Positions 1 through 64,000 of a stretch of 64,000 nt of DNA are shown here, one piece after another; position 1 is the stretch's first letter, and each line of letters starts with the position of its first letter. Location: assembly GCF_009914755.1 (NCBI RefSeq), contig NC_060932.1; one strand, written 5' to 3'. A program made the position numbers and the translations under genes. The notes under the pieces were generated by a model. The model made no database searches. It saw nothing but the letters and a program-made list of their open reading frames with translations, and was not told the origin of the DNA. This stretch comes from the human T2T-CHM13v2.0 reference genome, Homo sapiens.

Positions 1-427
1 AGGTGAGAAATTAAGAAACTTCATTTAAGCTCTGCCTTTTACGTTGTAAAAAAATTACTGCTTTGACCTACTGGTAAGGTCATAGGTCTTCTGTTGATTA
101 TGTTTTTGTATCTTCATAAAATAAGTACACGCTCTTTCACCACTCCAGCTCATCAACTGGGCTTCAAACAAGTGGTAATCTCTCAGGTCATCCAAGAGGC
201 CAACCTGCATCATCTCTCTTCCAGTGTGAAAACTCAACCGGTGACAAAGAATTACTGAACTGTTTCTTAGTATTTAAAGGAGCGTTCAAGACATTCCTTT
301 TTCTTTCTAACATAAAAAAAAGCCACAGACATGTAGGAGAGTGTTGTGGTTCATGGGTTGGATGTCTGTTTGCCAGCTTGAATTTGTATTTGGAAAACAA
401 ATGAATCTCTGATTAGCCAACCTCTAA

Positions 428-447
428 CACACACACACACACACACA
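428..447. repeat. (CA)n microsatellite
   Basis: Uninterrupted run acacacacacacacacacac. Confidence 0.9.
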
Positions 448-823
448 CCCTCTACCCACCTTTAATGGAAGTAATAATTTATTTAACATTATTGAACATC
501 AAATATATACCAAGCAATGTTTTAAAACTTAACAGTGAATGAGGTAGAAATAGGTTGGCTCTCATATTTCCATGTTAGAAACAGGTAACATCAAAGACAA
601 CTAAGTCAACAAGAAACATGCATAGTGGTGTTTGTAAGGCAAAGAATTAAATCAGGCTGATGTTACTGAGTGGCCACTTTCGAGTGGCAAAAAGATTTAT
701 CTGAAGAGATCATTTTTGAGATACAAACAGTGACTAGCTTACTTCTCACCTATACTGACAGTTGAATTTAGCCTAGAGTAAAAACACACAGACATAATGA
801 GAGGTCTCATATGAAATTCATGA

Positions 824-2122
<1,299 letters not shown>

Positions 2123-2758
2123 TGCAAGCATAACTAGTCTTGTTAGAATCATGGGAAGGAACATTTCAGGCAGATGTCATAGGTCATAAAGTATCTCCAT
2201 AATGGGGAAAGGCTTAGTGTGTTTGAGGAAACCAAAGGTCAGTGTGGCTAGAGCAAAGTGGGAAAAGAGAAGAGCGCTCCAAGATTCTGCCTCCTAAAGA
2301 AGAAAGAGTCAGATGACAAGTACCTTTCCTTGCCCCAAGTGTTGCCTGCCATATCCTGATGCTTTTCTCCCTCTGATGGATGAATGAACTGTACATTTCA
2401 ATTGCAGCACTTCTAAAACACAATACATTCTACTATGTAATGCAGTAGAGAATTAAACTTAGGGAATCTGCTCAGGACCTCAGCATCATTTGGGCCTTTG
2501 AGAAACACTCTCTTCTTGGTCGTTTTTTGACTCTGACTCATCCCGTTTTTTTGAGGATCCAGCTTTTTTTGAGGATAAGTCTTTCCACAATAACACAGCC
2601 ACTCTTATTTTCTCTAGTAAACTTCACCCTAGAGGGGTGACTGTTGGGCCTTCCATGTTTCTAACTGGAAAATCAGAGTGCATTTTTACATACAAAATTG
2701 ATGATTCCTCCCAAATAGAGGGATAAGTCTAACATAATTTGAATGCACTGGAACTTAT

Positions 2759-3256
2759 TGTCAAGTACTATAAATGGTTTGAGATTCTTTCCTACTTGCA
2801 ATCCGGCAACTTAGCTGGCCACCATTTCAGGAAGGTAGGTAAAAGCCATTAGATTCCTTGTTAGAGATAAAGGATGGTTTATTACTTAAAGCAATAGCAT
2901 AGCCAGAATAACAGGATTTTTTTTCTGGTTTCATAAATGCCAGTTCTTAGGCAGCAACACAAAGAGGGCCCAATGACACCTGCATGTGAGTGTGCTGCAT
3001 TATAGGAGAGGAAGCCTAAGCTTTGGGAACCCAAATTTTTTATAATTGATAGTAAGCACATTTGCCCTTTGATCCACAGGGGGGAAAATACCTTTATTAT
3101 ACGAGACAGCAAATATGTCTCTCCTTTGCTCTAGAGAGACGAACTATCTTCCATGGCTATTTTCTGGACAAACATCCTCTAAAAGACAATCCAAAACAAA
3201 GAAAGTCACAAGATATGGATAAATGTGAGAATCCTGTGATGGGTTATCTCCCAACA
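2759..3256 (-). mobile_element. 3' LTR of class III (ERVL) provirus, LTR40-like
   Basis: TG...CA termini (tgtcaag...tctcccaaca); homologous to 8045-8510; abuts the polypurine tract. Confidence 0.85.
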
Positions 3257-3274
3257 TCTGCCCCTTGCTTCTCT
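3257..3274 (-). promoter_or_regulatory. Retroviral polypurine tract (PPT)
   Basis: Minus strand reads agagaagcaaggggcaga immediately before the LTR start tgttggg. Confidence 0.75.
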
Positions 3275-3339
3275 ACCATCCTGGATTCTGATGAATTTTC
3301 CATGAGTATGCCACTCTAATAACTACTGTAATTAATCTG

Positions 3340-4050
3340 ACGGAAAGAGGTTGGAACACATTCTTTCAATTTGTCTTGTGTAGTATTTAATTGAGGCTAT
3401 TACCAACAAGATTCCAAGCAGCAGTAGTGACCTCAATCATGGCTCCTGGGATCCCAGGCCTAACCAGCTAAACAAATCCCATAAACCATCAGTTTCTGTA
3501 TCGACCTTTTCACTTCACCCAAGGCATTAATCCAAGTATAGCAGGATGCATTAGCATTTGCAAAGACCCTGCCTTGGCTTGCAAGCAGAAAATGTAGGAC
3601 AATTGTATAATCCATAACAACCCTGGCCAGTGAGCTGAAACTGATTTTATTGTCTTCCAGGGCAAAGTTGGCACCACTGATCACTTCAGCTAAAATCAGG
3701 GACAAATTTTGTATCACCATTTCTAATTGGAGGACTTCCAATGCACAGATAACTGCCCACACGTTGCACATTAAAAAATGTGTCACTTACCCCTCCAGGA
3801 GACTCTTTGGATAAACTAATGAGAGCCTCATTTTGGAGGGATCTTTGAGGTCATCTGTGAACTTTCTTATGACCACCAGAAGGTATGAGTCACCGTGTTT
3901 TCAAGAAGAGAGTAAAAAATGCGTGGCTACACACAAGAAGCACAGTTCTCACGAGGACACAGAGTCCCTGGAAAGAAGGCATTGTTTACATTCGTTGGAG
4001 TGCCCCAGGTAGTACCCACATCAGTTTTTGGGCAAAAGTCCCGGGGCCTC
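3340..4050 (-). pseudogene. Degenerate retroviral env (end of SU and TM, with immunosuppressive domain and membrane anchor)
   Basis: ORF 3460-3786 reads LARVVMDYTIVLHFLLASQGRVFANANASCYTWINALGEV, a decayed ISD plus CX6CC region; a downstream frame reads SLLLLGILLVIASIKYY (transmembrane helix) just before the PPT. Confidence 0.8.
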
Positions 4051-7000
4051 CAGTGTGGCTGCCCAAACGGCTGGTAAGCCCTGGCATTTCCAGATCAGTT
4101 TGAGTAATGCAGTCAATCCTTATTTTGGAGGGACTGCATGAGGTCAGCCAGTCCAATCTGTCCTTTATATTCATGGAGAGCATTTGTCTACCCCCCAGAA
4201 TGCCACAGGGTCAGATGATCAAACTCAAACAGCCACAGCGGAACCTAAATTAAATCAAGAGTGGTGAAGGACCACCACCACCTGACTGCTTAGTGTAGGC
4301 TTCCAAGAATGTGTTTGTGCCATACCCCAAACAATGTGGCCTTACCCTCAGGTAAGCTGTTTGTTCAGCTTCTGGCAGGAGTCCCAGGTCTGGCTTGCAT
4401 GGTGGCCTCTGCATCAGAAATACAGGGTCCTTTCCTTTGTATCCAGTCTATGTCGGTGGATATGTTAGCATGCCTGATACAATGATGGATTCAGGCAGCC
4501 AAGGTAACAATCTGGGTGGTGCAAGCTGAGTCAGCTGCTTACTTCCAGCTGGTCTTACCAGAAAACAGACTCATGTGGTGTATCTAGGTGAGTGGTCCAC
4601 GTGTTTTGATTAGCAGCTGTGAATTACTTTCACAGTTCTTGATCCCAAAGAGGACATATGGAATCTGTCAGTCTGTGGTTTTCCAAGTGGCATGCCAAAC
4701 ACCTAGGCCACTGGGAACAGCCTAAGAGTCAATAAAAATGTAACAAAGTTCACCAAGGACTATACTGGCCAGATCAGTGAGAATGGCCTTGAGCTGTGCC
4801 CACATACTTGAGAGAACCACATTCATTTTCTGCATAGCTGCCACTGAGATTCAACAGCCCCAGCAGCCTTGCTGATATTGTTGTAATTCAACTCAGCCAA
4901 ACCATCAGTGAACCAGCCATAGGCATTTAGGGGACCACTGTGGACTGAAGGCTCCACTGAGGTAGCAGCTTAGCCTCAGGTGAGAGAAAGGGAGACAAAG
5001 TTTCTACCAAAAAGATAGTTACCATGTTGTATGTAAAGTTGCTGCCAGGATGCTAAGATACTGCTCAGGCCAGCCTGGATGCATTCATAAATATGCTGCT
5101 TCCTTTTGCCAGCCAAGGCTCGGTGGGCCCTTCCCAACTTGTCATTGATTCCAAACAGACCCGCCCGCTGCCCAATGTGGATATCAGACCAGCAAGTCAC
5201 AAGGCCTCAGTAGGTCATGTTTTTTATGTCAGAAGCTGCTTTATAAAGGGCGTTATAATTTGCTACTTGGAGCCTCTGGTAGAGAAGCTGTCTGCATTCA
5301 CCGTTCCCATTGGGGTCAGGACTTACCCTCTCCCTAACTGCATCGTCTGTCTCAAGAAGAGGACAAGTCCAGACCCTAATGGGCACCTCCGAATGGAGGC
5401 AGCTTCTCTTTATCAGAGGCACAAAGTAGCAAATCACTGGTCACTCAAGATGGAGTTAAGCCTGTGAGTTCCCAAAATGGAAAGCGTATTTCAGTTCGCT
5501 GAACAGCTTTCAGTGGAGACTGTTGGTTTGGGCCCTATGCAAATTATGATTTTTGGATAAGCCAATATAAAGGACAAGTGGAATGCCCAAGAGAGGTACA
5601 TTCTGTCTCCAATTCCTAAAGAGTCCAGCAATGTGGCATCTTTTTCTTTTTTTCTTTTTTTTGGCTTTGAGGTCTGATGAGACAGCAGTCTTCCTTGATG
5701 CCAGAGGGACTTAGCACTGTGAATCCACCCACATGGTTCCATAAAAAACTTTACTTGGCAAGCAGTTCTTTTGCATTTTTTCAGGATTTATCAGTTACTT
5801 TTGCTAGAGGAAGTGTGATAATGCCACAGTCAGGGCCACTGAGGATGAACATTCTGACTTGGCAACATGATACAGATAGGAAAAACATTGGAAATTAAAG
5901 AACAGAAGCACTTGTGCTAAATCCTGACCTGCTCCTTGTGGCAAATGGCAGGGAAGTTTAGGCAACAGTCGGGGAGTACAGCAACCATACATTGGAGACC
6001 TTACCACATGAATGAGAACTATTCTAGATGCCTTGGTGCTGGGCCTATGTCAAAATGGGTTTCAGCAGTGTCTAAGACAACACAGCAAGTGCTATCAATC
6101 TGTGTAATGAATTCAATCACCTTTGCAACATCCGCAACGGCTGACGTGTTGGGAGCAATAACTGAATTCAAGTTGATGACTCCTGTGAAAATCCAGTCCT
6201 GTTAGGTTTTTTTTTCCACCGACTATATAAGGCTGTTGTATTGGGCTAATGCATCTCTTACTATTCTTTCTACCTTTAAGTCCTTCAACAGGCTATGATC
6301 TTCCTTTCCCTAAGATGCTATACTATGTCCGATAGAACACCTAGGAGAGGAAAGAAACATAAGGTACGGAGCTATTTCTATGTCCCACTAGGGGTTCTCT
6401 ACATGTGGCTCTTCTCAGTCAAAAACATTGCCTCTGGCAATATGGGACAAAGAAGTACAATCATATAACACATCAATGTCTACCGTACATTCATATGTGG
6501 AAGCATCAACAACAGAACATTGAATAGACCCTTAAGGTCATGTTAACCTTCTTTTCGCACAGTGAACACTTCCCCAACCTCATGAGCTGAATCTAGACCC
6601 ATTTTCTTTCACGGGTCTGCATAGGCTAGTTCCCTACGTGCCCATATCCAAAAAGCCATAAAAGTTTGAATCCTTCCCCTTTTCAAAATTCCCAAACTTA
6701 TTCCAGTAGGTGGATATAACCTTTGATTCCACCTTAGAAACAGACTCAACCCCACCTCTAATCTTCTGTCTCCATAAAGTCGCTGAGATCGGGGTAGAGA
6801 AAGAGTGAAGGATAGTACAGAGAAAGAGGGAAGCTCTGTGTAAGCGACTTCACATTTACCTTCAGTTTTGAGCAGCGTGGCGGCAGCTTTGGTTCAACCA
6901 AAGGAACTGCAAATTTGTTCATCCCAGTCAGTACTCTCCTGGGTGTGTGGGGGGGGGTCCTCTTATTTACACCATAAGAACCCTATAACTCATCAGCAGT

Positions 7001-8020
7001 CACACTGCTTTCCAGCCGGGACCACTAGGTTTGCATCCTCGGGCCAACTAAGGCTTGACTGGCTCTTACAGGGACAACATTTTAAAGGAGTTCACTTTAA
7101 TGTGGGACACCTGCAACTCTATTTCCATGCTAGTATCACTTAAGCTCTTGCCTTATTTCCATATAAAGACTAGGGAAATTTTCCATGGTGATGCTGCTGC
7201 CCGCAGGAATTTATCTAAATTTCATTGGGTCAATATCTCATTCTCCAGTGGGTCTCCTATATCAACATTGTAAATCCAATCAGGAGCAGTAAGACCAGAA
7301 TACTAGTCAATGTCTCTTCTATGGTTTCTCCAAGAGTTTAACTATATCAAGAAATCTCCTTGACAAGGCTAATGCTCCCTTATAGCAGCCAGGATGCACT
7401 GCAAAACAAACAACAACAAAACCCAAAACAAAAACCAACCACTCTAAGTCCGTGTAGGGTTGTCTTAAGTGGATCCACAATTAGCCTGATGGACTGCAGG
7501 AGGGATTGAGCTGTAAGATGGCCCAGCTGCTACCATTCCTCCTTAGCACATGTCTCAAGGGAACCAGCCAGCGCTCTAACAATTATCCTAGTTCTGCCCA
7601 GAATAATGGTCCCAAAGTTTCCTCCTTTCACACTCAGTATAGACATTCAGCTATAAAACTGTTGTCAGAAAGGGGTGGACATTTTTGCTGGCCTAGGATG
7701 AATCTTAGTACAAGTTGCTATAATTCAGTGCACCGGATTGACCACCAGTTTCTCAAGGAAGTTCCTCTGCCTGGAGGAGTTGACAACAATGACATACTAT
7801 TTGTTAGATGTTTTGAACCTGCTTCCTGGTATTGTCAGCTGTGACCCCCTTCCCAGTTTTTCCTCGTCAGTGGGCAGTGGTGAAGTACTATTTATTGTCC
7901 AGCTAACCATACAATTTGGTCAACATATTTACTACCTATTCCCATGGACTTTTCTCAAATCTTGTCCATCAGCCCATAAAGTCCTCATTCTTTCTCTTCT
8001 AGAAAGGCATGACTTTTTCA

Positions 8021-8040
8021 GCATCCCACACTTAATGCCA
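8021..8040 (-). promoter_or_regulatory. Degenerate primer-binding site, tRNA-Leu-like
   Basis: Minus strand tggcattaagtgtgggatgc, 4 nt from the 5' LTR end; resembles the complement of the tRNA-Leu 3' end (TGGTGTCAGAAGTGGGATTC). Confidence 0.55.
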
Positions 8041-8044
8041 GAAC

Positions 8045-8510
8045 TGTCAAGGACTATGAAGGGTCTGAAATCTTACTCTAGTTGCAAGCTAACAAGTGTG
8101 CCTGCCCCAGTTTCATGGATGTCGATAGACCTCATAAGACCCCAGGTCATAGATGAAAGACAATTCATCAAACAACAGCAGCAGCCAGAACATGTGCATG
8201 TTTGTGCCAGTTTCCTGAGCTCCAAGTCCCACAGGGCAACACAAAGAGGGTCAGATGGCCCCTGCACATTCAGTAGGTTGCACTACAGGAGAGGACCCTG
8301 AGAGCTTTGGGAACCCCAATTGTTTATAACGGGCAGCAAGCATGTCCAAGGGGACATAACTCCTCTATCTTCCAAAGTTGTAAGCAAACTTATCCTTTGT
8401 TACAGGGGAGACACTACCTCTATATCCATAGCTGCTCCTTGAATGGATAGTCCAGAACACAGGGCAATCAGTGCCACGCTCACAAAACATAGAGAAACTT
8501 ACATAAAAGA
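8045..8510 (-). mobile_element. 5' LTR of the provirus, LTR40-like (outer end eroded)
   Basis: tgtcaaggactatgaagggtctgaaatc... aligns with 2759 onward; shared blocks such as aggagagga...gctttgggaaccc. Confidence 0.85.
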
Positions 8511-8586
8511 TTCATGCCAAATTTGCTCTTTGTAGCTTTCTTCTGATACCACCACTTGACAACATCATAGATGACATTTTCTCTCA

Positions 8587-8928
<342 letters not shown>

Positions 8929-9285
8929 TCAGAGCAATACTGATTTTATGACTACTTATCCCTGGTCTGTGCTATCTGCTCACCTGTCAGCCTGCTCTGC
9001 AGAATGTAGAAATATAAAAAGTGCCTTCTTAGTATTTTATGCATACTGAGACGTTCATGGCACAGCTATAGTAACACCCTTTTTCAAACACAAGAAATAT
9101 GCAACATGTTCTTAACTTGCCACAGTTTTCATTGTCTTCTATTGGTCTCCCTCCACACCCTAAGGTTCTATAACATGCTTGTTCTGAAAACTCCAAGCAA
9201 TATGGCTAGATGCTTTTCTGGTCACTTAATCATCTATACAACAAATATTTATTGAGCTCTTATTACATGCCTGCACTATTTTAGC

Positions 9286-9564
9286 TGTTACAAGAAAGGG
9301 GTCCCGATCCAGATCCCCAGAGAGGGTTCTGGATCTCACCCAAGAAAGAATTCAGGGTGAGTTTGTAAAGTGAAAGCAAGTTTATTAAGAAAGTAAAAGA
9401 ATAAAAGAATGGCTACTCCATAGACAGAGCACCCACAAGGGTTGCTGGTTGCCCATTTTTAATGGTTATTTCTTGATTATATGCTAAACAAGGGGTGGAT
9501 TACGCACGCCTCTCCTTTTTAGACCATATACGGTAATTTCCTGACGCTGCCATGGCATTTGTAA
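9286..9564 (-). mobile_element. Partial ERV1 LTR (LTR8-like)
   Basis: tgttacaagaaaggggtcccgatccagatcccc...gcaagtttattaagaaag...gccatggcatttgtaa; ends abruptly. Confidence 0.8.
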
Positions 9565-10716
9565 TGGATACATTTTTACTATTTTCTTAGAGCTTAAATC
9601 CTGAGAGCATTTTTGGGAGATTAGTGGTATGGAGTTGAGGGGCTGTAACAGGAACAGTTTAAAGAATGCATCAATGTGTGGGGTGGCTGAGAGCATGTCT
9701 GCTGAAGCTGTCATATTTGTGTGATGAATGAGTTTCACAAACTGTTTGGAGAATTCATTGGGCTCCATTGCTATTTTTGTTAAAACTTTTTAATTAGTAG
9801 CCTTGAGAAAAAAAAAGAGAGAAATACAAAGTGACATGTCCATTTTTGTATCTTGTGTTTTTTCGTAAATGTGATGGCTCAGTGTCTGTGGATGGCTGGG
9901 TAAATTGGAGGCAGTATATGGCAGGCAACTTGATCAAAAACCCAGAGAAGCATAAGGATGAAAGCACCATGAGGGTTGTGAGAGCTGTATGGGGCTGGGT
10001 GTGGCAGTCCATGTAGAACGTACCCTTGCTGGGCTCAGAGGGGTTCTAGAGCTGCAAGAGAACCTCCTGATACCATGGGATGAGTTTTCTCTCATTTGGA
10101 TGCTCTTGTAGCCGGGTATAAATAGGCAATGCTGTTCAAGAAATTGAATCAACAAGGATCCTGAAGGCTATCGTGGGGATTTTGAAATGGGAGAGAGGAT
10201 TCAGAAATCCTGGTGAAAAGGCATGAATAGCTGCAATTAGATTTGCTTTTAGTCTCTTAGCTTTTCCTATCAGGTCCTTTGGGACCTTCACTTCTGACCA
10301 GCTGTTCTTCGAGAAGAATCTTGGCCAATATTTAAATGGGAGAGGGTGTGGAGCTGGGAAGCTGCCGTGCTGTTACACGTGACTCTTGTTCCGTTCATGC
10401 GCCTGTGAAGACACACCACGTAAGAGTAGAAAGAGGGATGCCCGAGACTTTGGTTTTGGAAGATGATTCATTAAACATATTTTAATCTGCAATAGAGAGT
10501 CGTGCTGTAAGAGTCACTGGGTGAAATCCCACCCACATTATGGGCATGAAGAGCCCTAAATAATTATCAGGAAATTAACATGCCTTCTTTCTTGTCAAAA
10601 CATGAGCTCTTAATAAATGTTTTGCTTGTGCATGGTGCTTAAGTAAATTACACTGAGATTGAGCTACTCCTCAAAGATTAATTATGAAAATTGTATATAG
10701 GAAGAAATATAAATAA

Positions 10717-10944
<228 letters not shown>

Positions 10945-11848
10945 TAAGCAAACACAGGATTAATTACTTTTTTTTTTTTGCCAGAAATATGCCCCTACTG
11001 GTCATATAGTCCATCTGTGACCAGTCTAAAGAACATTAATCAGATAAAAGAAAAAATTCATAGGTAACTCAAATGAAGCATATCTTCTCAAAAGCAAAGC
11101 CATTTGTGTAATCAAGTACCCAGAACGTGGCTAAATGTAGCAGAAAATCACTAACTGCGTTCATACTCGGTGGTCATTCCAGCAGAAAAGTTTTCTTAAA
11201 AAAATCAAGAGGCATATACAATTAGTAGGTGTATACTATGTCACCTGCAACAACTGCGGCATAAAAAGGATTTATTTTAGGTAAACGTGTGATTCAGTAA
11301 ACAACTTATGGTAATATTGGCTCAAAGAAGACAGAGAATTAAATATAAGACCAAGGTCAGTGTTGATGTTCACTCCTCTCTTCTAAAAGTTTACCTTCAT
11401 GAGGTTAGTTACCTTCATAATGTTGGTCATCATAACCAGTGCACGAAGTGAACAGTGAGGGGTGAGTCATTTCCAAATTGCCTAAAACGTGCTTTATTAA
11501 AACAAATAGAATTTATCTTTCCGGCAATGCAATTTTGTGGCAATTTTTCATCATTCTTTCCCAGGAAAAAAAATTAAAGCCTAATATTGCATTGAAATGC
11601 ACACATATCTTAGTAAATTTAGTACGATCATCCTAATTAGACAGATAAGCATACATATGATGACAAAAATCAGTAACTTCTTTCAACATGCGCTATAATT
11701 TCTGAAATCAAAACATTTCCAATTGAAGATGAGAAAGGTCACATTAAGCAAGAACTAAAGAATTTAATATGACAACAAAATATATTTTTCTTATGTAAGG
11801 TTGAAATACAAGCAGAAAATTTCAGTAGCATAAAAGGTTAAATAGATT

Positions 11849-12559
11849 CATTTTTACATTTTACCTTAAGTTCTGGGATACACGTGCTGAACGTGCAGGT
11901 TTGTTACATGGGTATACACCTGCCATGGTGGTTTGCTGTACCTATCAACCTGTCATGTAGGTTTTAAGCCCTGCATGCATTAGGTATTTGTTCTAATGCT
12001 CTCCTCCTCTTTTGCCTCACCCCCTGGCAGGCCCCAGTGGTGTTCCCCTCCCTGTGTCTGTGTTGTTCAACTCCTGCTTATGAGTGAGAACATGGGGTGT
12101 TTGGTTTTCTGTCCCTGTGTTAATTTTATGAGAATGATGGTTTCCAGCTTCATCCATGTCCCTGCAAAGGACATGAACTCATTCTTTTTTATGTCTGCAT
12201 AGTATTCCATGGTGTATATGTGCCACATTTTCTTTATCCAGTCTATCATCGATGGGCATTTGGGTTGCTTCCAAGTCTTTGCTATTGTAATTAATGCTGC
12301 AATAAACATACGTGTGCATGTGTCTTTATAGTAGAATGATTTATAATCCTTTGGGTATATATTCAGTAACGGGATTGCTGGGTCAAATGGTATTTCTGGT
12401 TCTAGATCCTTCAGGAATCACCAGACTATCTTCCACAACGGTTGAACTAATTTATACTCCCACCAACAGTGTAAAAGTGTTCCTATTTCTCCACATCCTC
12501 TCCAGCATCTGTTGTTTCCTGACTTTTTAATGATCACCATTCTAACTGGTGTGAGATGG
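11849..12559 (-). mobile_element. 5'-truncated L1PA 3' end
   Basis: L1 3'UTR and ORF2 C-terminus (ORF 12067-12309, KTWKQPKCPSMIDWIKKMW); 13-bp TSD ggttaaatagatt at 11836-11848 and 12558-12570. Confidence 0.95.
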
Positions 12560-12587
12560 TTAAATAGATTTTTAAAAAGTTTACACT

Positions 12588-14192
12588 CTTTACTCTGTTT
12601 ATAGTTTGTTTTGCTGTGCAGAAGCTCTTTAATTATGTCCTACTTGTCAATTTTTGTTTTATTTACAATTGCTTTTGAGGACTGAGTCATAAATTATTTC
12701 TTAAGGCTGATGTCCTGACTGGTGTTTTTTAGGTTTTCTTCTAGGATTTTCATAGTTTGAGGTCTTACATTTACATTTTTCATTCATCTTGAGGTAAGTT
12801 TTGTATGTGGTGAGAGGTTGCGGTTATTCTTCTGCATATGGCTAGCCAGCTATTCCAACACCATTTATTGAATAGGGAGTACTTTCCTCACAGCTTATTT
12901 TTGCTGATTCTGTCAAAGATAAGATGGCTATAGGTGCACACCTTTATTACTGAGTTCTTTATTCTGTTCCATTGGTCTATGTGTCTGCTTTTGTACCAGT
13001 ACCATGTGGTTTTGATTATTATCACCTCAGAGTATACTTTGAAGTTGGGTATTGTGATGCCTCCTCCAACTTTGCTCTTTTTGCTTAGGATTGTTTTGGC
13101 TATGTTGATTCTCCTTTGGTTCTATGTGAATTTTGAACTAGTTTTTTTTCTTCTAATTCTGTGAAGAATGAAATTGGTAGTTTGATAGGAATGGCACTGA
13201 ATTTGTAGATTGCTTTGGGCAGTATGGCCATTTTAACAATATTGATTCTTCCAGTCCATGAGCATGGAATTTTTTTATTTGTTTGTGTCATCTGTATTTT
13301 CTTTCGACAGTGTTTTGTAGTTGTTCTTGCAGAAATCTTTCACTTCCTCGGTTAGATGTATTCCTAGGTATTTTATTTTTGTGTGTGTGGCAACTGTAAA
13401 TGAGAACGTGTTCCTGATTTGGTTCTGGGCTTGAACGTTATTGGTGTATGGAAATGCTACTGATTTTCGTACAAAGATTTTGTATCTGAAACTTTACTGA
13501 AGTTGTTTATCAGGATCCAGGAGTCTTTCGGTGGAGTCTTTAGGGTTTTCTAGGTATATAATCATTAAGTCTGCAAAGAGAGATAATTTGACTTCTCCTT
13601 TCCTATTTGGGTGCCTTGAATTTCTTTATCTTGCCTGATTACTCTGGCAAAGACTTCCAGTACTATGTTGAATAAAAGTGGTTGAGAGTGGGCATCTTTG
13701 TCTTGCTGTAGATCTTAGGGAAATGCATTCAGCTTTTGCCTGTTTAGTATGATGTTGGCTCTGGGTTTGTCATAGATGGATCTTATTATTTTGATGTATG
13801 TTCCTTTGATGCCTAGTTTGTTGATGGTTTATTATGAAAGGATGTTGGATTTTATTAAGAGCCTTTTCTATGCCTATTGAGATGATCACGTGATTTTTGT
13901 TTTCAGTTCTGTTTATGTGACGAATTTACTGATTTGCATATGTTGAACCAATTTTGCATCCCAGGAGTGAAGCCTACTTGATCGTGGTAAATTAACTTTC
14001 TGATGTGCTACTGGATTCAGTTTGCTAGGATTTTTACATCTATTTTCATCATAGATATTGGCCTGTGGTTTTCCTTTTTTGTTGTGTCCTGTGAGGTTTT
14101 TGTTTCAGGGTGAAGCTGGCTTGATAGAATGAGTTAGGGAGGAGTCCCTCCTCCTAGATTTTTTTGGAATAGTTTCAGTAGAATTAGTACCA
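12588..14192 (-). mobile_element. L1PB/L1MA-type ORF2 segment (inverted arm of the composite insertion)
   Basis: ORF2 RT-region sequence on the minus strand ([24 protein letters not shown]). Confidence 0.9.
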
Positions 14193-14224
14193 CCTGGTAC
14201 TACCTAGAGGATCAAGGTATGTTT

Positions 14225-15603
14225 GAATTATGGTTTGAAATCATGTTTACTTAAGTGTCAAATTTACAAAAACAAAAAATCAGTTATGAGCCAGAAGTTG
14301 TACTGCTGAAGTTCTCTGGTGTGATCATTCTTACCCATGTCATATCCCCTTCCTTAAAGTTGAGGACGGATGTTAAAAGGTTCAACAAAGCTGAGCTGTA
14401 CTCAGCTTTGGAGGTGAAGGTAAACTCCATGGCTAGATGAGCAGTTTTAGCACATAGCATCAGTTGATGTGGAGTCACTGTCATCATTTTTATAAAGATT
14501 CCGTCTTTTATAAATGGCTTCAATAACATTTTGCTTGTTTGCCAATTCACCTCCAGGTGGCAGTCTGGGGATGTTCTCATTGGCTAATGTGTACAACACA
14601 TGGACTAAGTCAGGGACACCTTCCCCCTGCTTCTTTATGATTTCTTCTACTCTGCATTCCAGGTACTTGCCCAACTCTGCCTCCTTCTTCGCTGCTTCTG
14701 GTGATACTTTGGGTGCATTTGGAAACCAGAGAAAAAATCACACACATGTTGTCTTGACTTCCCTTATGCAAACAGGTGTCGACTATTTCATTGTAAACTT
14801 TCTCAGGGTCATCAGTGACTTCAAGCCTGGATCTTACAAAATCACAGAGCTCTTCATTTCCCATAACATCCCAGATACTATCACATGCAAGGATAATGAA
14901 GTGATCATCTTCTTCAGATCTTTCAGTGTCATGGACTTCAGGCTCTGGTGAGACAAGCTGCCCAGTAGGACCTTTCCCATGGATACATTTGTAATCAAAA
15001 TCCCCAAGGGCTTTGGATACAGCCAGAGAGGCTTTCACATGCTAAAGCATTACAGAGCCACCTGCATTCTGAATTCATTCTTTTTCTAGCGGATTTGCAA
15101 TTTGTGAAGAAATGAACTTTCCTGTTCCTACAAAGTAAACGTCTAGAGTCTTCATAGTTAATGAAATAATTATGTTGGGGAGAAAGTAAGACGCTTACAT
15201 CTGTTGACCCACTTCTATCTGCACCATGTTTCTTCTCTGACATAACTCTCGTGTTCATCAATCTCCAGGAAACCTGTTCTGATTCCATTCTTTACATTTT
15301 CCAAAGAAGGTGCTCCTGCAGACCCTGTAAATCCTGGTTATCGGCGATGTGATCTAACAAATGCTCACAGCAGTATTTGGCAACCTGAGAACCAGGATGC
15401 CCGTTATACACAGCAAAGAATGACCACCTTTCAAGTCCACTTGGCAAAGCAATCACAGCCGTATGTGCATCCTCCATTTCAATACGTCAACCTTGCATGC
15501 TGCGTAGCTCGTATCGCAACTAATTACCCCACCCCCAGGCATTATGCTCTTCCATCTTTGCTTGTCTAAAGATGGTCCCATTATGTCATAATCCTGTAGG
15601 TCT
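14225..15603 (-). pseudogene. PPM1A: Processed pseudogene of protein phosphatase 1A (PP2C-alpha); CDS 15581 to 14447, frameshifted; includes about 20 nt of 5'UTR and about 220 nt of 3'UTR
   Basis: Intronless; peptides [120 protein letters not shown] and C-terminus [15 protein letters not shown] match PPM1A; multiple stops and frameshifts. The symbol names the parent gene. Confidence 0.95.
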
Positions 15604-16333
15604 CTATTAAAAGTCAAAAATCATCAACAAAACCAAAACAAGTCAACAACCACAACAACAACAACAAAACAAGGCTGTGGAGAGAAGGCAATGCTTATAC
15701 ACTGTTGGTGGGAATGTAAATGGATTCAGCCACTGTGGAAAGCAAAGAAATTAAAGCTTTTAATGTCTCAAAGAATGTAAAACAGAACTACCGTTCGACC
15801 CAGAAATCCCACTACTGAGTATATATCCAAAGGAAAATAAATCGTTCTCCCAAAAAGACATATACTTTTATGTTCATAACAGTGCTGTTTACTATAGCAC
15901 AGTAATTAACCTGGGTGCCCATCCGTGGTGGATTGGATAAAGAAAATGTGGTACATATGCATGTTGGACTACTAAACACCATACAAAAGAACAAAAGCAT
16001 GTCCTTTGCAGCAATGTGGATGCAGCTGGAGGCCATTATCCCAAACAAATTAACACAGGAACAGAAAAACAAATACTGCATGTTCTCATTTATAAGTGGG
16101 AGCTAAACACTGAGAACTCATGAACATAAATATGGCAACAATAGACACTGGGGACTCACAGAATGCGGATGAAGGAAGGAAAGCAAGAGGTGCAAACCTA
16201 ACTTTTGGGTACTACATTCTATATCTGGGGGACAGAGCATTTGCATCCCCAACCTTAGCATCGTGTGATATAACCATGTCACATACCTGTATATGTACCT
16301 ATTGAATCTAAAATGAAAGTTGAAATTATTTTT
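15604..16333 (+). mobile_element. L1PB/L1MA-type 3' end (sense arm of the composite insertion)
   Basis: ORF2 C-terminus (MSFAAMWMQLEAIIPNKLTQEQK) and 3'UTR ending tgaatctaaaatgaaagttgaaatt. Confidence 0.9.
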
Positions 16334-17261
16334 AAAAACTTTATGCTAGTATAATTTTAAAGCATCCTACATATACTAGCTTTTGAACATATTATTACAA
16401 TACTCATATCATTTTATTGTAGAGATTAGGGAAGCTTTGTTTTCTGACCAGTATTAGAAAAGATTTGAGTAACAATTACCTGCAATCTTTAAGCAAACTT
16501 CTTTCACCTGGTATAATGTGTTCCTTAAGAAACTTAAGAATTTTTCAAAGACTTTTTGTTTCAAATATTGGTTATTATTTTAATACTAAATGTTATTTTA
16601 ATATATTAAACATAAAAAGAATATAATTGTTTAAAAAATGCTCTCTCCAGAGCACTAGGAGATAAAATGATACATTTACTTATGTAACACTTTCTTAATA
16701 TTCCTTTGCATTTTATTACTATCAGTGAGAGTTTTTGATATTGGACAAAGAAAGCTTAAGGGGTTAGAAAAGTTCTCTCAATATATATCTCTTGTTGGCC
16801 AGTTCTGCTTCCAGCCTTTTAATGAGACTGTCCAGAATTATTCTCTTACCGAACATCTTTTCCTACTCTCAGACCTGCCATCGTTACATCTTCCACGAAG
16901 CTAAGAACATGGAAGACAGAAGCAGCCCAAGCATAAGTCTTTTATAGTTCCCAGGAGTAAGAGTGCCAGACATGTAGCAGGCAATTTGCCCAGTGGCTTC
17001 TCCATTTTTGACAATTTCTAAGCTCAGCTGTCAGTCAGTGTTAGCTTTGGCCTGCTGCCACCCTAGAAATTCTGCCTCATTCTGAGCTCTTGGTCACCTG
17101 GATTGCTAATTGTGCTTCCAGGGATTCTGAAGCTCCTCAACCTACACAGGTTGTCTTTTTTTAAAAAAAGATAACATGTATTTATAGAGTACAAACAAAT
17201 TATACACACACACATATAATTAAGATATATATATAATTATAGCTATTTTGTATAATATGTA

Positions 17262-18076
17262 CAGTAGTACCCCTGTAACTAAACCCAAGTTTGGCTCCTC
17301 ACTGCTTGAAAGGCCAAACTCAAGAGACAAGGGTTGGTGGGAGGAAAAGCACGTTTATTCAGAAAGCCAGCAAACCCAGATGATGGCACACTATCATGCT
17401 AAAGTACCATCTTAAGTCATTCCAAATTTTTGGCTCTTTTTATGTCAACGGCAGGAGGAAGATGGAGGGCTCAGGGCAAGAGGTAACTGATGACTGCAGA
17501 TATCTGGGCACCAGCGAGGGTGTGAGGATGTTGGGAACTTCTTTTCCCTGGTCAGGTCACAGTATTTCCATAAATCTTTAACAAAACGTAGTTACTTGTC
17601 CTTTAAACTCAGAGTTCTTTCTGAAAAACTACATGATTGCTGTTTTTGTGTATGATCTCACTGCTCTATAATTATCCTTGCCTATCTGTGGGAATAGGTA
17701 AAGGTCCCTTAAACAAAAATGAAGTTAGTTATGTTAGTTTTTTGCTGCTTTGGTGTTACACCTATTTGAGGTGGATACATTCCAAGACCCCCCCTGTAGA
17801 TGCCTGAAACTGTAGATTGTATCTAGTCCTATATATGTTGTTTTTCCTATACATATATACTTAAAAGAAAGTCTAGTTTATCAATTAGGCACAGTAAGAG
17901 ATCAGCAGCAACAATAATAAAACAGAATAATTATAACAATATGCTGTAATAAAAGTTTTATGAATGTAGTTTCTCTCTCTGTCTCAAAATATCTGATTGT
18001 ACTGTATTCACCTATTTTCAGTGACCAAGGGTAACCAAAACTGTAGCAAGTGCAACCACGGATAAAAGAACGACTG
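17262..18076 (+). mobile_element. MER44A-like Tigger-family DNA transposon (interrupted by an LTR)
   Basis: TA-flanked ends cagtagtacccc...gactg; internal gatacattccaagacccc...gatgcctgaaac and aattaggcacagtaagaga. Confidence 0.8.
17274..17760 (-). mobile_element. Solo ERV1-type LTR (family not assigned)
   Basis: Inverted termini tgtaac...gttaca; tttatt (AATAAA on minus) near 17354; splits the MER44 element. Confidence 0.75.
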
Positions 18077-18195
18077 TAATTATATTACTTAACAGTTCTC
18101 AACATTTGGCTTTCTTTACACTTGGCAATGCCAGACTTCTCGTTGCCTTAAGGAAAACATTCAGTCCTACATCCCTCCTATTTTTTAAAATCCTA

Positions 18196-18568
18196 ATGCT
18201 TTTCAAACTCTAATATGCATACAAATTACCTGGAGAATGCACCTTGTTAAACCTCCTAGTTAAAATGCAAGTTCCAGTTAAATAGTTCTGAGACAGACAG
18301 AGATTCTGAATTTCTTACATGCTGTTGGATAATGTCTGTGCTGCTGGTTCAGGGATCACGCTTTTGGTAGCAAGCCGTAAACAATGGTTCTCATAGTGTG
18401 TCCTTGGACCAGCAGCAGAAGTATCACCTGCAGACTTGGGGGAAACGTAAATTCTCAGGTCCCACTCCAGAACAACTGAATCAGAAATTTGGGGGTGGGG
18501 CTCAGAAATCCATGATTTAATAGGTCGTTCAGGTGATTCTGCTGCCCTTTGTAGCTAAAGAACCCCTG
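18196..18568. mobile_element. Two adjacent MER5 (hAT-Charlie) elements
   Basis: ttcaaactctaatatgcat...tgctgctggttcagggatcac, followed by caatggttctc...ggaccagcagc...actgaatcagaaa...agaacccctg. Confidence 0.7.
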
Positions 18569-18651
18569 GCTTAGAGTACTGCATGTTAAAATATTTCCTC
18601 CTTGCCAATTCACTATATATGAGATGTTGAATACTCTGGGGAAGAAAATCA

Positions 18652-18957
<306 letters not shown>

Positions 18958-19170
18958 AAGAAAATCAAAATATTTTATCCCCAAATATATTTCTTTGACA
19001 AATTTTGAGACGGCTGCCACATGGCCAGCAGATTGAAGTCGCCCTGCAAAGTTGTCTTTTGTAGGGGAGATTTGCATCTGTAGAGAATCTCCGTTAAGGT
19101 CTTCCATTGTCCAAATACAGGAAAGAAGAGCTGAGAGTCTGACGTAAAGATCCGCAACATTTACCAGTAT
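18958..19170 (+). mobile_element. ERV1 LTR fragment (MER34/MER39-like)
   Basis: aaaatattttatccccaaatatatttctttgaca...tttgcatctgtagagaatctcc resembles the MER34/39 LTR 5' end. Confidence 0.55.
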
Positions 19171-21110
19171 ATACACCTACAGAGTCATCTTAGACAGGAC
19201 CGCTGACACCAGGGAAGCAGGGCCCATCCAGGCAGATGCTGGGTGAGTAAGGAGACATGATCGTGTGGCGCTTATAGACATTCTCCTTAGATTACTTCCA
19301 GTTTCTGAGTTAAATAAGAAGCAAGCTCATCAGCAGAGAGTGAGGAAAGGAAAGAAAAGGGGGAAGCGTATGAGAAAATCATTTAGGAGACAAGGAGTGT
19401 GAACATGCTTGGGAAATGTCGCATGGTTGTCTTGTAGCATTGAAGGACCCATTCTTGGTGTTAATTCTATTGATTAGGGTAAGCAAATGAAGCTAACAAG
19501 CAGCTCCCAAATCTCAGAGACATAACAAAGTGAAGGCTTTTGTTTTCCTCTCTGTTGTCACATTCCAAAGAGGTTTAGGGGTAGCAGTCGCTCTTCACAT
19601 CGTCAATTGTCCACATCGAGTGTCTATAACTACATCCCCTCCACACCCTACTCCTAACCTCGAAGTCCACCAAAATTCCTTCACGATCATAAGAGAAAGA
19701 CCCAGACAGTTTCACAGATGTTTAGGGGTCAAGCCCGGGGGTAGTTGCCACCTTTTCTGCCGACATTTCACTGACCAGAAATCAGTCCCAGGGCTTCAGC
19801 CAGCTGTCAAGGAGACTGGGAAAAGTAGTCAAGCTGTATTTGCAGAGAGCTGGATCCAACCAGAACTGGGGGTTTGCAGAAGAGGCACAAAGAAGCAAGT
19901 GAAAGGCAAAGAATTAGTGAATGTGAGCGAACAGGTGAATATCAAAATTGACCTATGAATTCAATTTGGAAAAGGCAAATGAGGAGAGGGGTGAAGGAAG
20001 TGAATAGGTGGCAGGATAAATTGACTTTTTAAATTTTAAAGCTTATAGTGCTTTGATAATATAGTAAAGGTTAAAAGAACCATCTGGGGCTTAATTACGT
20101 TTTTAAGTTTCCTTGAGGGCTGTCACATTTGTCTGAGTAGCAAAAGCCTGTATAAAATAGCCGAGCCAGTTCTCCAGGCACTGATTCTTGCAAGATTAAA
20201 AATAGAAAAGAAAAAAAAACAGTAATAAGTATTTGAAGAACGGAGGATTTTATGTTCTCTTTGATGACGATCAATTAAAATATTTTGCCCATGGTTTGTC
20301 ATTGAATTAATCTGCATTCCTTTTATTCTCCAAAGAAATAGGACACACGATGCAAGACTACTTTTATTGGTTTTCTTGTCAAGGTTTTTGGGACATCCAA
20401 CTTAGATGAGACGTTTTAATTGTATTGTCAGCAGGCATTAAAGTGCATCTTAAGTTGAAATGTATTTGCTGCCTTGACTATAAATCCTATAAACAAATAA
20501 GTACTCAATGTAAAAATATCTGTTTCTACAGCTAGAGGATTGTAGACTGAAAGGTTCAAAAGAATCACAAACAGAAAACATTTAGAAAGTGTTAGAGAAG
20601 GTAACATTCAGGAGGTTGTCTGTGTACGTTCTAACTATTTCTATGGGAGTCAAAATATGAAAGTGCACATATTGATAAAACTACCAGGACCATAATTTTG
20701 AGAAAATGGTTTTGATTTCAATATATCTATTTTCCTGTGAAGGAAATAGTCTCAGACATAGCAATAGGTAGATATACACTTGTTACTGCTGTAAAAATAT
20801 GGCCGTGGTTGCAACCAATTAGGTCACAGGTTTCATCTACCTTAATTAATTTCTCACTGAGCAAATACATATACTCCTGGCCGTCTGAACTCAACGGCTG
20901 CCACTTGTCCCAAAAAAGGCAGCTTACTGGGGATGGAGGACAGTGGGTGTCTGGAAAACTCCCTATAGTGGAAAATGAACAGAAACCTATTGCTAATAGT
21001 ACATGAGTGTAGATCTTTTCAACATGATATGCCTTATTCCATTGATTCCAATAGCTCACGGAATGTAACATATACCATGATTTTGTATAATATGAAGAAA
21101 GAAAAAAATG

Positions 21111-21410
21111 GGCTGGGTGTGTTGGTTCACGCCTGTAATCCCAGCACTTTGGGAGGCCAAGGAGGGCAGATCACAAGGTCAAGAGTTCAAGACCAGCCTG
21201 GCCAATATGGCGAAACCCCATCTCTACTAAAAATATAAAAATTAGCTGGGCGTGGTGGCATGTGACTGTAGTCCCAGCTACTCAGGAGGCTGAGGCACAA
21301 GAATCGCTTGAACCTGGGAAGCAGAGGATGCAGTGAGCTGAGATCGCGCCACTGCACTGCGGCCTGGACAACAGAGTAAGACCACGTCTCAAAAAAAGAC
21401 AAAAAAAATA
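21111..21410 (+). mobile_element. AluS (Sg/Sc-like)
   Basis: Full Alu; TSD aagaaag(a/g)aaaaaatg on both sides. Confidence 0.95.
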
Positions 21411-22139
21411 AGAAAGGAAAAAATGCTGCCATTGATCCAGGACACAATGCTTTTGTATCATTGGGGATTTACATTTTATATTTGCTGGAGAATTTCACTT
21501 AGATGTAGACACTGTGTAATCAGCCAAGTAAAATGCAGTGTGGAACTAGACTGATTAAAATGTTTCTGAAAGTTCTTCCAATTGGAAGTCTGACTCCCCT
21601 GAAATAACTTTCAACTCAAGGCAGCTGAGTCCTCTGTACCATTAAGAGTATTGGTGATGTAGCATTTCTGAAACAAACAAACAAACAAAAAAAAAAAAAC
21701 AGGCACACCTGTCTCTGCCGTCTCTGGGGTTTTCTTCTAAGCTTGTAATACCATCCTGTAAGTTCTGATACTGGTTCTTTCCTGAGCTTACTAGAAAGTA
21801 CGAGGTAATCATAACCACCTTACAACTTGATGACAGCAATGGGAAGATACTGTAAATTTTAAGGCACATTTTATTTTAGAATAAAAATGATAAGAAATGT
21901 TAAGAATGTATATGATTCTAAGAAATGTGTCATTTTTATATATTAATCTATAAAATATAATGTGGGGAAATGTAATCATTTTAACTCAACAAGTTTGCAT
22001 TGAGCTCCTTCTGTCTTTACACTCTTGGGATGGATCAAGATAGCTTATTAACCCTCATGTGAAAGAGGTTTTTTTTTTAGCCATTCAGTGTCATTCTTCA
22101 ATCATTCAGTCTTAGTGCTAACCATCGAAGTATTACGTT

Positions 22140-22355
22140 GAGGCAGTGGGATGAAGTGGTGAAGATCACAGTCTTCACAGCCAGTCTGCTTGAGTCTAAC
22201 ATCTAGCTCCACCGTTACTAAGTTTGCGACATTGAGCAAGTCACTTAACCTCTGTGTGTCTGTTTCTTCAAAATGATAGCATCTACCTCACTGGGTAATT
22301 GTGAGGACTAAACAAGCTAATAGCCATTAAATACTTAGAACACTGCCTGGATGTA
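22140..22355 (+). mobile_element. MIR
   Basis: Core ttgagcaagtcacttaacctctgtgtgtctgtttcttca...acttagaacactgcctgg. Confidence 0.75.
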
Positions 22356-23333
22356 GAGTACTTCTGTATTATTTATCTGTATCTTGGAAACTTCATTTAA
22401 ATAATTTACACATTGTTGTGACATAGTCTCACATAGCATCAGCAGGTTTCTCTTACCAGAATGAAGAGATTAAGAACTCAATTTAATGTTTGACTTACCT
22501 GTAGTTATATTCAGTCTTTCTGTGATTGAGTGTATGTGTGTGTGTGTGGTCTTCCTACTAAGTTCCATGATAAAACAGTAACAATATCTTTTTTCTAGAA
22601 GGAGGAAGACATAAGCACACCAAAATAAATTTATATTTTTGCATTACCTGACTTCTTGCAGGAAAAAAATCATATTTGAATATGAGTCACTAATAGAGAA
22701 GTGAAGGAGATGCAGTTTTCAATCTACTAAGATGTAAATATAGATGCCTGATTTTAAGCTACTCCAACGCAATGCGTTGCCAATATGTATACATTTGATT
22801 CAACAATTAGTACATTTTCTAGGAATTTTGTGCTACTGCACTTTAGGTGATTGAATTTGCTTAAGTTCACAAATGTCTCTTTGCTCAGGAGTTGAATGAA
22901 AAATATATATTTATGTTCACACACAAATACCCGCATAATATTAGTCTTTTATATTTGTTTCTATTATCTAAAGAGTTGCCTTACCCAGAGTTTTTCTTTT
23001 GCGCAAATGAAAAACTTCAGCTGACCTGTGGACTTAGAGATTTACCAATATTAAATATTTTTAAAGTGTGGAATCTTGTGAAATAACCTACTGCACAAAA
23101 ATATTCATGAATATCTTGCCATAGGCTGAAAACCAGGTGATCCAGGATTCAAGTATATAAATGTTGATTGCCTACTGTATACTTCATAGTAAAGTTCCTT
23201 GCATGCTAAATGTTGCTGAGTACGGGAGAAATATAAAACATGTTGGCTACAACAAATTGTTTGTTGTTTAGTTGACAGGAAAATACAACATGAAACAAGA
23301 TACACACAGACACAAATTAAATGCTTTTAAAGG

Positions 23334-23409
23334 ATATAAGTAACGAGATATAAGTAATGAGACAATGTAGTATATAAGTAATGAGATATAAGTAATGAGA
23401 CAATGTAGT
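23334..23409. repeat. 38-bp tandem duplication with an internal 14-bp sub-repeat
   Basis: atataagtaa(c/t)gagatataagtaatgagacaatgtagt twice, 37/38 identical. Confidence 0.9.
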
Positions 23410-25725
23410 GTAATAAAATGTATTAATTGAATAATAAACTGCTAGTAAATACTTGTACATAAAAATGTTAGAAGGCAAGTGACTGCAAGACTTCAAGGAA
23501 GGTATTGCACGAGGTGGATATGAAAGATAGATAGACTATTAATAGAGAGATCGAAGGGAATTCTAATGGGAAGAGCAGGAACAAATCTATAGACATAATC
23601 ATGGAAGGTTCTTGGGGGGCAGGATAGGGAAAGATAGTAGGAAATCAGCATCCTGAGTCAGATGGAGTCCCTGGGGAATATAATAAGTGATATTTAGTCT
23701 TAAAAATTGAGTCAGATTTTACAGACTCTTAAGAAGTAGATGTGCTTTCATTGAATACAGGAGACTATTAGGAGTTATTAAAACTTCTCCAGTGGGCCAG
23801 GAATAGGATAAAGCTCAAGCCAAAACAATATGTAGGAGAAATTCATGCAGAGAAAGGAGAGACAAAGGAAGAGTAATTAGACCTGGAAACAGAAGCATCT
23901 GTCAGCGATCTCTGCAGCGCAATCTTTACCTATTCCCAGGGCAAACGTTAGACAGAGCTCTGACTTTCTAATGTTCAGCAATTCCCATCTCTTATGGCAT
24001 TCTGTCTCTTCTTTTCTTGTCCTTTGAACAATGAGTTCAAATCTCTTGATTCAGATAAATTACATTTTAGTCCCTTATTAGAGAACTTGCAGACAGTATC
24101 ACTAAATGTTTTCTAAAGGTGGGAGCTACAAACTACAGAATTGCAAAGTTGGCATTGTTTCCAGGGAAAATTCCAGAATAAATTATCATACAGAACAATT
24201 AATACAGTAGAAGTTCTCTGTAAGTGCCAACGAGGGCCCATAAGTAGCAATTAATGGGACAAACCTAATTGCTTTTTCTGGCAGGGTTGTCAGAAGAAGG
24301 AGGAAGAGGTACTAGATATATTAAATCCAAATTTCAGTGAGGCAGTTTACCCAGTGTATTGTGTGAGCATTCAACATGAATGGCAGTTAAGATGGATGAC
24401 CCTCTTTCCCCAGTTAGCAACTGTCTTTGGACAAATGTAACCTGGAGGGAGGTTTAGGAGCTTCTATAAGGCTCTGTCTTTGGCTGTCTTTATTAATGAG
24501 TCAGATTCCTAAATTATCTCAAGAGATTTAGATAATGAAGAGAACTGGAGATGGGTTTGCAGAGGGGATAGTGGAAAGGCTCATTCTTTGAGTTGGGCCA
24601 TCCATTGCATGAGTATAATCTGTGAGTATTAAAATACTGAGGAAATAATGGAAGGGGTGGCAATGTAGGCATTTTCACTATTCTCCTGAGAACAAATTCC
24701 CAATTTAGGCCATTTATTAATAATTCTGATAGTAAAACTCTTGACAATACATTAAGAAAAAAGATATTATGGGACAAGAAAGATATTTGAAGCATCCTGG
24801 CATAGGTGACTGCCAGCAATGAGTAGTGGAAAGGATGACTCTTCTATCCCTGGGAATTTCTGGACTTTATTGGGTCAACCTATTCGAAGACTTAATTCGT
24901 AAGACGATGTTGCCCAAACTACCAGTTCATTCATTACAAGCTTTTAGGGCAAGGTTTTTAACTACGTTTTTGTTTTTAGTACCTAGAACATAAGACATTC
25001 ACATGCTCTCAAATTACAGCTTTTCCAATAACCAAACAGCCCTCACAGAGAAACGGCATGTTTTTACACCTAGCACATAATTCAACGTCATACAAATGAT
25101 ACAATGTAAGTAACTTCCAATCACAGTTTAAACCAAGTATGTGCTGATAGCAGCATTGGAGTTCATAGCGCCTAGCAGAACCAGCTCCCCAATGTTTCTC
25201 ATGAAAGAGAAAAAGTAAATTCATTATTTCTATTTTTGCCACTCCAAAATGTCCTTCCTTTATTTTGTTGCAGGATAAAATATAAGATGTGAAGGCCAGA
25301 AACTGAAGTTACTGATTAGTAATTTGGAACTTGCTTTTTTAAAAAAAATCATGTTAACTCCAGCAGTAATTTCCGTACAGTCTGGTCGTTATCTAAAAGG
25401 GACCAGCAGTCACTGCAGACTACTCCTATTAATGAAGGCACCAATGATGTTTCTCTTTTTTAAAAACTCAGGTAGGTTTTTCTCTGTTATTTGAAAGCAC
25501 AACGTAGTGAAATAAATAAGCACAGCTGTGAAACTATCAATCCATATTTAGGTTCTTCATGGTATGTGGTGGCTGTCCCACTTACTCTCTCCACCACCTT
25601 AGAACTTTGATTTCTGAACAACCAGAGAAGAAAGAAATTAAGACTGGAAAAAAAAAAAGAAGGCTTGAAATGCACATGCTCAAAGGGTAACTATGTGGTA
25701 CACTTAAGCAAACATATAAAACAAA

Positions 25726-26093
25726 TGTGGTTTGGCTTGGTCTCCACCTAAATCTCATCCTGAATTGTAGTTCCTGTAATCCCCATGTGTTGTGGAGGGA
25801 CCTCGTGGGAGGTAATTGAATCATGGGGGTGGTTACCTCCATGCTGTTCCCGTGACAGTGAGTTCTCATGAGATCTGATGGTTTTATAAGGTGGTTTCCC
25901 CTCCACCTCTGCTCTACACTTCTTGCTGCCATCATGTGAAGAAGGACATGTTTGCTTCCCCTTCCACCATGATTATAAGTTGCCCAAGGCCTCCCAAGCC
26001 CTGTAGAACTGTGAGTCAATTAAACCCCTTTCCTTTATAAATTACCCAGTCTTGGGTATGTCTTTATTAGCAGTGTGACAGCAGACTAATACA
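25726..26093 (+). mobile_element. THE1 MaLR solo LTR (THE1D-like)
   Basis: ggtttggct...aaatctcatc...gaactgtgagtcaattaaacc...gactaataca. Confidence 0.9.
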
Positions 26094-27240
26094 CAAGTGT
26101 TGGTCCTAGTAAAGATCTTGTCCCCAAACTATGTGTCACGATATGCTTCTAAGGAACTCCACCTTTGAGTGCTAAAGTGAATTGGGGCAAGATAAGAGGA
26201 AGAGAAATCCCACAGACTTCAATGATCCCAGAGTCAGGTCAAAAGCCCCTGACTTATACTGGTGACTCTAGGAATGGAAAAAAGGAGGAAGCTGGAGAGA
26301 CTGTGATGAAGGAGAGAAAGGAAGAACGAGTAGCAGTCAAGATGAAAATAAAATTTCAGGTTTAAATTCTAGGACCTTGGAGAAGAGCAGAGATAAGATT
26401 AGACAGGTTGAATCTGAAGTGGAAATACTGAGATTATTAGGATATTCTGTCAGGGGATGATGTCAAGACAAACTTTTTAAAAGTTTTCCATTCTCAGTCG
26501 TTACATTAAGAAAAAATTGACACGTGATAGTCATCATTCTTTTTTTAGTGATGGAGAGAGCGTGTATTCAGAAGCAAATACCATGTAAAGATTTCACATA
26601 ACATTGTGGGACTTCAATAGAAATCCTTTTCAAACAGCTTTTCAGCTTTTTCCTTAGAGCTGACTTTTCTGTATAAATTATTATTGTACTTTCATTTGCC
26701 TCTTTTAAGACGCCTTCAAATGTACTCTATTTTTAATTTTCACAGAATGGGCAAAATTGAGTGTTCTTAGATCTGTTGATTGTACAGCTTGAATTTTGTC
26801 ATTTCACTCATTCTTTCCACTCAGCCACTGCATTAGACAGGTGATTAAAAATACACTTCTAAAGAGTAGAGAAATCTTTTATTTCTCAAATCCTCTGTGA
26901 CTGACACGGAGGATCAGAACAGGGTTTTTAAGCATAATGGTATAAATGACACTATTTCACTTTTTAAATTTTTACAAATGAAGGACAATCATAATTATGT
27001 CCTATGACTGGGAGGTATGCTTCAAATGACTTATTCTTTTAAGAACTAAATACTCACGTACTTGCTTCTGTTACAAATATGAACTAGATTGCTGCTGCCC
27101 CTACTCAGGAAAGTCATACATTAGTCATTCTGGTTTTTGTATCGTTGCTAATTTAATGGTGAAGGCTGTATTGAAATATTTGCAATGTTCACCTTGTCCT
27201 TGTAATAAGACAAGTCAATATTGACAAATTCATTCCTTTT

Positions 27241-27375
27241 GGGTCTCGTGCAGTGGTTCACACCTATACTCCTGGTGCCTTGGGAGGCTGAGGCAGGAGG
27301 ATCACTTGAGGCCAGGAGTTTGAGACCAGCCTGGGCAACAGAGTGAGACCCCTGTCTCTACAAGAAAAAAAAAAT
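27241..27375 (+). mobile_element. Alu monomer (FLAM-like)
   Basis: Single left arm gggaggctgaggcaggaggatcacttgaggccaggagtttgagacc followed by an A tail. Confidence 0.85.
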
Positions 27376-28149
27376 TATTTTATCTGGAGAAAATTCACAG
27401 CATTCTTGATTCTAGTGCTTATTTTTTCATTCTCCATCACCACGAGTCATAGATGGTTTTCTGGATGTTTACGTTTGCATGTGATTTAGCATTTTTCTAG
27501 ATGTAATGGTAGTAGACTGCACATCAACTATCACCTTTAATTAATCTCAAACCCTGTCTCCATTGTGCACCATTTAACATATTTGTTACTTCTTGTTCTT
27601 ATACTTTAATTTTACAGAATTAAAATACTAATGAAATATTTCACTCTTCCAACTCTGCCTACTCTTCCAATCATCTTGGTTTTATTGAATTTTCTATAAC
27701 TACTTTCTCTCCATCACCTCATCCTTCTCCACCATTACCTCTATGCAGATCATTCCTAATTTATATTTACATCTGAAAATTTCCTGAGTTTCAGACCTCA
27801 TTTTTAACTGTCACAGTCATGTCTACTAGACTGTCCCCCTGACTTCTCACAATCTGGTGACTCCATCAACTCCTTTGTTTTCATACTAGCAAATAATCTC
27901 TTGTAATATGGTGGTGAAGTTTCTTATACTTGTAAGTCTTTTGATGCCTTGCAAAGTATATAGAATTAAAAGTTAATGAAACTTTCATTCACTGAGTGCG
28001 ACTTGACTTAGTAATGTTACAATATCTCTTGTAGAAAGATGATGCAAAATGGTTAGAGAAGCTACTGTGATGCTCTTCCAATTCAGAACTCACAATGTGG
28101 GCATTCTAGAAAGGCTGAAATTTTCTAGAACTTGGGCGTATTTATGATA

Positions 28150-29790
<1,641 letters not shown>

Positions 29791-30149
29791 CCTTATACTG
29801 ATTCCTACACAGAATTAAGCTAGCCTTTCTTCTGCTTTTTTCCCCCACTATAAGATTTCCCCCTTACTCTCCCAAAAAGATGAGGGTTTTTTTTTTTAGG
29901 AGTTTTATCTACCAATGCTGATGTTCTCCTCTGTGACTAAAACCTCTCATTGAGTCAAAAACCATAAAAGCAAACACCCTAAGCCAGGTTCCTTCTCTAA
30001 GTTTTGACTTTCCTTCACAATCTGCCCCCTTTTATTTGCCTTAGAGAGCCCACAGATATGGGTAATTTCCTTTTATATACTTGTTTGTTTGTGTTTTGTT
30101 CACAAATTTTTATTGTAATTAGCAAAAGGATTGGATTTTGTGGACTAAC

Positions 30150-31215
30150 ACCATCAAAGTGCAACTAAATTCCCAAATTCTGTTTTAAAACCACCATTCT
30201 AGTTGCTCTGTTGAAATTAGACTATAGACAGGTAAAGAGGGTGACCTCTTGGGATGCCGTTGCACATCTCCAGGTAAAAGATGATGATGATTTGATAAGG
30301 CTGGTAGCACTGCGAGTAATAAGATGTAGCCATTTTCTAGATGCCCTTAAAATCCAGCAGAAGTTTCTGGTGAATCAGATACTGAGTAGGAAAGAAAGTG
30401 AGATACCAATATAATGCTAAAATTTTGGCTTGAGCAATAGGAAGGAAGGTTTAGTCATTAACTGAAATTGAAAACGCTACAAATAGAAAAAAAACGGGTG
30501 AACTGTCAAAACTTTAGCTTTGACATGTAATGGTTGAAATGCTTATTGACTATTCAAGTGGAGAGATCAAATTAGCAGAAGATATAAAAATGTAGACTTC
30601 ATAAGGAAGAGACTAGGCTACATATTTTAAAAAAATAGAGTTTGCACTTTACAGATGGTATTATTAATAGTTTAGACTCCATAAGGTCCCCTAGGGAGAT
30701 GGCTTTCAAACTTTAATATTCGAGAGAATTACCTGCAGTGTTTGTTAAAACTGATTGTTGAGCACTTATCCCAGAGTTTCTGATTAATTAGGTCTTTGGA
30801 GGGATGTGAAAATTTGTATTTCTTGCAAGTTTCCAGGTCTTGCTGATGCTGCTGGTCTGAGGACCACACTTTTAGAATTACTGCCCTAAGGTGTGAATGA
30901 AGATATAGAAGAGAAGGCTTCCAAGGATTGAGCTTTGGGGAATTCATGTTAAGATGGCCTAGAAAAGATAAGGAACCAGCAAAGGGGACAGAGAAGGAGC
31001 ATCCTGTGAGGTATGAAAAGCAGGAAAATGGTGTCCTGGAAAAGACTTTCAAGGAGGAAGGATTATCAGCTCTCATCTGCTGCTGATAGGTCAAGTGATA
31101 AAATAAGAACTGAGAACTGAACATTGCATACACCAATAAGAAGATTCTTAGTGACCTTCGCAGTATCAGTTTTGTTGGAGATTTGGGGGCAAAAGCTTGT
31201 TTGCAGTGGATTGAA
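30150..31215 (-). mobile_element. L2 fragment with a nested MER5 (about 30698-30885)
   Basis: L2 motifs ttttggcttgagcaatagg, tattcaagtggagagatc, gctgctgataggtcaagt...gagaactga; MER5 motif gatgctgctggtctgaggaccacactt. Confidence 0.75.
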
Positions 31216-32728
31216 GTCATATCTGTATAACATAGTCAAGTTCACTGACAGGTTCATTGGCCCTCGTAACTCAATAATACCGACCACTAAAATCCTCTTA
31301 ACAATACTGTCCCCATCAAAGATTTTTTTCTTTTCTAAAGGAAGAGGACAAGCAGATCAACCAGTGTGATTTTCCTGTTTGCCTTAAAGTTAAAAATACT
31401 TAATTCAAATGAACATATTGACTTTTTGCTTATGGTATCAGTCTTTTAAAAGTTAGTTTAACCTGTACCAGTTCCTCTGATCCTGTTTAATGCTAGCTCT
31501 GTCAACAGAATGAGTTTTCCGGAGCGCTACCCAAAAGCCTGAATAGTGGAGGCTCTATCATAGTCCTACTTTTCTGGTGAAGTCCAAATTTGTCGTTTTC
31601 ATTATTTCTTTTTATTAAGCAGCCATAACCTCAGTTTTGTCTTATGTGAATTAAAGACTGTGGACTGCCTCATTTCAAAACTCACACTCATCTTTAAACT
31701 TCCATGATTCTATGACTTTACATTAAGATAAAAATGGTAAAGCCGTCAAGCAACATTTCTTTCTCTAAGTTTCCCTAAATTTCCTCCAAGATATTGAAGT
31801 CAGTATTTAGGAATGTCTTATTTATTCATTATTGTAGATTCTTCCAAATAAAAGATACCATAATGTATTTGAAGTATTTGATTTATAAAAATCTGAGTTT
31901 AAATAATTTTAAGAAAATATCTAGAGTATAAAATAAGTCTTTGACAAAGTTTCTCCATATAAAATGTTTGTACATAATTGCAAACTTGATATAAACACCC
32001 CTGTTATTTACAAAGGAGTTATCAATTGGAACTAAAATATCAGTGTTGAAATCATGTTCTTAATCCTGCAACTAAATCAAACAGAGACTGGCAAGTTCAG
32101 TGAGTTAACGATAACACCTGTCTTATTGGTATATGAGCAGTAAATAACAAGAATTTTTCTGCTACAAATCTCTTCCGTAAAGCATTATTTATTAGTGTAG
32201 TTTCCGCTAACGGATAGTATGATCTGAAATGGAATATGATGCCTTTCCTAAATTGAATAAAGCATTGAGAAAACATATGCAAGAAGCAGTGTCTTCTATC
32301 ATTTAAAAAGGTTTTGGTTCTCAAAAAATTTTTTAAATTTTTAAGCAAGAAAATGTTTTAGCAATCAACTACAGCTAAGCTGCATTTTAGAAGGAGGAAG
32401 AAGATGAGGCCCAGTAAGTGCAGAGTGGCCCTTATTCACGGCAGAACTAAACTGAGGATCACTGCATTGTATCATAGAACTAACTAGTCACAGAAGTGGA
32501 AGATATCTTGTTATTTATTATTAATATCCGATTATTACCTGATGCATGAATCACTCCACAGTCTTCCCAGTAGGATACTTTCAATGTCTATTTATACATA
32601 GAATGCAAATAAACCAAACACTCAGGGATGTTTTCCTAAAACAGGCAACTCCATTGGCAAGGTATGAATATCAACTGATGGGCTTAATATATACAAACTT
32701 GGTGCTAGGACTCTTAAAAATCTATAAA

Positions 32729-33062
32729 GATGGTTTCCAGCTTCATCCATGTCCCCACAAAGGACATGAACTCATCATTTTTTATGGCTGCTCAGCCAAC
32801 TATCACAAGGACAAAAAACCAAACACTGCATGTTCTCACTCATAGGTGGGAACTGAACAATGAGAACACATGGACACAGGAAGGGGAACATCACACACTG
32901 GGGCCTGTTGTGGGGTGGGGGGAAGGGGGACGGATAGCATTAGGAGATATACCTAATGTTAAATGACGAGTTAATGGGTGCAGCACACCAACATGTACAC
33001 ATATGTAACTAACCTGCACGTTGTGCACATGTACCCTAAAACTTAAAGTGTAATAAAAAAAA
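32729..33062 (+). mobile_element. Very short L1PA 3' end with a 5' inversion
   Basis: 32729-32791 is antisense L1, 32792-33062 is sense 3'UTR; TSD aaaaa(t/c)ctat(a/g)aagatg. Confidence 0.92.
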
Positions 33063-33513
33063 CCTATGAAGATGTTCACTGTCCTATGTCTTTTTTATAT
33101 AACTATCACAGAATTCCCATCACAAATTTAAGCCAACCTGTCAGTTCTCCCAAGGTATAGCATTTCCTGCCTCTTTTTAATTGGACTGAAAAGTTTCAGT
33201 ATCTGTTGGTGAAATTCAGTTACAGTGCTTTCCTCCCTTCATTGACCATAAGATTGACTCTCTATATAAACTAGACACTTGAGACAAAAGTCAACCTCTT
33301 TATTGTTGATTCATTTAAATTTTCAAAGGTTATATATATCAGAGTAGTAACTCAGCTTTGAACCATCTCCTATGACCATGCTATTATGTCCTTTCAGGTG
33401 CTCCTGATATTTACTGCCAGAAATTATGGTCAGTGCCAAGGGTGGGAAGTAATGGCCAATGACAATTTTATTCACCCATTCTGCATTTATTAAGTACCTA
33501 CTATGTTTTAGGC

Positions 33514-33878
33514 TGTGTGTTAGTTCTCATGCTGCTGATAAAGACATACCTGAGGCTGGGTAATTTATAAAGAAAAAGAGGTTTACTGGACTTACAGTTC
33601 CACATGGCTGGGGAGACCTCACAATCATGGTGGAAGGCAAAGGAGGAGTAAGGCACGTCTTACATGGTGGCAGGCAAGAGGACGTGTGCAGGGGAACTCT
33701 CCTTTAGAAAACCATCATATTTTTGTGAGACTTATTCATTGTCACAAGAACAGCATTGTGGAAAGACCTGTCCCAATGATTCAATTACCTCCCACCAGGT
33801 CCCTCCCACAACATGAGGGAATTATGGGAGCTACAATTTGTGATGAGATTTGGGTGAGGAACAGCCAAACTATATCAG
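33514..33878 (-). mobile_element. THE1 MaLR solo LTR
   Basis: gctgctgataaagacatacctgag...cagccaaactatatca. Confidence 0.9.
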
Positions 33879-34914
33879 ACTGGCAACAAGATGCTGAGAT
33901 ACTCAGGCTAAGACTCTATTAAAGACACTGCTCTTATTCTTAAGGAAATTAAGGTCCATTAGAGGAAAACAGAACATACATACAAATAAGTGCCTTGAAG
34001 TGTTACGTATAATGTGAAATATATGCACATTGAGATTACAAAGCAGAGATTACCTCCTATGCATTTTTTTGCCCAGGTATTTTGTTGTTAAGGCCTTGGC
34101 TATTTTACCTTAAGTTAATTCTCTTAACTGTATGGTAATTCTGGTGAAATAATTGATAGTGACCAATTACGGAATCAACAGTTGTTTCTTTTTTTTTTTT
34201 TTTTTTAACTCTTCAAACAAGAAGCAATACACCTAAAGAAATTTGCCTAGGGAAATTCATGTACAGACATGAACACATTAAAATAAAAATGTGCTGATGT
34301 GAGCCAGTTTTTAGCTGCTACTGAAGTGTTATCAGTATGTCATTTTCCATGTTACTTTGTATTTCTAGGGTGAGGTATGTTGTGTCTGAACTGAGCTCAG
34401 AGTTTCCAGTGCATAAATATGATGCATGATTCTGACTAGTTTAAATATAGAGTTCATGCATTCTTTCTAAAATTTTAGGGCTTACTTAAGAATGTAATTC
34501 TAGGAGATGGCATATTTGGCTGCAGTGGGAATTTTGAAATTTATGGTACTACTCTGGGTCATTTGGTTTATTTAAGTACGAATGGGATTTGGCCTGCCAC
34601 ACCTCAACTATAATCATCCTTCATCTTCCAGACAGCGAATAAATAACAAGTAAAGATTAATTAGCACCCTCTATGCTTTCAATAGCTTTAATTGCCTTTT
34701 CAGTATGTTCTTTGCGGAACACATAGAAAAATAAGATTCTTCTGGTTTAGTGATATCGCACATTATATTAATATATTGCAACTATTTAGAGAAAACACTA
34801 CTCACCTATATAGGGGAGCTGTGTTTTGCTGCACTCAAGAGTAAATGGTTCCAGGCTTGGATTTTTATCTGAGCTATTTTCTCCTGCTTTTAAGGTAAAG
34901 TGCTGCTACCTTTT

Positions 34915-35345
34915 CTGGAAATAAATGAAGATAACCCAAATGAGAAGAAGCGAATGCTATTTATTTCAAGCATGCTGTCACATAGGAGTCAGCCACCATC
35001 ACCTGCACAGAACAGAGATTCAAAGGCAGGAAGAGGAATGGGGAGGCTTTATGGTGAGGGAAAAAAAAGAGAACTCTTCAGATATCCTCTGACTGAAATT
35101 TGTTGATATGGAGAAGCCGGAGATGGCAACTAGGAGGGGGCATCTTATGTGTTTGTTGTGAGGAGTATATCCAGCCTTACCTGATTGGAGCTGGGTTGGG
35201 AACAGGGATAAAAATAGGGAAGCTCTCAATCCTTGACTAAATTCTGACTAAATTCTGACTGAATTTGATTGCTGCAGAGGTTGCAGGTCAGAGTTCTGTT
35301 ATAATATATGGTCCGCTCATTGTCCAGCTGGATATTCAAACTCTC
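34915..35345 (-). mobile_element. Old ERV LTR (family uncertain)
   Basis: ctatttatttcaagc...ggagtcagccaccatcacc...caaaggcagg resembles an old ERV1 LTR (from memory). Confidence 0.45.
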
Positions 35346-36029
35346 CCTTTGAATTCCCTTCCACATTTCTGACATTAGCATCCTATTTCTAGTCTCTTGA
35401 CTCCGAAGCTTTTCTTACCGATATGGAGGCAATTTAGAGACTATAAGTACATCCCTCTCCATGATCCTACGTAACTGATGGGGTACCCTGGATTTCAGCA
35501 TAAGCATTTGTAAAAAGGAGCATGTGATCTATTAGGGAGCACTAACATTATTTGATTCTAACTCATGTAAGACTGAAAACAAACCAGTTACGGAGCAGTA
35601 ACGGCTGAAGACATTAAAAAATATTTCTCAAATTATGTTCTACTGAACACTAGTGTCATATATGATATTCATGAATATTCTTTTAAAAAGTGGAATGTTT
35701 TCTGTATAAGTAATCTGTAATGGGATTCAATGGGTAGTGTTCAGTTTACATTGGGTTTTGCTGTGTGATAGACAGATTGAAAATTTCTCATTATTATACA
35801 AATGAAACCTTATGGTTAGCTTAATGGAAGTAAAAATGGCTTCAGAAAACTCTAAGATGATAGGCTTTCACCTCTAGATTTTAGGCTTGAAATTGTTTCT
35901 AAGGACTCATGATTTTAAGAATAATTTTTACCCTCAGATTTTGCTAATGTGTACATTTGATCTTTGGACACAGATGTTTTATAAACCAGATTATCTTCAT
36001 AAATTTTATTGGTAAACTGAACCATTTGC

Positions 36030-36598
<569 letters not shown>

Positions 36599-37399
36599 TA
36601 ATTTTTTTAATCTACAGTTTGTAGATTGGTTTTATAAACCTAGTTTTATATCAACATCTGTAAGTGACCATAAACTCTTAGACATTTTATCTACTGTCTT
36701 AGTTTCTGTTACCATTGAACAGAGCACTATTTGATTTAAGAGATGCCAGCTTGGTCTTTTTTATTTTCTACAAGCCACTCTTGCAACTTCTCTAGTAGTT
36801 GAAGTGTGCTACCAACTGTTTATTTTAGAAAGTAGTAAACAAATGGGAATTTTGGTTTGTTCATATCTTTACCAGATCAACTGAATTACAAAGGCATGCA
36901 TCTATTGCTTTTGGATCAAGAAAGAATAAGGTGTTAGCAAACAGGAAATGATATTTTCCTTACAAAAATACAGTAAAACACATTGTAAATAATATCTAAT
37001 ATTCGACTTCTCTGTGATACCACAGACAGCTGAAATAATCCTTTGCCACATATTTATATCTTGGTGGAATCCATGCTATAAGCTGGCTATCTAACAAACT
37101 CTCTAAGGCTGAAAACAGTCTGTTTTTCTTTCTTTGTGTGTCAAACCTTATTGTGCCATTTGTTTCGTCACTGGAGGAGGAAGGGAAGCCAAGCAAACAA
37201 ATGTTGGAGTGAAAGAAAATACATGAATCCATTAAATATTTAAATGGCACTTTCCTCTGTTGACAAAAAACATGAATTGGAAAAAGTATCCAATTCTAGC
37301 AGAGTTCCTGCCAATCTCCCCACTCATGCTGTTTTATCTATTTTCTCCAAATTTTCACTTATGTTTTCTTCTCATACTTACCCATTTCTCTTTTTCTTT

Positions 37400-38060
37400 T
37401 TTCATATTTTATTATTCTATGTCGTTCTATGGTATGTGCACTACAATTGCATGGTGTATGTACTGCAACTTATTTAACCAGTTCCCCATTAAATTACATT
37501 TGTTTCTAATCATTTGCTATTAGAAAAAAATGTTGCAAAGAATCAACTTCACTCATGTCAATTTATCTTTTTGAGCATAAACGTTTGATAAAGTTTTTGA
37601 AGTGAAAGTGCCAGACTGCGATTATGTATACTTTTAGTTTTGAAACATACTGTCAAATTGCCTTGCAAAGTGGCTGAATGACAGGGGCCATTTTTTTTAC
37701 CCTTCCTTACCTAAACATGTATTATCAAACTTTTCAATCTTTGCCAATCTGATAAGGGTTAATTTATCTCAGAGCAGTTTCGTTGCATTACTCTTATTAG
37801 GTACAGTTCAACATAAATGAGTCCTTTGTGATATAAGTTGCAAAGGTCTCTCTCAATTTTCCATTTACCCTGTTTTTGACTATAGTAGATTTTGCTATGC
37901 AAAATTTTAATTTTTTATTAGTTTATCAATCTTTTCTTTTATACTCCTGAGTTTTGTGTCATATTTAAAATATCTTTAATTCTGAGATTATGAAACATTT
38001 TCCAGTGAGTTTTTCTAATTTTCTCTAGTTCTGTTTTCTTAAAACTATTTAATATTTAAT
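37400..38060 (-). mobile_element. Old L1ME-type fragment
   Basis: Diverged L1 minus motifs (tactgtcaaattgccttgcaaagtggctg, tttgccaatctgata); continues after 42170. Confidence 0.55.
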
Positions 38061-38084
38061 TAATTTAGAAGTTGTTTTAGATAT

Positions 38085-39232
38085 AATTATTTCTTTTCCT
38101 TTGGGTAGATACCCAGTAGTGGGGAGGCTGGGTCTAATAGTTTTAATTTTAGTTCTTTGAGAAATCTCAATATTGTTTTGCAGACATTGTATTAATTTAT
38201 ATTCCCACCAGCAGTGTGTAAGTATTCCCTTTTCTCTGCACACTCAACCAATATCTATTTTTTTCTGGCTTTTTAATAATAGCCATTCTGGCTGGTGTGA
38301 GATGGTGTCTCACTGTGGTTTTAATTTGCATTTCTCTTATGATTAGTGATGTGGAGCATTTTTTAATGTTTGTTGGCTGCTCGTATGTCTTCTTTTGAGA
38401 AATGTCTGTTCATGTCCTCTGCCCACTTTGTAAAGAGGTTGTTAGGTTTTTTTTTTCCTGTTGTTAGAGTTCTTCGCAGATTCTGGATATTACTCCTTTG
38501 TTAAATGCATAGTTTGTAAATATTTTCCCCCATTCTGTAGGTTGTCTGCTTATTCTGTTGATCATTTCTTTGCTCCACATAATCTCTTTAAGTCTCATTT
38601 TTCTATGCTTGTTTTTGCTGCATTTACTTTTGAGGCCTTATTCATAAATCCTTTGCATCAGCCAATGTCCAGAAGAGGATTTCCTAGGTTTTCTTCTGAG
38701 AATTTTTATAGTTTCAGATCTTACATTTATGTCTTTAATCCAAAAAGACACCTGCGCTTGTATATTTATTGCAGCACTATTCACAGTAGCAAGGTCATGT
38801 AATCAATCTAGGTGTTTATCGATGGATGACTGCATTAAAAAATGTGATGTGTATATACCATGGAATACTATGCAGCCATAGAAAAGAATGAAATTCTGTC
38901 TTATGTAGCAACACAGATAGAGGTGGAGGCCCTTATCCTAAGTGAAATAACTTAAAAACAGAAAATTAAATACTGCATACTCTAACTTATAAATGAGAGC
39001 TCAATAATGGGTACACAAGACATACAGAGGGAAATAATACACAAGGGGGACTCCAAAGGGAGGAAGGTGGAAGGGGGATCAGGGTTGAAAAATTATTGAG
39101 TATGATATTTACTATTCAGGTGTTGGGTACACTAGAAGCTTAAACCTCACCATTAGGCAATATAGCCATATAACAAACCTGTGCATGTACCACCTCAATT
39201 TATAAAAATTAAAACAATTAAAAATTAAAAAG
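38085..39232 (+). mobile_element. L1MA-type 3' end with a 5' inversion
   Basis: 38085-38740 antisense ORF2; from about 38741 sense (aaaagacacctgc...) through the 3'UTR to an A-rich tail. Confidence 0.88.
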
Positions 39233-39239
39233 GAAGCCA

Positions 39240-42153
39240 AGTGTGCACCTTGCCACGCTGTCACTGCCACCACTGCTGGCATGTGCAAGCAAGGATGGAT
39301 TCCGCTGCTATCGTACTATGAAATGCTTTGCTGTCACCACCCATCAGTGTGGAAACCAGCAGTCCAGGATTACCTCAGCCCCAACCCAGCACATTGTATT
39401 CCTAACCTTGAGGAGCTAGAGAACAAAGATGGAGCGCAAAACAAGTCCCCCAGAATTAGGGCATGCAGCCCAGGAGTTGGGAGCTGAGCGTTGACCCCCT
39501 AAAATCTTCCAGAAGTGAAGCCAGTCAGCTAAACCCACCTTATACTACAATCAAACCCTGAAGGTCAACAAATAGGATAAAAGAAAAGAAAAAACATCCA
39601 AAGGTCATCAACTTCAAACAATGAAGAAACATAAGCCCACAAAGATGAGAAAGAACCACTGCAAGAACTCTGACAATTCCAAAAGCCAGAGTACCTTCTT
39701 TCCTCCAAACAACCATACTACATTTCCAAAAAGGTTCTGAACTCGGCTGAGATGGGTGAAATGACAGAAATAGCAACCAGAATATGGATAGAAAAAAAGA
39801 TCGTTGAGATGCAGGAGTACATTGAAACTCAATCTAGAAAGCAAAGAATTACAACAAAATGATATGGGAACAGACAGACAAAATAGCCAGTATAGAAAAG
39901 AACCTGATAACAACCTGATAGAGCTGAAAAACACACTGCAAGAATTTCATAATATAATCACAAGTGTTAATATCAGAATAGACCAAGCTCAGGAAAGAAT
40001 TTCAGGCTTTCTGAAATAAGACAGTCAGACAAGAGAATAGAGAAAAAAGAATGAAAAGGGACAAACAAAATCTACAAGAAATGTGGAATTATGTAAAGAG
40101 ATCAAATATATGATTCATTGGTGTCTCTGAAAGAGATGGAGAGAGTGTGAGCAACTTGGAAAACATACTGCAGGATATTATCCATGAGAACGTCCCCAAC
40201 CTAGCTAGACAAGCCAACATTCAAATTCAGGAAATGGAGAGAACTCCAGTAAGATACTTCAAAGAAGATTATGCCCAAGACACATAGTCATCAGATTCTC
40301 CAAGGTCAAAATGAGAAAACAGTATGTTGAAGGGAGCTAGAGAGAAAGGTCAAGTCACCTACAAACGGAAGCCCATCAGGCTAACAGTGGACTGCTCAGC
40401 AGAAAACCCACAAGGCAGAAGAGATTGAGGGCCAGCACTGAACATTCTTAAATAAAAGAAATTCCAACCAAGAATTCACATCTGGCCAAATTAAGCTTCA
40501 TAAGCAAAGGATGAACAAGATCCTTTCTAGGCAAGCAAATACTGAGGGAATTCATTCCCACAAGACCCACCTTACCCACCTGAAGGAAACACTGAATATG
40601 GAAAGACTGTTACCAAAAACAACAAAAATACACTGAAGTACACAGACCTGTGACACTACACATCAGCCACACAAACAAGTCTGCATATAACCAGCTAACA
40701 TCATGATGACAGGATCAAATCCACATATAACAATCCTAACCTTGAAGGTAAATGGGCTAAATGTCCCAATCAAAAGACACAGAGTGGCAAGCTGGATAAA
40801 GAACTATGACCCATTGGCATGCTGTCTTCAAGAGACCCATCTCACATGCAATGACACCAACAGGCTCAAAATAAAGATCTGGAGGAAAATCTACCAAGCA
40901 AATGGAGAACAGAAAAAAGCAAAGGTTGCAATCTTAATTTCAGACAAAACAGACTTTAAACCAACAAAGACCAAAGAAGGCAAAGAAGGGCCTTACATAA
41001 GGGTAAAGGGTTCAATTCAACAAGACCTAACTATACTAAATATATATATGCACCCAACACAGGAGCACCCACATTCCTAAAGCAAGTTCTTAGAGACCTT
41101 TAAAGAGACTTTTACTCCCACACAATAATAGTGAGAGACTTCAACACCCCAATGACAGTATTAGATAGATCATCAAACCAAAAATTAACAAAGATATCCC
41201 AGATTGGAACTCATCACTGGATTAAATGGATGTGATAGATATCTAGAAACTCTCCATTCAAAAACAGCAGAATATACATTGTTCTCATCATGACATGGCA
41301 CTTACTCTAAAATTGATCACATAATCGGAAGTAAAAAAACAGGGAATGGACATGAACAGACGCTTTTCAAAAGAAGATATACATGTGACCAACAAGCATA
41401 TAAGTAAAAGCTCAACATCACTGATCATCAGAAAAATGCAAATCAAAACCACAATGAGATACTATCTCACACCAGTCAGAATGGCTCTTGCTAAAAAGTC
41501 AAAAAATAACAGGTGCTGGCAAGGTTGTGGAGAAAAAGGAACATTTATACGCTGTTGATGGGAGTGTAAATTAGTTCAACCATTGTGGAAAACAATGTGG
41601 CAATTCCTCAAAGACCTAAAGACAGAAATACCATTTGACCAGCAATCTCATTACTGGGTATATACCAAAAGGAATATAAATCATTTTAACATGAAGACAC
41701 ATACACACATACGTTTATTCCAGCACTATTCACATTAACAAAGACATGGAATTAACCTAAATGCCCAGCAACGGTAGACTGGATGAAGAAAATGTGGTAG
41801 TCCACGGAATACTATGCAGCCATAAAAAATAATGCAGGAAGATGGACAGAGCTGGAGGCCACTATCCTTAGCCAATCAATGCAGGAACAGAAAACCAAAT
41901 ACCACACAGTCTCATTTGTAAGTGGAGCTAAATTATGAGAACACATGGACACAGAGAGGTAGAACAAGAGACACTAGGACCTAACAAAAGGTAGAGGGTG
42001 GGAGGAGAGAAATGACCACAGAAAATAACTAATGGGTACTAGGCTTAATACCCGGGTGACAAAACAATCTGTACAACAAACCCCGTTGTTACAAGTTTAC
42101 CTATATAACAAACATGCACATGTACCCCTGAACTTAAAAGTTAAAAAAAAAAA
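39240..42153 (+). mobile_element. L1 (old L1PA/L1PB) with partial 5'UTR, ORF1, ORF2 endonuclease, a large internal deletion and the 3' end
   Basis: ORF1 remnants (ELKNTLQEFHN...RIDQAQERIS); ORF2 start at 40703 (MMTGSNPHITILTLKVNGLN); jump at about 41340 to the ORF2 C-terminus; poly(A) at about 42143. Confidence 0.92.
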
Positions 42154-43100
42154 GGTGTTTTAAAGTGTGAGATATAAACTCAATTTTTTCCTAGATGACT
42201 ACCATTAATATAGAGAACGTTTACTGATCAGTTCATTTTTTCCACTGTAGTCTGAAAATCATATTTATCAAAGTATATGTGCATTCAAATTTATTTCTAC
42301 ACATTCTTTTCAGTTCAATTTGTCTATCATACTATTTATGAGTATCACAATGAATTAGCTTTTATGGTTTTATATTTTTCTTATAGTACTCTTCCCGACT
42401 CTCCTCATTACTTTCTTTTTCACGTTGTCTAATTCCAGGTAAAAGTTGAAATCTTACCGATATTAAAACTTCTTGTCAGAGCACATTACATAGGTTTTCA
42501 TTTTTTCAATTCTTCATTTTTATTTATTAATAAAATTACTTTCTTCATATTGACCTTGCACTTTCATACTAAATTTATTCCTAGGTTTTCCAAACAAAAT
42601 TAATAATCAGTACACTCTTTCTTTTTAGTTACTGTGTCATCAATTTCTTTCTCTTGTCTCATTGTGTTGAATAGTTCTGCCAGAACAAATCTGTAGTGAC
42701 CATAGCGGATACCTTTGTTCTCTTTCTGCCTCCGTGGGAAGGTGTGTTTCATTTCTCAGTTAAGAACAATACTGTTTTTTAGACTGAAACAGGTATGGTT
42801 CAACATTATCTATTGCAAGGTAAGTGCCTATTTATTCCTTTTTAACAAGTTTTCATTAAGAATAACAATACATTTTATTATATGCCTTTTTAGCAGCTGG
42901 GTAATCATTGAATTTTCTTTTTTCTATGGATATGGCATATTTCATATATTTCCTATCATTGAAACAACTTTTCATTCCTAGTCTTATTGAGTTAATTCAT
43001 TCAGTATTCTGTTGGCCTGTTTTTCTGGTAATTTATTTATACAACCTACTTTAATGATTAAGGTCATTTCCTTTTCTTTGTATGCTACCATTTACATAGT

Positions 43101-43315
43101 ACAGTTTACCCTTGAACAACAAGGGTTTTTACAGTAAGGTTTATTTATAAGCAGATTTTTATACAGTATTCATGAGATGTTAAACTTGCATATACAGAGA
43201 ACTGACTTTTCATGTGCACAGGTTCCCCAGGACTGGTTGTGGGACTTAAGTATGCACAGGTTAGGACATGCAAGGGTCATGTAACCAATCCCCCAAGTAT
43301 AGGGAAGCATGACTG
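43101..43315 (+). mobile_element. MER8-like (Tigger2 family) MITE
   Basis: TA-flanked cagtttacccttgaacaac...gactg. Confidence 0.75.
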
Positions 43316-44483
43316 TAAGCTGGACTTTATGTCTCATTTACAACATTGTTACTTTCCTTTCATAAACAATTTTTTGGGGGATAATTTTCATCTTTCATGC
43401 TACTCTTCAGTAACTTTTAATTTTTCTTTTATGGTAACTCATCTTTTTAGACTTATCCTTTTTGAAATCACTTTCATAAGTGATATTTTTAAAGAAAATC
43501 ATCCTTTACATTCAGGTTTGTAAACTTATTTACGTAGAGTTGAAAAAGTCATTTTCTATGATTCTTAGAATATCTTCTATGTCTCTGTTATTTTTCCTGT
43601 AGCAATTACTATTTTAGAATTTATGCTTTTTCTCCTTTTATTAATTTATATGAGGATTCAACTGTTTTGCTGATTTTTTTTAATGGAAGAATTGGAATAT
43701 ATCATTAGTTCACACTTTTTCTCTTTTCTATTTCATTGATTCCTGCCTTTATGTTTATTTGCTAGTTTGGTTTTTTAATCTTGTTACTAACTTCTTGAGT
43801 GGGTTTTCTAGTAATTTTAATTTCTTTGAAGATTATAACTTTTTCTGAGCATTGTTTTATACATTCCCCTCATATCTTGTTGATAAGTTCAAGTTTTATT
43901 TTATTGTAACCAGACAATGTTGTTTTAAATAATTATAATTTATGGAATTTTTTGTACCTAATATGGTAAAATATTTTTGGAATGCTCTGTGCAGCTAGGA
44001 GAGAAGATACAGTCTCTACTTTCAGTGTGTATGGGGGATGTATGTGTGCGTTGTGGGGTTTGGAGAAGAGTGTCAATGTGTTCCACTTTATTAATTATGT
44101 GTTTAGGTTTTATAAATCACTTATTTTTTATTTACTTCATCTATCATGGACTGAAAGAATTATAATTTTCTGATATTGATGTATTTTTGCATATTTCTTC
44201 TTCTTACATTCAAAGATTTTGCTTTTTGATAGTTTACAGTGTATTTATTTAGTGTATGTAAGTTCCAAACTGTTCTACAGTCATTGCAAATTCCACTCTT
44301 TGGCTATATAAAGTAACTTTATTTCAGTTTTTTTCTGACTTGAACTTAACTTGGTCTTATATTATGATCAAAAGCTTTGTTTTCTTTCTGTTTGCATTTG
44401 CTTCATTTATTCTCATACTATTGTTTAATTTCATTATAAAATTATTTTTTTTTGTTTTCAAAATGGTATAATCACAAAGTTTA

Positions 44484-44808
<325 letters not shown>

Positions 44809-46861
44809 CTAGACATATATAAAATACATGGTTCTCTGTCTTACCCTTTTCCACTCCCTGTAGTCTAAATACGTTCTTTAAAATTTTAAATACTTTTTTG
44901 GTTGACTTCTTAGGACTGTAAACCTTTACAATTCTTTTGCGTGACTTCCTATTATATATTAATCTATCTATCTTCCTTCCACTTACACCATTTAAATAAT
45001 CAAATTTTAGTTCATTTATATTGCCAATTAAATACATGTTTATTGTCACATATACTTTCACCTCTGTCACTTAATTTCTAACTTTAAATGATATGCTTTT
45101 AATTTTAGCTGTTAAAAATGGATAAACTTGCAGTTTTATACTTCTACTTTTCCTCTCCCTTCCCTCCCTCACTTTTTTGGGCTATATCATTTCTTGATTG
45201 TAAAGGTTTATAAGATATGAACACTGTTATATAACTGCAATTCCCACATTTATTGAAATCTTCACACTGAATTTAATAATAACTAGTTTTTTTTCTATGT
45301 TCAATAAGGTAGGTCTGATTTTTCATTCTTTTATCACTGTTTGTCTGACTGTAAGATTCTTAAGTCACTGCTTATTTCCTTGAGAAATGTTTAAAAGCTA
45401 TTGTTCTACTGTCTGCTGGCAGTGTATGCTGTAGTGGATAAATCTGAGGCTGAAGGTAATTATTTTAAATCAAACGATAATTTGATTTTTTTCTCACATT
45501 TGAAAAGGGATTATGTCTTTTTTTTTAAAAAATCACGTAACTTATTAAGATAACTGAAATCATTCAGTTTTTTCTTATGGCATATGTGCTTTTCCAAACT
45601 GTAAATTGAAGCATTTATTTATTTCTCAAGAGCTTTATTGTACTACACATTTAAATGTATTGGATTATGTATTAGTTTTTATTGTCATTGTTTCTTTTTG
45701 TCAGACTAATTATACGTACATTGGATCTCATCTGCCTTTCTTCTGTATCTATCATTTTCTTTTATTCTTTTAAATTCTTTATCAAATTCCATTTCACTTT
45801 CCTGATTTTCGTCTTTCCCCCATGTTCCTTACTGTTTAGCAATATTAATCATCATTTGTGTTGCTTCTAATTTGTCCCTAAGTTCTGTGATTTTTCCCCT
45901 TCCATTTTCTGAGATCTGCCAGCCCAACTCACATTTAATCTTTTTCTGTTGTCTTGTTATCACTCACCTGACTTTCTCTGTCTTTGTTTAGTGTTCTAGC
46001 TTCAGAGTCAAATTGACTAAATTTTTTTAATTCATGGAAGGCATTTTATAATAACTTTTGTCTGGCCTGTAACAACCATTTTCTGGTGAGTATTCTTTGC
46101 CTGCCATTTATTTTTGCTTTTTCAAACCCCATCTCTTCCTGTAGTATCTTGGTTTAGAAGTTATTTTGACTTCTTTTAAAATTACTTATCAGTTTTTAAA
46201 ATCAGTTTTTCTTTAAACAAATCTTTACCAGGAGTTTGCATGAAAGAAGAGTCTAAGGTTGTATTCCAGACTGGCAGGAACTGCAATCATGACTTACTAT
46301 TTATTCTCTTATGCTTTACTTCTTTGCTAGTGGATGGAGATAGCCAATTCTATAGTTGTTCATAATGTAAAGTCTCTCTCTCCCTCCAGTTGTATCAATA
46401 GACCACCTCCTGCGAATATCACTTGTCTAAAAGAGCCTTTGTCAGTGCCCTGAAAATATCTTCCTAGCCTGTGCACAGATTTTGTTATTGTAAGCAAGAA
46501 ATTTTGGTTTAGCACCTCCGGATATATCATTTACCTTTGAGACTTATACTTTGCATTTATGGGGATATTCACCCAATGTGAACTTTCTTGGATTCATTTT
46601 GCACCCCATACCAGTGCTTGGAAACCATCCCAAATACTTCGTCATTCAGAGTTTTAGAAGGCTTCTATTTTAATAAAGTCATAACTATAATGCCAGGATA
46701 GCTCAGTTTCCAGATTCAACTATATATAATGACTGTGACCCACCTTCTACCATTACCCCTCTTTTCAGAGTTTTGAGTGATAAAGTCTCCACGTTCAAAT
46801 CCAAATGTTGGCCCACTTTCAGCTCCAGGAAGTTGACCTTTCAATGGAAACCTTTACTTTA

Positions 46862-48713
<1,852 letters not shown>

Positions 48714-49818
48714 AAAAACTCAGGAGCAGAAGCAAAGAATGAAAAGTCTTTGAGATATGTAGCAAGAAACTAACTCCAAGTCTAGGAGTAAAGAGCCTAG
48801 AAAGTTCAAAGATGAAATTATTTTAAAATGTCAATTTAGTGAAAGAATAAGATGCTATTAGGGCATGGAAGAGAAAAAAGGATGGTAGATTTCTAATTTC
48901 TGAAGTTTCTTAATTCCTAGTTAAAAATCAATAGTTTTATAATCTGGTATGAAAAAAATAGGTCCTGCTCAGAAAGTCTCAGAATAAATAGAAAAACACT
49001 TTTAGCCTGTTTTTCTAGAGAAAATTCCATTGTGCTTATAATTTTTATCCTTTGAAAGAAACAATAATGGCTGTCTCTAAATTTATCATCTATCCACTTG
49101 GATGCCAACGCCAAAGTGAGAAATAAAAATTTATGCAGTCCCTAAGCCTAAGTTAATGACATAAACAAGAAGTAAAGTCAGTAATTTAATGGCAAATGCA
49201 GTGCTCATATAGGAATTAAGGTTGAAGTAAAAAATTCTTTTTGGTCCACTGTTGTATTGAAAGTGGTTGCTAGAGGACATGTATTTTGTGTGTTTCAAAA
49301 TCCGTTATTAATGGGACTAGGAGTCCCTTTAGTCCAATTAAAACCTGTGTTTATATTTTCCATTAGTGGAAGTTGTTCCCTAGTTTGGCATTAATTATCA
49401 CAGCCACGTAGCCAGTATCCAAATTTATTGTTCATATGTTCTTTGGTTGCAAACAGCTATATGTTTTATATATATATATATACACACACACATATATACA
49501 TCAATCTGCTTCAGTTTCTGTATGTCCAGATACATAGTTCTAACTCTATATTCTAAAGGTTGAGTAGACTAGGAATTGGATTATATATTTTAACACAATT
49601 CATTGTGGTAATTAATACATTTCATGGAAATATGAAGTAAATAAATTTACTAGCTAAGGTCAAGTCCTCCTTCCTTTCTATTTGTATGCAGATTTTATTC
49701 ATGTACATTTTATTCTAATATAATCAGCCAAACTGAACTACATTTTATTACTTTCTTAGAAATCTGTTATACTAATTATAATGCAAAGAATTAATCTTTC
49801 CTCTGTTATGAGACAAAA

Positions 49819-50112
49819 TTTTTTTTTTTTTAGATGGCATCTTGCTTTGTCTCCCAGGCTAGCGTGCAGTGGCAGGATCTCGGCTCACTGCAACCCCTGC
49901 CTCCCGGGTTCAAGCGATTCTCCTACCCCAGTGTCCTGAGTAGCTAGGATTACAGGCACATGCCCCCACACCCAGCTAATATTTGTATTTTTAGTAGAGA
50001 CGGGGTTTTGCCATGTTGGCAAGGCTGGTCTTGAACTCCTGACCTCAGGCGATTTGACCGCCTTGGCCTCCCAAAGTGCTGCGATTACAGCTGTGAGCCA
50101 CCACACCGGGCC
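49819..50112 (-). mobile_element. AluS (Sx-like)
   Basis: Poly-T followed by an antisense Alu body. Confidence 0.95.
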
Positions 50113-50389
50113 TAAAAATGTTATTTGTTTAATGTGTAACTACAAATGTACTTCTTTCACTCCATTTAGAATGAATTCAGCTTAAATACAAGCCATATAT
50201 ACCAAATCTAAGTGCTATCTATGACTTATTTTAAGGTTCTAAGTATTTCCCTGATGTGTTCTTTAAAAATTTTAGAAGACTACATGGTTGAATTAAACAT
50301 AACCTATATAGTGGCAATTTTAGTGACTTGCTAACTGGAATTTAGTTCCCAAGAATGTTACCCACGTTTCTTATTCCTCAGAATAATAA

Positions 50390-50730
50390 AATAATCAGTC
50401 AACACATGTTTTTTGAGCACTTACTGAACACAAAACCTTCTTCTTGGCATTGGGGATACATCAATGAACAAAACAGATAGAATCACTCCTTGTAAGAAGC
50501 TACATCCTAAGAGAATGAGTATGAATCCTTCCGACTTGGGTTAGAAGTGCATCCCGACTGATTATGAGCAGTGTGAACCTGGGTTGACTGGTCACTTAGC
50601 AGTTCTGACCGCCAGCCTCATCATCTATAAATCAATCTTAATACTTACCTCATATGCTCACACTGTGAAGATTAAACTTGATATTGTACACAAAGCTCTT
50701 AGCACAGTACCTGGAATGTAATAAAGTCTT
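50390..50730. mobile_element. L2 3' end followed by a MIR fragment
   Basis: caacacatgttttttgagcacttact...atgaacaaaacaga; ctcatcatctataaa...aaagctcttagcacagtacctgg. Confidence 0.6.
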
Positions 50731-51896
50731 GACATGTTCTTCATGTCTCTATTTATTTATTTTATCCTGACAGTTAACAAAGGTTTCTGGATCAGAAGCA
50801 GACTGATTACTTATTGCTGATCTTAGCATCAGTTTCCCATCCGCAGTCCTCCATGGAGCAAAATGATGAGGGCAGATATTTCCTGTGCATGCAAAGCAAG
50901 ATTTGTACACAGGAGAGAAAGAAGGCTTGCAATTACGAACCTCAGAGCTTATGTAGGAGCTAAACAGCTACCGTTCCTGCTTCCTAAGAAAAACAGAAAA
51001 ATTTTTGGTCTGTGATGTAAACAAGTCTTCTCTGAGACAAACGCGAGAAGGTCCTTTGGTATTGACAATTCTTTGAAACATGAACACGTGGCACCAAAAT
51101 AGAGGAAACCTGTACATCTCCCCAGGATATTTCACTGTTTTAGCTTTCACGGTTTTTACCATTCACTTATCCTTTCAGCCATGTTGCCAATAATTTTTGC
51201 TCAGAAAGTCATGACCATGCAGAACCATAAAAGTGTTCACATTGTTTTTTGACAGTGCTCAATAACCATGAATGATTATTGTTGTTATAGTAATTTGTAG
51301 CAACCACAGCCTGAGAACATGAGTATATTTCATGCTCCAGTCTCCCAAGGAAAGGAAGAGGAGCGAGGGCTTTGAGGAAATAACACATTCACTGCAAAAT
51401 AACAGCATTTACTCTTATGATCTCTTCCTTTTCTTTCCTTTTATTTTAAGTACCTTCTCAAGAGTTTCTCTATACAGTAAGGCTCCCTAAACTTTATTTA
51501 TGGCAAACACACTACAATACATTAGTTAATTGTATTCATTGCTAATGGGTGATCTGTACAACAGTATTCAAAAAATATGTTTTCTGATAAAAGTTTTTGG
51601 GTCAGATACGTTTGGAAAAGCTGGTGGAATATATCTTCCCTCTTGGATATTGTGTCACAAGACACAATACCATGCTACATGTTTTAAGAAATTCTGCAGA
51701 ATTTTATTTAACTCTTCGATTTTTAAAAACTCCAAGTACTAGAAGAAAAACTTAAAGAGATGAATTTATAGCAATGGGTGTCTCAGATTCTTAGGCAGTT
51801 GGATAGAAGAGATAAAGTTGATGGTAGAATTTTCTACCATCTCAAAAATGACTTTACACAGGTGAACACCAATATAACACAACTTGATGTACATAA

Positions 51897-51897
51897 G

Positions 51898-51939
<42 letters not shown>

Positions 51940-52045
51940 CATCTATATCTACATGATGTTTATAATTATCTATATCTATATGGTGTATATCTATATCTAA
52001 ATATAAGATGTATATGTGTGTGTGTGTTTGTGTATGATGTATATA
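51897..52045. repeat. (TA)n/(CA)n/(TG)n low-complexity tract
   Basis: Directly visible dinucleotide runs. Confidence 0.85.
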
Positions 52046-54139
52046 AAACACCTGTGTTCCAGATTATGTACTTAGTACTGGGGATACAAAGATGTCTTAT
52101 GAAACATAGCTTTGTCCTTGAATATCTCATGTGTCAGTAAGATCTGTCCTGAACTGTTAATCCAACCTCTGATAAATAATGATGAAGTCTCAGGACAATT
52201 CTACCTTAAGCTGTATTTGTAGCATTTGTGTTTGGAAACTCAGTCTCTTTGGTTTATTGGGAGATAGAAGGAAAATCTAATTTCTACCAAATCTTTCAGA
52301 ATTCCCTTCTCAAATATCCTAATCAATTTCAGCGAATCTGTAAGTTTATGACCTTGTCAATCTCTTCTACCTCTGAAGGAACAATGGTCCTGTCCCCTTG
52401 TTTCATTTTTGTTTTCTGGTGTAGCAGAATGCACCATGACGAACAATTTTAATGAAGGGATGGCAAAAAAAATATCTCTTTGTTGTAGTTTTTATTAAAG
52501 TTTTTCTGTGATTGTTTGGTTATGTCTTCAGTTAATGGAGTATGCAGAAAATTAATATAATTTACTTCCCTTAGTTATTAATTCAACAGATATTTATCCA
52601 GCATTTAGTATGCGTTGGGCACTGGGCTAGTTACTGTGCTTTCAAAGTATCAAAGGACAGAGCCTCAGTGCTTAATAAGCTAAGAGTCTATTTGAGGAGA
52701 CAGAAAAATAAACAAATAATATGTGGCCTAATAAATCAATGATAGGACTATTTTCAAGGCACAAACGGAGAACAAAAGAGTTATGATGAACCCAACTGCT
52801 GGCTGAGAAGAGAAAAATGAGATTAGAAAAAGATCACATGTCCATAACTCAGATTTATGTTACTTTTTTCCTGCCATTGGTGTTGCTAAAATGAAAAGAC
52901 AATGGCTGTATATTAGTATATTAAAAATCTTCATTATTGCAATGGTAAAAGCATTGTAACCTCCAGTCACCTGCTGGTCCTAGGACAGTCATTCTTTAAA
53001 TCTCTGTATTGAGATTAGCATGCCTACCTCATCAGAAAACCTGACAATATCTACTTTAGGTTACCAACCTGTGACTTTTGATAGAACTGATACTGCCTCC
53101 GATATTTTAAAGCCTATCTACTCTAGAATCTCATTTTACATTAAAGCAATTTAATGTGGCAGCATGAATATCTGATACTCTGAGGACTATCCCTGAGATG
53201 ATCGTGAGTGGTCTTAAAATGTTTTCTACCACCTCTTAAAGAGATATATTACCTTGGCATTTCAAAATAATAAGAAAACTTAAAAAAATACAATAGAAAC
53301 AGCAGAACAGAAAATGCAGTTAATCAAATGGAAATAGTACCACCTAATTAAAAAATCTCTTTTAGTTCAAGCCTATCTAAAAAGTTACTAATGGAGCTAG
53401 AGAAGGCAAAATCATAAGTTAGAACAAGAAGAAACCTCATCATTAACTTTAGGAGGTGATTTTAAGTCCCTCGGATAAAGCGTTGCTGTAGTTTGAGTGG
53501 TAAGTCTAATCAGATGTGGGCTAAGTATTGGCTTATGTTCTGCTCCAACCAGGTAGCCATGTGACCCTGCGCAAGGCACGTGAATTCTGCAAAGTGAGGA
53601 GTTTTGATTTAATTGAGGGTTTCATGAGCTCTGGAATTCTTAATCTGGCAATAAGGAGTTTAAGAAAATCCTGAACTCCCTAGAATTGTATGAAAATTTG
53701 TATTAACATGCATATGTGCATGTTTTTCAGGGAGAGAGTGACCAAATTACATTAGATTATTTCCGTTCCCCAAAAGATTAACAATCACTGAACGAGATGA
53801 TCTCTAACATTGTCTTGAGTCTAAAACATTTTAAGGTTCTGTGATTTTTACAGTTTAATATTTTGGTCACATTATCTCAGGGCACAGAAAGTATTTGGAG
53901 TGAATTGGGACCCCTGAAACAACTGACCCTTTTGTAGCCCTGAGTTGGCATTTATTTGCAGGGTGGGGGCAGTATTCAGTATTTTGTTCTGTTTGCTCTA
54001 GGGGTTTGGAAAAGTGAACACAATAGCCACAAGCCCTCTACTCATTTCCACTGTGCTTATTTCACTATAGCTACGTGTATGTTCAAACATTATAGGCCAG
54101 TGTTGTTAGTACTCATCTGTAACAGAATTACAAAACTGC

Positions 54140-54492
54140 TGTACTGGTCCATTTTATGCTGCTCATGAAGACATACCTGAGACTGGAAAGAAAAAGATGT
54201 TTAATTGGACTTACAGTTCCATATGGCTGGGGAGGCCTCAGAATCATGGCAGGAGGGGAAAGGCACTTCTTACATCATGGCAGCAAGAGAAAATGAGGAA
54301 GAAGCAAAAGCGGAAATCTCAGATAAACCCATGAGATCTCGTGAGACTTATTCACTATCACAAGAATAGCACAGGAAAGACTGGCTTCCATGATTCAATT
54401 ACCTCCCCCTGAGTCCCTCCCACAACATGTGGGAATTCTGGGAGATATAATTCCAGTTGAGATTTGAATTGGGACACAGCCAAACCATATCA
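54140..54492 (-). mobile_element. THE1A-like solo LTR
   Basis: tgtactggtcc...gaagacatacctgagactgg...cagccaaaccatatca; approximate TSD actgc/actcc. Confidence 0.9.
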
Positions 54493-54643
54493 ACTCCGAG
54501 GGCAATTCTACTTTTTCATTACTGTTGTTTTATATATAAACACTGAGATTCTTGCATTTACATATTCAACACAAGTTCACATGCCTCAGTTTTTCAAAAG
54601 GCTGCCTCACTTAAGAATGGTAAACACCAGTAATGCGATTATA

Positions 54644-55190
54644 GTAGAACCCATTACTGCTACTGAATATATACCCAAAGGATTGTAAATCATTCTACTA
54701 TAAAGACACATGCACACATATGTTTATTGCAGCACTATTCACAATACCAAAGACTTAGAACCATCAATGATAGACTGGATGAAGAAAATGTTGCAAATAT
54801 ACACCAAGGAATACTATGCAGCCATAAAAAAGGATGAGTTCACGTCCTTTGCAGGGACATGGATGAAGCTGGAAACCATCATTTTCAGCAAACTAACATA
54901 AGAACAGAAAACCAAACACCACACGTTCTCACTCACTCATAAGTGGGAATTGAGGAGTTGAACAATGAGAACACATGGACACAGGGAGGGGAACATCACA
55001 CATCAGGGCCTGTGGTGGGGTGAAGGGCTAGGGGAGGAATAGCGTTAGGAGAATTACCTAATGTAGATGACGGGTTGATGGGTGCAGCAAACCACCATGG
55101 CACATGCATACCCATGTAACAAACCTGCATGTTCTGCACATATATCCCAGAACTTAAAGTATAATGATAATTTGAAAAAAAAAAAAACAC
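54644..55190 (+). mobile_element. 5'-truncated L1PA 3' end
   Basis: FAGTWMKLETII, 3'UTR and A tail. Confidence 0.93.
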
Positions 55191-56529
55191 ACACACAATT
55201 TAAGCCAAAGGGGGGAATAAATGATTCATAATAGGTGTTTCTTGTTTTCCACACTCCACAGGCATGCCTAACTCTCAGACTCACAAGCATCCTGATTTCA
55301 AAAGGAGTCTCTGGGCTACTTCAGCATAACGCCCTAGTCCATAACAGCACAGAATAGGGCCATGACTTTTGAAATTAGATATATCCGCAGTCCTCCACTC
55401 TGTCCATGGATTTCAAAGAGACTTCTGGGCAGGTCTGCATGTATTGCAGGGACTGGAAGCAGGGAGAGGCAGGGGAAGGACTTTGAACCCCTGGGTTGTA
55501 GCACATATGTGAGGGTGTGTATGACACAGAAGAAAGAACAGGGAAGAGAATGTGATTTTATATGAATTCTGCATTAAAGAAAAATGATCTTGGCTGCACT
55601 TGGTTAATTTCTCTTTAATTGCTTTTGGTCTCCTAGACACGGTACATGATTCCTCTCATAGCCTCTTGTGATTTTGCAAACTTCTCTGTTGTGCAAAATC
55701 TCTCATTCACTCGAAATGTTTGGGTTTAAATCCATTTAAATAGCTGTCTCCTGTTGCCTCTTCCACTGTGCTTGACTGGGCTCCTGTTCTTCTTAGCAGC
55801 ATTTCCTCACGCAAATACGTTCTACCTAGGTGACATCATTTTCTCTGCCCCCCTCTCAAATGGCAGGCTGTGATTTGTAATGGAAAGGGTAGGGATTTTA
55901 AAGTACTTTTAAAAAGCTCTTGTTTGGAAAGCTAACTTGTCCATTTTTAAGCTTTGTGATCTTCACAATATTTTTTAACTACTCTGAGTTCATGGTAGTA
56001 AAACTCCGAGGCAGAGTATATATACAAATTATGGATCTCAATTTTCAATATATCTGCTTTTCTCATAGAGTAGCAATGGGGGCCATCTTTGTACCCCTGT
56101 ATCTAACACAAGACCTGGAACCCAACAGGCTATGAGTGAACGTTTGCTGACTGAGCGAATAAGCCTTAATTTTTTTTAAGCTAGGAATAATCATACCTGT
56201 GAGGTTATTGTGAGAAATAAATGAAATCATTCTTTCTTTCAGAAAATATTAATTGCTGCATATAAATCACCAATCAGTAGGCCTAGGACACAGTGGACAT
56301 GCAATACATATTTATTCTCTTTTTCCTTTCTTTCTGCTTTTCAGGACTCACTATAGGAGGGTACTGGATGCATCCTCTTCCTTCCCCGTGCCAATACTGG
56401 CCTATTAGACTGTCCCCCTCCTTCCCCCCGAGTGAAGTAAGCATATATCGTCTGTGGTCAACCACAAGCATGCAACTTACCTGGCACCTCAGCTGTCATG
56501 GATCAACGACCTGCTTTCATCCTTCCCTG

Positions 56530-56986
56530 TGTAGGACAGTTCCCCAGGTGGCCTTGGACTGATCCAGTTCTCCCCTCTTTCTCACTTGTAGTTCTCAAGA
56601 ATAACTGTAGAATGTGCTGACAATACAGCACCCTGTGATAACAGAGGAGCTGGTTGGAACAGGCTCTGTTCCAACCCCTCACATCAGAAAACAGGATGTC
56701 TTTCCATGCTTTAGACCAGGGTGTCCTGCTTTGTGAAAAACCCAGGGCAGGCTGCTTTGTGGGATGCCTCAGCTGTGGTGCAAGTGGAGCATGTACAGAA
56801 CAGACCCCATCTATCCCAGGCAGCTTTCTTGAGCTGGGGAACTGTTCCCTGCTGCCTGTCAGTAATAAACCCACTTCTACATGGTGAAACTCAAACTTAA
56901 ACATTCTTGGCTCTGTGTGGGTGATCTGTCTTATGGACTCAGACAAAGTGGTAACCACTGTCCAGTGACAGTCAACCAGCTTCACA
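56530..56986 (+). mobile_element. Solo ERVL LTR (LTR32-like)
   Basis: tgtaggacagttccccaggtggccttggac...aataaa...cttcaca; cctg on both flanks. Confidence 0.8.
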
Positions 56987-59689
56987 CCTGCTGCTGTTAC
57001 AGCAACCCAACAGTGAGACTGGAGTCCAGAGTCTTCAACTTGGAGTCAGGGCACCTTGGTTTGAGTTGGTTTCTGTAATTCTATGAAAATAACTTCTTTG
57101 GGACCAACTTTTACATTCCTTAAAACAAGGAGGTTGAATTAGTTGATTTCTCAGGTGCTTCCTCTTTTAAATTGTAGAACTAATCTAGTGCTTAATCGCA
57201 TAAACTACCTTTGTAGTACTTGCTTTTATTACAAGTATTACTTCTTTACCTCAATGGAAAACTTTTTACAGGCAGAAATTCTGACACGTATTTCTATATC
57301 CCTCACATGTCCAGAATACTTTTAATAAAGTAAGAGCTCAAATTCTTTTTCATTCATTAGCAAAATGACTAAGAACTTTTCAGATTTGTGTAATACCATA
57401 TAGGGCTTAAAAAATCAAAGATACTACATTCGATCAAAATTCAAACATTCCATTTGGGGCATTTAAAACATTATAATGTAACGTATTGCACTTCGTGACG
57501 TATTCCACATCTAATGCCACATAATCTTTGGAAGCAGGTGTAACGTATTCCACCTCTAAAAATATTTAGAGGTAATGATATTATATTTATGTCATTTTAT
57601 ACCTAAAACCAAACATTTAGAGTCACATTTACTTCCCAGTGGGGAGTTGCACAGACACAAACTTGATCACCCTGGAATTCATTTTCTGAAAGACATATGC
57701 CTTTCTTATAAAGATCTATCAGTTTTCAAGCAACGAAGTTTCCACATGGTGAAACTGAAAGTTAAGCTCTGGGGAAAAGTATTGTGTAAAATCTGTAGAA
57801 GATAAACTGAAATAAAATAAAAGACAAAGAAAGCCCAACTTAAAGAAAGCCACCAGGAGTTACAATCTCCCCTGCAACAAAGTGTGATTTCAACTGGGCA
57901 TCCTTGGGCAAAGTCGACATGTTTCAGCCTCCCTCTCACACTAGCAAATCCTGTAAGAATGCCTACAGGGTAAAAATAAAGCTGGCTGTGATGAACCTGG
58001 GCTTTGCAGAGACCAGGGTAGTGCCTATCAACTCAGTGACCATGCTTTCTGCCCAAGCACAATGAACTGTTCCGATTTTATGGCCTTCTGTTAGGTTGAA
58101 GCCTACAAAAAAAATAGCAAAGCATCTTGAAATGAGACTTTGTGTGGCTCACTCCAGTGCTGAGCTCCAGTGATCCGGAGCATCACTCTCAAAGTGGCGA
58201 AGGAAAATAAAGACAAGGGAAGTTGCAATAAAGAAACCTGAGTGCTTAGAGCATTCTGTCCAAGTTGTTTTCCACTAAAGATAACATTTGATACCATTCA
58301 TCTTCGACTTCCTCTGTCTCCTCGGGGGCCCCTATTTCTACACCTGCTATCTTGGTCCAATTGTAGCTCTGACAGTGATTTATCAAACTCTTAGATCTTG
58401 TTTATCCTTTTTTTTTTTTTGCCATAGCTTGTTTTTCAAACATTAACTCTCTGAAATGTCCAGTATAACCTGCCTTTCCCAATAAGGTTTATGGTGCTCT
58501 AAGACTATGAACATAGATACTAAGTCACTTAGTATTATGTAACATTAGTATCCATATAAAAGGTGTTATTTCATTCAGAAATGTTGTGGCAGCATCTTTA
58601 ACCTCAAAGTATTTGTTCTCAGTAAATCTTCCCATTTTAGGTTTGTTCTCCCATAGTTGATTGTATAAATGGCTATTCCAATTTAGTTATATTATTCACT
58701 ATACAATAAATTTGACTTGCTGACATTTATATAATTATTTTCTGGTTATTTAACTCACAAGTACTATCTTCCTCCTAACACATTTATTGCTGAAATACTG
58801 TTTTGATTCGCTTCTCATATATTCAGTCCTATCACTTTGTGCAAATGTTCTCTCTTCTCATCTCTTTCCCCTATGTGTATTCAGTAGGCTATAAGTTACT
58901 GTTGGCTTTTGAAAGGTTCTATTTGTCCACCCTAAATTGTCACTCAACATTAATTAAAAGAATAAAATGAAACAATTTAGAAAGGAATGGGTGAGGTGAT
59001 GATGACCAACTAATTTTAACACGAAGATGCCATAAAAAGAATTTTAAACAAAAATCTTAAAACGATATTGAAACCAAAAAAATGAGTTTGCTATATATTG
59101 TGAACAACATAAAAGGCCACATAATCTTTGGAAGCAGATCACTTTCATTTCTAGCTTCTATGAGTTGAAACCTCCTTCGAATTCCTGTTCTCTGTGTCTC
59201 TATTATTATCAAATAGTGCTCCCCTACACTGAGGAAGCTCTTTCCTTTCTGAGTACTGAGAGCTGGTGAGCATATTCTTCACTATACTCTAGGTCTTCAT
59301 TTTAGTGGGAATGGTAGATTTGCTGATTGGTTCTAGTGAACAGGTGTAACGTGTCTAAGTCAATGGACGACGCGACGCTTGTCGGAAGGTAACACCTTAA
59401 TGGGAGCTCAACATTAATGATATAAAAATATGTTTCATCCTCTGGCCTTCAAAATAGTTTCACTTTTGACTTGTCTAGTTTGACCAAAGCCTTGTTATTT
59501 TTCCAGTTCCCATTGTGAAAATAATAACAATAATTTATTCAACACATTATTTATTGAGCATCTTTTATAGGTGCCAGGGATACATCAATGAAAAAAGCAG
59601 ACAAAAGTCCCTGGTCTTAAGGATCTTACATTCTAGAGAAAAAGGGACAATGTACGATAGGTAATTATTTTCCATAAAGTATAACGATG

Positions 59690-59930
59690 CGATGATAACA
59701 AATATTTATTGAGCAACTTACCATAAAATTACAGTGAATTATTTATATGCATTACATTGTTTAATCCTCACACATATAGAGAAAACTGCAAGGTGTGAAC
59801 TGTTATTCTCATTTTACAGATGAAGAAACTCTGATTAGAGAGGTTTAAATAACTTGACCAAGACATGGGACACGTGAGCGTCATGGCGAGGGACTGAACC
59901 TTGATTGCTCTGACTTCAACTCCTGAGATT
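59690..59930 (-). mobile_element. MIR
   Basis: ctcattttacagatgaagaaactctgattagagaggtttaaataacttgaccaag. Confidence 0.75.
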
Positions 59931-60072
59931 CTAACGATGGTCCTCCACCGCTGCTCAGATCAAGGTTAATGACATCTTCATTTCTACATTTCTCTGACAT
60001 GTTGTATTGACTCTTCTTCATTTTGCTGTTAGCATTCCAGTATAAGCTTTCTGGTTGCTTCCTCACTGCATG

Positions 60073-60438
60073 CTGATATGATTTGGCTGTATCTTCACCC
60101 ACATCTCATTTTGTATTGTAGCTCCCATAATTCCCACGTGTTGTAGGAGGGACCCAGTGGGAGATAACTGAATCATTGGGGAGGATTCCCCCATACTGTT
60201 CTCGTGGTAGTGGGTAAGTCTCCTGAGACCTGATAGTTTTATAAGGGGAAATCCCTTTTGCTTGGATCTCATTTTTTCTCTTGTCTCCCGCCATGTGAGA
60301 TGTGCCTTTTGCCTTCCACCATGATTATGAGGCCTCCCCAGCCACGTGGAACTGTGAGTCCATTAAACCTCTTTTTCGTTATAAATTACACAGTCTCGGG
60401 TATGTCTTTATCAGCAGCATGAAAATGGACTAATACAC
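60073..60438 (+). mobile_element. THE1B-like solo LTR
   Basis: tgatatgatttggctgt...atggactaataca; flanked by catgc on both sides. Confidence 0.92.
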
Positions 60439-61579
60439 ATGCATTTCTAGCATCTCCTGCATCTGATGTAGTCACTTTATTACAATGAGAAGTGATATTC
60501 TCTTTGAGAATACAATGAGATAAATTTATAATTTCTGCATATTTCATTAGCTTTCCACTGTACACACATTTCTTTTGAAACCTTCATCTTGGCATTCAAA
60601 GGTCTCTTCAATGTCACATCAATCTACTTTTCCAATCTCATCTTTAAAAATCACCAATTCAGAATTTTCATTCAAGATTTACCATTTTCAGTCCTCTAAC
60701 ACAGAGCATGAAAACCCTAACTCTTGGGTCTGTTTTGCATAGATACAATTCCTTTATTTAAAACCTAGTTTACCACCGCTCCATAAGAACGTTTTTGACT
60801 ATTCTGGTTCATGTTGACTTTTGCAGTCTCTGTTGTCCTGAAGTTTATCATGTAACTCATTTTATATTGTGATGTGTTTTGCAAGATGTCATTTTAAGAA
60901 TACTAATTTCCAAAATTTTATGTCAGGAATAATAATTCCCAAAACTTTGTAAAATTTTAGGCACAACATGCATGTATGCAAGGCCACCCTGAATAGCAGA
61001 CAGCCGTAGGGTTGCCCTCTTTGCTCATCAGCACAACCACTCTTCAAATATCTTGACAGTGCTCTCTTCTTACCTCTCTACCTCCATTTTCTTTTAAATA
61101 TGTGATAATTTATGCTTCCACTTCATCTCTGCCTTACTTTCCCTTGGATCCGCCTACCTAACGTTCTCATTTCTCATCTCGCTCCAGCACTGGTCCAAGG
61201 AAGGTGTGCTCTGGCAGTGCAGGTGGTGATAAGGGATAAGGGAGGGGAAAATCCAAGCCTTTATCAAGCTCTTCCTTATCCTACACCTCTGTCACTGATT
61301 CTTTATTTCCAGGAATTATTCCGGCTTTGCCCTGTCTGCTTTGCCTCTTCCTCTTTCTCCTGACACAACACTCAATAATGCACTCTGGTCTACCACACCA
61401 AACTTGACAGTACTCTAGCCCAAATTTTACCTTTTTTTTTTTCTTTTTTTTTGCCGTTTAAGAGAACAGTGAAAATTTATCTTTAAGAATCCATGTGTAA
61501 CCTCGTTTTTATCTACTGTGTCAATGGAGAGATCAACATTTCTTTCAGTATTGATTGAAATGGTGAGATGGAAAGGTGA

Positions 61580-61800
61580 TAACGTGTACTAAATGCTAAC
61601 AATACGCCAGGCAATATTTTAGGCATTGTATAGGTATTGGCTCGATAATCACTATAATCTGAGGAGATGGGTGTTGTAGTTACTTGTATTGTACAGATGT
61701 AGAACCTGAGGCATAGAATTAAGAAACTTGTCCCAAATTATACAAATATTAAGCAACAGGATAAAATATCAGACGATCTGGCCCCAAAGCCAGTTCTCCG
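61580..61800 (-). mobile_element. MIR
   Basis: tgtacagatgtagaacctgaggcataga...aacttgtcccaa. Confidence 0.6.
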
Positions 61801-62006
61801 ATCCTCTGTGATATGGCTTTATGTGCTACAACTTCCAACAGAAAGGAAGGAAGCACAAGTTCCCTAGAACTTTATGAGTAAAGAAATGATGTATCTAGGA
61901 GGCTGTCTAGGATAAGCAGTAACCCCAGGTGTTTATACAACATTTTACCCTTTGACTCTCTGAGGAGTTCATCTTTGCTCTTCACCCTGCTGGAGTCCTT
62001 GCCTCA

Positions 62007-62374
<368 letters not shown>

Positions 62375-62861
62375 TTCTTTAAATGCCCCCATGTGTTACC
62401 CATGTTAGATTGTGTTTCTAGGACTCTTTGTCTACACACTTTATTTCAGGTAATTTACGGACCAACAAAATTTATTGTTTTGTTACAAGTCAATGGGAAA
62501 TTCCTTTGCATTCTAACCAAATGTTTAAAAGATAAAGTCAGCAATGCCTATGTTTCTTCCATCACATTACATAACTCTAAACATAGCAGATGTTGGGAGA
62601 AACTTGCTGGGTGCCTACTGGATTCGACTGACAGATACCTCGTGATTTAAGTTCACTTTCCTCTGCCCCCTTACCTCAACCACCATTTCACAAACAGATG
62701 CCACCACTTACTAAGGAGTCAAGAGGGAGGCTGCTCTCACCATCCCAAGAAAAATGAACAATAAATATGTGTATTTGAGATTCTGAATTCTTCCTTAAGC
62801 TGCTGCACAGAAAACACTCCTTACTGGTGAGGTTTCATTCAAGCTGATGTATTCCAGTCTC

Positions 62862-62901
62862 CTTTCATTTAGTGCCTAAGACTTTCATTTAGTGTCCAAG
62901 A
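62862..62901. repeat. 20-bp tandem duplication
   Basis: ctttcatttagtgcctaaga / ctttcatttagtgtccaaga, 18/20 identical. Confidence 0.85.
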
Positions 62902-64000
62902 CTGAATGAGACTGCCCTGTTGGGCAGGAGAAGTGGAAGAACAACAACAGAACAAGTAAAAACCAGCCTTCTCTTTGCACAACTCTAATTGTTCGGCCCT
63001 TTATTTTAGGATGTAAAAGTATAAATTTACTTAAACTATTTTCATGACCTTTTGCTCAAGTAGTTAACAAACGATTAAATAGTAATCTAAAAACAAATGT
63101 TTTAGTAAGAAAATAAAAAGATGCAATGAAGGACCTTGAAACAAACAATAAGGTAGCCATTCCTGTTTTTTAGAAAGGAAAAACAAAACACTTTTATTCA
63201 TACACATTCATAACTGCCTAAATGATTACTTTTTCATAAATGTAACAGTGAGAATGAGAAAACATCAAATTACTTTTCCTGAAACTTGCATAAGCAAAAG
63301 AAAAGATGTATAATGCAGTTCTACTCCTGAGCAAAATGTCCCTCATTAATAGAGTAATAGATCGTATTAATTCTACTTTTATAAAGAGAAATGGACATGG
63401 ACAAATTTAGCACAAATTTTCCTAATGAATAAAAAAGGCAAATAGTAGTATACATAGTCATATTTTTCCATTTATTGCTACACATGATCTTCATTTCAAG
63501 TAATCACACCATTATAATTGTGTAAGGATTGCACAAATATCACCTTAGAATAAATGAGATGGTTTTAAACGTCAACATGGGAACAGCTTGCGCACTCCCC
63601 TTCTTGGTTGTAAGGTCTAATACAAATTTTTGTGGCATTTTTAGATAGATCAGAAGAAAATTTAATCTGGTATTTACACTGACCTTACATTGACTCTCTA
63701 CATAGTCTGCATTCACGGGGTGGAAAGATGAATTTGTGATGTAAAAGTCCCTGCCTGCTCCTCCTGCCTTGGTCCAAGAGAGAAAAGATGTACCCAACAC
63801 TCTCATCCTTGGTTCTTGGATCCCACTGAATGGAACTGGCTCAAAGAAATCCTTCCGATTTAGCTTAAAATATAAATTATTTGAAAAGGACTGATGCTAT
63901 TGAACCGCTTCAGTTTCCCTAACGTTATATGAGAACCCAAAGACAACAATTGTTCAGCAGGGACCACAGATTGATTTATGTGCAAGATTTATTTTCCTGC

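What the first reader, a model, noticed from the sequence alone, without database searches (positions are those of the whole stretch)
12574..16347. Tripartite chimeric retro-insertion: a full PPM1A coding sequence captured inside the inversion junction of a twin-primed L1
Seen: antisense L1 ORF2 (12588-14192), antisense PPM1A cDNA (14225-15603), then the sense L1 3' end (15604-16333). The two L1 arms have twin-priming geometry: the left end of the inverted arm maps roughly 0.3 kb upstream of where the sense arm starts. The PPM1A copy stops about 220 nt into its 3'UTR with no poly(A) and no TSD of its own. One TSD pair brackets the whole unit: aaaaagtttacact (12574-12587) and aaaaactttatgct (16334-16347), 11/14 identical, with the ca/tg mismatch matching opposite-strand decay of one CpG, at a TT/AAAA endonuclease site. 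Known: twin priming and L1 template switching (for example U6/L1 chimeras) are each described. Inference: the internally primed cDNA switched from L1 RNA to PPM1A mRNA, so a whole CDS was retroposed without using its poly(A). That combination is unusual and is a poly(A)-independent route to retrogenes.
Basis: partly seen in the sequence, partly recalled or inferred. Interest (0 to 1): 0.8.

Follow-up and report, generated by a model that had tools for sequence, protein, structure and literature searches.

The report
PPM1A copy inside an inverted L1
An old, dead copy of the PPM1A gene, lacking a poly(A) tail, sits exactly at the point where an ancient L1 insertion flips orientation, which is best explained by one messy L1 insertion event of a kind already seen in cell experiments.

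Summary
The layout is: antisense L1 ORF2 arm (12588-14192), antisense intron-less PPM1A copy (14225-15601), then sense L1 3' arm (15604-16333). A 14-nt repeat (11/14 identical) at a TTTTT/AAAAA site brackets the whole unit.

Both arms map to one L1 family in twin-priming order, with a gap of about 264 nt, and have similar divergence (0.139 vs 0.156). The PPM1A copy holds 20 nt of 5'UTR, all 382 codons and 227 nt of 3'UTR. It has no poly(A) and no private TSD, and it is dead (5 frameshifts, 4 premature stops).

New points:
- The L1/PPM1A junction is a 32-nt filler, not a clean switch. It contains an exact 15-nt inverted copy of the retrocopy's own 5' end.
- The copy starts at the first base of the parent's ATG exon.
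- A younger L1 with its own 13-bp TSD abuts the left side.
- The L1 arms are about 1.5x more diverged than the PPM1A copy.

One composite twin-priming event with a second RNA is the best reading (about 0.75). Comparable de novo events are in print (PMC11702581), so this is a new fossil example of a known kind. Orthologous empty sites could not be checked.

The parts
12574..12587 (+). Left copy of the target-site duplication (AAAAAGTTTACACT), directly after TTTTT. Its last 2 nt (CT) can also be read as L1, giving a 2-nt microhomology.
12588..14192 (-). Inverted arm of an old L1. It covers roughly ORF2p residues 494-1026 by extrapolation, including the RT region. It is broken by many stops and has no 3' end or tail of its own.
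14193..14201 (.). 9-nt filler CCTGGTACT of uncertain origin. CTGGTA occurs in reference L1 copies just beyond the arm's end.
14202..14216 (+). Exact 15-nt copy of the first 15 bases of the parent PPM1A ATG-bearing exon, in the opposite orientation to the main retrocopy.
14217..14224 (.). 8-nt filler GTATGTTT, absent from the parent loci examined. GTATGT occurs in reference L1 copy L038 near the arm's end.
14225..15601 (-). Intron-less PPM1A retrocopy (annotated PPM1AP1). It holds 20 nt of 5'UTR from the ATG exon, the CDS (ATG at 15581-15579, stop at 14449-14447) and 227 parental nt of 3'UTR. No poly(A). Five frameshifting indels and 4 premature stops.
15602..15603 (.). 2-nt junction 'ct' between the PPM1A 5' end and the sense L1 arm. 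It is ambiguous: filler, L1, or the complement of the parent intron's terminal AG.
15604..16333 (+). Sense 3' arm of the same old L1 family, running from about ORF2p residue 1120 through the 3'UTR to the family's natural end ...GTTGAAATTATTTTT. It contains an A/C-rich expansion at about 15625-15668.
16334..16347 (+). Right copy of the target-site duplication (AAAAACTTTATGCT). Its five A's are all that could be a poly(A) tail.

Best explanation
One composite L1-mediated retrotransposition event in an ancestor produced the whole 12574-16347 unit.

Shown or directly readable:
- L1 endonuclease-type target TTTTT/AAAAA.
- A 14-nt TSD.
- A sense L1 3' arm ending at the family's natural 3' end next to the right TSD copy.
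- An inverted L1 arm starting right after the left TSD copy, from L1 positions upstream of the sense arm.
- A spliced PPM1A cDNA between the arms, in the same cDNA direction as the inverted arm.

Inferred sequence of events:
1. The bottom strand primed on the L1 tail (primary RT).
2. The top-strand 3' end primed inside the same L1 RNA about 264 nt further upstream (twin priming) and copied about 1.6 kb.
3. The growing end then acquired a PPM1A cDNA running from 3'UTR nt 227 to the first base of the ATG exon. [quoted passage not shown]
4. The end was then joined to the primary cDNA.

The exact 15-nt inverted copy of the cDNA's 5' terminus at the L1/PPM1A junction shows that the 3' end of a PPM1A cDNA, or the 5' end of the mRNA, was briefly used as a template as well. 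That means at least three template changes or joins. The PPM1A coding sequence was therefore retroposed without using its poly(A). It has decayed neutrally ever since.
For: - Geometry: on reference copy L038 the inverted arm is 1564-3190 and the sense arm about 3452-4156. ORF2p residues run 664-695 and 850-924 in the inverted arm and 1132-1156 in the sense arm.
- Arm age: against the same 12 reference copies the branch lengths are 0.139 (inverted) and 0.156 (sense).
- TSD: 11/14 at exactly the two outer boundaries. Such matches are rare in the window (25 in 128,000 strand positions). Two of the three mismatches fit one CpG.
- The sense arm reaches the family's natural 3' end. By my count, 11 of 29 reference copies read ATTATTT... 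there, and most of the others read a variant of it.
- PPM1A is spliced: five exon blocks. It stops at 3'UTR nt 227 where the parent is not A-rich. It has no T/A run and no private TSD.
- No further PPM1A sequence lies in the window flanks, although 1.5 kb more of parental 3'UTR was searched.
- PPM1A lies exactly at the orientation switch. For a random later hit within the 2.3 kb of L1, that has about 1% chance (my estimate).
- 15-mer: exact, anchored at exon nt 1. 0 of 300 shuffles of the filler reached 15 (maximum 11).
- Precedent: de novo events of the same logic (PMC11702581 v1, section 7).
Against: - The PPM1A copy differs from its parent at 119 of 1382 aligned sites (8.6%; K2P 0.092). The arms differ from well-conserved columns of 12 reference copies at 12.2% and 13.2%. 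Transversions show the same ratio, 5.1-6.0% against 3.5%. By my estimate the difference is about 3 standard errors. It needs either a divergent L1 source RNA or a later arrival of PPM1A. The PPM1A value does lie inside the range of the reference copies (6.9-12.8%).
- The gap of about 264 nt between the arms' inner L1 coordinates is much larger than the 1-10 bp reported for 32 de novo inverted insertions (PMC11702581).
- The TSD is only 11/14, and 5 of its 14 bases are A's next to an L1 tail.
- The tail is at most 5 A's.
- No orthologous empty site was examined.
- The path that made the 15-mer and the two short fillers is not determined.
Confidence: 0.75

Rival explanations
1. Two events. An older twin-primed (5'-inverted) L1 was already in place. 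Later a tail-less PPM1A cDNA fragment was captured at a DNA break that happened to fall at the inversion junction, as an endonuclease-independent, repair-mediated insertion.
For: PPM1A is about 1.5x less diverged than the L1 arms (8.6% vs 12.2-13.2%; transversions 3.5% vs 5.1-6.0%). A capture at a break would also lack poly(A) and TSD. Scrambled filler at one junction is typical of end joining.
Against: The break would have to hit the orientation switch to within a few nt of a 2.3-kb element, about 1% by my estimate. No L1 bases are visibly duplicated or split on either side. The divergence gap can also arise from a non-consensus L1 source, and the PPM1A value lies inside the range of the family's reference copies.
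Confidence: 0.12
2. One event but no template switch. A pre-formed hybrid RNA, PPM1A (exon start to 3'UTR nt 227) fused to the L1 3' portion, was retrotransposed with twin priming on that single RNA. The hybrid would have arisen by RNA ligation, by aberrant splicing, or by read-through into an L1 that sat in the 3'UTR of a lost PPM1A allele.
For: It would give the same order and orientations. The parental base after the break point is GT, a minimal donor-like dinucleotide. Spliced or ligated L1 chimeras are documented (PMC13174262 section 13; PMC6789731, search listing and abstract only).
Against: Today's PPM1A 3'UTR is uninterrupted at that point. No L1 resembling the arms lies in the 60 kb upstream of and including intron 1. 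The junction is not a clean exon-like join but 32 nt of filler with an inverted PPM1A 15-mer. This model does not explain the 15-mer.
Confidence: 0.06
3. The arms are unrelated L1 fragments brought together by later rearrangement, such as deletion or inversion between neighbouring L1s. The flanking 14-mer similarity is then chance.
For: The TSD is imperfect (11/14) and A-rich. The arms leave a 264-nt gap. The region has had other L1 activity, shown by the younger L1 at 11849-12557.
Against: The arms share one family, similar divergence, and the 5'-inverted/3'-sense order expected of twin priming. The inverted arm has no 3' end or tail of its own. The 14-mer match sits exactly at both outer boundaries at a TTTTT/AAAAA site, p about 1e-3 by my estimate.
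Confidence: 0.05

Closest known systems
Twin-primed (5'-inverted) L1 insertions (Ostertag & Kazazian 2001). That paper is not held. The model is taken as described in PMC2837659 and PMC2912911 (passages).
   Same: One TSD pair bounds two fragments of one L1 in opposite orientations. The upstream L1 part is inverted. There is an internal L1 deletion, an endonuclease-type target, and short microhomology where the top strand primed.
   Different: A 1.38-kb cDNA of an unrelated mRNA plus 32 nt of filler sits between the arms. The internal L1 gap of about 264 nt is larger than the 1-10 bp typical of de novo events.
De novo non-canonical L1-mediated insertions in L1-expressing cells (Mendez-Dorantes et al., bioRxiv 2024 version 1, PMC11702581, section 7 read in full).
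   Same: [quoted passage not shown] It also describes nine insertions built from two RNAs, and one inverted insertion (SEMA3C) with two extra RT pieces at its internal junction. This is the logic proposed here.
   Different: Those are somatic events in cultured cells, with mRNA arms. Here the arms are L1, the middle piece is a whole coding sequence, and the event is an old fixed germline insertion. The 2026 version of that preprint no longer carries these passages in its main text.
Chimeric retrogenes by RT template switching (Buzdin et al. 2002/2003). Seen only as cited in PMC4476161 and PMC2912911; not read.
   Same: Copies of two different RNAs are fused, share one TSD, and were made in one reverse-transcription run. 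The non-L1 part needs no poly(A).
   Different: Classical chimeras have both parts in the orientation of the L1 3' end and are fused directly. Here the mRNA is fused to the inverted, tail-less arm, through a filler.
Antisense snRNA/L1 and mRNA/L1 chimeras attributed to twin priming (Doucet et al. 2015, PMC4476161, passages; Law & Burns 2026, PMC13174262, section 13 and passages).
   Same: A non-L1 RNA copy lies antisense to a sense L1 3' part, inside one TSD, 3'-truncated and tail-less.
   Different: There the foreign RNA itself is primed by the top strand. Here an inverted L1 arm lies between the TSD and the foreign cDNA. Law & Burns excluded L1s with 5' inversions from their screen. PPM1A, PPM1AP1 and TUSC3 do not occur in the 4 supplementary files held.
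Canonical processed pseudogene.
   Same: Intron-less copy of a spliced mRNA, decaying neutrally (codon-position mismatches 31/32/37).
   Different: No poly(A) and no TSD of its own. The 3' end lies inside the 3'UTR at a site that is not A-rich.

Membership tests
Twin-primed (5'-inverted) L1 insertion | Two fragments of the same L1 in opposite orientation, with the upstream L1 part inverted | tested here: met
   Inverted arm = L038 1564-3190 and sense arm = about 3452-4156. ORF2p residues 664-924 in the inverted arm against 1132-1156 in the sense arm.
Twin-primed (5'-inverted) L1 insertion | Both fragments have the same subfamily and age | tested here: met
   Branch lengths 0.139 and 0.156 against the same 12 reference copies. 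Private differences 12.2% and 13.2%. The subfamily name was not determined because no RepeatMasker or Dfam was available.
Twin-primed (5'-inverted) L1 insertion | Inner breakpoints close together in L1 coordinates (small deletion or duplication) | tested here: inconclusive
   The gap is about 264 nt and about 280 nt by ORF2p residues. An internal deletion fits the model (PMC2837659), but de novo events show 1-10 bp.
Twin-primed (5'-inverted) L1 insertion | One TSD pair of about 12-18 bp bounding the whole unit at an L1 endonuclease-type site | tested here: met
   14 nt, 11/14 identical (13/14 if the CpG decay is allowed), at TTTTT/AAAAA. Chance about 1e-3 by my estimate.
Twin-primed (5'-inverted) L1 insertion | Microhomology between the top-strand target end and the internal L1 priming site | tested here: met
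   The 2 nt CT at 12586-12587 can be read as either TSD or L1. This is weak because it is so short.
Twin-primed (5'-inverted) L1 insertion | Poly(A) tail after the sense arm | tested here: inconclusive
   Only AAAAA follows the L1 end, and it is shared with the TSD. An old tail may have shrunk.
Template-switch chimeric retrogene | Copies of two RNAs fused in the same direction of reverse transcription inside one TSD | tested here: met
   The inverted L1 arm and the PPM1A copy are both cDNA-sense on the + strand. They share one TSD.
Template-switch chimeric retrogene | Direct fusion or a few bases of microhomology at the switch point | tested here: not met
   There are 32 nt between the last clear L1 base (14192) and the first PPM1A 3'UTR base (14225), including an inverted PPM1A 15-mer. 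A GAATT shared by PPM1A and reference L1 copies is only a possibility.
Canonical processed pseudogene | Intron-less copy of a spliced mRNA | tested here: met
   Five exon blocks are collinear and abutting.
Canonical processed pseudogene | 3' poly(A) and its own TSD | tested here: not met
   There is no A/T run at 14193-14224, and the longest flanking direct repeat is 5 nt.
Single insertion event (any model) | All-or-none presence at orthologous loci, with one TSD copy at the empty site | not testable with these tools
   No other vertebrate genome is held. The own-genome search is the only eukaryotic source.

The most novel reading that the evidence does not exclude
The locus is a germline fossil of an interrupted twin-priming resolution. 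Two separate PPM1A-derived pieces, the 1.38-kb cDNA and the inverted 15-mer, both end at the very first base of the ATG-bearing exon. On this reading a discrete PPM1A RNA whose 5' end lay at that exon boundary was in the L1 complex, and its end was copied twice, once as a run-off and once as a brief pairing of two cDNA 3' ends. Capture of whole coding sequences at L1 inversion junctions would then be a recurrent poly(A)-independent route to retrocopies. Current catalogues would miss it because they drop 5'-inverted L1s (Law & Burns).
Probability: 0.25. Interest if true: 0.5.

Novelty: new member of a known kind. Interest (0 to 1): 0.3.

Why it matters
The locus is a well-preserved example, tens of millions of years old, showing that L1 reverse transcription can carry a complete protein-coding sequence into the genome without using the mRNA's poly(A) tail. 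The sequence ended up between the two arms of a twin-primed L1. The same kind of event has only recently been seen in cultured cells. Its junctions record intermediate steps: a 2-nt overlap at the priming site, a 32-nt scrambled filler with an inverted 15-mer, and a 2-nt join.

The practical value is modest. It warns that screens for L1 chimeras and retrocopies that require poly(A) or a private TSD, or that discard 5'-inverted L1s, will miss such copies. It also explains the odd structure of the annotated pseudogene PPM1AP1. The copy itself is dead, so there is no functional consequence beyond its exonisation in alternative TUSC3 transcripts.

Tried and rejected
1. The sense L1 arm as an exonised antisense L1 from PPM1A intron 1, spliced to the ATG exon. 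Rejected. The 60 kb upstream of that exon (C14:54429001-54489000) hold no L1 resembling the arms. The only hits were a 60-nt, 77% match to the younger L1 and two L1 pieces upstream of the CpG island. The arm also ends at the family's natural 3' end next to the TSD.
2. The 9-nt filler CCTGGTACT as the end of PPM1A exon 1. It has no exact occurrence in those 60 kb.
3. A circular-RNA or rolling-circle template for the 15-mer. Rejected on orientation: a cDNA crossing a back-splice would give the antisense 15-mer, and the sense one is observed (reasoning).
4. An L1 insertion into a pre-existing complete PPM1A pseudogene. Rejected. No further PPM1A 3'UTR or other PPM1A sequence lies within 10000-18500 of the window.
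5. The left-hand L1 (11849-12557) as a continuation of the inverted arm with an internal deletion. Rejected. It has its own exact 13-bp TSD (shuffles mean 0.2) and is much younger, 87-90% identical to other copies against 75-79% for the arms.
6. A 19-nt exact match of 14201-14219 at C13:43422084-43422102. Judged chance. The reversed-pattern control gave as many <=3-mismatch hits (4) as the pattern gave non-self hits (4), and nothing else at that locus resembles PPM1A.
7. Pfam on short L1 reading frames gave no L1 family: 0 families for the 4 L1 frames among 8 proteins, and none for 6 more (one irrelevant DUF4320 at E 0.1). The PDB sequence search with 13913-14104 found nothing. Other frames did match ORF2p.
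The Ostertag & Kazazian paper is not held.
9. Searches for PPM1AP1 found 0 papers. A search for PPM1A with retrocopy terms listed 10 papers, none with PPM1A. bioRxiv supplements were closed, so figures S7-S10 of PMC11702581 were not seen.


Full report
**What is there**

The window is human chr8 (T2T), in a TUSC3 intron.

The stretch 15603-14225 on the minus strand aligns to five collinear exon blocks of one gene on contig C14 (54488976-54499003) at 85-93% identity, with no introns. Its translations are PP2C and PP2C_C by Pfam. This is the annotated pseudogene PPM1AP1. Apart from PPM1AP1, the parent PPM1A on C14 and a 67% match on C2 (recalled to be the paralogue PPM1B), no other copy was found in the genome.

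Using the parent's splice sites, the copy holds 20 nt of 5'UTR, all 382 codons (ATG kept, stop kept) and 227 nt of 3'UTR. It carries five frameshifting indels and four premature stops. Its mismatches fall evenly on codon positions (31/32/37), so it has decayed neutrally from the start.

**The L1 arms**

- Frames of the left block match human LINE-1 ORF2p residues 664-695 and 850-924 on the minus strand.
- The right block matches residues 1132-1156 on the plus strand.
- The right block has more than 10,000 first-look relatives in the genome, the best at 75-77% identity.
- Against full reference copies fetched from the genome, the inverted arm (14195-12586) covers L038 1564-3190. The sense arm runs from about L038 3452 (my count) to 4156. 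About 264 nt of L1 are therefore missing between the arms' inner coordinates.
- The sense arm reaches the family's natural end ...GTTGAAATTATTTTT. By my count 11 of 29 reference copies show the same ATTATTT continuation, and most others show variants. So 16328-16333 is L1, and only five A's follow.
- A least-squares star decomposition of pairwise K2P distances to the same 12 reference copies gives 0.139 for the inverted arm and 0.156 for the sense arm. The reference copies average 0.11.

The two arms thus behave as one element, in the order and orientation that twin priming predicts.

**The flanks**

AAAAAGTTTACACT (12574-12587) and AAAAACTTTATGCT (16334-16347) abut the two outer L1 boundaries, and the left copy follows TTTTT. 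Matches with up to 3 mismatches are rare in the window: 25 on both strands, against a shuffle mean of 20.4. By my estimate, finding one within a few bases of the predicted place has p of about 1e-3. The CA/TG pair fits one decayed CpG. The last two bases of the left copy can also be read as L1, which gives a 2-nt microhomology at the internal priming site.

Immediately to the left lies a different, younger L1 3' fragment (11849-12557):
- It covers ORF2p residues 1160-1273 at 12067-12417.
- It is 87-90% identical to other copies.
- It has its own exact 13-bp TSD at 11836-11848 and 12558-12570.

It re-used the same palindromic TTTTT/AAAAA site on the other strand and is not part of the unit.

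*The junction is not clean.* Between the last clear L1 base (14192) and the first PPM1A 3'UTR base (14225) lie 32 nt: CCTGGTACT, then ACCTAGAGGATCAAG, then GTATGTTT. The middle 15-mer is an exact copy of the first 15 bases of the parent's ATG-bearing exon, in the opposite orientation to the main copy. The main copy's own version (15601-15587) now has three mismatches. None of 300 shuffles of the filler gave an exact match of 15 to that exon (maximum 11).

*The copy starts at an exon boundary.* The main copy begins at the very first base of that exon. Both PPM1A-derived pieces therefore end at the same nucleotide, with no exon-1 sequence present. I cannot explain this boundary. An alternative start site, a strong RT stop before the GC-rich first exon (CpG island at C14:54455001-54457000), or a processed RNA are all possible.

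*The other fillers.* The 6-mers CTGGTA and GTATGT occur, in swapped order, in reference L1 copies just beyond the arm's end. The fillers may therefore be scrambled L1, but that is weak evidence.

**Mechanism**

The best reading is one composite event. Primary TPRT started on the L1 tail at the right. The top strand primed inside the same L1 RNA at the left. A PPM1A cDNA was then added before the two ends were joined.

[quoted passage not shown] The 15-mer, however, has the polarity of DNA copied from the 3' end of a PPM1A cDNA, or on the other strand from the 5' end of the mRNA. So at least one further template change is required. The candidate paths are:
- an abortive pairing of two cDNA 3' ends through ACCT/AGGT, followed by re-initiation at 3'UTR nt 227;
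- a switch by the primary RT, followed by flipping of the cDNA flap;
- capture of a separately made cDNA.

I cannot decide between these.

Version 1 of Mendez-Dorantes et al. (PMC11702581, section 7) reports de novo insertions with exactly these ingredients: twin priming with a switch of the secondary RT, two-RNA insertions, and extra RT pieces at an inversion junction. Doucet et al. 2015 and Law & Burns 2026 describe antisense snRNA/L1 and mRNA/L1 chimeras attributed to twin priming. Law & Burns excluded 5'-inverted L1s, and their held supplements do not list PPM1A.

**Evidence against, told in full**

- The PPM1A copy differs from its parent at 119 of 1382 sites (8.6%; 49 transversions). The arms differ from columns that are at least 70% conserved among 12 reference copies at 77 of 632 (12.2%) and 77 of 582 (13.2%), with 32 and 35 transversions.
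- The excess is not confined to one substitution class. The share of the window's derived states also seen in another copy is similar to that of the three reference copies printed per arm (0.45 and 0.49 against 0.37-0.68).
- So either the L1 RNA came from a source a few percent away from the centre of my reference set, or PPM1A arrived later. The reference set was chosen as best matches and may mix subfamilies.
- The PPM1A value lies inside the range of the reference copies (6.9-12.8%). I therefore treat this as a caveat and not a refutation.
- Against a later arrival stands the geometry. The block sits exactly at the orientation switch (about 1% for a random hit within the L1, by my estimate). 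It has no private TSD or tail.
- The 264-nt gap is larger than in de novo events, the TSD is imperfect, and the tail is minimal.
- Orthologous loci could not be examined with the tools at hand.

**Verdict**

The locus is a new, old and fixed example of a known kind of complex L1-mediated insertion, and not a new mechanism. No paper naming PPM1AP1 was found.

With a recalled neutral rate of about 2e-9 per site per year, 8.6-13% divergence would put the event very roughly 40-60 million years ago. That figure rests on recall and on no call.

Noticed in passing
window 11836-12570: A younger antisense L1 3' fragment (11849-12557) with a decayed T-rich tail at its left end and an exact 13-bp TSD (11836-11848 and 12558-12570). 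It inserted at the same palindromic TTTTT/AAAAA site (12569-12578) that the old composite insertion used, but on the opposite strand. Its 5' truncation point lies only about 25 nt upstream, in L1 coordinates, of the start of the old sense arm.
   Followed up: yes
window 14663-14735 and 14738-17968 (+): The hub annotation lists these as exons of alternative TUSC3 transcripts. They consist of the antisense PPM1A copy and the sense L1 arm. A polypyrimidine tract and CAG precede 14663, so the composite insertion has been exonised as an alternative 3' exon.
   Followed up: partly
window about 15625-15668: An A/C-rich, microsatellite-like expansion of about 33 nt inside the old sense L1 arm, absent from 12 reference copies.
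   Followed up: partly
G000:C13:43422084-43422102 (locus L056): A 19-nt exact match to window 14201-14219, which is the 15-mer plus 1 and 3 flanking bases. It lies next to an unrelated L1 fragment. Judged coincidental.
   Followed up: yes
window 10726-10896: A 172-nt stretch that is 85% identical to a stretch of the PPM1A locus downstream of its ATG exon (L002 3304-3475 = L005 364-535). It is presumably a shared interspersed repeat and is not part of the retrocopy.
   Followed up: no
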